A stretch of 64,000 nucleotides of DNA from Candidatus Limnocylindrales bacterium (GTDB lineage: Bacteria > Chloroflexota > Limnocylindria > Limnocylindrales > CSP1-4): positions 17,912-81,911 of the forward strand of contig JBEKMM010000009.1 of NCBI GenBank assembly GCA_050008515.1, read 5' to 3'. A program made the translations under genes and the position numbers. This document shows, piece after piece, positions 1 to 64,000 of the stretch. Positions within the stretch are counted from its first letter, which is position 1, and every line of letters begins with the position of its first letter. A model generated the notes under the pieces. That model was not told the origin of the DNA. It ran no database searches and saw only the letters and a list, made by a program, of their open reading frames with translations.

Positions 1-2172
1 CAGGCCCGCTTCGAGGCCCGCGAGCAGATCGCGTCGATGAACGCGGTCCGCGGCATGCTGGCCCCACGCTCCGTGGCGGTGATCGGCGCCGGCCGCAAGC
101 GCGGCTCGATCGGCGGCGAGGTCTTCCACAACCTGATGGACGGCGGGTTCAACGGCCCGGTCTACCCGGTCAACCCGGGCGCCGAGGTCGTGCAGTCGGT
201 CCGCGCCTACAAGTCGATCCTGGACATCCCGGGCCCCGTCGACCTGGCCGTGATCGTCGTCCCGGCGAAGCTGGTCATGGCCGCCGCGAAGGAATGCGCC
301 CAGAAGGGCGTCCACGGCATGGTCGTCATCACCGCCGGTTTCGCCGAGGCGGGCCCCGCCGGCCGCGAGATGCAGCGCGAGCTGATGGGCATCGCCCGTG
401 AGAACGGGATGCGCGTCATCGGCCCCAACTGCATGGGCGTCATCAACACCCACGACGACATCCGGATGAACGCCACGTTCTCGCCCAACGCGCCGATGCA
501 GGGGAACGTCGGCTTCCTGTCGCAGTCCGGCGCGCTCGGCCTGGCCGTGATCGAGTACGCCAACAGCCTCTCGCTCGGGCTCTCGACATTCATCTCGGTC
601 GGCAACAAGGCCGACCTCTCGGGCAACGACTTCATCCAGTACTGGGCCGACGATCCCGCGACCGACGTGATCGCGCTGTACCTGGAGTCGATCGGCAACC
701 CGCGCAAGTTCGCCCGCATCTCACGACGGGTCGGGCGCCAGAAGCCGATCCTCGTGGTCAAGAGCGGCCGCTCCTCGGCAGGCGCACGCGCCACCTCGTC
801 GCACACCGGCGCCCTCCTCGGCGCCTCGGACGTGACCGTCGACGCGCTGTTCAAGCAGGCCGGCGTGATCCGCACGGACACGCTGGGCGAGTTCTTCGAC
901 GTCGCCACGCTGCTGGCCAATCAGCCCCGGCCGAAGGGCAACCGCGTCGCCATCCTGACCAACGGCGGCGGCCCCGGCATCCTCTGCGCCGACGCCTGCG
1001 AGGCGGACGGCCTGGTCGTGCCGCAGGTCCCCGACGACATCAAGGCCAAGCTGGCGGGGTTCCTGCCGCCGGAGGCCGGCTACAACAACCCGGTCGACAT
1101 GATCGCGGCGGCCCCGCCGGAGTCCTTCCGCAAGGCCCTCAAGATCCTGGCCGAGTGGGACGGCATCGACGCCATCATCATCCTGTACGTCCCGGTCCTG
1201 GTGACGACACCCGAGGGCATCGCCGCGGGCATTCGCGAGGCCGCGCTCGAGCTGCCGCGCGAGATCCCGCTCCTTTCGGTCTTCCTCTCGAGCAAGGGCA
1301 CGCCGAACTCGCTCAAGACCGACGGCCTCTCGCTGCCGTCCTATCCGTTCCCCGAGGACGCCGCTCGCGCTCTCGCCCACGCCGTTCGCTACGGCATCTG
1401 GGCCGAGACACCGGAGGGCGTCGTACCGCGCTATCCCGACATCCGCGAGTCCGAGGGCAAGGCCCTGATCGCCGACGTCCTGGCGTCCCTGCAGAAGGCC
1501 GACGACGAGAAGTCGCGCTGGCTGCTGCCTGACGAGGTTGCGAAGCTGCTCGGCTGCTACGGCGTCCCAATGGCAGCGTGGCGTCTCGCGGCCACTCCGG
1601 AAGAGGCCGGCGCCGCGGCGGCGGAGATCGGCGGCAAGGTGGCGCTCAAGGGCGTCGCCCCCAAGCTGATTCACAAGACCGAGGCCAAGGCCGTCGTTCT
1701 CAACCTCGAGGGCGCGCCCGAGGTGAAGCAGCAGGCCGTCGAGATGGCCGCTCGCATCGCCGCCCAAGGCACGAAGGTCGAGAAGTTCTTCGTCCAGAAG
1801 ATGGTCCCGTCCGGCGGCGTCGAGATGCTCGTCGGCGTGGTCCACGACGCGCTGTTCGGCCCGGTCGTGGCCTGCGGCGCGGGCGGCGTCGCGGTCGAGG
1901 TCCTCAAGGACGTCAAGGTCCGGATCACGCCGCTGACCGACCGCGACGCCCACGAGATGGTCACCTCGCTACGCACCTTCCCGCTCCTCGACGGCTTCCG
2001 CGGCGCGCCCAAGTGCGACGTGGCCGGCCTGGAGGAACTGCTCCTGCGCGTCGCCGCGATGGTCGAGCACCACCCGGAGATCGCGGAGATGGACTGCAAC
2101 CCGGTCATCGTTCGACCCGAGGGCGCGGTCATCGTCGACGCGCGCATCCGCATCGAGTCCAGCCAGGATTAG
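1..2172 (+). CDS. Acyl-CoA synthetase (NDP-forming)-type protein with CoA-binding, ligase and ATP-grasp domains; 5'-truncated, probably a GNAT-fused Pat-type protein
   Basis: Motifs SVAVIGA, YPVNP, RVIGPNCMG, SQSGA, SHTGAL, NPVDM and DCNPV...DARI. The frame is open from base 1 (QARFEAREQIAS), so the gene starts upstream of the window. Confidence 0.88.
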   Translation, partial: QARFEAREQIASMNAVRGMLAPRSVAVIGAGRKRGSIGGEVFHNLMDGGFNGPVYPVNPGAEVVQSVRAYKSILDIPGPVDLAVIVVPAKLVMAAAKECAQKGVHGMVVITAGFAEAGPAGREMQRELMGIARENGMRVIGPNCMGVINTHDDIRMNATFSPNAPMQGNVGFLSQSGALGLAVIEYANSLSLGLSTFISVGNKADLSGNDFIQYWADDPATDVIALYLESIGNPRKFARISRRVGRQKPILVVKSGRSSAGARATSSHTGALLGASDVTVDALFKQAGVIRTDTLGEFFDVATLLANQPRPKGNRVAILTNGGGPGILCADACEADGLVVPQVPDDIKAKLAGFLPPEAGYNNPVDMIAAAPPESFRKALKILAEWDGIDAIIILYVPVLVTTPEGIAAGIREAALELPREIPLLSVFLSSKGTPNSLKTDGLSLPSYPFPEDAARALAHAVRYGIWAETPEGVVPRYPDIRESEGKALIADVLASLQKADDEKSRWLLPDEVAKLLGCYGVPMAAWRLAATPEEAGAAAAEIGGKVALKGVAPKLIHKTEAKAVVLNLEGAPEVKQQAVEMAARIAAQGTKVEKFFVQKMVPSGGVEMLVGVVHDALFGPVVACGAGGVAVEVLKDVKVRITPLTDRDAHEMVTSLRTFPLLDGFRGAPKCDVAGLEELLLRVAAMVEHHPEIAEMDCNPVIVRPEGAVIVDARIRIESSQD

Positions 2173-2174
2173 CC

Positions 2175-2202
2175 CAGGCCTCCGCCGCACGGCGGAGGCC
2201 TG
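2175..2202. terminator. Perfect 12-bp hairpin between convergent genes
   Basis: CAGGCCTCCGCC-GCAC-GGCGGAGGCCTG, 2 nt after the stop codon; no U tract. Confidence 0.65.
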
Positions 2203-2238
2203 ACCTTCGCGCCGAACGCCGCCTTTGAGCGGCGACTG

Positions 2239-3972
2239 TCAGCCTCGATCGACCAGCCTGCGACCGTCGACCCAGCCGCGCCAACCGTTGACGGCGCGCA
2301 CGTGCGCCCATGCCCCGGCGCGCGACTCCACCACCAGCTCGAGCCGTTCGGGCAGGTTGAGCATGGCCGGACGCGAGGGGTCCGGCGCGTCCCACGCGGC
2401 CATGCCGCCTGGGGGCACGAGGTGGGTCGGGGCCCAGGCCGGAGGCGCAGGCGGCGGCGCGGGGGTCGCAGCCGCCGCGCGTTCGGGCTGCGGATGCGGC
2501 TTCTCCGCTGCCTCGGACGCGGCCTTTGCGCCCGGTTCGGGCTTGGGCTCCGTCTTGGGCGCGGGTTCCGCCGCGACGGCCTTGGCCGCCTTCGCCGCGG
2601 CCTTCGACCCCACGGCCGGAGCGGCGGCTGTAGCCGCGGATGCGGCCACGGGTGCCACGGCGGAGGCCGCCGGAGTGACGACGGGGGCCGCCGGAGCGGC
2701 CACGGGGGCGGCCACCGGAGCCGGCCCGACCGGCACCGCGGGCCCGGCAGGAACGGGCACGAATTGGACGGCCGCGAGCTGCGCCCGGATTCCGCGGATC
2801 TTCAGGCGCTGCGCCTCGAGCGCGGGATCGGTCAGCGAGTCGGTTCGGCTGAGGATCATCGCGTAGTCGATCTGGGCCGCCTGCAGCTGCCCGGTGAGCC
2901 GCGATCCCTGCGGTCCTCGAAGACGTCCGGCCGCCGATCGGGCCGCCCGCCTTGACCACAGGCTGCCAAGTGACTTCGTCTCCGCCTCGGTGATCACCTC
3001 CGGGTCGGGCTCCGGTGCGACGATCGCGCGGAAGTTCTTCTCTTCGCTCCTGGTCGCGAACAGGACCATCAGAACCAGCAGCATGAAGAACGGCAGGCCC
3101 TTGAGCGCACCGTATTGGACCCATTGCACGGTGCTCGGCTCGGTCGCCCCGGGGGCGACGTCCAGGACGGACGCCATCCAGGGCGAATCCCAGACGAAGT
3201 GCGCGCCGGCGCCCGCTGCGACGAGCGCCACGAAGACAAACAGGCGCTTGGCGAACGCGTCCTGCCGGCGCGTCACGAAGTACGCAAAGCCCATGCCGGT
3301 CAGGCCGGCGAAGAGGACGTGGCCGTAGAGCCCGCCACCGACGACGCGAATCAGGAAAGTGTCGAAGACGGGTCCCGTCTGATCCGCACCCCCGAACGCC
3401 ACCGCGGCTTGGATGAAGTAGGAGACGTCCTCGACCACCGTGAAGCCAAGGCCGACCATGGCGCCGTAGACGAAGCCGTCCATGACCCCGTCGAACTCGG
3501 ACGAGGCGATCAGGTAGAGGACGACGACGCCCGTCAGCTTGAGTATCTCTTCGGTGACGGGCGCGACGACCGCCGCACCCCAATCGGCCGTGAAGTCGGC
3601 CGGCGCGACCTTGCCCAGGACCGAGAGCCAGGCATCGTTGGCGTACCCGGCAAGGCTGACGGCGATGACGCCGCCCCATATGACCGCCGCCGCGATCATC
3701 AGCTTGGGCTCGCGCTCGAAGAGGTCGAGCCGGTACACGATCACGAAGACGGGGACCGCGTACAGCAGGACCAGCCCCCAGGAAAGGGTCAGCGCGGTGG
3801 GCAGCTGGCTGAACAGCGACTGCTCGTCTACGAAGAGGTAGCCGCCGATGCCCAGCAGTGCCAGGAACAGCCAGAACGCCGGCTGGCGCGGCTGGATCAG
3901 CGAGGCCTGGATGCCCCAGCGCGGGGCGGGCGCGGCCTGGCCGGGAGAGGTCGGGGCGACGGAGGCGCTCAT
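2239..3972 (-). CDS. PrsW-family intramembrane protease with an Ala/Pro-rich linker and a C-terminal SH3b-like domain
   Basis: Multiple TM helices, DLFEREP, EEILK (EExxK), GLGFTVVED and GHVLF. The C-terminus LELVVESRAGAWAHVRAVNGWRGWVD is SH3b-like. Confidence 0.85.
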   Translation of the reverse strand: MSASVAPTSPGQAAPAPRWGIQASLIQPRQPAFWLFLALLGIGGYLFVDEQSLFSQLPTALTLSWGLVLLYAVPVFVIVYRLDLFEREPKLMIAAAVIWGGVIAVSLAGYANDAWLSVLGKVAPADFTADWGAAVVAPVTEEILKLTGVVVLYLIASSEFDGVMDGFVYGAMVGLGFTVVEDVSYFIQAAVAFGGADQTGPVFDTFLIRVVGGGLYGHVLFAGLTGMGFAYFVTRRQDAFAKRLFVFVALVAAGAGAHFVWDSPWMASVLDVAPGATEPSTVQWVQYGALKGLPFFMLLVLMVLFATRSEEKNFRAIVAPEPDPEVITEAETKSLGSLWSRRAARSAAGRLRGPQGSRLTGQLQAAQIDYAMILSRTDSLTDPALEAQRLKIRGIRAQLAAVQFVPVPAGPAVPVGPAPVAAPVAAPAAPVVTPAASAVAPVAASAATAAAPAVGSKAAAKAAKAVAAEPAPKTEPKPEPGAKAASEAAEKPHPQPERAAAATPAPPPAPPAWAPTHLVPPGGMAAWDAPDPSRPAMLNLPERLELVVESRAGAWAHVRAVNGWRGWVDGRRLVDRG

Positions 3973-4817
3973 TTACCCACCTCAACGCTGGAAACCATGG
4001 CCTTGATGTCATCCACGGCCTGGCCCAGGTCACCCTGAGCCGCGACCACGACGAACATGACCCCATTGCCGCTGGCTATGAGGCAGATCACCTCGCCGTC
4101 GAGCGTCCCTCCCGACGAGCCCGAGTCGATCGCCTCGAAGCCCGCCATCGCCACCTGGTGCCCGGACAGCTGGCCGTCCTGCTCGTCGCTGAAGGCGATC
4201 TGCGCCGTCTCAGAGGAGAGTGACTCCTCCGTCGCGGCGAGCAGGGAGTGGGCCGAGCCGTCGAAGGTCTGGGCAACCACGACCATGCGGACGTTCGCCT
4301 TCTGGAGCACGACCCCGCTCGAGCTGTCGCCGCCGTTGTCGACGAGAACCCAGCCGGGCGCGGCGGTGATCGTGACGGAGCCGCCGACGTTGACGGTGCC
4401 GGCGCTCGGAGCGGCGATGACCTTGTCCAGGCCTATGCCGCCCAGCACCACGCCCGCGATGAGGCCCGCGACGACGACCGTGGGCAGCCACTTCTGGCGG
4501 TCGAACAGCGGCTTGCGAGCGACTGCGGGTGCGACGGGCGCCTGAGACCAGGCGGCCTGGCCGTACTGCTGCGGGGCTGCCGCGGGTTGAGCCCACGCCG
4601 GCGGACCGGCGGGCGGGGGAGCCTGAGCCGGCTCGACGGGGGCCGCCGCGATGGGCGGCTGGGCTGCGGGCGACTGGGCGCCGGGCGCGGCCTGGCCCGT
4701 ACCGGCCCACGGGGGCGGCACGGCCGGCACGGCCCAGCGCGGCACAGTTGCAGAATCGTCGGGCTCGTTGTCCGCTGGTTGAGGCGCGTTGGACGCGTCG
4801 GGAGGGAGAGCGCTCAT
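3969..4817 (-). CDS. Single-pass membrane protein with a Pro/Ala/Gln-rich N-terminus and a globular extracytoplasmic domain
   Basis: One TM segment (WLPTVVVAGLIAGVVLGGIGL). The stop overlaps the prsW start by 4 bp. Alternative start at 4865. Confidence 0.7.
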   Translation of the reverse strand: MSALPPDASNAPQPADNEPDDSATVPRWAVPAVPPPWAGTGQAAPGAQSPAAQPPIAAAPVEPAQAPPPAGPPAWAQPAAAPQQYGQAAWSQAPVAPAVARKPLFDRQKWLPTVVVAGLIAGVVLGGIGLDKVIAAPSAGTVNVGGSVTITAAPGWVLVDNGGDSSSGVVLQKANVRMVVVAQTFDGSAHSLLAATEESLSSETAQIAFSDEQDGQLSGHQVAMAGFEAIDSGSSGGTLDGEVICLIASGNGVMFVVVAAQGDLGQAVDDIKAMVSSVEVGK

Positions 4818-4955
4818 CGCGGGACGGTCCTCTTCCTTCTCGCCGGGATGGCGAACCTCCGGCATTCGACGGCCCCGGCGCCGTCGGGCACATCGTACGG
4901 GCGCGGGCCGTGCTTGGGGAGCCCCAAATCGACGGTCGAAACGGCGGTCCGGGAC

Positions 4956-5753
4956 TCAGGGGGCCGGCCGCGGCTCCTGGTCATCGCCATCGAGCCATGC
5001 CGGGCCCGGCTCGTCCTCGACCTGGCGCCACCACGAGCGCTGCCGGTTCAGCTCCACATCGCGCCGCCTGCGTCGTTCAGCCAATCCGGGGAAGAGCCCT
5101 TCGAACAGCGCTCGATACTGGTACGGGTCGGCCAGTCCGAACAGGATCGCGACCAGGGCGACGAAGACGAACTGATTCGCGAACGCCAGGACGGCCACGA
5201 ACGCGCTGAACGCGATGCTGGCCGCGAGGGCGAGGAGCTCACCGCGTTGGCCGAAGGCGAGCCGCAGGAGATGCATGACGGCGCTGCCGCCGTCGAGCCG
5301 GGTGATCGGCAGCAGGTTGAAGATCCCCCAGCCCAGGTTGACGAAAGTCCAGGTACCGAGGGCGGAACGCACATCCGCAGCCTGGCCGGCAACCGCCCCC
5401 TCGAGCGCCAGGCCGATGGCGCCGAGAACCAGCCCCACGCCCGGTCCCGCGAGCGAGACGACCAGCCACCGTCGATCGGGAAGCCTGACCGCGGCCTCCT
5501 GGTCGTTGGGGATGGTGACCCCGCCGAGACCCCAGAACGCGATCGTCGATTCGAGGCCGTAGCGTCTGAACGCCACGGCATGGCCCAGCTCGTGGACCAG
5601 GATGGCGAACGTGCCGAAGACCACCCAGACGACCAGCTCGATGCTGGACAGGTCGGAGATGTATCCGAGGAGCAGCAGGAAGATAGGGAAGGCGACGCCC
5701 ATCGATATCGGGAACCCGAGAACCCGCACGGTGATCGCCATCGACTTGCCCAT
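4956..5753 (-). CDS. Site-2 protease (peptidase M50)
   Basis: HELGH, VSLAGP and FNLLPITRLDGG motifs; AGGAG RBS. Confidence 0.9.
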   Translation of the reverse strand: MGKSMAITVRVLGFPISMGVAFPIFLLLLGYISDLSSIELVVWVVFGTFAILVHELGHAVAFRRYGLESTIAFWGLGGVTIPNDQEAAVRLPDRRWLVVSLAGPGVGLVLGAIGLALEGAVAGQAADVRSALGTWTFVNLGWGIFNLLPITRLDGGSAVMHLLRLAFGQRGELLALAASIAFSAFVAVLAFANQFVFVALVAILFGLADPYQYRALFEGLFPGLAERRRRRDVELNRQRSWWRQVEDEPGPAWLDGDDQEPRPAP

Positions 5754-5955
5754 TGCGCTCCTCTAGTGCGCCGCCTGATCGAGCCTCGATGTCAGCCGGC
5801 GGTCGAACGAGGGTAACCCGCAATTCGAAAGAGTGGCGGGCGATGCCACTGAGTTGCCGGCAGCGAGCCGTTCCCGCGGCCTCGCCCCTCGGGGCTGCTT
5901 GACCCGTGCGCGACCCTGCCGCCGCCGCGACGTCAGCATGGGCGCGCGGCATTCC

Positions 5956-6144
5956 GGTCAGATTCAAACCCCGGTAGCACGAGTCCGAGACGACAAGCCT
6001 TCTTGACCGGCCTGGCGCGTCCCGGTGTGCTCGGAGAGCGGCTACCCACGCTCAGACACGCCGCAGATTCGGCGGCCACGTCCAATCCGGGCCGCCTCCG
6101 CCGCCAATCGTTTGGTCGCGTGCTACCCCGGTTTGCAGATGACC
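5956..6144. repeat. Imperfect 26-bp inverted repeat enclosing 189 bp, just 3' of the tRNA
   Basis: GGTCAGATTCAAACCCCGGTAGCACG (5956-5981) versus CGTGCTACCCCGGTTTGCAGATGACC (6119-6144); 21 of 26 positions complementary. Confidence 0.55.
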
Positions 6145-6166
6145 AGACTGCGCCGTCGGGAGGGGC

Positions 6167-6243
6167 TGGTAGGGGAGGGAGGACTCGAACCTCCAACCGA
6201 GGCTGTATAAGAGCCGTGCTCTGACCAATTGAGCTACTCCCCC
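6167..6243 (-). tRNA. tRNA-Ile, anticodon UAU
   Basis: Minus strand reads GGGGGAG TA GCTC AATTGGTCA GAGC A CGGCT CT-TAT-AC AGCCT CGGTT GGAGG TTCGAGT CCTCC CTCCCCT A CCA. This is a 77-nt cloverleaf with encoded CCA and A73. A TACGAT -10-like hexamer lies 10 nt upstream. Confidence 0.92.
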
Positions 6244-6464
6244 GCCGGCCGCGATCGTACACCCCTCGGGGCGACGATGGCCGCCCGTAGCCCGGATCCA
6301 CCGGTCACGCGCAGCAGATCGCCGGGCCGACGAGCGCAGGCCAAGGCGGCGACGAGCATCGGAGCGAGCGGACCTGGAGGTGCGTGAGCGAGAAGCGCAG
6401 GAGCCAACGCCGGAATGCGCCGGCTGACCGGATGAGATGCAAGCGGCGATCGGCGGATACGGGC

Positions 6465-7709
6465 TCAGTCCACGCCGCCGCGGAGGACCTGGATCGCGGG
6501 CCGGTGCGGGATCGTCTCCGGAGTGTGGTCCGCGACCAGCGCCACACCGTCGCGGAAGCGGCGCAGCTCGTGGTCCGTGTTGAAGAAGCCGACGCTGATG
6601 CGGATGGCGTCGAGCGGCGGGATCGTGCGGGCGATGGCCAGCGTCCGCTTCGACAGCTCGCCGAGCGCGGGGCCGGGCTTCCAGCCGGCGATGCGGAAGG
6701 TCACGAGCCCGGCCATGTGATCGCGTGGGGTTATGACCTCCACGCCGGGGACCTCCGCCAGCATCGCGGCCGCCTCGCCGGCCAGGCGAGCGACGCGCTC
6801 GTGGATCCACGCCAAGCCGACGAACATCGAAAGCCAGGCGGCGCTTCGGGCCAGGCCCAGAACGGACGGCTGGTGGTAGCCGGCGATCTCGAAGCGTCGG
6901 GCGTCCGGCCAGAGCTTGCCCTCGACGGCCAGGTCGATCGATTCGAAGCTGCCGTACCCGGCGAAGGTGAGGCGCGGCCGATCCAGGACCGAGGGAGCGC
7001 AGTAGAGCGCGCCGACCCCCTCGGGGCCGAGCAGCCACTTCTGGCCCGGCACGGCGTAGAAGTCCGCGCCCACCTCCTCGACCGAGACCGGGATCGCGCC
7101 GACCGCCTGCGCGCCGTCCACGGCGACGAGCGCACCGCGCGAGTGGGCCAGCTCGACGATCTCGCGGATCGGGAGGCGGGCGCCGGTGGCCCAGGAGACG
7201 TGCGAGATGGAGACGAGCCGGGTCTCCGGCGTGATCGCCCGATCCAGGGCCGCGAGCACTTCGGCCGGATCGCCGCCGGTGCCGATATCGGCGATCGCCA
7301 GATCCACGCCCTGGCGGTCGCGCAGCGCCCACAGCGGCCCCAGCGCGCCGGCGTGCTCGAGCGAGGTCGTGACCACCCTGTCGCCCGCCTGCCAGTCGAT
7401 GGCCCACGTCGCGACGTTCATGCCCTCGGTCGTGGCATGGGTCAACGCCATCCGGCGCGGCTCGGTCGCGAGCACCGCCGCCACGGCCGCGCGGGCCTCG
7501 TTCATGCGCTCGGCCGAGTCCTTCCAGTAGTCCATGTCGGCCCGGCCGGTGCGCAGCTCGATCCCCTCCAGCTCGGCCATCGCCCGGACCGTCTCGCGCG
7601 GCAGCGGCCCGCACGAGCCCGTGTTCAGGTAGATGCCCGCGGCCGTCGCCGGCAGAGCCTCGCGGATCGCCGGCAGCTTGTCGTCGTCGGGGAGGAATGG
7701 GCCCACCAT
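6465..7709 (-). CDS. Aminotransferase class V PLP enzyme (C-S lyase-like: CefD/EgtE/C-DES group)
   Basis: IYLNTGSCGP, VDGAQAVG, PGQKWLLGPEG (PLP lysine) and IRISVGFFN. It lacks the SufS/IscS persulfide Cys loop. Confidence 0.85.
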   Translation of the reverse strand: MVGPFLPDDDKLPAIREALPATAAGIYLNTGSCGPLPRETVRAMAELEGIELRTGRADMDYWKDSAERMNEARAAVAAVLATEPRRMALTHATTEGMNVATWAIDWQAGDRVVTTSLEHAGALGPLWALRDRQGVDLAIADIGTGGDPAEVLAALDRAITPETRLVSISHVSWATGARLPIREIVELAHSRGALVAVDGAQAVGAIPVSVEEVGADFYAVPGQKWLLGPEGVGALYCAPSVLDRPRLTFAGYGSFESIDLAVEGKLWPDARRFEIAGYHQPSVLGLARSAAWLSMFVGLAWIHERVARLAGEAAAMLAEVPGVEVITPRDHMAGLVTFRIAGWKPGPALGELSKRTLAIARTIPPLDAIRISVGFFNTDHELRRFRDGVALVADHTPETIPHRPAIQVLRGGVD

Positions 7710-7764
7710 GGCTCCGTATGATAGAGGCCGCTACGCGGAGTCCCATCTCGCGGGAGGGTCGACG

Positions 7765-8613
7765 TTGGGGATCATCGGATACCGGCGGCCGGAGCTGCTG
7801 GCGACGCCCGAATGGCTGGCCGAGAACATCGCCCGGCCGGGCTTCCAGGTGCTCGACGCTCGCTGGCGGCCGGACGGGTCCGGGCGGCGCCTGTATGCCG
7901 CCGGCCACATCCCCGGCGCCACGTATCTCGACTGGCGCGCCGACCTGGTGGAGCCCGACGAGAACAGCGACCTCCTGCTGCTCGCCGGCCCGCGGCGGGT
8001 GACGGAGGCGATGAGCCGGATCGGGCTGGGCAACGGCATGATCGGCGTCCTCTACGACGACACCGGCAATTCCTACGCGGCCCGGGCATGGTGGAGCCTG
8101 AGGGTCTACGGCTTCGACTCGGCGCGCATCTTGATGGGCGGGCTGGAGGCCTGGCGCGCCTCGGCACAGCCGGTCTCCGCGGCGCTGGAGCTGCGACCGC
8201 CGACGACCTTCACGCCACGGATGGAATCCCGCCAGCGCCTCAGCGCGGCCGAGGTGCGCGACCTGCTCGGGTCGGAGGACGTGCAGCTGCTCGACGCGCG
8301 AGCGCCGTCGGAGTACGCCGGCCACGCCGGAACGACGCGTCGGCTGGGCCACATCCCCGGCGCTTTCAATGTCCCCGCGGCAGCCACGACCGAACCTCGA
8401 ACGGGGCGCTTCCGGCCGGCGGAGGACCTCTGGGCGCTCCTGCGTCGGGCCGGCGTCAACGCCCGGCGGCGGTTGATCTGCTACGACGCGACCGGCCTCG
8501 GGGCGTGCAAGCTGGCCTTCGCCCTGGCCCTGATCGGCCACCAGGACTTCGCCGTGTACGACGGCGGCTGGGCCGAATGGGGCGACCGGCTGGACCTGCC
8601 GCTGGCTCGCTAG
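7765..8613 (+). CDS. Tandem-domain rhodanese/sulfurtransferase (SseA-like) with an atypical active site
   Basis: GHIPGA twice, AARAWW, LLDARAPSEY and YDGGWAEW. TTG start follows a GGAGG RBS. Confidence 0.85.
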   Translation: MGIIGYRRPELLATPEWLAENIARPGFQVLDARWRPDGSGRRLYAAGHIPGATYLDWRADLVEPDENSDLLLLAGPRRVTEAMSRIGLGNGMIGVLYDDTGNSYAARAWWSLRVYGFDSARILMGGLEAWRASAQPVSAALELRPPTTFTPRMESRQRLSAAEVRDLLGSEDVQLLDARAPSEYAGHAGTTRRLGHIPGAFNVPAAATTEPRTGRFRPAEDLWALLRRAGVNARRRLICYDATGLGACKLAFALALIGHQDFAVYDGGWAEWGDRLDLPLAR

Positions 8614-8656
8614 CCGCGAACGCGCGCCCCGCGGGCGCCCGCCTCGCGTACGGCGC

Positions 8657-9223
8657 CTACCACGGGTTTGGGGCGCCGTCAGAATCGGAATTAGTCGGCC
8701 CTGAATCGCCGCGCCACTGGATGCCCGCCGCAATGGAGACGTGGGCCCGGGCATGGTTGACGACCAGCAGGTCCACGTGGTTGGGCGACTCGGCTACGCT
8801 GTAGGCCCAGTACTTGGCGTCCGTGACGGGGATGAAGCGATCCCCGAATGCCTCCAGTGCGATGCGCAGCTCGGCCTCGTAGGACAGGTGGATCGTGCCT
8901 TCGACCGTGAACGGCGGCAGCAGCAGCGTCGCCCTGACCGGCTGCTTGGGCATCCGCATGTTCGAAGCCGATTCGGTCGGTCCGCTCGAGTGCACGAACA
9001 GCACGTCGCTCAGCCGAACCTGCGCCGCGACCCCATTCGCCATCACGCGCCGAGAACCGAGCTCCATGAACGTGGCGTCCTGGAGGACCAGGTGCACCGC
9101 ATCCGGCTCGTTCACCAGGTCGGTGAGCCGGCGGACGCGCGTCAGGACCGTCCCCTGGACGACCAGCCGGTCGGTCACGAGAGTGAGCGGCAGCTCCTGC
9201 ACCGGACTGAACGATTCGAACAT
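8657..9223 (-). CDS. Hypothetical protein with two similar beta-rich halves (DUF6812-like)
   Basis: Related segments VQGTV..RLTDLVN and VEGTIH..LRIALE...FIPVTDA; TATTCT lies 6 nt before the ATG. Confidence 0.6.
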   Translation of the reverse strand: MFESFSPVQELPLTLVTDRLVVQGTVLTRVRRLTDLVNEPDAVHLVLQDATFMELGSRRVMANGVAAQVRLSDVLFVHSSGPTESASNMRMPKQPVRATLLLPPFTVEGTIHLSYEAELRIALEAFGDRFIPVTDAKYWAYSVAESPNHVDLLVVNHARAHVSIAAGIQWRGDSGPTNSDSDGAPNPW

Positions 9224-9323
9224 GGCGGCAGAATAGCGGCGCGCGTCATCCATTTGGATGGTCCATCCGTGGAGATCGAACAGGACGTTCGTTCATGCCG
9301 GCGCCCTGGGCGCCGGCGGCCCC

Positions 9324-11072
9324 TCAGCGATGCGCCGGTCTGCGAACCTCGGCAGTGACCAGGTATTCGGCGCCGGTCTGGAGCTCGCCGTGAAGCCGCT
9401 CGACCGTCTGGAGCGTGTCGATCTCGGCGGCGGTCTTGTCGAATCGGAGGCGGACGATCCGCGGAAAACGCAGCGCGAAGCCCGACTGGTGGCGCGTGGA
9501 GCGCTGGATGACGTCGAAGGCGATCTCGACCACGACCGTCGGCTCGACCAGGCGGAAGCGGCCGAGCTGGCGGAGGGTGTGGGCTTCGAACCAGCGCGTC
9601 ATCTCGGCGATCTCGGCGTCGGTCAGGCCCGTGTAGGCCTTGCCGATCGTGACGTGCCGGCCGCTGGCCTCGTCGCGGACGGCGAACGTGTAGTCCGACA
9701 GCACGCCGTGGCGCTTGCCGTGGCCAACCTCCGCCCCGACGACCACGCAATCCAGCGTTGCCAGCGCCCGCTTCATCTTGAGCCAGCCCAGGCCCCGCCG
9801 GCCCGGGGAGTACCCGCTCTGCGGGTCCTTCACCATCAGGCCTTCGTTGCGCCGCGCCCGCGCCTCGCCGAAGACGCGATCGAGCGCCTCGACGGAATCG
9901 GCCGTAACCAGGTGCGACAGCGCAAAGCGCCCGCCCTCCCCGACCCTCGGCAGGTCCAGGGTCTCGAGGCGGCGGCGGCGTTCCGCGAGCGGGACCTGGA
10001 GCAGCACCTCCGGGGCCGCCGAGGCGCCCGCTGCGGGCGCGACGCCGGCGGCACCGCCGGCCGACCGCGGCCCCACCGCCAGCACGTCGAAGGCGACGTA
10101 GATCGCCGGCACCTCCGCCTGGACCTGTGCCGTCGGGTCCTTCCGGCCCAGTCGCGCCTGCAGCGTCAGGAACGGGAGGACGTGCCCGTCGGCGTAGGCC
10201 AGGATCTCGCCGTCGAGAATCCCGTCCCAGGGCAGGCTTCTCGCCGCCTCGACGATCTCGGGGAACTGGTCGCTGACGTCGTGCAGGTCGCGCGAATAGA
10301 GGCGCGTCTCGCCGCCCCGCCTGTGGAGCTGGGCGCGGATGCCGTCGTACTTGTCCTCCACCCAGACCGTCGGTCCTAGACGCGACATGATCTCGGCCGC
10401 GTCCTCCGCCGGCGAGGCGAGCATGAACTTGATGGGGTGGAGCAGCCGCAGGCGCGCCTCGTCCAGGCGCCCCTCTTTGGCGAGGATCGCCGTCTCGCCC
10501 ACGTCTCCGGTGAGCATCCCCGCCAGCTGCACTGCGGCCTGCGGCCGCTCGAACGCCTCGGCGATGGCCGCTTCCAGCAGCCCCTCGCGCAGCCCGATCC
10601 GCAGCTCCCCGGTGAGCACCTTGACGACGTACTTGGCGGTCAGCGCGTCGCAGCGTTGGAGCAGCCCGCCGAAGAGCGCGCCCTTGGCCACGGCGCCGGC
10701 AGCGGCCTCGATCGCGGCGTAGGCCTCCGCCACTTCCACGATCCCCGGGGAGTGGCTCGGGTCGGGCTCTTCGGGCCGGTACGCCAGCAATTCGGCGACG
10801 GCTTTGCCCAGGTCCGAGGAGCGGTCGTATGCTTCGCCCAAGGCCCCGGCCGTGGTACCGGCCAGCTGCGTCACGGCCGCGGAGATAGCCGCCCAGCCGA
10901 GTCCGATGGCCCGCTGGTCCGATTCGGGGAATGGCCGCCCCGAGAGAAAGACGGCCGCCGGCCGAAGCTCGTCGCTCGTGAGCTGGGCCAGATACCGGGC
11001 CAGCAGCGCCGTCTTCTCGGAGGTGCGGGTAGTTCCGCCGACGCGCTCGGCCAACTCGCTCCAGCCACGCAT
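9324..11072 (-). CDS. ligB: ATP-dependent DNA ligase (LigB type)
   Basis: EDKYDGIRAQ (motif I), LDGEI, AFDVL, EGLMVK, WLKMK and ALRFPRI, plus an N-terminal DNA-binding domain (LRIGL). Confidence 0.93.
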   Translation of the reverse strand: MRGWSELAERVGGTTRTSEKTALLARYLAQLTSDELRPAAVFLSGRPFPESDQRAIGLGWAAISAAVTQLAGTTAGALGEAYDRSSDLGKAVAELLAYRPEEPDPSHSPGIVEVAEAYAAIEAAAGAVAKGALFGGLLQRCDALTAKYVVKVLTGELRIGLREGLLEAAIAEAFERPQAAVQLAGMLTGDVGETAILAKEGRLDEARLRLLHPIKFMLASPAEDAAEIMSRLGPTVWVEDKYDGIRAQLHRRGGETRLYSRDLHDVSDQFPEIVEAARSLPWDGILDGEILAYADGHVLPFLTLQARLGRKDPTAQVQAEVPAIYVAFDVLAVGPRSAGGAAGVAPAAGASAAPEVLLQVPLAERRRRLETLDLPRVGEGGRFALSHLVTADSVEALDRVFGEARARRNEGLMVKDPQSGYSPGRRGLGWLKMKRALATLDCVVVGAEVGHGKRHGVLSDYTFAVRDEASGRHVTIGKAYTGLTDAEIAEMTRWFEAHTLRQLGRFRLVEPTVVVEIAFDVIQRSTRHQSGFALRFPRIVRLRFDKTAAEIDTLQTVERLHGELQTGAEYLVTAEVRRPAHR

Positions 11073-11186
11073 GGCGGCGATGGTATACCTTCGCCTTGTG
11101 AAGCCTGCCCGACGCGATTGCCGCGACTCACTCTGGCGAACGGACCCCCGAATGCCCGGCCATCGCCCCGCCGGCGGCAGGCTCCG

Positions 11187-11768
11187 GTGACGCTTGTGCC
11201 GGAGCGCGAAGCCTGGCGACCCGAGGTGATCTCGGGCGAAAGCGTCGTCCTGCGCCGCCACCGCGGCGAGAACCTCAAGGCGTTCATGCGCTGGTATTCC
11301 GACCCCGAGGTCGCGCGCCTGACCCGCTATGTGCAGGGCCCGCTATCCGCGGACGAGATCCAGCGCTTCTTCCACGGTCGGATCATGGGCGCCGACTTCC
11401 TGGCGATGGCGATCCACGTCCGCGAAACCGATCGGCTGATCGGGACGTGCGCCTTCAGCCAGCTCGACGGCGACAACGGCTCCACGCTCTACCACATCAC
11501 CATCGGCGAGCGCGACGCCTGGGGGCACGGTTACGGCTCCGAGGCGACCGAGCTCATGGTCGCCCATGCATTCGCCCGGCTGGCTCTCCACCGCGTGGCG
11601 TTGACGGTCTTCGAGTTCAACGCCCGGGCGATCCGCGCCTACGAAAAATGCGGCTTCACGATCGAGGGTCGAGCGCGCGACGCGATCTTTCGGGACGGCC
11701 GCTTCTGGGACGAGATCCACATGAGCATCCTCGCTCCCGACTGGGAGGCGCGGCAGAAGCAGGGCTGA
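11187..11768 (+). CDS. GNAT N-acetyltransferase, RimJ/RimL family
   Basis: WGHGYGSEA, LHRVALTVFEFNARAIRAYEKCGF and EGRARD. Start estimated at GTG 11187. Confidence 0.85.
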   Translation: MTLVPEREAWRPEVISGESVVLRRHRGENLKAFMRWYSDPEVARLTRYVQGPLSADEIQRFFHGRIMGADFLAMAIHVRETDRLIGTCAFSQLDGDNGSTLYHITIGERDAWGHGYGSEATELMVAHAFARLALHRVALTVFEFNARAIRAYEKCGFTIEGRARDAIFRDGRFWDEIHMSILAPDWEARQKQG

Positions 11769-11805
11769 CCCCGGGTGGTTCGTGCGCAGCCCCGCGGCCG
11801 GCGGC

Positions 11806-12243
11806 CTACCGGGCCGCAGCGACCGCCTGCTTGGCCACGTAGGCGTCGATGATGCCCTGGAGCGTGGCGCCCCTGAGCTTCTCGAGAATCGCGCCCTCGG
11901 CCGCGAAGAAGACGTCGTGAACGCCGCACTCTCCGTCCTGGCCGCAGGCCGTTCCGCGCATGACGCAGATCTGCCGATGAGGATCGCCCTCCACCGCCTC
12001 GATGACGGTGAGCAGGGTCACCGTCGAGGCCGGCTTCGCGAGCTTGTAGCCGCCGGCGCGACCGGGATGGGCCTCGACGAGGCCCGCCCGCGTGAGGTCG
12101 CCCATGATCTGGGGCAGGAACCGCGGCGGGATCTTCATCTCCTCCGCGATCTTGCGGCTGCTCAGGAGACCGTCGCCTGCCTTGGTCAGCGCCAGCATGG
12201 CGCGGATGGCGTAGTCGCTGCGCTTGGTCAGATCTAGTCGCAT
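11806..12243 (-). CDS. Rrf2-family transcriptional regulator
   Basis: TKRSDYAIRAM, GRAGGYKLAKP and VIEAVEG, with three C-terminal Cys (C-x5-C-x5-C-x2-H). Confidence 0.9.
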   Translation of the reverse strand: MRLDLTKRSDYAIRAMLALTKAGDGLLSSRKIAEEMKIPPRFLPQIMGDLTRAGLVEAHPGRAGGYKLAKPASTVTLLTVIEAVEGDPHRQICVMRGTACGQDGECGVHDVFFAAEGAILEKLRGATLQGIIDAYVAKQAVAAAR

Positions 12244-12365
12244 AGTCAAACAGTATCGCGCCCGCCGCGTGAGGCAACCCCTGCCGTTGGTCCCGCCCTC
12301 GGGTGACACGCGGCCGAAAGTGCACCGATCTAGGTGGTAATTGGACCGCCTCCGCCCTCGACACG

Positions 12366-12395
12366 AAGGAGCGGCCGCCGTGGCGACCGCTCCTT
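12366..12395. terminator. Hairpin downstream of the SIMPL gene
   Basis: AAGGAGCGGCCGCC-GT-GGCGACCGCTCCTT. Confidence 0.5.
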
Positions 12396-12442
12396 GCGCT
12401 GAGTCTCCGAGCGGCGCCGGGCCGCTCAGCCTGTTCGAGAGA

Positions 12443-13270
12443 TCAGCCGATCAGGTAGCTGACCGTGACCTGGACCGTGATGTCGGTGGTGCCGGTCTGG
12501 ATCGGCGTGGAGACGGCGTCCTTGGACACGCCGGCGGCGGCGTAGCTCGGGTAGTAGTTGATCGGCGAGCTGGCACTCGTCTCGTTGATGGTGGCCACGC
12601 CTTTGATGGAGACGCCGGCCGCCTGGGCCAGCGCGTCGGCCCGGGAGCGCGCGTCGGCCATGGCCAGCTGGCGGGCCTGGGTCTCGACCGACTTGGGGTT
12701 GTCCAGCCGGAACGAGATGCCCTGGATGATCGTGGCCCCGGCGGTGCTCGAGTCGTCGATCACGTCGGCAACCTTGGTCAGGTCGCGGACGGTGACCTTG
12801 AGGCTGTTGCTGAACTGGTAGCCGGTCAGCCGCGGAGCGGAGGAGGTGTAGTCGTAGACCGGGCTCAGGCTGACGTTGGTGGTCACGATGTCCTTGTCGG
12901 CGATCCCGACCTTCTTCACGGCGGCGATGATCGCCGTCATGGAGGTCGCCGCGCCGGCGCGGGCATCCTTCACCGTCGGCTTGGTCACGCTGACGCCGAT
13001 CATGACGTCGGCCGTGTCGGGCGCGACGCTGACCTCCCCGACACCCGAAACGGTGACCGTGTGCTCGGGAGTCACGGAGGTATCGGCGCCCTGGGCGTGG
13101 TTGTTGGCGATGATCGGCCCGACGATGATGCCGACCATCAGGCTGAAGGCCGCGGTCACGGCCACGATGCGGCCCAGCGTCAGGGGGCTCCGCCGGATCG
13201 AACCTTCGGCGACGGCGGCCCCGGCCGGCGCGCTCGGCTCGTGCTTGGCGTTGGTGATCTTGTCGTTCAT
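12443..13270 (-). CDS. SIMPL (DUF541/YggE-like) exported protein
   Basis: N-terminal TM segment, VTVSGVGEVSVAPDTA, GYQFSNSLKVTVRD and AMADARSRA. Confidence 0.9.
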   Translation of the reverse strand: MNDKITNAKHEPSAPAGAAVAEGSIRRSPLTLGRIVAVTAAFSLMVGIIVGPIIANNHAQGADTSVTPEHTVTVSGVGEVSVAPDTADVMIGVSVTKPTVKDARAGAATSMTAIIAAVKKVGIADKDIVTTNVSLSPVYDYTSSAPRLTGYQFSNSLKVTVRDLTKVADVIDDSSTAGATIIQGISFRLDNPKSVETQARQLAMADARSRADALAQAAGVSIKGVATINETSASSPINYYPSYAAAGVSKDAVSTPIQTGTTDITVQVTVSYLIG

Positions 13271-13428
13271 CGTCTTCTCCTGGCTCGCGCCGGTCCTTCG
13301 GTGGCCGGCTCTGCGGTCGTATTGGCTTCGTCCCTCGTGGGCGGCTCACCCGTAGTGACGCCGTTGGCACGCCGCCGGTTCCCGCCCTGCCCGCGCCCCG
13401 CGCCGCGCGCACCGCTACGATTGGCCGC

Positions 13429-13989
13429 GTGAGCTCGCACGAAGCCAACCCCTGGCGCCGGGTTTCTCGGCACGTCGCTTACGAGAACCCCTGGATCGAG
13501 ATCCTCCACGACAACGTGGTGCGGCCGGACGGGAAGCCGGGCATCTACGGCGTCGTCCATTTCCGGCACCTGGCGATCGGCGTCGTTCCATTCGACACCG
13601 AGACCGACCGCGTCCTTCTGGTGGGCCAGTTCCGCTACACCATGGACCGCTACTCATGGGAGATCCCCGAGGGCGGCGGCGCACTGGACGAGGATCCGGA
13701 GGCGGCGGCCAGGCGCGAGCTGGCCGAGGAAACGGGCTACGTCGGCGGGGAGTGGCGGGAGCTGTGCCGGGCCGAGCTGTCCAACTCGGTCACGGACGAG
13801 GTGACGATGCTGTTCGTCGCCACCGGCCTCGAGGCCGGCCCCGCCTCGCCGGAGGGAACCGAGCAGCTCCAGCTGCGTTGGGTACCCTTCGACGAAGTCA
13901 TGACCAGGATCGCCCGCGGCGAGATCGCCGACGCGATGACGATCCTGGCGATGCAGCAGCTGGCCCTGGAGCGGGCGACCGGGCGCTGA
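13429..13989 (+). CDS. NUDIX hydrolase (ADP-ribose pyrophosphatase-like)
   Basis: Nudix box WEIPEGG...AARRELAEETG and QFRY. Confidence 0.92.
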   Translation: MSSHEANPWRRVSRHVAYENPWIEILHDNVVRPDGKPGIYGVVHFRHLAIGVVPFDTETDRVLLVGQFRYTMDRYSWEIPEGGGALDEDPEAAARRELAEETGYVGGEWRELCRAELSNSVTDEVTMLFVATGLEAGPASPEGTEQLQLRWVPFDEVMTRIARGEIADAMTILAMQQLALERATGR

Positions 13990-14171
13990 GTCGAAGCCGG
14001 TCCGCCTCGGCCGGTAGCTCCGCCGAAACGGCCGGCCCGCCAGGCGACATTCGCAGCCATTCCGGCGCGCCCGATGTATGATCCCCTGGCATTCAGGGTG
14101 CATAGGGTTTATGCGTTGAGCCGCCGCGGCCGACTCCCCCGGCAGAGGCGGCGAGAGACCGGAGGCGCGTC

Positions 14172-15881
14172 ATGGGCGGTCCCGAGGCGAGGGGCACCAA
14201 AGCAGTCGCAGCAGGCCGCGCCGCCGCCGCAAGTGAACCCGCCCACGCCACTCCCCACGAGCTTGCCGCGCGCGACGACACGCCATTCGTCAACCTGCGC
14301 GACCCCGCTCGCGCCCTCGGCCCCGACGGCAAGCCTGCCGTAAGCCGCCGCGCCCCGATCTGGGCCGACGTGCCCGACGAGCGCTGGAACGACTGGCGCT
14401 GGCAACTGTCCAACCGCGTCAACACCCTGGAAGAGGTCGGGCGCGTCCTGAACCTGACCGAAGACGAGCGCGCCGGCCTCTCCTCGCCGGACAAGTTCCG
14501 GGTCGACGTCACGCCCTACTTCCTGAGCCTGATCGACCCCGACGATCCCAACGACCCGATCCGCCGGCAGGTCATCCCGACCGACTGCGAGCACGAGGCC
14601 TTCACGTCGATGATGGAGGACTCGCTGGCCGAGGATCGCCACTCCCCGGTTCCAGGGCTCGTCCACCGCTACCCGGACAGGGTCCTGATGCTGGTCACGA
14701 CCCAGTGCGCGAGCTACTGCCGCTACTGCACGCGGTCGCGCATCGTCGGCGACGCGACGCAGAACTTCAATCGCCACGATATCGAGGCCCAGCTGGACTA
14801 CCTGCGCCGCACCCCGCAGGTCCGTGACGTGCTCATCTCCGGCGGCGACGGCCTGACCCTAGCGCCCAAGCTGCTCGAGTCGATCCTCCGCGGCCTGCGC
14901 GAGATCCCTCACATCGAGATCGTCCGAATCGGCTCGCGCGTGCCCGTCTTCCTGCCCCAGCGCATCGACGACGAGCTGTGCGAGATGCTGGCGAGATATC
15001 ACCCGCTGTGGATGAACCTCCACTTCAATCATCCGAACGAGTTGACGCCCGAGGTCGCGCGCGCCTGCGACAAGCTGACTCGAGTGGGCATTCCGCTCGG
15101 CAACCAGTCGGTCCTGCTCGCCGGCGTCAACGACTGCCTGCACATCCAGCGGGCCCTCGTCCACAAGCTCGTCGAGAACCGGATCCGGCCGTATTACCTG
15201 TACCAGTGCGACCTGGTCGAGGGCTCCGGCCACTTCCGGACGCCGGTCGGCAAGGGGATCGAGATCATGGAGGGCCTGCGCGGCCACACGTCGGGCTACG
15301 CGGTCCCGACGTACATGATCGACGCCCCCGGCGGCGGCGGGAAGATCCCGGTCATGCCGAACTACCTGATCAGCTACTCGGACCACAAGGTCGTCCTGCG
15401 CAACTACGAGGGCTACATCACGACCTACGAGGAGCCGGAGCACTACCAGCCGCACGACAAGGCGAGCTGCAAGTACTGCCAGCACCCGCGCTCCGAGCCG
15501 GGCCAGGTCGGCGTCGCGGGGCTGCTTGAGGGCGAGCGGATGTGGATCGAGCCGGCCGGCTTCGAGCAGACGCACCGCCGCGGCAACGAGTCCGCGCACC
15601 GGCTGCAGGATCCGAGCAAGTGGGTGCCCTACGGGGTCGGACCGATCGAGGGAAAGGCCGGCCAGCCTCTGCCCAGGCTGGAGGCAGGCTCGGACGTCCA
15701 GGCGCCGGGGGACGCGGTGGCCGGGGGCCCGAATGGCTCCGCAGTGCCGGAGACCTCCGAACCCGCCGCGACGGCCGGCGGCGCGGCCGCCCGCGAGCCC
15801 GGGCTCGAATACCCACCCGGCGAGGAGCCCCGCCCGCGCGAGGGCGAGCCGACGGGCTGGTCCCACGGGGAGCTGCTCTAG
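14172..15881 (+). CDS. kamA: Lysine 2,3-aminomutase (KamA radical SAM)
   Basis: WNDWRWQL, HRYPDRVL, CASYCRYCTR, NQSVLLAGVND, DAPGGGGKIP (PLP Lys) and LRNYEG; GGAGG RBS. Confidence 0.93.
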   Translation: MGGPEARGTKAVAAGRAAAASEPAHATPHELAARDDTPFVNLRDPARALGPDGKPAVSRRAPIWADVPDERWNDWRWQLSNRVNTLEEVGRVLNLTEDERAGLSSPDKFRVDVTPYFLSLIDPDDPNDPIRRQVIPTDCEHEAFTSMMEDSLAEDRHSPVPGLVHRYPDRVLMLVTTQCASYCRYCTRSRIVGDATQNFNRHDIEAQLDYLRRTPQVRDVLISGGDGLTLAPKLLESILRGLREIPHIEIVRIGSRVPVFLPQRIDDELCEMLARYHPLWMNLHFNHPNELTPEVARACDKLTRVGIPLGNQSVLLAGVNDCLHIQRALVHKLVENRIRPYYLYQCDLVEGSGHFRTPVGKGIEIMEGLRGHTSGYAVPTYMIDAPGGGGKIPVMPNYLISYSDHKVVLRNYEGYITTYEEPEHYQPHDKASCKYCQHPRSEPGQVGVAGLLEGERMWIEPAGFEQTHRRGNESAHRLQDPSKWVPYGVGPIEGKAGQPLPRLEAGSDVQAPGDAVAGGPNGSAVPETSEPAATAGGAAAREPGLEYPPGEEPRPREGEPTGWSHGELL

Positions 15882-16030
15882 GCCCCACGCCGTAGCGCTC
15901 CACCGGTCAAACGACGACCCGGGGGACGCACCCGACCGGAATCGAGCGGGACCTCGATCCGTCGCAAGGCGCATTCGCCATCGTGCGCTGGGCTGATGCA
16001 ACGGCCGCCGTCGAAGCGTACCTTGCGACC

Positions 16031-17488
16031 ATGCAACAAGCGATCGCCATTCCGAGGCGCCACTTGGGGCGGCTCCGGTGGAACCAGGACTACGTGGACG
16101 TGGCTATGGCCCTCGCCCTGACGGGCCTGGCGCTTTCCACTGCCGTGCGCGATCACTACCGTCTCGATGCCGTCAGCATTTCGCTCCTGATCCTCCAGAC
16201 CCTGCCGATCGCCCTGCGGCGCCGCAACCCGATGAGGATCCTCGTCATCACGGGGTCGGCGATCACCCTGTACAGCCTGCTCGGCTACCTTGGCCCGAAT
16301 GGCTTAGGGGACTCGAATGGGGCTCTCGGCGTCGTCGTGGCCTTCTACACCGTGGCCGCCCACGAGCCCAGGCGTCGGGCGACGATCGCGGCCGCAGTGA
16401 CGGCAGGAGGCGTCCTGGTCAGCTTCGCAGCCTATGCCGCATTCGATTCTATTTCCGGCTGGACAGCGAACTTGAGCGTTACGTACCTCTCATTCGGCCT
16501 GGCCTGGGTCATCGGCGACAACCTTCGAGTCCGGCGCGCCTACACGGCCCAGCTCGAGGAGCGGGCAGTCCAGCTGGAGCACGAGCGCGAGGAGAAGGCG
16601 GTCCAGGCCGTCGCCCTGGAGCGCGCCCGCATCGCCCGCGAGCTGCACGACGTCGTCGCCCACCACGTCAGCGTCATGGTCGTCCAGGCCGCCGGCGCCC
16701 GCCGTGTCATCGAGAAGGACCCGGCCCTGGCCCGCGACGCCCTCGAAGCCGTCGAGGCGGCAGGCCGGACCGCCCTGGCGGAGATGCGGCGCATGCTCGA
16801 GGTCCTTCGCGCGGACGAAGCCGGCGTGGGCCCGCAACCGGGACTTGCCGAGCTTGATCGTTTGGTCGCCCAGGTGAGGGAGGCCGGGCTACCGGTCGAG
16901 CTCACGATCGAAGGAACGGACCGGGAGCTGCCCGCGGGCATGGACCTGGCCGCCTACCGGATCGTCCAGGAAGCCCTCACGAACACGGTCAAGCACGCCG
17001 GCAGAGCCACGGCCAGAGTGAAGGTTGGCTACGAGCGCGACGCTCTCGACATCGAAGTCACCGACGACGGTCGGGGAGCGGCGGCGCCCCTGCTGACGGG
17101 AGCGGTCGAAGGCGGCCACGGCCTGATCGGCATGCACGAGCGAGTCGCGCTGTACGACGGGGTACTGGAAACCGGGCCCGTCTTCCCCGGCGGATATCGC
17201 GTCCACGCCCACTTCCCGCTGGAGCCGGCGCCGCGGGGCAGCCTCGCCACCTGCTGCGACGAGGACTCGGCGCTGTCCGAAGTCGCGGCTGCCGCGGTAC
17301 GCGCCCGACGCGATCGGATCGGGCCATCGGGACACGCCAAGGAGCCCGAGCCGCTCGTCAAGCCGCGGGTCGTGCCGCCGCTGATCGGGCGAGTGGTTCC
17401 GCCCCATCCGACGCCGCGACCGGCTCATCGACACACCGCGTCCACCAGCCGATCGAACCCATCGAAGACGAGGAGAAGCGAGCCGTGA
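16031..17488 (+). CDS. Membrane sensor histidine kinase (HisKA_3)
   Basis: N-terminal TM bundle, ERARIARELHDVVAH, YRIVQEALTN, DDGRG and GHGLIGM. Confidence 0.93.
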   Translation: MQQAIAIPRRHLGRLRWNQDYVDVAMALALTGLALSTAVRDHYRLDAVSISLLILQTLPIALRRRNPMRILVITGSAITLYSLLGYLGPNGLGDSNGALGVVVAFYTVAAHEPRRRATIAAAVTAGGVLVSFAAYAAFDSISGWTANLSVTYLSFGLAWVIGDNLRVRRAYTAQLEERAVQLEHEREEKAVQAVALERARIARELHDVVAHHVSVMVVQAAGARRVIEKDPALARDALEAVEAAGRTALAEMRRMLEVLRADEAGVGPQPGLAELDRLVAQVREAGLPVELTIEGTDRELPAGMDLAAYRIVQEALTNTVKHAGRATARVKVGYERDALDIEVTDDGRGAAAPLLTGAVEGGHGLIGMHERVALYDGVLETGPVFPGGYRVHAHFPLEPAPRGSLATCCDEDSALSEVAAAAVRARRDRIGPSGHAKEPEPLVKPRVVPPLIGRVVPPHPTPRPAHRHTASTSRSNPSKTRRSEP

Positions 17489-18141
17489 CGATCCGGGTTC
17501 TGCTGGTCGACGACCAGCCGCTGCTGCGGACCGGGTTCCGGATGATCCTGTCGGCCGAGCCGGACCTCACGATCGTGGGCGAGGCCGGCGACGGCGCGGC
17601 GGGCGTCGAGGCGGCCCGAAAGCTCAATCCGGACGTCGTGCTGATGGATATCCGCATGCCCGGCATGGACGGCATCGCGGCCACTCGCGTGCTGGCCGGG
17701 CCCGGGGTCGAGAACCCCGCGAAGGTGCTGATCCTGACGACCTTCGGCCTGGACGAGTACGTGGTGGAGGCGCTCAGGGCGGGCGCCAGCGGCTTCCTTC
17801 TCAAGGACGCGCCGCCCGAGGATCTCGTCGACGCGATCCGGATCGTGGCCGCGGGCGAAGCCCTCCTCGCTCCGTCGGTCACGCGTCGACTGCTGGACCG
17901 CGTCGCCAGCCGCCTCCCACCCGCGACCGACAACGCCATTCCGGCCCTCTCCGAGCTGACCGACCGTGAGATGGAAGTGCTCAAGCTCGTTGCCCGCGGC
18001 CTCTCCAACGCGGAGATCGCGGAGAAGCTGGTCGTCTCGGAGACGACGGTCAAGACGCACGTCTCTCGGGTCCTGGCCAAGCTCGAGATCCGCGACCGGG
18101 TCCAGGCGGTGATCCTCGCCTACGAGACCGGCCTGGTCTGA
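17485..18141 (+). CDS. NarL/LuxR-family response regulator
   Basis: LLVDDQ, VVLMDIRMP and LTDREMEVL...TVKTHV; GTGA overlap with the kinase. Confidence 0.95.
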   Translation: MTIRVLLVDDQPLLRTGFRMILSAEPDLTIVGEAGDGAAGVEAARKLNPDVVLMDIRMPGMDGIAATRVLAGPGVENPAKVLILTTFGLDEYVVEALRAGASGFLLKDAPPEDLVDAIRIVAAGEALLAPSVTRRLLDRVASRLPPATDNAIPALSELTDREMEVLKLVARGLSNAEIAEKLVVSETTVKTHVSRVLAKLEIRDRVQAVILAYETGLV

Positions 18142-18165
18142 GCTTCCCGCCGGTGCGAAGGCGCC

Positions 18166-18212
18166 GAGGGGCCTGCCGGCCGAGGGCATTGAGGGGCCTG
18201 CCGGCCGAGGGC
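18166..18212. repeat. 22-bp direct repeat, two copies
   Basis: GAGGGGCCTGCCGGCCGAGGGC at 18166-18187 and 18191-18212. Confidence 0.7.
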
Positions 18213-18267
18213 GCCGGCTCCGAAGCGACGCCCGCCGAGCCACCCGCTCATCCGCTCGTACCACTCC

Positions 18268-18309
18268 GTCATCCGCAGGGATGACCCGTAGTTCACCCGC
18301 CTGAACTAC
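18268..18309 (+). promoter_or_regulatory. Two adjacent palindromes, candidate response-regulator boxes upstream of the ABC operon
   Basis: GTCATCC-GCAG-GGATGAC (18268-18285) and GTAGTTCA-N6-TGAACTAC (18288-18309); a TAGCTT -10-like hexamer at 18355-18360. Confidence 0.55.
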
Positions 18310-18450
18310 CGCCGTTTCGGCATGTCGGACGACGGCGTGGAACGGCGCCGCCCGTAGCTTTCACTACGACGAGGTAGACGCAAGCGCGGCGTCCTCGAAC
18401 ACCGAAGCCAAACAACTCAACTGAGACCCAACACCAGAGGAGAACCCCAA

Positions 18451-19617
18451 ATGCGACTGGTCCGAGACCTCGGTCGACGCAAGCTCCGCTCGGGCTTGAC
18501 GATCACCGGCATCGCCATCGGCATCATGGCGCTCGTCGTCTTCGGCTCGATGGCCAACAAGATGAACGCCCTGATCGGCGGTGGCAGCAAGTACTACGCC
18601 GACAAGGCCGTCGTCTCCGTCGGCAACATGTACAGCGGCAACTTCCAGCCGCTGTCCCTCGCCGACCTCGATCGCATCCGCAACGTCGAGGGCGTGGCCG
18701 CGGCCACCCCGGGCATCGAGATGATGCTGTCCGACAGCGGCGGCGCCACGATGGGCATGCCCGAGATGATCGGCGGCTTCGTTCCCGGCGGGGACAAGGG
18801 CCTTGAGACGTTCAAGCTCGATGTCTCCTCCGGCCGGAAGCTGACCGCTGAGGACTCCGGCAACGTGGCGGTCCTGGGCTGCGACCTCGCTCGCAAGCTC
18901 AACGCCAGCGTCGGCGGCAAGGTAACGCTCCGCGACGTCGAGTTCACGGTCGTCGGCATCCTCGCCCCCACCCTGACGGCTCCCGACAAGGAGGCCGAGG
19001 TTCCGCTCGATGCGGCCCAGCAGCTCTTCATCAAGACCCTCCCGCCGATGGTCCAGTCGAAGATCAATGCATCTGACATTGCCACCAGCATCACCGTCTA
19101 TCCCAAGCCAGGGGTAGATCCCGAGACGCTCAAGGCCAACCTCAAGGCGGTTCTCGGCAGCGACTACACGGTCATGACGGGCAAGGACTTCGACGCGATG
19201 CTCGGCTCCTTCAGTGCCATCTTCAGCCTCGTCCTGACGGGGATCGCGATGCTCAGCTTGCTAGTCGGTGGCCTGTCCACGATCAACACCATGGCTATGT
19301 CCGTGGCCGAGCGAACCCGTGAGATCGGTATCAAGCGGGCCATCGGATCTTCCCGCTGGCGCATCCGCCGCGAGATCGTCCTCGAGTCGGCGGCCATCGG
19401 CCTCATCGCCGGCCTGATCGGGCTCGCCATCGGCGCCGTGATGACCAACTTCTTCAACGATCTCGGCCGCTCGTCCGGGAACGTGCTCTTCGACCTGACC
19501 CTCGGCACCGCGGTCACGGCAATCGCGTTCTCGACCGGGCTCGGCGCCATCGCCGGTTTCGTCCCGGCCTGGGGCGCCTCCCGCCTCGACCCCGTGACCG
19601 CCCTCCGCTACGAGTAA
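18451..19617 (+). CDS. ABC transporter permease, MacB/FtsX family
   Basis: RSGLTITGIAIGI, NTMAMSVAERTREIGIKRAIG and PAWGASRLDPVTALRYE. Confidence 0.93.
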   Translation: MRLVRDLGRRKLRSGLTITGIAIGIMALVVFGSMANKMNALIGGGSKYYADKAVVSVGNMYSGNFQPLSLADLDRIRNVEGVAAATPGIEMMLSDSGGATMGMPEMIGGFVPGGDKGLETFKLDVSSGRKLTAEDSGNVAVLGCDLARKLNASVGGKVTLRDVEFTVVGILAPTLTAPDKEAEVPLDAAQQLFIKTLPPMVQSKINASDIATSITVYPKPGVDPETLKANLKAVLGSDYTVMTGKDFDAMLGSFSAIFSLVLTGIAMLSLLVGGLSTINTMAMSVAERTREIGIKRAIGSSRWRIRREIVLESAAIGLIAGLIGLAIGAVMTNFFNDLGRSSGNVLFDLTLGTAVTAIAFSTGLGAIAGFVPAWGASRLDPVTALRYE

Positions 19618-19686
19618 CGGACAGCCTCGACCACTGACCCGAATGCATCGCGGGCCGCGCGAGCGGCCCGCCAAGGAGACAAGACA

Positions 19687-20436
19687 ATGGCAATCCTCCA
19701 TGGACGCAACCTCCGCAAGACCTACCGGCTGAGCCGCCGCAACACTGTCGAAGCCCTCAAGGGTGTCGAGATCTCGATCGAGCAGGGCGAGATGGTCGCG
19801 ATCATGGGACCGTCCGGATCCGGCAAGAGCACCCTCATGCACATCCTGGGCCTGCTCCACGCTCCGGACCCCAACCACGGCCCCGCCCCCGAGCTCTACC
19901 TCGCCGGCGAGAACGTGGCCTCGCTCTCCGACAACGCCCGGACGAAGATCCGGGCCCGCCGGATGGGCTTCGTGTTCCAGGACTTCAACCTGGTGCCGAC
20001 CCTCACCGCCCTGGAGAACGTGACCCTCGCGTGCGACTACGCCGGCATCGGCGGCAAGCAGGCGAAGCAGGCCGGGCTCGAGGCGCTGGCCCTGGTCGGG
20101 CTCGAGGATCGAGCCGGTCACAAGCCGGCCGAGCTCTCGGGCGGCGAGCAGCAGCGGGTGGCCATCGCCCGGGCGCTGGTGAACAAGCCCGAGATCATCC
20201 TGGCCGACGAGCCGACCGGCAACCTCGACTCCGATCGCAGCGCCGAGGTTCTCGCGCTGCTCCGCGAGTTCAACCGCGTGCACGGCCAGACGATCGTGCT
20301 CGTGACCCACGACTCCGAGGTCGGCGAGGCGTGCGACCGGGTCATCCGGATGCGCGACGGGCGCATCCGCGATTACGGCCAGCGCGCCGCCGCCACGCCG
20401 TCGATGGCCCTTCCGGCGATCGCCGCCACGGCCTGA
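19687..20436 (+). CDS. ABC transporter ATP-binding protein (LolD/MacB type)
   Basis: GPSGSGKS, LSGGEQQRVAIARA and LADEPTGNLD. Confidence 0.95.
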   Translation: MAILHGRNLRKTYRLSRRNTVEALKGVEISIEQGEMVAIMGPSGSGKSTLMHILGLLHAPDPNHGPAPELYLAGENVASLSDNARTKIRARRMGFVFQDFNLVPTLTALENVTLACDYAGIGGKQAKQAGLEALALVGLEDRAGHKPAELSGGEQQRVAIARALVNKPEIILADEPTGNLDSDRSAEVLALLREFNRVHGQTIVLVTHDSEVGEACDRVIRMRDGRIRDYGQRAAATPSMALPAIAATA

Positions 20437-20821
20437 CGCCGTCGGTTTGATAGAGCCCGGCTCCTCCTCGCGCCGTCGCCCTGATCCAGATTGATGGTGC
20501 GCCGGTTCGTTTCGGGGCGTAAGCTCTCGACACGGCCGGCGCACGGCCTCCGGACGGAATTCTTCGGCGGCCCTGCGGCCCCCTCCCGCGGGGCCGCCCC
20601 ATTCTTCCGCGACGCTCGCCCGGGCTCGCTGCGCTCGATTGCCGGGCCCATCTATCATGCCCAGGACGGAGTGGGCAGCCGGTCGTCCTCCTGGTCGAGG
20701 CGCCGAGATGGCGAAACCGTCGGGAACCTCGCCACCTCCTCGCCGACATCCGTTTCATGGGGCGCCCTGCTTCCCCCTCGGCTGGGCGCCCCGCCTCATC
20801 GAGGACGTCCCGGAGAAACGC

Positions 20822-21748
20822 ATGACTCGACCCGCCGCATCGAACGTCTGGCTGGACGGCAGGCTGGTCCCCTCGGACGCGGCCCACATCTCCGTATACG
20901 ACCGCGGCTTCCAGCTCGGCGACGGCGTCTTCGAGGCGTTGCGAGCGCGCCGCGGCGTGGCCATCGAGCTGATCGGGCACCTGGCTCGGCTGCACGGCGG
21001 CCTTGCCGCGCTGGCCTTCGAGATGCCGTTCGACGACGACACGGTGGCAGCCGGAGTAGCCGAGCTGCTGGCGGCCGAAGGACTCGACGGGGTCGAGCCG
21101 CCCGTCGACGCGGTCGTTCGGATCACCCTCAGCCGGGGCTTCGATCCCACCCGCGGCGTCGCGCCCAACGCGGGCGGTCGAGCGACCGTGGCCATCCAGG
21201 CCTGGCCGTACGCCCCGCCCGCGGCGCGGGCCCTGGCGCAGGGCGAGCGGTTCATCACCAGCCGCGTCCACCGCGACGCCGATTCGCCGATCTCCGGCAT
21301 CAAGACGACGTCTCGGGCGGAGCTGGTCTACGCCCGCATCGAGGCCGAGCGAGCCGGGGCCGACGACGCCATCTTCCTGACCAGAGACGGTCGAATCACC
21401 GAAGCCACGACCTCCAACGTCCTCCTGATCGAGGGCGACACCTGCGCCACGCCCCGGCTCGGCACGGGGCTCCTGGCCGGCACCACGCGGGCCTGGCTCG
21501 TGGAGCACGGCGATGCCGTCGGTCTGGCCATGGTCGAGCGCGACCTGACGCTCGAAGATGCCTTTGCGGCCGACGAGATGGCCATCTGCGCCAGCATCGG
21601 CGGCGTCATACCGGTCAGCTCCCTGGACGGCCGATCGATCGGCGACGGCAAGCCGGGCCCGCGGACGATCGCCATGCGGGCGGCTCGCGAACGGTGGATC
21701 GACGAAGTCTCGCTCGAGGGCGTCCGGGCGCGGCTGGCAGGCCGCTGA
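20822..21748 (+). CDS. Aminotransferase class IV (IlvE/PabC family)
   Basis: DRGFQLGDGVFE, HLARL, EATTSN and LLAGTTR; GGAG RBS. Confidence 0.9.
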   Translation: MTRPAASNVWLDGRLVPSDAAHISVYDRGFQLGDGVFEALRARRGVAIELIGHLARLHGGLAALAFEMPFDDDTVAAGVAELLAAEGLDGVEPPVDAVVRITLSRGFDPTRGVAPNAGGRATVAIQAWPYAPPAARALAQGERFITSRVHRDADSPISGIKTTSRAELVYARIEAERAGADDAIFLTRDGRITEATTSNVLLIEGDTCATPRLGTGLLAGTTRAWLVEHGDAVGLAMVERDLTLEDAFAADEMAICASIGGVIPVSSLDGRSIGDGKPGPRTIAMRAARERWIDEVSLEGVRARLAGR

Positions 21749-21820
21749 GCAACCGGCCTCGCTCGTGCGACGGGCCGGGCTCGCTGACGACTCGGGCCTC
21801 GTCAGGCTAGACTTCGACCC

Positions 21821-22444
21821 GTGACAGAGAGTAACGACGCCCCCACGCCCAAGCGCGCCTCCAGGGTCGCCGCGAAGGCGGCGACGCCCGCCGGCCCGAA
21901 GCCGGCACGGTCGAGCCGACCCGGCAAGCAGGGGGTGGTTGCCGTCGCGCCCGAGCCGACCCACCGCCACCCCAACCTGGGCCTCGCCCCGATCGACATG
22001 ACCGCCGGCTTCCCCGCCGCGGCCGCCGCCCTCCGCCGCAACGAGGCGGCAATCGCCGCCCGCGCCCTCGAGGCCGCCATCGCCGCCGATCCAGAACTAC
22101 AGCTCCGCTTCGACGACGCCGGCCTGCGCCAGCTGCTCCACGACGCCGAGGTGTTGATCGAGCGGCTGGCCATGTGCGTTGCCGCCAACGACTCGCGTCC
22201 GATGGCCGAGTACGCCGAGTGGATCGGCCCCACCTTCCGCCGCCGGGGAGTGTCGCTCTGGGACGTCGCCGCCCTGTGCAACGGCATCCGCGAGACGGCT
22301 ACGCCCAAGCTCGGGGACGACGAGGCCGGGGCTCTGGGTCGCGCGCTCGACGCCGCCGTCGAAGTCTTGCGGAAGAACGGCCGCCTGGGCGGCGATGGGC
22401 ACAAGCGCAACGGCCTGCTCAAGTGGCTCTATCGCGGCGTATGA
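21821..22444 (+). CDS. Hypothetical all-alpha protein resembling globin/phycobiliprotein-like domains
   Basis: HDAEVLIERLAMCVAANDSRPMAEYAEW...RRGV pattern; TAGACT lies 7 nt before the GTG. Confidence 0.55.
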   Translation: MTESNDAPTPKRASRVAAKAATPAGPKPARSSRPGKQGVVAVAPEPTHRHPNLGLAPIDMTAGFPAAAAALRRNEAAIAARALEAAIAADPELQLRFDDAGLRQLLHDAEVLIERLAMCVAANDSRPMAEYAEWIGPTFRRRGVSLWDVAALCNGIRETATPKLGDDEAGALGRALDAAVEVLRKNGRLGGDGHKRNGLLKWLYRGV

Positions 22445-22508
22445 CCGCGACGCATCGGGCCGCGGCGGGCGGGACCAACCTGGGGCGGACGACGGACTGG
22501 AGGCAGCC

Positions 22509-22862
22509 GTGACGATCAAGTGGGTGAAGGTCGATCCGCTCGTCATGCGCGGCGAGCCCTTTTGCTATGGCACGCGCCTGACCGTCCGCCAGCTCCTGGA
22601 GCTGCGTCGCTCCGGATACGACCCGGCCCGCCTTCTGCGCGAGCATCCCGAGCTGCGCATCGTCGGCATCGCCCATGCCTATCGCTACGCCGCGGAGCAC
22701 CGCGAGCGTTACGGGGAGTTCTTCGAGCGCGACGGATCGCTGGCCGGCCCCGGCCTGACGGCCGAGGACGCGGCGATCCTGCCCGAGGACCTGCGCCTCC
22801 CCGGCGTGGTGGTCGCCGGCAAGCCCAAGGCCGCCGCCCGAGGCTCGAAAGCCTCCGCCTGA
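22509..22862 (+). CDS. DUF433-domain protein
   Basis: VDPLVMRGEPFCYGTRLTVRQLLEL...LLREHPEL; GGAGG RBS before the GTG. Confidence 0.8.
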   Translation: MTIKWVKVDPLVMRGEPFCYGTRLTVRQLLELRRSGYDPARLLREHPELRIVGIAHAYRYAAEHRERYGEFFERDGSLAGPGLTAEDAAILPEDLRLPGVVVAGKPKAAARGSKASA

Positions 22863-22956
22863 GACAGCGACCGGGGCGTCCGGCGACGGGCCACCCGCCG
22901 GCGCACTCAGGGCCGGATTCGACTATTCCGATGAAACTGCTAGGATATCGAACGCC

Positions 22957-23337
22957 ATGAGCGATCCGATGCCGGCCGTCGAGGCCGCCCCCAACGAGCC
23001 CACCGCGGCCCCCGTCCCCGCCGACGCGGCGACGCAAGCCGAGCCCGTCTTCGACATGACCCGCCGGGCGACCGAGCTGGCCATCCTCGACGCCCTCCGG
23101 GCCGTCGTCGACCCCGAACTGGGGATGGACGTCGTCGAGCTGGCCCTGATCAGGCAGATCATCATTGGCACCGAGGCGTCGGAGATCAAGATGGTCCTGA
23201 CGACCCCGTTCTGCCCTTACGCCGGCTCGATGGTCCAGCAGATCAAGGACCAGGCCGAGTCGGTGCTCGATCATCCGGTCAAGGTCACGCTGCTGGCCGA
23301 GCGATGGGATCCCCGCGACGCCGGCCTGATGTGGTAA
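22957..23337 (+). CDS. DUF59/SufT-like Fe-S cluster assembly protein
   Basis: LRAVVDPELGMDVVELALI and LTTPFCP. Confidence 0.88.
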   Translation: MSDPMPAVEAAPNEPTAAPVPADAATQAEPVFDMTRRATELAILDALRAVVDPELGMDVVELALIRQIIIGTEASEIKMVLTTPFCPYAGSMVQQIKDQAESVLDHPVKVTLLAERWDPRDAGLMW

Positions 23338-23361
23338 GCCTCTAGCAGTCAGGGGGAGGCC

Positions 23362-23988
23362 ATGAGCGAGAGACGCGGACGCAAGTCGGCCGTGGCCACC
23401 GGGCGCGGCGATGACGGGACCACGGGGCTCCTCTTCGGCGGCCCGCGCATCTCCAAGGACGACCCTCGGACGGAGGCCTACGGGGCCATCGATGAGGCGA
23501 TAGCAGCGCTCGGGCTGGCTCGCGCGGAACTCGCCGTCAAGGCCCAGTCGGGAACGCTGCCGCGCGTCATCGCCGGGCTGCCGGAGGTGATCCTTCGCGT
23601 CCAGCGCGAGCTCTTCGTGGTCGGCGCCGAGCTGGCGACCGCCCCCGGCGCGACGGACCGCCAGCGCCCCGGCGAGACGCGAGTGACCGCGGAGATGGTC
23701 GGCGGCCTCGACGAGCTGCTCGACGAAACGGAGGAGAACGTCACGCTGCCCAGGGAGTTCGTCGTCCCGGGCGAGACGCGTCTCTCGGCCGCGCTCGAGC
23801 TGGCGCGAACGATCGTGAGGCGGGCGGAGCGGCGAGCCGTCGCGGTGCGCAGGGCCGAGCCACTCCCCAACGACCAGCTCGTGCCGTACCTGAACCGCCT
23901 CGCGGACCTGCTCTGGATCCTTGCCCGAGCCGCCGAACAGGGCGAGTCGCGCGCGGCGACGCCATCGAAGGCGGCCCCGGAGCGCTGA
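23362..23988 (+). CDS. pduO: PduO-type ATP:cob(I)alamin adenosyltransferase
   Basis: TGRGDDGTTGL, AYGAIDE, ARTIVRRAER and YLNRLADLL. Confidence 0.9.
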   Translation: MSERRGRKSAVATGRGDDGTTGLLFGGPRISKDDPRTEAYGAIDEAIAALGLARAELAVKAQSGTLPRVIAGLPEVILRVQRELFVVGAELATAPGATDRQRPGETRVTAEMVGGLDELLDETEENVTLPREFVVPGETRLSAALELARTIVRRAERRAVAVRRAEPLPNDQLVPYLNRLADLLWILARAAEQGESRAATPSKAAPER

Positions 23989-24180
23989 CCGGGCGGGCGG
24001 CCGACGCGTGGCCGCGGCGAGATCCGCAACCCCCATCGCACCGTAACCTGCGCGCGACCGTCAGTCGCAACTCAGCCGACAGGCGTAGGATCGACCCGCG
24101 CGATCGGGCGACCGGTCGCCGGCCGAGGGCCCACGGCCCCGGCCACCAGGACTGACAGCAGCCTCAATCGGAGAAGATCC

Positions 24181-24894
24181 GTGTACAACGACTACTCGCC
24201 CGAGCGCCTGGGCGTTCGTCCGACCGCTCAGCTTGCCAACCGATTCCTGACCGACGCATTCGTGTGGATGTTCCTCGCCGTCCTGCTCAGCGGCATGGTC
24301 GCGTGGATCGTTCAGAGCAACCTGAGCCTGCTCCAGTCGATCGTCGACCTGCGGATGCCGCTCTTCATCGCCCAGCTCGGCCTGGGCCTGGGGCTCCAGC
24401 TGGGCATCCGCCGCCTCAACGCCAGCCTGGCCCTGGCCCTGTTCTTCGCGTACGCGGCCCTGATGGGCCTGACGATCGGCGTCTGGGTGTGGTGGTACGC
24501 CACCGCCAACGACAACCCGATGTCGGTCGTCCAGGCGTTCGTATCGGCGTCCGCCGCCTTCGGTGGAGCCGCCATCTTCGGTGTCGTGACCCGGCGGTCC
24601 CTGGCCAGCGTCGGCTCCATCCTCTTCATGGGCGCCTGGGGCCTCTTCGTCGCGTTCCTGCTCAACGGGTTCATCCTGCACAGCTCCACCATGGATCTCG
24701 TGCTGTCCGTCGTGGGTGTCGTGATCTTCACGGCACTGGCGGCATGGACGACCCAGCGGATCTCGCGGGGCGACTTCGCGGCGATAACCGGCTCGATGGA
24801 GAAGGCCTCCGTCTACGGCGCGATCCTCCTCTACATCGAGTTCATCAACATCTTCCTGATGCTTCTCCGGATCTTCGGCGGCGGCCGCCGCTGA
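24181..24894 (+). CDS. Bax inhibitor-1/YccA family membrane protein
   Basis: About seven TM helices and C-terminal GAILLYIEFINIFLMLLRIFG. Confidence 0.9.
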   Translation: MYNDYSPERLGVRPTAQLANRFLTDAFVWMFLAVLLSGMVAWIVQSNLSLLQSIVDLRMPLFIAQLGLGLGLQLGIRRLNASLALALFFAYAALMGLTIGVWVWWYATANDNPMSVVQAFVSASAAFGGAAIFGVVTRRSLASVGSILFMGAWGLFVAFLLNGFILHSSTMDLVLSVVGVVIFTALAAWTTQRISRGDFAAITGSMEKASVYGAILLYIEFINIFLMLLRIFGGGRR

Positions 24895-24981
24895 GGGGCC
24901 GCGCCCCGGCCGGCCAGGCCGTGGTCGCCGATTCAGGATCCGTGCCGGGCAGCAAGCGCCTCGCTGTCGCATGATGGCGAC

Positions 24982-26301
24982 GTGACCGAACGCTCCGGAC
25001 CGTCGATCCGCCCCGCCGTGGCAGCCCTTGCGGCCGCCCTGCTCGTCGCCGCGATGGCGGCGTGCGGCAGCTCCAACCCGACCCAACCGCCGGCGCCCAG
25101 CCAGACGGGAGTCGCGAGCACGGCCAGTCTCGGCGCGCCGACCGCGGTAACCGAGACGCCGACCGCGCTTCCGACCGGGCCATTGGCTTCCCCCGCCGAC
25201 ATCTATCCCGTCCCAACCCTGAGACTGCCCCCGCCGGCGGGCGCGCCCGCCGCGACCCTCAACCCGACGACCACAGCCATCCTGGACAAGACGATCAAGA
25301 GCGTTCGTTCGCAGGGCGCCTTTCCGGGCATCGCCGTGAGCATCGTCTTCCCCGACGGCTCGACGTGGACGGGCGCCTCCGGCTCGGCGGTCCTGTCGAG
25401 TCGAAGACCGGTCACGGCCGACACGCTCTTCTCCGTCGGCAGCATCAGCAAGACGTTCGTGGCGGCCCTCACCCTGCGGCTCGCCGAGCGGGGCACGATC
25501 GGCCTGGACGACGCGCTCTCCAAGTACCTGCCCACGTACCCCAACGCGAGCCACATCACCCTGCGCCAGCTGCTCAACCACCGCAGCGGCATCCGTGACG
25601 TCTTCGACTCGGCGAGCATGGACAAGGCCATCCTGTCGAACCCGAGCAAGCTCTGGACGGTGGATGAAGTCCTGGCCCGAATCGGCAAGCCATATTTCGC
25701 CCCGGGGCGCAACTACCACTACTCGAACACGAACTACATCCTGCTGAGCGTCGCGATCGAGAAGGCGACGGGCCAGACCCTCGCCTCGCTCGTTCGCTCG
25801 GAGTTCCTCGATCCGCTCGGAATGACGAGCACCTGGTTCCAGCCCGAGGAGCAGGTCGCCAGCGCGGCTTTCGCCCATGGCTACATGGGCCCGTCGAGCA
25901 AGCCGCGCGACATATCCGCGGGCCAGAAGATGCTGCCCTACAACTCCGAGGCGACGGTGGCCGGGTCGGCCGGCGGGTTCGTCTCGACTGCGCCCGACCT
26001 GGCGCGCTGGGCCTCCGCCCTATACGGCGGCGCCGTGCTGGACCAGGCCGCCCTGGCGTCGATGATCGACGTCTCGGCCACGCTGCCGTACGGGCCCAGC
26101 TACCCGTACGGGTTCGGCTTCGAGCGGACGGCGATCGCCAGGCGCATCGCCTGGGGCCACCGGGGCCATCTCGACGGCTTCTGGTCGGCGATGTGGTACC
26201 TGCCGGACTCCCGCATCACGATCGTCGTCCTGACCAACGACGAATGGACGAACGTCCAGTCGGTGACGGCGCAGTTCGTGCAGGCCCTGCTCGGGAAGTA
26301 G
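24982..26301 (+). CDS. Serine hydrolase (AmpC/beta-lactamase family) lipoprotein
   Basis: Lipobox MAAC, Pro/Thr linker, SISK (SxxK), LLNHRSG, YSNTNY and GHRG. Confidence 0.9.
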   Translation: MTERSGPSIRPAVAALAAALLVAAMAACGSSNPTQPPAPSQTGVASTASLGAPTAVTETPTALPTGPLASPADIYPVPTLRLPPPAGAPAATLNPTTTAILDKTIKSVRSQGAFPGIAVSIVFPDGSTWTGASGSAVLSSRRPVTADTLFSVGSISKTFVAALTLRLAERGTIGLDDALSKYLPTYPNASHITLRQLLNHRSGIRDVFDSASMDKAILSNPSKLWTVDEVLARIGKPYFAPGRNYHYSNTNYILLSVAIEKATGQTLASLVRSEFLDPLGMTSTWFQPEEQVASAAFAHGYMGPSSKPRDISAGQKMLPYNSEATVAGSAGGFVSTAPDLARWASALYGGAVLDQAALASMIDVSATLPYGPSYPYGFGFERTAIARRIAWGHRGHLDGFWSAMWYLPDSRITIVVLTNDEWTNVQSVTAQFVQALLGK

Positions 26302-26377
26302 CCGCGGCGCCGGGCAGCGCTGGGCAGCGCCGGGCAGCGCCGGGCAGCGCCGGGAAGTAGCCGCAGCGCCGGGCAGC
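26292..26377. repeat. Four-copy 10-bp tandem repeat within a 27-bp duplication
   Basis: (C/T)GGGCAGCGC four times at 26311-26350; CGGGAAGTAGCCGC(G/A)GCGCCGGGCAGC at 26292 and 26351. Confidence 0.75.
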
Positions 26378-26412
26378 ACCGATCAGGCGACGACTGTTCA
26401 GGGTCGCGAATC

Positions 26413-26440
26413 AAAGAGCCCGGCGAAACCGCCGGGCTCT
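26413..26440 (-). terminator. Intrinsic terminator-like hairpin
   Basis: AGAGCCCGGCG-AAAC-CGCCGGGCTCT, followed by a short U run on the minus strand. Confidence 0.6.
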
Positions 26441-26470
26441 CGTCTTCAGTTCGGGCCTCTCGGCCGGGGG

Positions 26471-26821
26471 CTACCCACGACGGGCGGTGAAGCAGTCGCT
26501 GCAGTAGACCGGCTTGGCGCCGCTCGGCCGGAACGGGACCTGGGCCTCGCGGCCGCAGCTCGAGCACGTAGCCGAGAACATCTCACGCGGGCCCGAAGAG
26601 TAGCCGCCGCGACCGCCGCCGCCGCCACCCATGTGGGAACCGCCACCGAAATCACCGCGCTGGGCCTTGCGGGCGGCGCGGCACGTGGGGCAGCGCCGCG
26701 GCTCGCTGAACTGTCGCTCAGCGAAGAAGGCCTGCTCGCTCGCGCTGAAGACGAACTCCTGGTTGCAGTCCTGGCAAACCAGGGTCTTGTCCGATGCGTA
26801 CAAAGAACGCTCCTTGCTCAT
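26471..26821 (-). CDS. Double zinc-ribbon protein (zf-trcl plus CxxC-x17-CxxC)
   Basis: CQDC/CPTC, a Gly-rich linker and CSSC...VPFRP...PVYCSDC. Confidence 0.9.
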   Translation of the reverse strand: MSKERSLYASDKTLVCQDCNQEFVFSASEQAFFAERQFSEPRRCPTCRAARKAQRGDFGGGSHMGGGGGGRGGYSSGPREMFSATCSSCGREAQVPFRPSGAKPVYCSDCFTARRG

Positions 26822-26949
26822 GCGGCCTCAGCGACACGTCTGTCTCGCCGAGAACCGTTGAGAGGAGCGATCGTGGCAGCCGCTGGATTCGGGGCCTATT
26901 GGCCCGTTGGCCGGAGCGTACACGTATCGCGGGCGCTTTGTCTACTGTC

Positions 26950-28650
26950 TCAGTACATGACAGCCATACCGCCGCCGGCTCCCTTGGCGCGGTACATCGC
27001 CTCGTCTGCGCGCCGCACCAACGCCGGTCCGTCGGCGCCGCTCGTGCGCTGCCACGCGATGCCCACGCTGGCGCCCATCTGCAGACGGAATCCGTTCCTG
27101 TCGGACAGTGCGCCGAGGATTCGTTCGGCCACCATCTGGGCTTCCGTCTCGATGACGTTTGGCAGGATGACGGCGAATTCGTCGCCGCCCATTCGCGCGA
27201 TGTCGTCGGTTTCGCGGACCACGTCCCGAAGCCGCTCCGCGACCGCGACCAGCATCTCGTCGCCGACATCGTGGCCGAATATGTCGTTGACTTCCTTGAA
27301 GTGGTCGAGGTCTATCCATACGACTGCCACACCGCGGTCACTGACTCGGAGAGCATGGTCCAGGCGCTCGCCGAACATGATGCGATTGGCCAGGCCGGTT
27401 AGCGGATCGTGCATGGCCCGGTACGCCAGCTCGGCCTGGAGGCGCTCCTGCTCGCGCAGCAGCTGCTGCAGTTCGGCGTTGGCCGCGCCTATGTCGGTGT
27501 TGGCCGCCTCCAGCTCGGCGTTGGCGTGCTCGAACTCGCGGGTGCGCTCCTCGACCCGGCATTCGAGCTCCTCTGCCAGCCGGCGCAGGTCGTCCTCGGC
27601 CCGCTGACGCTCGGCGATCTTCCAGACCACGTCCATCATCTGGGTCAACTGGGTGACATCCGCATCGGTGTAGGCGGTGGGCTTGTTGGCCACACCGACG
27701 ACGGCGACGATCTTGCCGCGGCTTACGACCGGGACCGTCATGAAACGCGTCAGCGGCGCGTGCCCCTCGGGATAGCCGCGCTTGAGCGGGTGCGGGGCCG
27801 CGAAGTCGTTGACGACGATGGCCCGGCGCTGCCGGACCGCTTCGCCCCAGATGCCGATCTCGGACAGCCGGCTCGTCTGGTGTCGGTTGGTGATGCGACA
27901 GGCGCCCATCACCGCCTTCGACCAGGCATGACGGGCGAACTCCCCCGTCTCCTCACTGTAGTAGTAGATGTAGCCGTAGACGCTGTCGCTGAGGGTGACG
28001 ATTTCCTCGAGCGTCGCGTCCAGGAGCTCCGCGAGGCTCCCGCTCTCCAGTCCCGAGATCCGAACGAGCGCTCGAAGCCGGGCATCCTCCGCTCGTTGAG
28101 CTTCTTCGGCCCGCTTGCGGGCCGAGATGTCGCGCATGATCGACTGGCTCTGGCCGTCGGGAAGCCAGGCCACGCTGACGTCGACCGGGAGGCTCGAGCC
28201 GTCCTTGCGACGGAGCCGGCGCTCGAAGCGAACGATGGTTCCGGCGGGCGTCTTCTGCCGGCGCTGGCGGCCGAGGTCTCGATCCTCGGGCAGGTACGTG
28301 TCGAGCAGGTCCAGGCCGACGATCTCGTCCGGGTCGTAGCCGGTCATCTCGCACGACTGGGAGTTGGACAGGGTGATGAGCCCCTTGCCGTCGACGACGA
28401 GGATCCCATCGGCGGCCTGCTCGATCAGGATGCGGAAGTGGCGCTCGCTGTCCGCCAGGGCCTCGAGGATTGGATCGAGGCGGGGCAGGGCCATCGCCGA
28501 CGGACTTGCCGACTGCAGGACGGGCGGCGGCAGGGGGGCGAAGGCGACGCGGTGGCCCGCTCGATGGCGCGACGCAGCGCCCGCCGGTGCGGCAGCTCCA
28601 CCGCGTGACGCCGGTGCGCCCGCACGTCGAACCATGGTGGTCGGACCCAT
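26950..28650 (-). CDS. PAS-GAF-GGDEF diguanylate cyclase
   Basis: PAS (RRKDGS...RDIS), GAF (VVGVANK), a coiled coil, HDPLTGLANR and ARMGGDEF. Start uncertain. Confidence 0.9.
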   Translation of the reverse strand: MGPTTMVRRAGAPASRGGAAAPAGAASRHRAGHRVAFAPLPPPVLQSASPSAMALPRLDPILEALADSERHFRILIEQAADGILVVDGKGLITLSNSQSCEMTGYDPDEIVGLDLLDTYLPEDRDLGRQRRQKTPAGTIVRFERRLRRKDGSSLPVDVSVAWLPDGQSQSIMRDISARKRAEEAQRAEDARLRALVRISGLESGSLAELLDATLEEIVTLSDSVYGYIYYYSEETGEFARHAWSKAVMGACRITNRHQTSRLSEIGIWGEAVRQRRAIVVNDFAAPHPLKRGYPEGHAPLTRFMTVPVVSRGKIVAVVGVANKPTAYTDADVTQLTQMMDVVWKIAERQRAEDDLRRLAEELECRVEERTREFEHANAELEAANTDIGAANAELQQLLREQERLQAELAYRAMHDPLTGLANRIMFGERLDHALRVSDRGVAVVWIDLDHFKEVNDIFGHDVGDEMLVAVAERLRDVVRETDDIARMGGDEFAVILPNVIETEAQMVAERILGALSDRNGFRLQMGASVGIAWQRTSGADGPALVRRADEAMYRAKGAGGGMAVMY

Positions 28651-28670
28651 CCTTTCGCGAATCGGTTGAT

Positions 28671-29162
28671 CTAGTCGTCGGCCCGCTGAGGCGCGACTTG
28701 ACCGAGGCGCGAGAGATGGGCACCATCCTGGGACAGGAGCTCGCGCAGGTCACCAAGCGCGCCGGCCAGTCGTACCAGCTCGGCGTCGGTCAGTCCGGAA
28801 AGGCGACCGCAAAGCCACGCCCGCGTTCGGGCGTCGCATTCCGCGAGAGTCGCGCCGCCCGCTTCGGTCAGACGGAGCTCGACACGGCGCCGCTCTTCCG
28901 GGGCCTGCACCCGGGTCACGAGGCCGGCCCGCACGAGTCGCTCGACGAGTTGCGAGGCCGCCGGGAGCGTCGTCCCGAGATGCTCCGCCAGCGGCGAGAG
29001 GCTCGTGCCGGGATTGCGCCGGACGAAGAGCAGGAGCCGGAACTGCGCCACGGACAGGCTCGCCGCCCGACCGGACCGCATCTGCTCGCGAATGGCGCGC
29101 ATAGAGGGCGGGATCGTCTCGAGGATCGCGATGGCAACCTGATCGGGCGTCGTCTGGCTCAC
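28671..29162 (-). CDS. MarR-family regulator
   Basis: LSVAQFRLL, SQLVERLVRAGLV and ERRRVELRLTEAG; divergent from the ABC-2 exporter. Confidence 0.9.
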   Translation of the reverse strand: MSQTTPDQVAIAILETIPPSMRAIREQMRSGRAASLSVAQFRLLLFVRRNPGTSLSPLAEHLGTTLPAASQLVERLVRAGLVTRVQAPEERRRVELRLTEAGGATLAECDARTRAWLCGRLSGLTDAELVRLAGALGDLRELLSQDGAHLSRLGQVAPQRADD

Positions 29163-29176
29163 GGAGGTATGGTACA

Positions 29177-29193
29177 TTAGTTAATAGACCTAA
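29177..29193. promoter_or_regulatory. AT-rich palindrome, candidate MarR operator
   Basis: TTAG-TTAATAGAC-CTAA in the short marR/drrA divergent spacer. Confidence 0.5.
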
Positions 29194-29257
29194 CTGTTAT
29201 TCAGGGCAGGGCTGGCCCACGCCACCTCCCACCGCGTGCCCATTCCTCAGGAGATCG

Positions 29258-30067
29258 ATGCCTCCAGCGATTTCGACCCGCGAGCTGACCCGGCGTTTCG
29301 ACGTCCTCACGGCGGTGGACGCCCTGACCCTCGATGTCCTGGCGGGCGAGGTGTTCGGCCTGCTCGGCCCCAACGGCGCGGGCAAGACCACGACGATCAA
29401 GATGCTGATCACGCTGCTCCCCCCGACCTCGGGCGACGCAACCGTCGCCGGCCACGACATTCGGCGAGACCCGCGTCTGGTGCGGCGCTCTATCGGGTAT
29501 GTGCCTCAACTGCTCTCATCGGATGGGGCGCTTTCGGCACGTGAGAACCTGATGACGAGCGCTCGTCTCTACCACCTGCCCGCCACCGAGCGACGCGTCC
29601 GAATCGACGAAGCGCTGGAGTTCATGGGCCTCGAGTCATCGGCCGACCGGCTCGTTCGAACCTTCTCCGGCGGAATGGTCCGCCGCCTGGAGATCGCCCA
29701 GGCGATGCTCCATCGGCCCGAGGTCCTCTTTCTCGACGAGCCTACGGTCGGGCTGGATCCAACCGCCAGGAAAGCCGTGTGGGACCACATTCGCGGACTG
29801 CGCCAGTCCGAGGGGACGACCATCCTGCTGACCACGCACTACATGGATGAGGCCGCCGAATTGTGCGGGCGGGTCGGGTTCATGCACCTGGGCAAGCTCG
29901 TGGCGCTCGGGACTCCGGCGGAGCTGTCCGCGCAGGCGGGTCGGGGCAAGGACCTGGACGACGCATTCACATTCTTCACCGGCTCGGGGCTGAGCGAGAC
30001 CGGCGAGCAAGGAGGTCAATTCCGTGACGTCGCTCGAACGCGTCGGACGGCCCGCCGTCTGGGCTGA
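29258..30067 (+). CDS. ABC-2 exporter ATP-binding protein (DrrA-like)
   Basis: GPNGAGKT, FSGGMVRRLEIA, LDEPTVGLD and TTHYMDEA. Confidence 0.93.
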   Translation: MPPAISTRELTRRFDVLTAVDALTLDVLAGEVFGLLGPNGAGKTTTIKMLITLLPPTSGDATVAGHDIRRDPRLVRRSIGYVPQLLSSDGALSARENLMTSARLYHLPATERRVRIDEALEFMGLESSADRLVRTFSGGMVRRLEIAQAMLHRPEVLFLDEPTVGLDPTARKAVWDHIRGLRQSEGTTILLTTHYMDEAAELCGRVGFMHLGKLVALGTPAELSAQAGRGKDLDDAFTFFTGSGLSETGEQGGQFRDVARTRRTARRLG

Positions 30068-30848
30068 GCCACCCGCCGCCATCCGGTTCTTCCGGGACGC
30101 GTGGACGATCGCCGAGGGAGAGCTCCGCAAGCTTCGCCACGATCCCACGGAGCTGCTGACCCGGGCCGTGCAACCGCTGCTGTGGCTGCTCGTCTTCGGA
30201 CAGGTGATGGCGCAGACCCGCGCTATCTCGACCGGGAACCTCGGCTATGAGGACTTCCTGGCGCCGGGCATCCTGGCCCAGAGCGCTCTCTTCTCGGCCA
30301 TCTTCTTCGGTATCGCGGTCATCTGGGAGCGCGACCTCGGCGTCTTGCACAAGTACCTGGTGAGCCCGGCTGCTCGAAGCGCGCTGGTGACCGGGAAGGC
30401 TCTGGCCGGCGGTCTTCGCGCTCTCGTTCAGGCGGCCATGGTCTACGCCGTCGCGCTGGTCATCGGCGTGCACCTCAGGCTGGATCCGCTGTCGCTGATC
30501 GGAGTCGCCCTCGTCGTGGTCACCGGCTCGGCGGCATTTGCGACCTTCTCGCTCGTGATCGCGTGCCTGGTCCGGACTCGGGAACGCTTCATGGGAATCG
30601 GCCAGGTTCTGACGATGCCCCTCTTCTTCGCCAGCAGCGCGATCTACCCGATCTCCCTGATGCCCGACTGGCTCAAGGTGGTCGCTCAGGTGAACCCGCT
30701 CACGTATCAGGTCGACGCTCTCCGCGGGTTGATGATCCAGGGCGCGACCGAGAGCTTCCCGCTCGCTCTGGATTTCGCCGTGCTGATCGGTTCGACCGTG
30801 ATCCTCATCGCGATCGCGGCTCGCCTGTACCCGCGCCTGGCGCAGTAG
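30024..30848 (+). CDS. ABC-2 exporter permease (DrrB-like)
   Basis: QPLLWLLVFG, FLAPGI and NPLTYQVDALR. Confidence 0.92.
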   Translation: MTSLERVGRPAVWAEPPAAIRFFRDAWTIAEGELRKLRHDPTELLTRAVQPLLWLLVFGQVMAQTRAISTGNLGYEDFLAPGILAQSALFSAIFFGIAVIWERDLGVLHKYLVSPAARSALVTGKALAGGLRALVQAAMVYAVALVIGVHLRLDPLSLIGVALVVVTGSAAFATFSLVIACLVRTRERFMGIGQVLTMPLFFASSAIYPISLMPDWLKVVAQVNPLTYQVDALRGLMIQGATESFPLALDFAVLIGSTVILIAIAARLYPRLAQ

Positions 30849-31950
30849 CGGGGTCTGCCGCGCGATCGGGCCCGCCGGCCGAGGAGATCGTACGGAGCGC
30901 CTCCTCTTTCTGCGCCTCGACGTGATCCAGCGCCGCGAAGACGTCGTCCCAGGCCCGCCGGAGCATCGCCACGCGCGCGCCCGCGCGGGCCGCACCGCTC
31001 CGGAGGGCAGCCGATTGCCGCTCCAGCAGGGCGTTGGCATCGTCCGCCATCTGCCCGGCGGCCCTGTCGGCGAGCTCCATCTGCTCCAGGGCCATGCGCT
31101 GGCCGGCGACGGCCTGGGCCACCATCACCGCCGTGCGCAGCGCCGCCGCCGTGGTCGTCGTCGCGGTCGCGAGGGCCCGGACCATCCCGTGGTTGCTCTC
31201 CTCGACGATCTGGAGCGAGGCGTATCCCTGCGTCATGACCGCGAGCTGGGTCAGGATCTCCTGGCGGCGGCGCCGGATGGCGTACAGCAGATCCGCGCGC
31301 AGGCGGTCGGCCCGCTCCGGGTCCGTGCCGGCGACGACGTCGATACGCGCCGTCAACGCCTCGTCCAGCCGGGCGGTCAGGTAGGCATGCTCACGGAGCG
31401 TCTCCATGACCGTGGCCAGCGAGACCCGCTCCTGGCCGAGCAGCGCGTTGTCGCGCTCGAGCGCGAGACGGCCATCGGCCAGCGTCTGGAGGATTGCCTC
31501 GACATGGCCCTGAGCATTGGCGAAGCGCTCGAAGTAGCGGGCCAGCTCGTCCAGCTCGTCGCGATGGGGTCCAAACCCGAGCGCCCCGCGCGACCCCTCG
31601 CGCCCGACCTCCAGCCGGGCGGGGCTCAACTCGTCGACGACCTTGCGCAACTCGGCCAGCTGGCGCGCGAGCGGGGCCTTCGCCGCGAGCCGGCCGCGTT
31701 CCACGTCGAGTCGCCGCTCCAGCGTTCGGCCGCTCATGGCTGCCGTGGCGGTGAACTCGCGCTGGCCCAGCCGGTCGATCGCGGCGATCGTTCGCAGGTA
31801 CTTCTGGCCGAGAGGATCGAGCGAGACGGCCGTTTCGACGTATTCTGCGACCGTCCGCTCGATCCTCTCGGCCGCGGCCGGATCCACGGCCGAAAAGGCA
31901 TCGGACCCGGCGAGAAGCGCCGGGTCCGACTGGTTTCTGGTATCGCTCAT
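30805..31950 (-). CDS. Toxic anion resistance protein (TelA/KlaA family)
   Basis: Coiled coil with LAELRKVVDELSP, LERDNALL, LTQLAVMTQGY and ALRTAVMVAQA. Confidence 0.8.
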   Translation of the reverse strand: MSDTRNQSDPALLAGSDAFSAVDPAAAERIERTVAEYVETAVSLDPLGQKYLRTIAAIDRLGQREFTATAAMSGRTLERRLDVERGRLAAKAPLARQLAELRKVVDELSPARLEVGREGSRGALGFGPHRDELDELARYFERFANAQGHVEAILQTLADGRLALERDNALLGQERVSLATVMETLREHAYLTARLDEALTARIDVVAGTDPERADRLRADLLYAIRRRRQEILTQLAVMTQGYASLQIVEESNHGMVRALATATTTTAAALRTAVMVAQAVAGQRMALEQMELADRAAGQMADDANALLERQSAALRSGAARAGARVAMLRRAWDDVFAALDHVEAQKEEALRTISSAGGPDRAADPATAPGAGTGEPRSR

Positions 31951-31978
31951 TGGCGGCGCCGGTGGCGCCTCCCCGTTC

Positions 31979-33541
31979 CTACTTCGCCTGATCGGCAGTG
32001 GAGCCACGAGCGGGGGCCGCGTCCCGCTTCGGGGCCGGAGCCGAGGCAGGCTTCGTGGCGGCTGGCGCCGGCGCTCTTCCGGCTGCCGGAGCGGCCTTCG
32101 GGCCGGCGGCCGCCCTGGAGCCGTTCCCGGCGGGGTTGTTCTGGTCGCCGGCTGCGATCAGGCTGGTGGTGAGCGTATTGCGAGCCACGGACGCGAGCGC
32201 CCCGGCCTGCTGGATGACCTCCGCCAGGGCGCTCGTCACGCCCTGGGCGCCGTTGAGGACCGTGAACTGCCCGACGTGCTCGAACGGCGACGCCGCCGCT
32301 CGAACTATCTCCGGCAGGTTCTCGGCGACCTGCTGGGCGATGACCGCTTCCTGGTTCTTGCTGAGGGCCTCGGCGCGCTTGGAGATGCCGATCGCCTCCG
32401 CCTCGGCGCGGGCCTGGATCGCATTCGCCTCGGCGAGACCGCGGGCGCGAATCGCGTCGCCGTCGGCCATGCCGTTGAGGCGCGTGGCGTTGGCCTGGGC
32501 TTCGGCCTGGATCTTCACCGCCGCGGCCTGGGCCTCGGCCGCCAGGCGGACTTCCTGTGCGGCGGCTTCGGCCTGGCGGATGCGGACGTCGCGTCCCGCC
32601 GCGGCCAGAGTCGTCTGGCGGTAGGCCTCGGCATCGGCCGGCTTGCGGACGTCTACCTGGAGCTGCTGCTCCGTCTGCTGCGCCTGCAGCTCGGCGACGC
32701 GGGTTTGCTGCTCGACGACGGCCTGGCGGGACTGCGCCTCGGCGAGCGGGCCCTGCTGGCCGGCCTGCTTCTGGGCGCGGTCGATCTCGGCCTGGAAGCC
32801 GGCCTTCTTGATCTCGGTGCCGCGAATCGACTCCGCGATCTGGGCCTGGGCGGCCTGCTCCTGGGCGACGGCGGTCTGGTCGGCCTGGGCGCGGGCGATG
32901 CGGGCGTTCTGCTCGACCTCGGCCTGGTGCGGCACGGCCAGGTTCTCGATGTAGTTGCTGGGGCTCGTGATCGCCTGGATCTGGAAGCTGTCGATGACCA
33001 GTCCGAACGACTCCATCTCGCTGGTGCAGCGATCGCGAACCTGCTGGGCGAACTTGTCCTGGTCGCTGATCATCTCCTCGACCGTCATCGAGCCGGCGAT
33101 GGCGCGCAGGTGGCCGACGAAGACGTTCTGGACCTTGGACTCGAGCTCGACAGCCGGGCGATCGAGGAAGCGGCGTGCGGCGTTGGCGATCGAGCGGTAG
33201 TCGTCGCCGACCTTGTAGACGATGACGCCTCGCAGGTCCAATCGGATCTTCTGCTGGCTGACGCACGGGACGGTGATCTCGCTCTCGTGGGCCATCAGCG
33301 ACAGCGCCCGAACCTTCGACAGACCGGGCACGACTATCGTGCCGCCGCCCGTGACGATCTTGAAATGCATGCTCTCGCCGGCCACGCCGGCCGGCGACTT
33401 GCCGTGAGCGATGCCCGAGATGATCAGGGCCTCGTCCGGCTCCGCGATCCGCCACGAGGACTTGAGCAGAATGACGAGCAGGACCAGGACTACAAGGATT
33501 GCGACTCCGACAACGACCAGAGTCGTCTCAAAGTCCGTCAT
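31979..33541 (-). CDS. Flotillin (SPFH domain) protein
   Basis: N-terminal TM segment, PDEALIISG, GHLRAIAGSMTVEE, VRKPADAEAY and AEA repeats. Confidence 0.92.
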   Translation of the reverse strand: MTDFETTLVVVGVAILVVLVLLVILLKSSWRIAEPDEALIISGIAHGKSPAGVAGESMHFKIVTGGGTIVVPGLSKVRALSLMAHESEITVPCVSQQKIRLDLRGVIVYKVGDDYRSIANAARRFLDRPAVELESKVQNVFVGHLRAIAGSMTVEEMISDQDKFAQQVRDRCTSEMESFGLVIDSFQIQAITSPSNYIENLAVPHQAEVEQNARIARAQADQTAVAQEQAAQAQIAESIRGTEIKKAGFQAEIDRAQKQAGQQGPLAEAQSRQAVVEQQTRVAELQAQQTEQQLQVDVRKPADAEAYRQTTLAAAGRDVRIRQAEAAAQEVRLAAEAQAAAVKIQAEAQANATRLNGMADGDAIRARGLAEANAIQARAEAEAIGISKRAEALSKNQEAVIAQQVAENLPEIVRAAASPFEHVGQFTVLNGAQGVTSALAEVIQQAGALASVARNTLTTSLIAAGDQNNPAGNGSRAAAGPKAAPAAGRAPAPAATKPASAPAPKRDAAPARGSTADQAK

Positions 33542-33765
33542 CGTGGAAGCCTCACGCTATCGGTCGGTTCCACCTCGACTGTCCGGCCGCTCAGGCTGCC
33601 GACCACAAGAACCTGAGCGTGTTTCTTGATCGTCGCCTCGGGATCGGATGCTCGCGCCAGAAACCTCTCTGTGCCCGCGCGCACCTCGATCATGACCTCT
33701 CCGAGATGGCCCGGAGTGATGTCAGCAGTCACTCTCCCCATCTTGCCGATGACGTCGTACGACAC
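33538..33765 (-). CDS. NfeD-like C-terminal OB-fold protein
   Basis: IGKMGRV...GEVMIEVRAG...VLVV...VEVEP; ATGA overlap with the flotillin gene. Confidence 0.75.
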   Translation of the reverse strand: MSYDVIGKMGRVTADITPGHLGEVMIEVRAGTERFLARASDPEATIKKHAQVLVVGSLSGRTVEVEPTDSVRLPR

Positions 33766-33943
33766 GCAGTTGATCTCCGAAAGCCTGCCTGGAATAGCCC
33801 GTTCATGTTAGTGCTTCGGCTGTTCGAGGACGGACGGTTTCGGAAGCGCAAGGCGCGCTCCCATCGGGCGTGCCGGATCGTGGACATCACCAGTTAGACC
33901 GCGCCGGCCGGCCCGGGGTTCGGTCGGGAGCCGGGAATGGAAA

Positions 33944-33973
33944 GCGGCCCGTCCGGGGAACCGGACGGGCCGC
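33944..33973 (-). terminator. Intrinsic terminator of the S8 protease gene
   Basis: 13-bp perfect stem GCGGCCCGTCCGG-GGAA-CCGGACGGGCCGC followed by UUU on the minus strand. Confidence 0.7.
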
Positions 33974-33996
33974 CACTCATTGGAGCGCAGCTGGCG

Positions 33997-36900
33997 CTAG
34001 TGCTTGGGCAGCTTGCCGACCGGGATCAGCGCCGCCTGCGCGGCCCCGTTCCGGTTGTCCAGGCTGACGACCATCCAGCCGAGCGACGGGGTGGTCGCCT
34101 GCACGGCGGTATCGACGCTGAGCGGCAGCGTCGCGGACTTGCCCGATGCGAGCACGACGAACTGGCCGTTCGAGACGCTCGGGGTGAAGGCGTTGAACGC
34201 GGCCTTGCCGGGCACCGCGTCGATCGCGCCGGTGGTCAGATCGAAGCCGGTGATCGAGTAACTGAAGCTCGGGGCGGCGGCGGTGATGCCCATGTCGCTG
34301 GCGAGCGCCGGCAGCTCGATGACCGAGCCATTCATCGGCGCATCCGCGTAGAACGCGTCGATGAAGTTGCCATGGACGTCGAACGTGAACGAATCGAGGA
34401 TGCCGTCGTACGAGCCGGTGAAGACGTAGCCGTCATCGTACGAGAAGACCACGAAGTCCATGGCGCCGTCGCCGTTGGTGTCGATGGCGATGTCGAACTC
34501 GGCCGCGGCGGCGTTGGACCACTGGTGCCAGCTGTTGACGGCGAAGATCAAGCATTGGGTCGTGTCATCGGCGCCGCAGAACGAGCCGGGCTGCGACTGG
34601 ACGCCGACCGCCCTAACGCTCGCGATGCCCGCGGTGTGGTCCTTGTCGACGATGCCCCAGGCGTACACGTCGGCGGTGCCGACGTGAATGCCGGAGTTGT
34701 GCAGCTTGACGCTCGTGCTGGCCACGCCGGCGTTCAGCTTGTACGGCGCCGGCGGACCCGCCTTCATGTCGGAGAGGCCGCGCGGGACCACCAGGAACGG
34801 AACGTGGAGCGGGTAGACGCCCGTGCCGGAAGCGGTCGGTGTCGCGGTCACGACACCGGTGGCCGTGAGAACGGCGCCGGGGCCCATGCCCGCAAAGGTG
34901 TCCGCGAACGGCAGCGCCTTCACCGCGGCCGCGGAGATAGTCAGCTTGGCGATGATCTCGCGCGACTGGTGCGCGGGGACGATCACCTTGGACGGGGAGA
35001 CCGAGATCTTGACCCCGGCCGAGCTGCCGACGAAGGCGGCCGACAGCTTGTAGGTGATCGGACTTGCGCCCTTGTTCTCGATCGTGAAGCTCCGCACGGC
35101 CCAGTACGAGCCGCCGAGAGCGACGTTGTCGAACGAGAGCGAGTCCAGCTTGTCGCGGGTCAGCGCGATCGCTGCGGTGGTCGTGGCGAGCTGCGCCTGC
35201 GCGACGCCGGAGCCGGCGCCGACCGGGTTGTAGCCCAGGATCTTGGCCGACGAGTCGTCCGCCGTGCTCATGATCGCGGCTTTGACCTCGTTCACCGACC
35301 AGTCGGGGTGGGCGGCGATGACGAGGGCGGCGATGCCCGCGACATGCGGGGCGGCCATCGACGTACCCGAGTCGACGAGGACATCGTTGCCGGTGCCCAT
35401 GCCTGCGCCGACGATGCTGACGCCGGGGGCGGCCACTTCAGGCTTGAGGGCGCTGTCGCCGGCGCGCGGGCCCCAGGAGCTGAAGTCGACCAGGTTCTTG
35501 TAGGTGGGATTGGCCATCATGCCGGCCGAGGAGATGGTGACCGGGTCTCCGTTGGCCGCCAGGAGGGCGGCCCCGTCGGCGGCTTCGACCCCGATGAACG
35601 GGATCGTCACGCCGGCGATCGGGCCTTCGAAGGGAGGCAGGCCAGCGCTGGTGTTGACCATGATGACTGCGGCCGCGCCCTTCGATTGGCCGAGCTTGAC
35701 GCGATCGACGCGCGGGCAGACGCCGCGTTGAGTCACGACGATGTCCCCCGCTGAGACGCCCGCGTACTCGGAGATGTCGCAGCCGAGGGCTATGCCGCTG
35801 CCGGAGGTGAGAACGTTGAGATTGCCCGAGACCGGGAGCGGCCGGCCGTTCGCGTTGAGGGCGGCGATATCGCCCGACGCGAGGTGGATCGTGGCTCCGG
35901 GGAAGGTGGCGTTGGTATCGACGGCGGCCACCGACAGGGTCCGCGAGCTGGTCCCAGGCGTGCCCGTCATGTAGGCGTTGGGGCCCTCGTTGCCTGAGGA
36001 GGCGACGACCACGACGCCGGCGCGAGCGGCGTTGTCCGCGGCGATGGCGTCCGGGGTGTCCGACGTTCCGAAGTCGGAGCCGAGAGACATGCTGATCACG
36101 TCGGCGCCGTCGATGACGGCCCGGTTGATCGCCTCGGTAACGACGTCGGTCGAGCCTTCGCAGCCGAAGACGCGATAGATGTAGAGGGTCGCCTGGGGGG
36201 CCACTCCGGGGCCGATCCTGAAGTCCGTGGATCCATAGATCGAGGCGTTGTACGGCCCGGTGTAGGTGGAGCCGCTCGCCAGGACACCCTGGCCGGCAGC
36301 GGTGCTGGCGGTGTGGGTGCCGTGGCTGTTGCAGTCGAGCGGGTTGGCGTCCGGCTGCGGCACGGTGGCCGGAGACCCGGTTGGGGCGCTGGCGTCGTAG
36401 GCGTCGCCCACGAAGTCGTAGCCCACCGGAACCTTGGCGCTGGGGAAAGCCACGGTCGTGCCGTCGGCGTCGTAGCCCGGAGCGGTCGTGTCGTGGGCCA
36501 GACCGTACCCGTAGTCGGCCACGCTTCCCGAACCGCCGAAGTCTGCGTGGTAGTAGTCGATGCCGGTGTCGATGATGGCGATCTTGATGCCCGCGCCGGT
36601 GTAGCCGGTCGTGGTCCAGGCCTGCGGCGCGCCGACGTACGGCACGCTTTCGGTCAGCGCCGGCTTGTAAACCGGGATCAGGTGGATGCCGGAAACGCCC
36701 GACATCGAGGCCAGCGAGGTCACCTCGGCGGCCTTCACGTGGACGTGGATGCCGTTGTAGGCGTCCTGCATCTGGCTGACGACCACGCCGCCGGACTTGC
36801 GGACGGCGTCGGCGACCGGCTTCTGCTTGGCCTGGATCTGCGTTCGCCAGGTGTCCCGCTGGGACTTCGTCACGGTCGTGCCGTTGTCTCTGGCGTCACC

Positions 36901-37116
36901 GACCTGGCTGGCGACCGGCTGATCGGCCAGCTGGACCATGACGTCCATGACGCGGCTGGGATCGATCAGGGCCGGCAGCAGCTTCGGATCGATCTTGTCG
37001 ACGTTGATCCGCTGGAACCGCGCAACCGTCGGGCTCTTGGCGACAACTGCAGTTGGGGCTAGCGCCCCGCACACGAGGGCCGCGATGGCCAGGGCGGCGA
37101 ATGCACGACGTCTCAT
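33997..37116 (-). CDS. Secreted S8 subtilisin-like protease (Vpr type, with PA domain)
   Basis: Signal peptide, catalytic IIDTGID, HGTHTAS and SGTSMAAPHVAG, and a PA domain (RGVC); GGGAG RBS. Confidence 0.93.
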   Translation of the reverse strand: MRRRAFAALAIAALVCGALAPTAVVAKSPTVARFQRINVDKIDPKLLPALIDPSRVMDVMVQLADQPVASQVGDARDNGTTVTKSQRDTWRTQIQAKQKPVADAVRKSGGVVVSQMQDAYNGIHVHVKAAEVTSLASMSGVSGIHLIPVYKPALTESVPYVGAPQAWTTTGYTGAGIKIAIIDTGIDYYHADFGGSGSVADYGYGLAHDTTAPGYDADGTTVAFPSAKVPVGYDFVGDAYDASAPTGSPATVPQPDANPLDCNSHGTHTASTAAGQGVLASGSTYTGPYNASIYGSTDFRIGPGVAPQATLYIYRVFGCEGSTDVVTEAINRAVIDGADVISMSLGSDFGTSDTPDAIAADNAARAGVVVVASSGNEGPNAYMTGTPGTSSRTLSVAAVDTNATFPGATIHLASGDIAALNANGRPLPVSGNLNVLTSGSGIALGCDISEYAGVSAGDIVVTQRGVCPRVDRVKLGQSKGAAAVIMVNTSAGLPPFEGPIAGVTIPFIGVEAADGAALLAANGDPVTISSAGMMANPTYKNLVDFSSWGPRAGDSALKPEVAAPGVSIVGAGMGTGNDVLVDSGTSMAAPHVAGIAALVIAAHPDWSVNEVKAAIMSTADDSSAKILGYNPVGAGSGVAQAQLATTTAAIALTRDKLDSLSFDNVALGGSYWAVRSFTIENKGASPITYKLSAAFVGSSAGVKISVSPSKVIVPAHQSREIIAKLTISAAAVKALPFADTFAGMGPGAVLTATGVVTATPTASGTGVYPLHVPFLVVPRGLSDMKAGPPAPYKLNAGVASTSVKLHNSGIHVGTADVYAWGIVDKDHTAGIASVRAVGVQSQPGSFCGADDTTQCLIFAVNSWHQWSNAAAAEFDIAIDTNGDGAMDFVVFSYDDGYVFTGSYDGILDSFTFDVHGNFIDAFYADAPMNGSVIELPALASDMGITAAAPSFSYSITGFDLTTGAIDAVPGKAAFNAFTPSVSNGQFVVLASGKSATLPLSVDTAVQATTPSLGWMVVSLDNRNGAAQAALIPVGKLPKH

Positions 37117-37191
37117 TCGACTCCTCCCGTCGAGTTCACGCTGACGTCTCTCGAGCGGGCGTGGACCTGCCCGTCGCGAAGACAGACGCCG

Positions 37192-37220
37192 ACCGTACAT
37201 CGCCCGCCGCGACAGGTCAA
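37192..37220 (-). promoter_or_regulatory. Sigma70-type promoter for the S8 protease
   Basis: TTGACC-17 bp-TACGGT on the minus strand. Confidence 0.55.
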
Positions 37221-37271
37221 CGAGGAACTCGCCATAACCCGAGCGGGAAGCCCCGGTGCCGTCGCCGTGAC

Positions 37272-37346
37272 GACCTTCGCCTCGAGCTCGTGGAAGCGCC
37301 GGGCCATGACGCTGAGAATGGCGCCCGTGGCCAGCGACAGCTGGCC
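37272..37346 (-). pseudogene. Remnant of the 3' end of a paralogous GT2 gene
   Basis: GQLSLATGAILSVMARRFHELEAKV aligns without gaps to GMLSIAVGLVLSAVSRRFQELEAKI of the adjacent GT2 (15/25 identical). Confidence 0.65.
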
Positions 37347-37475
37347 CCATCGGGGCCGTCGGCAGGTGCAACTGAGAGCCCTGCACCGTGATACAGTCCG
37401 ATCGCCCTTTCGGCCACTGCCGCTCAAGGTCCGCCCGGCGGCGCCCAGCGACGAAAGCGGCGCAGGAGGAGCCCG

Positions 37476-38462
37476 ATGTCGAGCGGGGAGCCCAGCGCCG
37501 TCCGGGGCGGCGACATCGTCGCCGCATCCGCCGCGCAGCAGGTCGCCGTCCTCATTCCATGCCTCAACGAGGCGCTCACCGTCGCCAAGGTCATCGAGGA
37601 TTTCCGTCGCGCTCTCCCGGCGGCCACGATCTACGTGATCGACAACGGGTCAACCGACGGGACCGCCGGGATCGCGGTAGCCCACGGGGCGCAGCTCCTC
37701 GTCGAGACGCGCCGCGGCAAGGGCTTCGCCGTCCGGGCCGGCTTCAGGCACATCGACGCAGACATCTACGTCATGGTTGACGGGGACGACACCTATCCGG
37801 CCGAGTCAGTGGGAGCGCTTCTCGAGCCGGTGCTTGCGGGGCGAGCCGACATGGCGGTGGGCTCACGCAGGATGGCCGGCACCTCGAGCCAGTTCCGGCC
37901 CCTCAACCGGCTCGGTAACTGGCTCTTCCCCGCATTCCTGCGGCTGCTGCTGCGGGTCAAGCTCACCGACATCCTTTCCGGCTTCCGCGTCATGACCCGC
38001 GACTTCGTGCAGGGCGTCCCGATCACCGCGCGGGACTTCGAGATCGAGGCGGAACTGACGGTCAAGGCCGTGGAGCGGAGCTACCGGCTCGTCGAGGTGC
38101 CCATCGACCTCCGCTCGCGCCCCGAGAGGAGCTTCAGCAAGCTCCGTCCCCTTCACGACGGCCGCCGGATCCTGTGGACGATCGTGCTGCTGTTCCGCGA
38201 CTACCGCCCGATGGCGTTCTTCGGCGGAGTCGGGCTCGCCCTCATGATCCTCGGCCTCATCCCCGGCGTCGTCGTGATCTCAGAGTTCGTCAAGACGGGG
38301 CTGGTGCCACGCTTCCCGTCGGCGATCCTCGCCGTCGCGCTTGAGCTGGCGGGGATGCTCTCGATCGCCGTGGGGCTCGTCCTGAGCGCGGTCAGCAGGC
38401 GCTTCCAGGAACTCGAGGCGAAAATCGAAATGCTGGTCAGGCCGCCCTCGCGTGGGGCCTGA
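37476..38462 (+). CDS. Glycosyltransferase family 2 (polyprenol-phosphate glycosyltransferase-like) with two C-terminal TMs
   Basis: LIPCLNE, IDNGSTDGT, RGKG, MVDGDDTY, DILSGFR and FEIEAE. Confidence 0.92.
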   Translation: MSSGEPSAVRGGDIVAASAAQQVAVLIPCLNEALTVAKVIEDFRRALPAATIYVIDNGSTDGTAGIAVAHGAQLLVETRRGKGFAVRAGFRHIDADIYVMVDGDDTYPAESVGALLEPVLAGRADMAVGSRRMAGTSSQFRPLNRLGNWLFPAFLRLLLRVKLTDILSGFRVMTRDFVQGVPITARDFEIEAELTVKAVERSYRLVEVPIDLRSRPERSFSKLRPLHDGRRILWTIVLLFRDYRPMAFFGGVGLALMILGLIPGVVVISEFVKTGLVPRFPSAILAVALELAGMLSIAVGLVLSAVSRRFQELEAKIEMLVRPPSRGA

Positions 38463-38489
38463 GGCGACACCCGACCGGACCGCCGACCG

Positions 38490-40703
38490 ATGACTCGAGC
38501 CCAGCCCGCGAGGCCGGCGGGGTTCACCGCCACCATGCGGTCCGGTCTTAGCCGGCTCGGGTCGGTGCTGGGCCGGCTCGGGCAGGCGATCCGGGATGAC
38601 TCTGCCCGCACCTTGACGGGGAACGAGAAGTTCGGCCTCGCGCTGCTCGTCGCAGTGCCGACCCTGTTCACGGCCATCGGGCTCCTCTCCGAGGTGACGA
38701 TCCCCGTTCCGTCCGTGAACGACGACTCGTTCCACTATCTGTTCATTCAGCGTGCGTCGGACGCGCTGACCAACGGCGAGTCCATCTTCGATTTCTGGCT
38801 GCCCCAGATCGAGACCGGCGTGGCGCAGTTCTTCTACTACCAGCACCTGCCGGCGCTGGTCGTCGTCGGCTTGCAGCGGCTCAGCTTCGGCACCCTGGAT
38901 CTGCTGACGACGTTCAACCTGGTCCGGTACGGCCTGCTGGTTGGGTTCCCGATCACCGTCTTCGTGTCGATGCGGACGATGCGGTTCTCGATCGCAGCCG
39001 CCGCCGTCGCCGCCGCCGCAGCCACGCTCCTTTCCGGGGACTTCCGATTCGGCTTCGAGTACGACAGCTACATCTGGATGGGCTGGGGCATGTTCACGCA
39101 GCTGTGTGCAATGCACCTGTCGTTTCTCGCCATCGCGGCCATGTATCGGGCGATCCACGACGGGAAGCGGCTATGGCTCGCGGCATTGCTCTTCGGCATG
39201 CTCGTGCTGACGCACCTCATCTACGCCTACATGACCGCCATGGCGATCGCGCTCGTCGCCGTATGGGGTCTGCGCCGAGCCAACCTCGGGGCCCGCGTCG
39301 TGCGGCTGGCGATCGTTGCTGCTTTCGCAGCGGCGATTTCCGAGTACATGTGGCTGCCGTTCCTCACCCAGTCGGCATTCCTCAACGCGACGCCATACCT
39401 CCAGTCCTACAAGTACGATTCATATGGCGCCGGTCCGATCCTATCCTGGCTCTTCACGGGCGACCTCCTCGATCATGGCCGACTGCCTGTGCTTACCGCC
39501 CTTCTCGCCGTTGGCGCAATCGCGGCGATCCTGAGCCGCAGTCGCGTCGCGCTCCTCGGGTTGGGCCTGTTCGTCATGTGGCTGGTGGTGTATTTCGGCC
39601 GGCCCACCCTCGGGGCCGTGACGAACTTGTTTCCGATGCACGACGGGCTGCTCTTCCATCGCTTCATCGGCGGCGTGTGCCTCGCCGCCATCCTGATCAT
39701 CGGCGTCGGAGGAGCAGCGATCTGGCAGATCTTCAAGCCCCATCTATCCACGCTGCGGGCCGGCTCGGCCGTCGTGGTGCTGCTTCTCGTCCTTGCCCCA
39801 GCCGTGTCCGAACGCATGACGCTCTACTCGGACAACGCCCGGTTCCAGGAACGTTCGGTGGACGCGCTGCAGTCGGACACCGACGCCAGTGCGATCGTCG
39901 CGACCCTCAAGACGCTTCCGCCCGGACGCGTCTATGCCGGGCTGCCGGGTGACTACGGCGACCGGATGAGCCTCGGCGACCTTCACTTCTACAACCTGCT
40001 GCCCTTCTATGGGATCGAGTCTCTCGCCCCGCCGATTCAGAGCATGTCCCTGAATTCCGACTACATCTGGGACTTCGACGGCCGCAACCAGGGCGACTTC
40101 GACCTGTTCAACGTCCGATACATGGTCGCCCCGACCGGCATGGCCGTGGCGGACTTCCTGACCCCAATCCAGCGGACGAGTCGATACACCTTGTACGAGG
40201 CGCCGACGACCGGGTACGCCGAGTACGTCGCCATAACGTCCCGCCGGGCCGTCCCGACCCAGGCAGCGCTGTTCAGCCTCAATCGTGCCTGGGAGCGGAC
40301 TCACACGCTTCCCGGCGAGCGCCTCTTCATGCGCTACGACTACCCCGCGACGGTCGCCGGCTTCGACACGGCCAGCACTGCTGCCTGCCCCGGTGGCGGA
40401 AAGACAGATTACGAACGGTTTCGACCGGGCATCATAAACCTTGCCGTCGAGTGCCCGGCCGACTCGACGCTGGTGATCAAGACCACCTACCACCCCGACT
40501 GGCAGGTCTACGTCGACGGCGTCCTGGTGCCGGACTTCATGGTCTCGCCGTCCTACATCGGCATCTCGATGCCGGCGGGCAAGCACACGGTCGATGCCGT
40601 CTATCGCGCCAGCCCGATCAAGGAGCCGCTGCTGGTGATCGGGGCCGTCGCGATCCTGTTCCTCCTGGCCGTCCGCGCGCGGCTGGATCGTTTCGCCGAA
40701 TAG
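38490..40703 (+). CDS. Polytopic membrane GT-C/YfhO-like glycosyltransferase
   Basis: About 12 TMs, an acidic NDD motif in the first external loop, and a YfhO-like C-terminus (TYHPDWQVYVDG...PAGKHTV). Confidence 0.72.
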   Translation: MTRAQPARPAGFTATMRSGLSRLGSVLGRLGQAIRDDSARTLTGNEKFGLALLVAVPTLFTAIGLLSEVTIPVPSVNDDSFHYLFIQRASDALTNGESIFDFWLPQIETGVAQFFYYQHLPALVVVGLQRLSFGTLDLLTTFNLVRYGLLVGFPITVFVSMRTMRFSIAAAAVAAAAATLLSGDFRFGFEYDSYIWMGWGMFTQLCAMHLSFLAIAAMYRAIHDGKRLWLAALLFGMLVLTHLIYAYMTAMAIALVAVWGLRRANLGARVVRLAIVAAFAAAISEYMWLPFLTQSAFLNATPYLQSYKYDSYGAGPILSWLFTGDLLDHGRLPVLTALLAVGAIAAILSRSRVALLGLGLFVMWLVVYFGRPTLGAVTNLFPMHDGLLFHRFIGGVCLAAILIIGVGGAAIWQIFKPHLSTLRAGSAVVVLLLVLAPAVSERMTLYSDNARFQERSVDALQSDTDASAIVATLKTLPPGRVYAGLPGDYGDRMSLGDLHFYNLLPFYGIESLAPPIQSMSLNSDYIWDFDGRNQGDFDLFNVRYMVAPTGMAVADFLTPIQRTSRYTLYEAPTTGYAEYVAITSRRAVPTQAALFSLNRAWERTHTLPGERLFMRYDYPATVAGFDTASTAACPGGGKTDYERFRPGIINLAVECPADSTLVIKTTYHPDWQVYVDGVLVPDFMVSPSYIGISMPAGKHTVDAVYRASPIKEPLLVIGAVAILFLLAVRARLDRFAE

Positions 40704-40741
40704 CTGAGCTCGCGTCGGCGAACCGTGGCGCCGGAAGAAGG

Positions 40742-41356
40742 CTAACTCGCGCCCGGCGACGTACTCGGACCGGGCGAGGGCGTGGTGCTGGGCGACGCGC
40801 TCGGACTGGGCGACGGCGAGGGCAGGCGCGAACTGAGACTCGGATCGAGCTTCAGCGCCTCGGCGATCTCCGAACTGCCCTCCGTCGTGCTGCCCGTCTG
40901 GTTCAGGAGGAGGCCGAGGTTGAAGTGGCCGGCGGCATCGTTCGGCATGAGGCTCACGTACTGCCGATAGAGCTGGATCGCCTCGTCCGTTGCGCCGGCT
41001 TGCGTTCGCACGATGGCCAGGTTGAAGATCGCGGGAGCGTAATTGGGATCGCTCAGGAGGGCGACCCGATAGTCGCTCTCGGCCTCGACGGGACGGTTCT
41101 GCGCCTGCGCGACCGTCCCCAGGTCATACAGGCAGTACTTGTTGGCCGCGTCGTGCTTCAGGCACTCCTGGTAGTCCGCGGCGGCCCTGTCGAGCTGGCC
41201 GGCAGCCTGGGCCTGGAGGCCAGCCTGGAGGGCGTCGGACGCAAGCTGAGCCTGGCTCTTGGAGCCACAGGCAGCCACCGCGACAACGAGCAGCGTGGCC
41301 AGAAGAGCGCGTCCGAAGAAGCGGGGTCGCGAGGTGCGGTCGGTTTCCGAGCCCAT
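40742..41356 (-). CDS. TPR-repeat lipoprotein with a Ser/Pro-rich tail
   Basis: Lipobox VAAC and TPR signatures YDLG, FNLA, HFNLG and ALKLDP; GGGAGG RBS. Confidence 0.85.
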   Translation of the reverse strand: MGSETDRTSRPRFFGRALLATLLVVAVAACGSKSQAQLASDALQAGLQAQAAGQLDRAAADYQECLKHDAANKYCLYDLGTVAQAQNRPVEAESDYRVALLSDPNYAPAIFNLAIVRTQAGATDEAIQLYRQYVSLMPNDAAGHFNLGLLLNQTGSTTEGSSEIAEALKLDPSLSSRLPSPSPSPSASPSTTPSPGPSTSPGAS

Positions 41357-41456
41357 ACGCGTCCTCCCTGCAGTAGCTACGCGGTTCCTCGCTTCATGGT
41401 AAGCGACGGCTCGGGTGGCGTTCCGCCATGCCTGGCCGGCCTGTCGCAACATGGAA

Positions 41457-41486
41457 GAACCCCGGCAGGTTGCCCCGCCGGGGTTC
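41457..41486 (-). terminator. Hairpin after the collagen-like gene
   Basis: GAACCCCGGC...GCCGGGGTTC stem. Confidence 0.55.
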
Positions 41487-41534
41487 GTTCGTCTTGACGA
41501 TGTTCGATTGCAGGGCTGGCGCCCGGCGCTACTG

Positions 41535-42941
<1,407 letters not shown>

Positions 42942-43089
42942 CTACGCGTGTGGATGAGCCGCGCGTAGTCCACCAGTGGTACTAAGCCCGGAGCCACCCT
43001 TCGCCGCTGGCCTCTTGCTGGATCGGCTGGCCCTCGAGGCGCGACTGTCGTCGGGCTGTGGCGCCGCGCCGCACCTCGCCCCGCCGTCG

Positions 43090-43118
43090 TTGACGCTCTC
43101 CAGCGGCGCTCCTATACT
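43090..43118 (+). promoter_or_regulatory. Sigma70 promoter of the rrf2-suf operon
   Basis: TTGACG (43090-43095), 17 bp spacer, TATACT (43113-43118). Confidence 0.8.
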
Positions 43119-43119
43119 C

Positions 43120-43144
43120 ATTCCCGACGGTTTAAGTCGGAATT
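43120..43144. promoter_or_regulatory. IscR type-1-like operator over the transcription start
   Basis: ATTCCCGACGGTTTAAGTCGGAATT contains CCGAC-N7-GTCGG and matches the recalled consensus ATASYYGACTRWWWYAGTCRRSTAT at about 19 of 25 positions. Confidence 0.75.
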
Positions 43145-43191
43145 ACCGGGTGCCCCACTGGCCCGACTGAGCGTCGAAGAGGAGCATCAAG

Positions 43192-43697
43192 CTGGCCACG
43201 AGGACGTACCACAGCACAGGCGCCGTCTCCTTCTCCACGAAGGGTGAATACGGCGTGCGCCTCATGGCCCAGCTCGCCCAGCGGCACGGTCACGGGCCAG
43301 CCAGCCTGACGGAGATCGCCGAGCAGGAGGACCTGCCGCGGGCCTACCTCGAGCAGCTCGTCATCAGCCTGCGAGACGCCAAGCTGGTGCAGAGCACCCG
43401 CGGCGCCCACGGCGGCTACGAGCTCACCCGCCCGCCCGAGCAGATCCGCATGGGCGAGGTCCTGCGCGCGCTCGAGGGGCCGATCGCGCCGATGATGTGC
43501 GCGAGCGACGATCCCACCCACAACACCTGCGCGCGAACCGGCTACTGCACCGTCAACTTCCTGTGGGTTCGCGTTCGGGACGCCATCGCCGGCGCCCTGG
43601 ACTCGATGACCCTGGCAGATCTCGTACCCACGTCGGCGCGTCTGGCGGCAGCCGGCCTGCCCGCGCCACAGCGGACCCAAGGAGCGCACCAGTCAAC

Positions 43698-43701
<4 letters not shown>
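43192..43701 (+). CDS. Rrf2-family Fe-S regulator (IscR-like), probable CTG start
   Basis: FSTKGEYGVRLM, YLEQL, STRGAHGGY, VLRALEG and three Cys. The conserved N-terminus lies upstream of the ORF-track start. Confidence 0.88.
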
Positions 43702-44573
<872 letters not shown>

Positions 44574-44587
44574 GGCGGGCCGATCGA

Positions 44588-45865
44588 ATGGCCGACCTCG
44601 CGACCTCCGGACCGAAAGCTCAGGCGGCACCCGCCCGTTTCGACCCGTACCGCCTCCGGGCCGACTTCCCAATCCTCGCGACCACCAACAGCCACGGCAA
44701 GCCGCTCATCTACCTCGACTCCGCCGCCACCAGCCTCAAGCCGCTCGCCGTCATCGAGGCGGTCGACGGCTACAACCGCGACTACACCTCGAACATCCAC
44801 CGCGGCATATACGAGCTGGCCGAGCGAGCCACGGGCGCCTACGAACAGGCCCGCGTCAAGACGGCCCGCCTGATCAACGCGCCGGACCCGGCCGAGATCG
44901 TCTTCGTCCGAAACGCGACCGAGGCGATCAACCTCGTGGCGTATTCGTGGGGTCGCCACCACATCGGCCGGGGCGACTCGATCGTGCTGACCGAGATGGA
45001 GCACCACGCCAACCTGGTGCCGTGGCAGCTCGTGGTCCAGGAGAAGGACGGCGACCTCGAGTTCGTCCCGGTCACCGACGACGGGCTCCTGCAGCTCGAG
45101 GTGTACGAGGTCCTGCTGCACCTGCGGCCCAAGCTCGTCGCCTTCACGCACGTCTCGAACATGCTGGGCACGGTCAACCCGGTCCGCGAGATGGTCGAGA
45201 TGGCCCACGCGGCAGGTGCGCTGGTACTCATCGACGGCGCGCAGGCGGTCCCGCACGTGCCGGTCGACGTCCAGGAGCTGGGCGCCGATTTCTACGTCTT
45301 CAGCGGCCACAAGATGCTCGGGCCGACCGGCTCCGGGGCGCTGTGGGCTCGCCGGGCACTGCTCGAGGCGATGCCGCCGTTCATGGCCGGCGGCGACATG
45401 ATCCGCGAGGTCCACCTGCGCCGCTCCGACTGGAACGAGATCCCCTACAAGTTCGAGGCGGGCACGCCGGACATCGCCGCGCAGATCGGGATGGGCGCCG
45501 CCGCGGACTACTTGATGGGCCTGGGCCTGGACGCGGTCCGCGACCACGAGCGAGAGCTGACAAGGTACGCGCTGGAGGTTCTGCCGCGCGAGGTGCCCGA
45601 AATCGAGCTGTACGGCCCGGCCGCGGAGCTGCGAGGCGGGGTCGTCTCGTTCAACCTGCCGGGCATCCACCCCCACGACGTCGCCCAGATCCTCGATCGC
45701 TCGGGGATCTGCGTCCGCGCCGGCCACCACTGCACGATGCCGCTCCACGAGCGCTTCGACCTGGCGGCCACGGCCCGGGCCAGCTTCAACGTCTACAGCA
45801 TCCCGGAGGAGATCGACGCCCTGGCGGCGGGCCTCCGGGAAGTCGTCCGCATCTTCGACCGCTAG
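44588..45865 (+). CDS. sufS: Cysteine desulfurase SufS
   Basis: YLDSAAT, MEHHAN, FSGHKM, FEAGTP and RAGHHC. Confidence 0.95.
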   Translation: MADLATSGPKAQAAPARFDPYRLRADFPILATTNSHGKPLIYLDSAATSLKPLAVIEAVDGYNRDYTSNIHRGIYELAERATGAYEQARVKTARLINAPDPAEIVFVRNATEAINLVAYSWGRHHIGRGDSIVLTEMEHHANLVPWQLVVQEKDGDLEFVPVTDDGLLQLEVYEVLLHLRPKLVAFTHVSNMLGTVNPVREMVEMAHAAGALVLIDGAQAVPHVPVDVQELGADFYVFSGHKMLGPTGSGALWARRALLEAMPPFMAGGDMIREVHLRRSDWNEIPYKFEAGTPDIAAQIGMGAAADYLMGLGLDAVRDHERELTRYALEVLPREVPEIELYGPAAELRGGVVSFNLPGIHPHDVAQILDRSGICVRAGHHCTMPLHERFDLAATARASFNVYSIPEEIDALAAGLREVVRIFDR

Positions 45866-45882
45866 GCGTATCCTCGACCCCG

Positions 45883-46299
45883 ATGGACGACCTCTACCGC
45901 GACTACATCCTCGAACACTACCGGCACCCCCACAACTTCGGCGTCCTCCAAACGCCGACGGCCAGCTACGAGGGCTCGAACCCGCTCTGCGGCGACCGGA
46001 TCACGATGATGCTCGGCATCTCGGACGGAGTGGTGCGCGAGGTGGCCTTCACCGGCCGGGGCTGCGCCATCAGCCAGGCCAGCGCCTCGCTGCTGACGGA
46101 CGAGATCAAGGGCAAGACCGTCGAGGAGGTCGAGAAGATGACGCCCGACGATCTGCTCGACCTGATCGGGATCGAGATCAGCCCGGCTCGCCTCAAGTGC
46201 GCCCTGCTCTCGCTCGACACGGTCGCACACGCCCTGGCCGACGACGTCGAGGAGAGGGCGGAAGCGGGCGGCTCGGCTTCGGGCCGCAGCTCGACCTAG
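45883..46299 (+). CDS. sufU: SufU (NifU/IscU-like) protein
   Basis: ILEHYRHPHN, NPLCGD, GCAISQAS and RLKCALL. Confidence 0.93.
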   Translation: MDDLYRDYILEHYRHPHNFGVLQTPTASYEGSNPLCGDRITMMLGISDGVVREVAFTGRGCAISQASASLLTDEIKGKTVEEVEKMTPDDLLDLIGIEISPARLKCALLSLDTVAHALADDVEERAEAGGSASGRSST

Positions 46300-46539
46300 T
46301 TCGACCTCGGCCGACCGCACCGTCCGCCCGCGAACGGCGTATCGTTGGGCGGCCCCGCCCGACCGTCCACCTGGCGATCCATTCGCTCGGACTACGCTCG
46401 TCGGGACCATCGTTGCGGTCCCGGCGGCGGCCATCGGGGGTACCTTTCTCGCGGGGAACATCTCAGCGGAGCATTCTGTGAGGGCTAGCGTGGACGCGAA
46501 GACTCCCGGCGCGCGCCTCCGCCTGCCCGCCGCGAGCCG

Positions 46540-47376
46540 ATGAACCAGTACGGCAAACCGGCCGCGGTCCGAGCGAACCGGATGTGGCGCGAGATCGCCG
46601 ACCGGGTATTCGTCCGTCGCTACTCCGACTACAACGTCACGATCGGGCTGGTCGTCGGCGACCGGGACTCGCTGGTCGTCGACACGCGAGGCTCGGAGCG
46701 CCAGGGCCGTGAGCTCATGGAAGAGATCCGCTGGCTGACCTCCACCCGGATGCGGGTCGTGAACACTCACCACCACTACGACCACGCCTTCGGCAATTTC
46801 GCCTTCGTCCCGTCCGAGATCTGGGGCCACGAGCGCTGCGCCACGCGCCTGCGCGAGGACAGCCGGACCGCCCAGTTCGCCCTGGCGGCGGCCATGCCGG
46901 AAGTGGCGGCGGAGTACGTCGAGACGCGCATCACGCCGCCGGACAAGACGTTCCGGGAGAGCGTGGAGCTGGAGCTCGGCGGCCGGCAGGTGACGCTCGC
47001 CCACCTCGGCCGCGGCCATACCGACAACGACGTGGTCGTGGTCGTGCCGGACGTGCACGTGGTCTTCGCCGGCGATCTGATAGAACAGGGCGGCCCGCCC
47101 TCATTCGAGGACTCGTACCCGATGGATTGGCCGGGGACGCTGGAACGGGTGCTCGAGGTGGCGCAGGGCCCTGTCGTGCCGGGCCACGGCGAAGTGGTGG
47201 GGCGCTCCTTCGTCGAGGGGCAGCTGGCCGATCTCTCGGCCCTGGCCCAGCTCGCCCGCCGGGTCCGCTTCGACGGCGGCTCCGTGACGGATGCCATGCC
47301 GCTTTCGCCGTTCCCGTCACGCGCCGCGCGACAGGCGCTCGTTCGGGCCTTCGCCCAGCTCGCCGGGGAGCTGTAG
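46540..47376 (+). CDS. MBL-fold metallo-hydrolase
   Basis: NTHHHYDHAFGN, GHTDND, FAGDL and VPGHG. Alternative start at 46582. Confidence 0.9.
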   Translation: MNQYGKPAAVRANRMWREIADRVFVRRYSDYNVTIGLVVGDRDSLVVDTRGSERQGRELMEEIRWLTSTRMRVVNTHHHYDHAFGNFAFVPSEIWGHERCATRLREDSRTAQFALAAAMPEVAAEYVETRITPPDKTFRESVELELGGRQVTLAHLGRGHTDNDVVVVVPDVHVVFAGDLIEQGGPPSFEDSYPMDWPGTLERVLEVAQGPVVPGHGEVVGRSFVEGQLADLSALAQLARRVRFDGGSVTDAMPLSPFPSRAARQALVRAFAQLAGEL

Positions 47377-47440
47377 GAGCTCCAGGGGTCGGGGCGCCAC
47401 GGGTCCGGGCACCCGGCCTGACTGAGGCGCTTGCTCGCGC

Positions 47441-48643
47441 CTAAGCCGGCTCGCCCGCCTCGACCAGCCGAGCCGCCGCGCGAGCCACGACCAGATCCTC
47501 GCGGGCCTCGATCCTCAGGATCGCGGGCGAGCTGCCGGGTGAGCTTATGACGGCGTCCTCGCGTACCGGGGCGTCCGCGATCGGCGCTACACCGATCGAG
47601 GCCAGCCGGGCCACGATGCGGGCCCGCAGCCCCGCGGCGTTCTCCCCGATCCCGCCGGTGAAGACGATCGCGTCCAGGGTCGGCAGGGCGGTGGCCGCCG
47701 CCGCCATGCATTCGGCCGCCCGGCGCACGAAGACTCGGAGAGCGAGGCCGGCCCGCTCGTCACCGTCGGCCTCCAGGCGCAGCAGCTCGCGCACGTCGGA
47801 CGTTCGGCCGGAGACCCCGACCAGCCCGGATTCGTGGTCGAGCTGTTCGGCCAGCTCGTCTTCGGTGAGCCAGCCGTTGCGGCGCAGGTAGAAGAGGATC
47901 CCGGGGTCGATCGAGCCGCTGCGCGTGCCCATCATCAGCCCTTCGAGCGGCGTCAGACCCATGGAGGTGGCCACCGAACGGCCGCCGTCGGTCGCCGTCA
48001 CGGAGCAGCCGCTCCCCAGGTGAGCCACCACGAGGCGGAGCTGGTCGGCGGGGCAGCCCAGGAGCTGGGCGGCACGCTGAACCGACCACTCGACCGACAT
48101 GCCGTGGAAGCCGTAGCGGCGGACGCCCCACTCTCGATACCAGGGCTCCGGGACGGGGTATCGGTAAGCGTCGTCCGGCAGGGTCGCGTGGAAGGCGGTG
48201 TCGAAGACAGCCACGTGGGGGAGCTGCGGGATCGCGGTCAGGCCTGCTCGCATCGTGGCCACGGCGATGCCGTTGTGGAGCGGCGCCAGACTCCGGAGAG
48301 CGTCCACTTCCGCGATCACTTCGGGGGTCACGAGCACCGGCTCCCGGAACCGCTCTCCGCCGTGAACGACGCGGTAGCCGACGGCGCCCATCGAGGCGGC
48401 CGGAACCCCCGCGGCCTCGTAGCGGCGGAGCAGGGCGCGGATATCGTCCGCCGGGTCGCTCTCGGCGGTGGCATCGACGCCCCAGTCCACGTCCACCTTG
48501 GCGAGCGGCTCAAGGAGGGCGGCGGGGACCGAGGCCGTGGGCGCGGGGCGCGACGCCGTTTCGGCCGACGCCTCTGCCGACGCAGCCTCGACGACGCTCG
48601 ATTTCAGCGAGCTAGACCCCGGGTTCAGTACGAGTACGCGCAT
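47441..48643 (-). CDS. ackA: Acetate/propionate kinase
   Basis: LVLNPGSSSLK, RVVHGG, LAPLHN, FDTAFH, RYGFHG and FTGGIGEN. Confidence 0.95.
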   Translation of the reverse strand: MRVLVLNPGSSSLKSSVVEAASAEASAETASRPAPTASVPAALLEPLAKVDVDWGVDATAESDPADDIRALLRRYEAAGVPAASMGAVGYRVVHGGERFREPVLVTPEVIAEVDALRSLAPLHNGIAVATMRAGLTAIPQLPHVAVFDTAFHATLPDDAYRYPVPEPWYREWGVRRYGFHGMSVEWSVQRAAQLLGCPADQLRLVVAHLGSGCSVTATDGGRSVATSMGLTPLEGLMMGTRSGSIDPGILFYLRRNGWLTEDELAEQLDHESGLVGVSGRTSDVRELLRLEADGDERAGLALRVFVRRAAECMAAAATALPTLDAIVFTGGIGENAAGLRARIVARLASIGVAPIADAPVREDAVISSPGSSPAILRIEAREDLVVARAAARLVEAGEPA

Positions 48644-48808
48644 CGCCTCGTAGGCTACCCGTTCCTCGGCCGGGCCGGGTCGCGAAGAGGGGGCAGCCGC
48701 CAGCCGGCGGCCTGGCCGCGCCCAACCCCCCACCCCGGCGCCGCCACGAAGGGCCGCCGCGCCTGGTCCCTCGACCGCCATTCCTCCGGCTGATTGCTGG
48801 GGACACTC

Positions 48809-49669
48809 CTACGGAGATACTCTCCGGCTCGTGGCGACCGAGAACGGCGCGGTCCGGCCGTCGGTCCCGTATTGGCCGGGTCGGAGGGCCCGTTCTGTGC
48901 GCGGTTCACGCTTGGTCGGACCAGGGCCAAGCGCAGTGTCGGATCCCAAGCTCGCTCGAATGCGCCGCGGCCCGCCCCGACTTTGCATAAGAGGGCTGGA
49001 GCCACTCGGCCGGAGAAACCACGTGCCGCGCAGCGGGCCCGGTCCAGGCTGAGACACCCAGCGTCGGATTTCGACGTTCCGACTCGGAAACGCCGCTGCG
49101 AATGTCGCCTGGAACCGGGCCACGCCGTCTCGATATGTGCTGCGGTCCGGCATGACGAGGATCACGCCAACGACGGTTGCCCGCCAGCCGCGCTCGGCCG
49201 CGAGCAGCGACGGCACCAACCGGACCTTTCGGTCGAGGACGGACAGCATGTTCTGCATATCGTCGAGTTCGGCCTTCACCTCAATGAGCAGCAACGCTCG
49301 GTCCGCGCCTCGCCAGCCGACCACATCCACTGAGCCGTGCTCGCCGAACCTGCTGAACGTGTACTCGACCGTGACCTCCCAACCGCACGATGCAAGACGA
49401 GCAACGACCTGCTCGACCAGGGCGGCGTGGCGCGCGTCAACCAGGCGCGGAAGCTCTCCGCCGCGCCACTTCGGTTCGAACGGCATGCGGATCTCGAGAG
49501 CTGAGGCAATCCGACGGATCGTCCTCACCGGAAGTCGATCGAGCTGTCCTCTTTCCACCATAGAAACGGCCCACTGACTCACGCCGGCAAGTGCGGCCAC
49601 GTCGCGCTGACGCAGGTTGCGGCGCCGGCGCACCGCCCGAACGACAGCTCCGACTTTGAGGTCATCCAT
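48809..49669 (-). CDS. XRE-family HTH fused to a PD-(D/E)XK nuclease-like domain
   Basis: RQRDVAALAGVSQWAVSMVERG (HTH) followed by HAALVE...VEY...GSVDVVG...LIEVK. Confidence 0.75.
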   Translation of the reverse strand: MDDLKVGAVVRAVRRRRNLRQRDVAALAGVSQWAVSMVERGQLDRLPVRTIRRIASALEIRMPFEPKWRGGELPRLVDARHAALVEQVVARLASCGWEVTVEYTFSRFGEHGSVDVVGWRGADRALLLIEVKAELDDMQNMLSVLDRKVRLVPSLLAAERGWRATVVGVILVMPDRSTYRDGVARFQATFAAAFPSRNVEIRRWVSQPGPGPLRGTWFLRPSGSSPLMQSRGGPRRIRASLGSDTALGPGPTKREPRTERALRPGQYGTDGRTAPFSVATSRRVSP

Positions 49670-49733
49670 TTCCGCTGCATCTTGAGCGACCACGATTGGC
49701 GCGGACTTACTCGACGATCTGCCGACGGCGGCC

Positions 49734-50576
49734 TTACCGCCCCAGGGCCGCCACCAGCGCCTCATCCGTCGGCGTCGCCCCCAGGCCCAGCCGCGCGCCC
49801 GCCAGGGCGGGGAGTGGCGGCTCCAGATACGAGGCCCGCAGCTCCGGCCAGGCCGCCTCGCCGAAGACCACGTTCGGGGCCCCGTCCAGCGCGATGCGCC
49901 CCTCGCGCATCACCACGACGCGCCGGAACGACTCGGCCACGAAGCACATGTCGTGGCTGATCGCGATCACGGTCCGCCCCTCCCCCGCCGCCCGCGCCAG
50001 CACCTCGCGGACGCGCGCCACTCCCCGAGCATCCTGCCCCGTGGTCGGCTCGTCGAGGACCAGGATCGGGGTGCGCATCGCCAGGACCGACGCCAGCGCC
50101 AGCAGCTTGCGGCGCGAGTAGCCCAGGTCGTACGGGTTCGAGGCGGCCTCGGCTGCCAGCCCCACCTCCTCGAGGGCGGTCCGCACCCGCTCGTCCAGGT
50201 CGCGCCCGCGAACGCCGAGGTTGCGCGGCCCGAAGGCCACCTCGGCCGACACGCGCCCGGCGAAGAGCTGCCGATCGGGGTTCTGGAACGCCAGCCCGAC
50301 CAGACCCGCCAGCCGGGCGACGTGGATCGGCCGGACATCGCGTCCGTCGAGCAGGACTCGCCCCGAGGTTGGCCGAAGCAGGCCGTTGAGGTGCCGGACC
50401 AGGGTCGACTTGCCCGAGCCGTTCTGGCCGACGATCGCGACCGACTCGCCGGGCTCGATTCGGAGATGGACCTCTTCGAGCGCCCGGGTGCCGTCGGGGT
50501 AGGCGAACGAGACGACCTCGAATTCGATCGACGGGACCGACGCGGTCCAACCGGCGGTCGAACCGAGGGCCGTCAT
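49734..50576 (-). CDS. ECF transporter ATPase (A' component)
   Basis: GQNGSGKS, FQNPDRQ, EVAFGPRN and LDEPTTGQD; degenerate signature LGYSRRK. Confidence 0.9.
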   Translation of the reverse strand: MTALGSTAGWTASVPSIEFEVVSFAYPDGTRALEEVHLRIEPGESVAIVGQNGSGKSTLVRHLNGLLRPTSGRVLLDGRDVRPIHVARLAGLVGLAFQNPDRQLFAGRVSAEVAFGPRNLGVRGRDLDERVRTALEEVGLAAEAASNPYDLGYSRRKLLALASVLAMRTPILVLDEPTTGQDARGVARVREVLARAAGEGRTVIAISHDMCFVAESFRRVVVMREGRIALDGAPNVVFGEAAWPELRASYLEPPLPALAGARLGLGATPTDEALVAALGR

Positions 50577-51394
50577 TCGATCGCCTCCGCCAGCGCGGCC
50601 GACCATTCGACCCCGGACGCTCGGACGGCACGCTCCAGCCGAACCGCTGCCGGAGGCTCGACGCCCAGCTCCACCAGACGCGGATCGGCGAGGACCGCGG
50701 CCGCCCGGCCCGAAAGCGCCACGACCCCGCGCTCCAGCACCACGATCTCGTCCGCGATCCGCGCCAGGACGTCCGTCTTGTGCTCGACCAGGAGGACGCC
50801 GGCTCCGGTCTCGCGGGCGATTCGCACCAGCGCGTCGGCTACCAGCCTCGTCCCGGCCGGGTCCAGCTCGCTCGTGGGCTCGTCGAGAATCAGGTACCCG
50901 GGTCGCAGCGCCAGCACCGAGGCGAGCGACACCAGCTGAGCCTGACCGCCCGAGAGGCGAGCCGGGTCGCGCGGCGCCAGCGGCTCGATCCCCACCGCGC
51001 CCAACGCCCACCAGACTCGCCCCGTCACCTCCGCGGCCGGCAAGCCCAGATTGCACGGCCCGAACGCGACCTCCTCGAAGACCGTGGCCGTGGTGCCCGA
51101 CAGCTGAGTCATGGGGTTCTGGAAGAGCAGCCCGCAGTGCTGGGCCAGCTCATGAGGCCTGATCGCGGTCGTGTCGACGCCGTCGATTCGGACCGACCCT
51201 TCGAGCGATCCGGCGATAACCGCCGGCGCCAGCCCGGCGGCGACCAGGCACAGCGTCGACTTGCCCGACTCGTTCGGCCCCACGACACCGACCACGCGAC
51301 CCGGCTCGAGCCGCAGGTCGATCGAGGCTAGCGCCCCGGCCGACGCCCCGGCGTAGCGGTAGCTCGCCCGGTCCAGGACCAGTCCAGCGCTCAC
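50573..51394 (-). CDS. ECF transporter ATPase (A component)
   Basis: GPNESGKS, FQNPMTQ, LSGGQ and LDEPTSELD. Confidence 0.9.
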   Translation of the reverse strand: MSAGLVLDRASYRYAGASAGALASIDLRLEPGRVVGVVGPNESGKSTLCLVAAGLAPAVIAGSLEGSVRIDGVDTTAIRPHELAQHCGLLFQNPMTQLSGTTATVFEEVAFGPCNLGLPAAEVTGRVWWALGAVGIEPLAPRDPARLSGGQAQLVSLASVLALRPGYLILDEPTSELDPAGTRLVADALVRIARETGAGVLLVEHKTDVLARIADEIVVLERGVVALSGRAAAVLADPRLVELGVEPPAAVRLERAVRASGVEWSAALAEAIE

Positions 51395-52197
51395 GGCAGC
51401 TTCACCGCGCCCGAGAGCGACAGGCCCACCAGGCCGATCGACCCGACCAGCAGCAGCCACCGAGCCAGTCGCTGCCTGCGGGAATCGGGCAGCGCACGCA
51501 GGATCGTCCGCCGACCCGGCGCCGTGAATGCCCGCGCCTCGAGCGCCATCGTGCGCTCCTCGACCTCCGCCAGCGCCCCGAAGAGGACCGGGCCGATGAG
51601 CGGCACGAGGCCGCGGAAGCGACGCCACAGCCTGCCTTCGCTGTCCATCCCGCGGGACCGCTGGGCGTCGACCACCTCCCGCGCCCGCTCGACCGTCCGC
51701 GGAATCGCGCCAAGCGCCGAACCAACCACGAACGATCCGCGTCGCCCGAGGCCCCGCCTCTCCAGCTCCACCAGCAGATCCTCCACCGGCGTGGTCAGCG
51801 CGAAGAGCGCTGCCGACAGGCCGAAGGCGACGACGCGGAGCGTCGCCTGGAGCGCGGCCGCGGCTCCGGTCCAGGTCGGGGACAGTGGCCCGAACGTGGC
51901 GATCGCGTCGTGCGCGTTCGGATACAGGAAGGTGTTCACGGCCAGGATCGAGGCGACGAGCGGGAGGGTCGCCAGGGCGAACGGAGCCATCCGCCGCAGG
52001 ACCCCGGCCATCCCCGCGCTCAGGGCCACGGCCACGAACACGACCGCCGGCCCCGTCCAGCCGCGAACCCCAAAGGCGAGAATCGCCCCGACCGCGGCCA
52101 GCGTGAGCTTCGTGACGGGGTTCAGCCCGGCGTACCGGCCCGCCCGGATACGCCGGACATACTCCGGCAGAAGCGTCGTTTCGGCTGCAGGAGCCAC
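51391..52197 (-). CDS. ECF transporter T component
   Basis: LNPVTKL and the two X-Arg-X motifs AQRSRG and ALEARAF. Confidence 0.9.
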   Translation of the reverse strand: MAPAAETTLLPEYVRRIRAGRYAGLNPVTKLTLAAVGAILAFGVRGWTGPAVVFVAVALSAGMAGVLRRMAPFALATLPLVASILAVNTFLYPNAHDAIATFGPLSPTWTGAAAALQATLRVVAFGLSAALFALTTPVEDLLVELERRGLGRRGSFVVGSALGAIPRTVERAREVVDAQRSRGMDSEGRLWRRFRGLVPLIGPVLFGALAEVEERTMALEARAFTAPGRRTILRALPDSRRQRLARWLLLVGSIGLVGLSLSGAVKLP

Positions 52198-52201
52198 CGG
52201 A

Positions 52202-53062
52202 TCAGCCGGCGTCGCGTGTCCTGGTCGAGTCGGCGTCCTCGCGGACGAGTCGATCGCCGAGCGGGAAGCGTGCCAGGAACCGGGACGAGACTCCCGACAG
52301 GATCACGAAGACCACGAAACTGGTGATGGTCTTGTCGATCGGGTCGCTCAACAGCCCCTGACCGAGCGACGCGTTGTAGACGTCGGCCCCACCCTCACGC
52401 AAAGCGGCCACGATCACGTCCGTTCCGGAGCCGGTCACGCCGCCGTACACGTAGGCAGCGATCGGCGCCGAGACGACGGCGGCAACGCAACCAGTGACGG
52501 CGCCGGCGACCGCGACCCACGCCCCGGCTGCGTCACGGCGCAGGTACACGAAGAGGGCGACGGCGACGGACGCGGCGGCGGCGATGACGACGATCGCCCC
52601 GTAGACCCAGCTCGGATAGCCGCCCACGTTGGGGTCCGCATATTGCGGGATCGTGTACATGCGGACCGCCAGCAGGACGATGATCGCCACGGCGATGCCG
52701 GCGGGGACGGCGAGGCGGATGCCCCGGGCCGGGCGGGAGCGGAAGACTCCGAGGTAGCCCCAGATTCCCGCCATGAAACCAATGACGCCGGCCGTCACGG
52801 CGAACGGCCCGATGTTCGAGCCCGCGCCGATGCCGGGCGCGTATTGCCAGATGAGGTTGGACAGGATGCCGGTGATCGCGCCGGGAAGGGGCCCGGCGAC
52901 GCAGCCGACGAGGATCGTGCCGATCGAGTCGACGTAGACCGGGAGCTTGAGAACGCTCTGGACCGTGTAGCCGAGGACGATGTTGATCGCGATCGCGACC
53001 GGCATCAGCACGATCACGCGGGTGGTGAACTGGCGGGCGATCCAGCGCCGTAGCTTGGCCAT
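52202..53062 (-). CDS. ECF transporter S component (long variant)
   Basis: PVAIAINIVLG, LPVYVDSIGT, GGVTGSG and DPIDK; located in an operon with T, A and A'. Confidence 0.82.
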   Translation of the reverse strand: MAKLRRWIARQFTTRVIVLMPVAIAINIVLGYTVQSVLKLPVYVDSIGTILVGCVAGPLPGAITGILSNLIWQYAPGIGAGSNIGPFAVTAGVIGFMAGIWGYLGVFRSRPARGIRLAVPAGIAVAIIVLLAVRMYTIPQYADPNVGGYPSWVYGAIVVIAAAASVAVALFVYLRRDAAGAWVAVAGAVTGCVAAVVSAPIAAYVYGGVTGSGTDVIVAALREGGADVYNASLGQGLLSDPIDKTITSFVVFVILSGVSSRFLARFPLGDRLVREDADSTRTRDAG

Positions 53063-53150
53063 CTCTCCTGCTCTCCTCATGCGGAGCGCGGCCAGGTCGG
53101 ATGTGTCGGGTGCCGCGCGCGAGAAGATTGCCAGGTCTGAGGCGCGGCGC

Positions 53151-54206
53151 CTAGCCCTGCTCCGCCGCCAGTCGCCCGACTCGCTCGATGAAACGCTCGA
53201 AGAATCGGGCGATGTCCGCCTCCACGGCCACGTCCAGATTCGGCGGCTTGCCCCACACCCGGCGCCAGTCAGTCACGGTCTCGCCGGTGGTGAGGCGCCC
53301 TCCAAGCTCCACGTCCACGGTCACCGCCTCGGTACGAACCAGCGTCGGATCCAGCGCCGTCGCGAGGGCCAGCGGGTCGTGGATGAAGGCGCCGTAGAAG
53401 TGGTCGTAGCGGCTGTGGAACTCCATGTAGAACCGCAGCGCGTCGGCAAGGTACCGGACGATCGGGTTGACGGACGAACCGCCGCTCGAGCCGCGGCCCT
53501 CGACCGAACCGTCGGGCGCGCAGCCGGCCACCGCGGCCAGCTGGGCCAGGTGTTCGGGCAGAAGCTTGGCTCTCTCGGTCACGTCGAGCCCAAGCGCGAT
53601 CGGTCGAGCCGAGCGCTGGTTCCACCCCCCGAATGCCTCGAAGACGATCCTGGCCGCCTCGGGATCGACGTTGACGTTCCATTCGGTCGTGGGCGCGGTG
53701 TTGCCCGGCGATCGATACGAGCCGCCCATGATCACCACGCGGCGCAGCAGTCGCGGCAGCTCCGGCTCGCGCAGCACGGCGAGGGCGACGTTGGTGAGCG
53801 GCGCCAGCGTCACGAGGGTCACCTTCCCGGGTCGGCGGCGGGCTTCCTCGACGATGAGATCGGGGCCGAAGCGCGGGGAGAGCGGCGTGCGGGCCGGGGG
53901 CAACTCCGCGTAGCCGATGCCCCGCGGCCCGTGAGTCTCGGGCGTGGTGACCAGCTGGCGGGCGAGGGGCGTCTCACGGCCGATCGCCACTTCCACGTCG
54001 GAACGACCGGCCAGCTCCAGCACGGCCCGGGTGTTCTCCGCGACCTGACGGGCGTCCACGTTGCCGGCGGTGCACGTCACCGCCACGATCTCGCACTCGG
54101 GGGAGGCGGCAGCGTACAGGAGCGCCAGGCTGTCGTCGATGCCCGTGTCGCAGTCGACGATGATGGCGGTCCGCTGGGTGCCGCCCTCCGCGGCAGGCTT
54201 GGTCAC
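53151..54206 (-). CDS. Nucleoside hydrolase (IUNH family)
   Basis: DCDTGIDD, AGNV, PLTNVA, IMGG, EWN, GLDVT and HDP. Confidence 0.93.
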   Translation of the reverse strand: MTKPAAEGGTQRTAIIVDCDTGIDDSLALLYAAASPECEIVAVTCTAGNVDARQVAENTRAVLELAGRSDVEVAIGRETPLARQLVTTPETHGPRGIGYAELPPARTPLSPRFGPDLIVEEARRRPGKVTLVTLAPLTNVALAVLREPELPRLLRRVVIMGGSYRSPGNTAPTTEWNVNVDPEAARIVFEAFGGWNQRSARPIALGLDVTERAKLLPEHLAQLAAVAGCAPDGSVEGRGSSGGSSVNPIVRYLADALRFYMEFHSRYDHFYGAFIHDPLALATALDPTLVRTEAVTVDVELGGRLTTGETVTDWRRVWGKPPNLDVAVEADIARFFERFIERVGRLAAEQG

Positions 54207-54362
54207 GACCGGATCGTATGCCATGCCGGAGCGGCTCACAGGAGCGGCCCGCAGCCCGTGACCCGGAACGGAACGTCCTCCGGGCCCGGACTCGGTAGAC
54301 TGGAAGCGTTGCGCCGGAGGGTCCTGCGCCGGGGATCGTGGAGTCGCAAAGGGAGGAACGCG

Positions 54363-55565
54363 GTGCGCGTGTTGTCGCGGTTGGGGAGCGGTGCGCTCGT
54401 CCTGCTGGTCATGGCCGCCTGCGGCTCCTCGCCGGCGACGCCGAACCTTGGCATCCCGACCCCCTCGCCGTCCTCAAGCGCCGCATCCACGTCCGGGCCG
54501 TCCGTCGTGCCGAGCAATGCCGCCTCTCGTTCGGCGATCCCGATTGGCAAGTTCACGGCGACCGGATCGATGACCGCCGCGCGCAGATCCGACACGGACA
54601 CCCTCCTGGCCGACGGCCGCGTCCTTCTCGTCGGCGGCCAAGACGAGAACGGCGCCACCCTGGCCTCGGCCGAGATCTACGACCCCAAGACTTCGAAATT
54701 CACCGCGACGGGATCGATGAAGATCCCGCGCTGGGGCCACACCGCGACGCTGCTCAACGACGGGCGTGTGCTGGTCACCGGCGGCGAGAACGAGGGCATC
54801 GTGCCGCTCGACTCCACCGAGATCTTCGACCCCTCCACTGGTGCGTTCACCATGGGCGGCAAGATGGCGGTCGCCCGCGTGAACCACACGGCTACGCTCC
54901 TCCAGAACGGCAAGGTCCTCATCGCCGGAGGCGGTGACGACGCGGGCAACGGCATCGACTCGGCCGAGCTCTTCGATCCCGGCACGAACGCCTTTGCCCC
55001 CACCACCAAGATGACGGCCGCGAGGTGGGGCCACACCGCTACGCCCCTGAAAGACGGCCGCGTCCTGATCGCCGGCGGCCAGGACACGCCCGATGTCTTC
55101 GCCTCGGCCGAGATCTACGACCCGGTCGCCGGCACCTTCAGCGCCACCGGCTCCATGGCGACCGCTCGGTGGGGCCAGACCGCCACGCTCCTTCCCGGCG
55201 GCCGGGTCCTCGTCGCGGGCGGCCAGGACCCGGACGACACCCCGCTGCAGAGCGCGGAGATCTTCGACCCCGCGGCGGGAACGTTCACCGCCACCGATTC
55301 GATGACGACCACGCGGGTCGCGCACACGGCCAACCTGCTGGCGAACGGCCTGGTGCTGCTGGCCGGCGGCGTTGACGCGAGCGGGAACGGCGTGGCCTCG
55401 GCCGAGCTGTTCAATCCGTCGGACGGGTCGTTCACCGCGACGGGCTCGCTCAATGACGCGCGCGGCAACCACACCGCGACCACGCTCACAAACGGTCAGA
55501 TCCTGATCGCGGGCGGCGCGGACGCCGACATGGTCTTCAACTCCGCCGAGTTGTATCAGCCCTAG
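54363..55565 (+). CDS. Kelch-repeat (six-bladed propeller) lipoprotein
   Basis: Lipobox MAAC, a Ser/Pro linker and six HTATLLxxGxVLxxGG...SAE(I/L)(Y/F)DP repeats; GGGAGG RBS. Confidence 0.88.
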   Translation: MRVLSRLGSGALVLLVMAACGSSPATPNLGIPTPSPSSSAASTSGPSVVPSNAASRSAIPIGKFTATGSMTAARRSDTDTLLADGRVLLVGGQDENGATLASAEIYDPKTSKFTATGSMKIPRWGHTATLLNDGRVLVTGGENEGIVPLDSTEIFDPSTGAFTMGGKMAVARVNHTATLLQNGKVLIAGGGDDAGNGIDSAELFDPGTNAFAPTTKMTAARWGHTATPLKDGRVLIAGGQDTPDVFASAEIYDPVAGTFSATGSMATARWGQTATLLPGGRVLVAGGQDPDDTPLQSAEIFDPAAGTFTATDSMTTTRVAHTANLLANGLVLLAGGVDASGNGVASAELFNPSDGSFTATGSLNDARGNHTATTLTNGQILIAGGADADMVFNSAELYQP

Positions 55566-55676
55566 CCCGGATCCGCCGGTCACGCGCCGCGTATCGCCGG
55601 TCTGACGAGCCCGTCAGAACCCTCGCCAGTTCGATAGGCGCGCGCTCGCAGAGGAGCGCGGCCGCGACCTGCGCGC

Positions 55677-56126
55677 TTACCCCTGGCGGGGCGGCTCACC
55701 CTGAGGCGCGGCCGGCTGATCGGTGGGCGCGAGCGGCACCGGCTGCACGGCCGGCGGCGCGTAGGGCTGACCCGGCATCGGCGGCTGGTAGGGCGCCTGA
55801 ACGTATGGCTGCTGCGGCGCGTACGGCTGCTGCGGGGGGTACTGCTGCTGGGGCGGGTACGGCTGCTGGGGCGGGTACGGCTGCTGGGGCGGGTACTGCG
55901 CCGGGTAGATCGGGGCCTGGGGCTGGACGGGCTGCACCGGTTGGGCCGGCGGCGCGGCCTGCTGCTGGGTCGTTGGGTGAGTCTCGCCCGTCTCCATAGC
56001 ATCCTTGAAGCCACGGAGGGCCTTACCGATCGCCGCCCCCGTGTCCGGCAGCTTGCCCGGCCCGACGACGATCAGCACGATCACGAGAACGATGATGAGG
56101 TGGGCGGGAGTGAGGCCCCACGGCAT
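55677..56126 (-). CDS. tatA: Twin-arginine translocase TatA with a long P/Q/Y-rich tail
   Basis: HLIIVLVIVLIVVGPGKLP...IGKALRGFK; AAGGAG RBS; YPPQQP repeats. Confidence 0.88.
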   Translation of the reverse strand: MPWGLTPAHLIIVLVIVLIVVGPGKLPDTGAAIGKALRGFKDAMETGETHPTTQQQAAPPAQPVQPVQPQAPIYPAQYPPQQPYPPQQPYPPQQQYPPQQPYAPQQPYVQAPYQPPMPGQPYAPPAVQPVPLAPTDQPAAPQGEPPRQG

Positions 56127-56339
56127 GACTGCTACTCCTTGCGGCCGCCTTGGCGAAGGCCGCGCGTTACGGGGCGGTCCGGCTACGATCACCGCCGCGT
56201 CAACAATACTCCCTGAGAGCACCACAGTCACACTCACGGCGGCTGCGCGTGGCTCTCCACCCGGCCGGCCGCGCCCCGGAATCGACCCCCGACCGCCCGT
56301 TCGCGACCGCTTCGGTTCGAGCCCTAGACTTGTGCCGAA

Positions 56340-56753
56340 ATGAGGTGGCTGATCGTTCTGGCGGCAATCGGCGCGGCCGCGCTCGCGCTGCAGATACTCA
56401 TCTGGGAGCGACGGGCCGGCCGGCGCCGGCCGGCGACGCTGGGCCAGCTCGCCGGCGCCGTGCTGACCGTGGTCATCCTGGGGGCCGCGGTGTACGCCGC
56501 CCACTGGCTCGGCATCTTCTCCATCCCCCTGGTCGCTGCCGCGTTCGTGCCGTTCGGGGTCGCCGCCCGCTGGCTGATCCTGACGACTCGAAAGTCGCGC
56601 CAGCGGGCGGCCCGGTCCCGCGCCGCCGCCGCGGGACCGGCCTCGCGGCGCGCCCGACTGCTCGCGGCCGCGTCCTTGCCGGTGTTCATATTCCTGGTCG
56701 CGGTCGTGGTCGTGGTCGGCCTCCTGGTGGGCACGCTGGTCGGGCCGCACTGA
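56340..56753 (+). CDS. Hypothetical membrane protein (about four TMs)
   Basis: Four hydrophobic segments separated by Arg-rich loops. Confidence 0.6.
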   Translation: MRWLIVLAAIGAAALALQILIWERRAGRRRPATLGQLAGAVLTVVILGAAVYAAHWLGIFSIPLVAAAFVPFGVAARWLILTTRKSRQRAARSRAAAAGPASRRARLLAAASLPVFIFLVAVVVVVGLLVGTLVGPH

Positions 56754-56810
56754 ACCCGGATCCGGCGGGACGCGCCACAGGTCGCCCGGCACGCTGTGCC
56801 GCAGACAGTG

Positions 56811-57767
56811 TCAGACCGGTTTCTTCGCGACCATCGGCCTGACCTCCCGGGCCAGCCTTTCCAGGGTCTCGCGGTCGTAGGGCGCCGGCATCTCCACGAT
56901 CGCCGTCGTGAAGCCTGCGTCGCAGTACTCGAGTAAACGAGCGGCGATCGCCTCGGGCGTGCCGAATAGGGGGCGCGAGGGTTCGAGCGTCCTCTCGATC
57001 GCGGTTCGGTTCAGCTCCATCCAGGACGCCCAGTCGCGCCGCGCCTCCGCCTCCGAGTCGCGGACGACCACCCAGAGGTTGATCGACCGCTCGATCTCGC
57101 GCTCGTCTCGGCCAGCTTCCTCGCAGTGGCGCCGCAGCACGCCGTCGAGCTCGCGCACCTCCGCCGGCAGCCCGAAGGCGTTCCACATGTCGCCGTACCT
57201 GGCGAGGGTCCGCAGCGTCTTGGTCCGCCCGTTCCCGCCGATCAGGATCGGGAGCCGCTTCTGGACCGGCAGCGGGTTGATCGTCAGGTCGTCGAACGCG
57301 TAGTGGCCGCCCGCCGGCGAGGTCACGCTCCTACCCGACAGCAGCGACCTGATGGCGCCGACCGACTCGTCCAGCCAGTCGAGCCTCTGGCCGTGGCCCG
57401 TCCCAAACTCGATCCCGAACTCTCGGTGCTCCAGCTCGAACCAGGCGCCGCCGATGCCGAGGATCGCCCGCCCTCCCGATACGTGATCGAAAGTGGTCAC
57501 GATCTTCGCCACGAGGGCGGGGTTGCGGAAGGTGTTCGCCCCAACCATGAGGCCGATCTTGACCTTCTGGGTTGCCATGGCCCAGGCCGTGATCGTGGTC
57601 CAGCCCTCGTGGATGGGCTGGTTCGGATCCCCGACGATGGCCTTCACGTGGTCCCAGGTCCAGAGATGCTCAAAGCCCAACCGGTCCACCAGGCGAGCGG
57701 CGTCGAGGAGCTCGGGCCAGGTTCCAGCCTGACTCCACAGGTTGATGCCGACCTTGAACTCTTGCAT
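56811..57767 (-). CDS. LLM-class flavin/F420-dependent oxidoreductase
   Basis: WTWDH, FRNPALVAK, DHVSGGRAILGIG and PILIGG. Confidence 0.9.
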   Translation of the reverse strand: MQEFKVGINLWSQAGTWPELLDAARLVDRLGFEHLWTWDHVKAIVGDPNQPIHEGWTTITAWAMATQKVKIGLMVGANTFRNPALVAKIVTTFDHVSGGRAILGIGGAWFELEHREFGIEFGTGHGQRLDWLDESVGAIRSLLSGRSVTSPAGGHYAFDDLTINPLPVQKRLPILIGGNGRTKTLRTLARYGDMWNAFGLPAEVRELDGVLRRHCEEAGRDEREIERSINLWVVVRDSEAEARRDWASWMELNRTAIERTLEPSRPLFGTPEAIAARLLEYCDAGFTTAIVEMPAPYDRETLERLAREVRPMVAKKPV

Positions 57768-57831
57768 GGCAGCCTCCTTGGCGAGCCTCCGTGGGAGCGC
57801 CGGCTCACGGTCCATGGTCACAGCCCGCCGG

Positions 57832-63119
<5,288 letters not shown>

Positions 63120-63175
63120 TCAGATCTCCGGTGACGGCGACGTCCGGCGGCCGCGGCCCCGGATGGCCGGCCCGG

Positions 63176-64000
63176 TCAACCCTTGGCGGAGCCGAGCGTG
63201 AGGCCGCTGACGAAGTATCGCTGCAGAAGCAGGTAGACGACGACCGTCGGTATGGCCGCCATCACCGAGGCTGCCGCTACTATCGTTGGATCGGTGAAGA
63301 ACTGGCCCGACAGGTTGTTGAGGGCCGCGGTGATCGGCCGCTTGTCGCCCGACTTGAAGAGCATCAGGGCCCAGAAGAAGTCGTTGTAGATCCACGTGAA
63401 GAGCAGCGTGGCCAGCGCGCCCAGGGCCGGCGCGCACAGGGGCAGGATGACGCGCCGGTAGATGGTGAACACGCCCGCGCCGTCCATCATCGCCGCCTCG
63501 ACCAGCTCCTTGCCCAGCGTCTTCATGTAGTTGCTCAGCACGAACGTGCAGAAGCCCGTCTGGAAGGTCGTGTGGATCAGGATCAGTCCGACGAACTGGT
63601 CGTACACCCGGCCGTTGTCGCTGAGTTGGGCGAGGAGCGGGATGGCGGGGAGGTTGGCGAACGTGAGATTGTACAGGCGGAAGAGCGGCACGATGATGAC
63701 CTGCGGAGGCAGCAGGTTGCCGGCCGTGAAGATCATCAGGACCAGGAGGTTGAACCGCCAGCTGTACTTCGAGATGGCGAAAGCCACCATCGAGGAGATC
63801 CACAGCGTCAGGATCACGGCGGGAATGGTTATGACGGCCGTGTTCCAGTAATAGCCCAGGAACGGGTATGAGTTCCAGACCGTGGCGTAGTTGTCCAGGC
63901 TCAGCGTGCTCGGCAGCGAGAATGGACCGTTCGGGTTGGCGACGATATCGCCGTATCGCCGGAGCGACATGTAGACGGCGTACAGAATCGGCCAGGCGAA
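63176..64000 (-). CDS. Carbohydrate ABC transporter permease (5'-truncated)
   Basis: EAA motif ELVEAAMMDGA, WIYNDFFW and LQRYFVSGLTLG; the frame runs to the window edge. Confidence 0.92.
   Translation of the reverse strand, partial: FAWPILYAVYMSLRRYGDIVANPNGPFSLPSTLSLDNYATVWNSYPFLGYYWNTAVITIPAVILTLWISSMVAFAISKYSWRFNLLVLMIFTAGNLLPPQVIIVPLFRLYNLTFANLPAIPLLAQLSDNGRVYDQFVGLILIHTTFQTGFCTFVLSNYMKTLGKELVEAAMMDGAGVFTIYRRVILPLCAPALGALATLLFTWIYNDFFWALMLFKSGDKRPITAALNNLSGQFFTDPTIVAAASVMAAIPTVVVYLLLQRYFVSGLTLGSAKG

Follow-up and report, generated by a model that had tools for sequence, protein, structure and literature searches.

Probable TilS-independent reading of AUA in Candidatus Limnocylindrales: a tRNA-Ile with a gene-encoded UAU anticodon as the probable sole AUA decoder

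The window analyzed in this work (the whole 64-kb stretch of DNA) contains a single tRNA gene, a tRNA-Ile with a UAU anticodon encoded in the gene itself, which is very probably the only decoder of AUA codons in this organism; the order to which it belongs has lost both tilS and tRNA-Ile2(CAU), and charging of the tRNA with isoleucine is presumed. TilS is regarded as essential and nearly universal in bacteria. The TilS-independent AUA decoding put forward in the original prediction, made from the sequence of the window, is supported by the distribution of both components: the UAU tRNA was found in 56 of the 57 genomes of the order vs. none of the 94 genomes from sister families, and TilS in 0 of 57 vs. 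89 of 94.

The gene was recovered as tRNA-Ile, anticodon tat, by ARAGORN (one of the checks that had been proposed), at positions 6167-6243 on the minus strand. Rfam RF00005 matched positions 6170-6243 (minus strand) with 66.9 bits (gathering score 29, E 2.2e-12), covering the full model. The features of the locus are as follows:

6167..6243, minus strand: tRNA-Ile(UAU) gene, 77 nt (ARAGORN, Rfam RF00005, covariation)
6167-6169, minus strand: encoded CCA of the tRNA-Ile(UAU)
6205, minus strand: C at tRNA position 38 (sequence reading and clade comparison)
6207..6209, minus strand: anticodon TAT (UAU), complementary to the AUA codon (ARAGORN, sequence reading)
6254..6259, minus strand: -10-like hexamer TACGAT, within the conserved block GGTGTACGATC (6253-6263)

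The structural details that had been described were all seen in the sequence: a 77-nt tRNA with the anticodon loop C-U-UAU-A-C, A73, encoded CCA and A15/U48, as well as G1:U72, a C27/U43 mismatch and C38. Besides the TAT anticodon, the body is of the Ile type (A73, G3-C70, A37), with the acceptor stem GGGGGAG/CUCCCCU, G1:U72 included. Full-length copies with 90-100% identity were found by BLAST in 24 of the 25 genomes of the genus (the exception being G011), and ARAGORN labeled all 24, together with two copies from the second family of the order, as tRNA-Ile(tat); the anticodon of the relatives, which had been named as a decisive point, is TAT and not CAT. The 33 distinct tRNA-Ile(UAU) sequences from the order showed pairing in 98% of their stem cells and compensatory double changes in 9 of the 21 pairs, namely every one of the five in the anticodon stem, three in the T stem and one in the acceptor stem. 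It is a real tRNA, kept by purifying selection. The public runs containing the stretch were peat, wetland and bog metagenomes, and the contigs compared came from two DNA and two RNA runs of four studies; they held no other letter at 6207-6209, the positions for which read support had been sought. Since TAT is shared by 24 of 25 genus genomes and no variant appeared in the run contigs, it is neither an error nor a private mutation, and the explanation that it arose by faulty assembly or sequencing, or that the gene is a decaying pseudogene, is next to impossible, being contradicted also by the TAT anticodon of all but one of the 57 genomes of the order and, among the matches listed, of 119 out of 120 further species loci, and by the pairing of the stems with compensatory changes.

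These further loci came from a scan of a species collection with a clade-specific pattern, which returned at least 120 loci; 119 of the 120 listed hold a tRNA-Ile(tat). Their titles are nearly all Chloroflexota, Chloroflexia or Candidatus Limnocylindrales/Limnocylindria, including Candidatus Limnocylindrus and Candidatus Aquidulcis, and the few under other phylum labels are probable cases of mis-binning. Among the matches listed, 114 of the 119 species copies have the acceptor stem GGGGGAG, 114 of 119 the encoded CCA, and 112 of 119 G1:U72, while the 27:43 mismatch is present in 13 of 119 only, most of the clade pairing normally at this position. The weakened stem that had been proposed as a tuning feature therefore stands as an observation but not as a trait of the clade, C27/U43 being a quirk of the genus. 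G1:U72 is indeed present and clade-wide, yet it is not special, as the elongator tRNA-Met of the same genomes shares it. Of the three peculiarities, the pyrimidine at position 38 is the only one that extends across the clade: A38 occurred in none of the 50 matches to a pattern that left this position free (C or U, and one G), and all seven variant copies of the tRNA described below have C38. A38 is found in the tRNA-Ile(GAU) of the same genomes and in six of the seven UAU tRNAs of other Chloroflexota families, G412 differing from these in its C38 with U32. The 32-38 pair tunes ribosome binding and accuracy in Escherichia coli tRNAs, which makes the C32/Y38 loop, by analogy, a reasonable candidate for tuning.

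A scan for a consensus sigma-70 promoter and a terminator found no site between 5800 and 6600. When the upstream regions of 24 loci of the genus were compared by eye, GGTGTACGATC was the only conserved block, ending approximately 10 nt before the mature 5' end. The -10-like hexamer that had been pointed out lies within it and is conserved in these loci, as TACGAT in 22 and TACCAT in two, at the same distance from the 5' end; TAGCAT, TACAAT, TAGAAT or TAGGAT were found at that distance in other genera. Because no other upstream block is conserved in the 24 loci, TACGAT is probably a real promoter element of the tRNA gene itself, as judged by conservation. With respect to transcription, 69-92% of the sampled words of the stretch were present in four DNA runs and 7% in six RNA-library runs, the latter value being close to the share of the stretch taken by the tRNA. 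One contig from the RNA runs spans 6167-6264 and another 6166-6246, neither with differences, and positions 5700-6141 were covered by the DNA runs and uncovered by the RNA-run contigs. This pattern of coverage is a weak hint of transcription of the tRNA gene, weak because the contigs are assembled, carrying no start, end, strand or level, and because the tRNA is identical in several species.

The source genome (G000) is a draft of 3.35 Mb in 71 contigs, with 68.9% GC and 94.4% completeness, in which ARAGORN detected 47 tRNAs. It was found to be without tRNA-Ile(GAU), tRNA-Ala(UGC) and 16S rRNA, indicating that its rRNA operon was left unassembled. Only two of its tRNAs have a CAU anticodon, one being an initiator (C1/A72 mismatch, three G-C pairs in the anticodon stem) and the other an elongator tRNA-Met (acceptor stem GGCGGAG/CUCCGCU, with C3-G70). 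TIGR02432, a model of the TilS N-terminus that exceeded its cut-off in 10 of 10 bacterial control genomes, gave a single match of 23.6 bits in G000 (cut-off 93.6), limited to the first 67 model positions; this match was rejected as TilS, the ORF being a GMP synthase (GATase and GMP_synt_C). A tblastn search of the whole genome with three TilS proteins from sister families gave nothing below E 0.1 except an artefact over a tRNA. The model was over cut-off in 0 of 41 genomes, comprising G000, 24 species of the genus and 16 of the second family of the same order. Being a draft without its rRNA operon, G000 cannot prove absence alone, and the case rests on its relatives and on a closed chromosome.

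The class was sampled with 151 genomes at least 85% complete, of which 50 belong to family f1 and seven to f2, together forming the order of the window (titles: Candidatus Limnocylindrales), and 94 to the sister families f3-f5 of the same class. TilS was over cut-off in 0 of 50 f1 genomes, 0 of 7 f2 genomes and 89 of 94 f3-f5 genomes (85 of 90 without the genomes flagged unpublished, G112, G093, G153 and G129, all TilS-positive); among the five exceptions in f3-f5, TilS was unmatched in three, matched only weakly in one and split into two pieces in one. A pattern for the UAU tRNA was matched in 43 of 50 f1 genomes, 6 of 7 f2 genomes and 0 of 94 f3-f5 genomes, with zero matches for a reversed-pattern control. 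In each of the seven f1 genomes missed by the pattern, BLAST and ARAGORN found a tRNA-Ile(tat) of 78 nt whose D stem is of a variant form, which brings the tRNA-Ile(UAU) to 50 of 50 in f1 and to 56 of 57 in the order. Within the class, the loss of TilS is a trait of this one order. BLAST and a loose pattern did not find the UAU tRNA in G011 (genus of the window, 88% complete) and G029 (f2, 91% complete), and both cases are tentatively read as assembly gaps. The closed chromosome (G445, 2.43 Mb), a member of the clade, gave no TilS match, and its 50 tRNAs, the same set by Rfam and ARAGORN, include one Ile(GAU), one Ile(UAU) and two CAU tRNAs, namely the initiator and the GGCGGAG elongator, with no third CAU; this removes the caveat of draft assembly.

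Silva et al. 2006 give C3-G70 as the mark of Met and fMet tRNAs, and G3/C70, often with C4-G69 and C5-G68, as that of tRNA-Ile(CAU). All five TilS-positive sister genomes examined have a CAU tRNA with a GGGCCC acceptor stem and a separate C3-G70 elongator, and the GGGCCC stem (G3-C70, C4-G69, C5-G68) corresponds to the Ile2 signature. In the five near-complete f1/f2 genomes examined, as well as in G000, CAU tRNAs are only of the C3-G70 Met type. The search for tilS and tRNA-Ile2(CAU) that had been proposed thus returned neither of them in G000, in the 56 other genomes of the order or in G445, and the canonical TilS/tRNA-Ile2(LAU) system, with TilS and a CAU tRNA of Ile2 identity, was not encountered.

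In family f4, tilS (PF01171, 354 aa) lies directly after the elongator tRNA-Met gene and is itself followed by ftsH. The tRNA-Met of G000 (contig C8, 25839-25913, minus strand) has ftsH (Peptidase_M41, AAA and FtsH_ext) as its next gene, and the same adjacency was observed in 7 of 7 other f1/f2 loci examined. The junction of tRNA-Met and ftsH and the lack of any tblastn remnant indicate that tilS was excised cleanly, and gene order places its deletion at this syntenic site in the order.

In order to place this loss within Chloroflexota, 301 genomes of the phylum at least 90% complete were considered. TilS was over cut-off in 275 of them (270 of 296 without the genomes flagged unpublished, G203, G412, G323, G320 and G404, all TilS-positive), and the 26 without it were all 17 f1 genomes, all three f2 genomes and six others. 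The UAU tRNA was present in three of these six, namely G242 and G266 of f35 and G355 of f56, and was not found in G204, G373 and G388, TilS-less genomes from other families. It was also present in four TilS-positive genomes of the phylum, so that coexistence of TilS and the UAU tRNA does occur in Chloroflexota; with the flagged unpublished G412 left out, the UAU matches other than those of the order were 6 of 280. Given the TilS-less, UAU-bearing genomes in f35 and f56, the swap from TilS to the UAU tRNA has taken place at least two further times in the phylum, and TilS loss accompanied by a UAU tRNA is commoner than was first assumed.

An explanation to be weighed at this point is that TilS and tRNA-Ile2(CAU) were missed, through the draft state of the genome or the divergence of the genes, and that the UAU tRNA is a redundant second AUA reader, the situation of Ktedonobacter racemifer and Lactobacillus casei. 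The gaps of G000 already described (71 contigs, rRNA operon, tRNA-Ile(GAU) and tRNA-Ala(UGC)) would be compatible with it, as would the coexistence of TilS and the UAU pattern in 4 of the 275 TilS-positive genomes of the phylum and of both in Ktedonobacter racemifer, as listed in Table S1 of Taniguchi et al. 2013 (PMC3575796). It is nevertheless highly improbable, because the sister genomes in which TilS was detected in 89 of 94 cases are of similar quality to those of the order, where it was never detected, the closed chromosome has no TilS and only two CAU tRNAs, the slot between tRNA-Met and ftsH is empty at 8 of 8 loci with no remnant, and the model exceeded its cut-off in all ten bacterial controls.

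The codon to be read is in regular use. In 2076 high-GC3 ORFs of G000 (2.41 of 3.35 Mb) there are 1251 ATA codons (1.56 per 1000 codons; 3.6% of those for Ile), distributed over 855 of these ORFs (41%); the ATA codons that had been reported at 23500, 24784 and 44807 are all in frame in the ORF list. Depletion of AUA was considered as a route to TilS loss and found no support, its use being similar in TilS-less and TilS-keeping families (by rough counts, 1.86 and 0.60 per 1000 in the TilS-less f1 and f2, respectively; 1.74 and 0.58 in the TilS-keeping f4 and f3). The meaning of the codon was assessed by alignment of orthologues from 360 kb around the tRNA in six f1 genomes (64 genes, 45 ATA sites, 73 pairs), with the following residues opposite each G000 codon:

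ATA: Ile 33%, Leu 23%, Val 19%, Met 8% (8.2%)
ATC: Ile 59%, Leu 11%, Val 19%, Met 1.2%
ATG: Ile 5%, Leu 16%, Val 6%, Met 60%

In aligned counts, Ile and Met were 24 vs. 6 at ATA sites and 41 vs. 487 at ATG sites. By these alignments, AUA behaves like a codon for Ile that occupies less conserved sites. The excess of Met at AUA sites may reflect the one-step mutation between ATA and ATG, and could also hint at some ambiguity.

The isoleucyl-tRNA synthetase (IleRS) of G000, of approximately 1113 aa, contains tRNA-synt_1, Anticodon_1 and DUF5915 (PF19302) and no zinc finger, and its C-terminus assigns it to type 2 (archaeal/eukaryote-like); among PDB entries it matches best a type-2 enzyme of 1032 aa, 8c8w/8c8v. 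The TilS-positive sisters have the same long type, with 43-53% identity, indicating that the enzyme type predates TilS loss. The three other genomes of the phylum that lack TilS and bear the UAU tRNA (G242, G266, G355) encode PF19302 as well, and a eukaryote-type IleRS was described for the tilS-less Bifidobacterium and Neorickettsia by Taniguchi et al. 2013 (PMC3575796). The residues around base 34 in the IleRS2 of P. megaterium are Q961, R964, K965 and L969 (PMC13752280), which correspond to Q, R, K and V in G000; the sisters retain the first three, apart from f3, where N stands in place of Q. Nearby differences from the sister clade (EGD vs. EGL, R-A vs. H-x) were considered as a signature of the switch and were taken as not diagnostic, since they are shared with the TilS-positive P. 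megaterium. The base-34 pocket showed nothing that sets the TilS-less clade apart, and thus no sign of an adaptation of the enzyme.

As regards the origin of the tRNA, comparison with its paralogues in G000 and in G445 placed it closest to the elongator tRNA-Met in each case (identity 0.77-0.78). Group mean identities were 0.72-0.755 to elongator tRNA-Met, 0.68 to the Ile2(CAU) of the sisters and 0.68 to Ile(GAU), and consensus identities were 55/73, 46/73 and 47/74, respectively. The acceptor stems of the UAU tRNA and the elongator (GGGGGAG/CUCCCCU and GGCGGAG/CUCCGCU) differ only at pair 3:70, with G1:U72 in both. In a maximum likelihood tree, the UAU tRNAs of the order formed one clade (96/91), in a polytomy with elongator tRNA-Met and apart from the cluster of Ile2(CAU) and Ile(GAU). 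AU tests rejected none of the three origins (Ile2, p 0.20; elongator Met, p 0.33; Ile-GAU, p 0.22), and the f1/f2 loci of the UAU tRNA had no ORF within ± 1.5 kb in common, at E <= 1e-8, with the f3/f4 loci of tRNA-Ile2(CAU). A possible though doubtful scenario is that the AUA reader did not arise by mutation of the old tRNA-Ile2(CAU), and that an elongator tRNA-Met was duplicated and then acquired U in place of C34 and G-C instead of C-G at pair 3:70, with the pyrimidine at 38, opposite C32, fixed later against AUG misreading. If true, this would be a natural switch of tRNA identity from Met to Ile, making an ‘essential’ modification enzyme dispensable.

The kinship with elongator tRNA-Met, with acceptor stems separated by a single pair, also lends some weight to the idea that the tRNA is charged with Met or another amino acid and that AUA is reassigned or ambiguous, as in the many mitochondria where AUA is Met, and the frequency of Met opposite AUA (8.2% vs. 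1.2% opposite ATC) points in the same direction. Nonetheless, such a recoding is very unlikely: Ile is found opposite AUA four times as often as Met, with the opposite bias at ATG sites, G3-C70 is the pair that separates Ile from Met among CAU tRNAs in Silva et al. 2006, and MetRS depends on the CAU anticodon (PMC12514573), which is absent from the tRNA-Ile(UAU). Charging by IleRS, not MetRS, is inferred.

With the UAU tRNA as sole AUA decoder, the following course of events can be proposed. The ancestor of the order (f1 and f2) would have lost tilS from the slot between elongator tRNA-Met and ftsH, and also tRNA-Ile2(CAU), the substrate of TilS, and reliance would have shifted to the tRNA with a gene-encoded UAU anticodon. 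This tRNA would be transcribed from a small promoter of its own and presumably charged with isoleucine by the type-2 IleRS, and its U34 would pair with AUA. Misreading of AUG may, as a guess, be limited by a mix of competition from tRNA-Met, properties of the ribosome as in Mycoplasma mobile and the unusual loop with C32 and a pyrimidine at 38. How AUG is avoided has a realistic competing explanation, in which U34 or neighboring bases of the loop are modified by an enzyme that replaces TilS, instead of features of the ribosome or the tRNA body acting on an unmodified U34. There are precedents, since eukaryotes modify the UAU anticodon of tRNA-Ile by a pseudouridine route (PMC11912914) and mutant haloarchaeal tRNAs carry 5-cyanomethyl-U (PMC3895270), and the clade-wide C32/Y38 loop could serve as a recognition element. 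On the other hand, in M. mobile, the one bacterium studied, the anticodon is unmodified and the ribosome discriminates (PMC3575796), and no candidate enzyme gene accompanies the tRNA, whose neighbors are a class-V aminotransferase and an M50 peptidase and whose gene context varies between genera.

Limnocylindrales is an abundant, free-living, high-GC order without TilS and without genome reduction. The TilS-keeping sister clade in the same class and the located deletion site provide a clean natural comparison, which bears on how U34 avoids AUG, on whether a type-2 IleRS accepts UAU unadapted, and on the dispensability of TilS. In terms of annotation, the absence of tilS from these genomes does not reflect an assembly gap, and TilS serves poorly as a ‘universal’ marker, or as an antibiotic target, in this order.

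Decoding by a UAU tRNA without TilS is already known, and what is new here is its occurrence in the order Limnocylindrales, with a sister clade and a deletion site; the literature searched, outside subscription journals, yielded no report of a loss of TilS or of a tRNA-Ile(UAU) in Limnocylindria. The tilS-less bacteria with tRNA-Ile(UAU) named by Taniguchi et al. 2013 (PMC3575796) are M. mobile, M. haemofelis, M. suis, Bifidobacterium and Neorickettsia, and bacteria with both tilS and the tRNA, including the Chloroflexi member K. racemifer, are listed in its Table S1. TAT-anticodon tRNA genes were recorded in 19 bacterial species in tRNADB-CE (2014), and tRNA-Ile with a UAU anticodon is still termed ‘rare cases’ in PMC13752280 (Oct 2026).

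As described in PMC3575796, M. mobile resembles the order in having no tilS, only two CAU tRNAs and the UAU tRNA-Ile as sole AUA reader, and it is the only case in which unmodified U34 and ribosomal discrimination were demonstrated. It is host-associated, with an AT-rich genome of 0.78 Mb, and its IleRS is of type 1, adapted through one Arg (R865), whereas genomes of the order are of 1-4 Mb and free-living according to their titles (peat, soil, freshwater), that of G000 having 69% GC and a type-2 IleRS, and the trait is one that characterizes the order in its entirety. The ability to charge a UAU anticodon would be expected of a type-1 IleRS with Arg in place of Trp905, or of a type-2 enzyme. 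K. racemifer, of the same phylum, likewise has a tRNA-Ile gene with TAT (Table S1 of PMC3575796), but bacteria of this type keep tilS and a third CAU tRNA, making AUA decoding redundant, and both are gone in Limnocylindrales. A Bacillus subtilis tilS-deletion suppressor also lacks TilS and has a UAU tRNA recruited from another tRNA gene (PMC3575796 and PMC3919564); it is a laboratory suppressor, with tRNA-Ile1 G34U derived from tRNA-Ile(GAU) (Fabret 2011 via PMC3575796; Kohrer 2014, PMC3919564), while the tRNA described here is natural and ancient, least like tRNA-Ile(GAU) and most like elongator tRNA-Met. The nearest analogues in enzyme make-up, although from a different phylum, are Bifidobacterium and Neorickettsia, where TilS was likewise lost on a type-2 IleRS background and close relatives keep it. 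This likeness is one of gene content. The tRNA of Limnocylindrales has a pyrimidine at 38 and G1:U72, and for Limnocylindrales both the tilS deletion site and a TilS-keeping sister clade were identified.

In the searches for the tRNA-Ile(UAU) gene, two genomes of the comparison set were seen to carry it in two identical copies, G058 (C1:192851 and C2:2849, given as contig and position) and G024 (C23:24320 and C4:225268), and every other genome had one. In the tRNA tree, the tRNA-Ile(UAU) of G273, a TilS-positive genome of family f11 (locus L080), nested within the Limnocylindrales UAU clade on a long branch. The tRNA may have been transferred horizontally, or its placement may be an artefact of the long branch. 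The clade-specific tRNA pattern also matched metagenome-assembled genomes titled Paceibacterota, Zixiibacteriota and Verrucomicrobiia (loci L227, L231 and L240); these loci are most likely mis-binned Limnocylindrales contigs.

Near the gene within the window, numerous short contigs of high depth were observed, in DNA and RNA runs alike, over two stretches:

6289-6451: first high-depth stretch, located between the tRNA promoter and the aminotransferase gene
6577-6636: second high-depth stretch

The summed depth of the run contigs reached up to about 300, versus about 6 in the adjacent DNA. The first stretch may represent a small RNA, or else a repeat that occurs in numerous members of the community.

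Across the window's own genome assembly (G000), ARAGORN returned two tRNA calls of odd length for their type, and no tmRNA was called by the same program in the whole assembly:

contig C2, 36669-36762: tRNA-Glu(ttc), 94 nt
contig C70, 176676-176746: tRNA-Leu(cag), 71 nt

In two of the sister families that mostly keep TilS, the gene immediately following that of elongator tRNA-Met was tilS, with ftsH after it, as seen at three loci of family f4 (L103, L104 and L109) and one of family f3 (L110). The f4 protein was short (354 aa) and devoid of the TilS_C domain; that of f3 was long and included TilS_C, and in this family the initiator tRNA gene preceded that of the elongator by 110 nt.

Within the phylum sample, three genomes, G204 (family f6), G373 (f59; 1.0 Mb, 99% complete) and G388 (f22), yielded neither a TilS match nor a UAU-anticodon tRNA, the loose pattern included; these cases reflect either gaps in the assemblies or another, third means of handling AUA. 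The absence of TilS together with the presence of tRNA-Ile(UAU) was detected in two more Chloroflexota families of this sample, f35 (G242 and G266) and f56 (G355), with L081 among the loci. In these three genomes the IleRS was of type 2, and the tRNA-Ile(UAU) had A38 and an acceptor stem unlike that of the Limnocylindrales. The f35 and f56 cases look like independent repetitions of the same replacement of TilS by a tRNA with a gene-encoded UAU anticodon.
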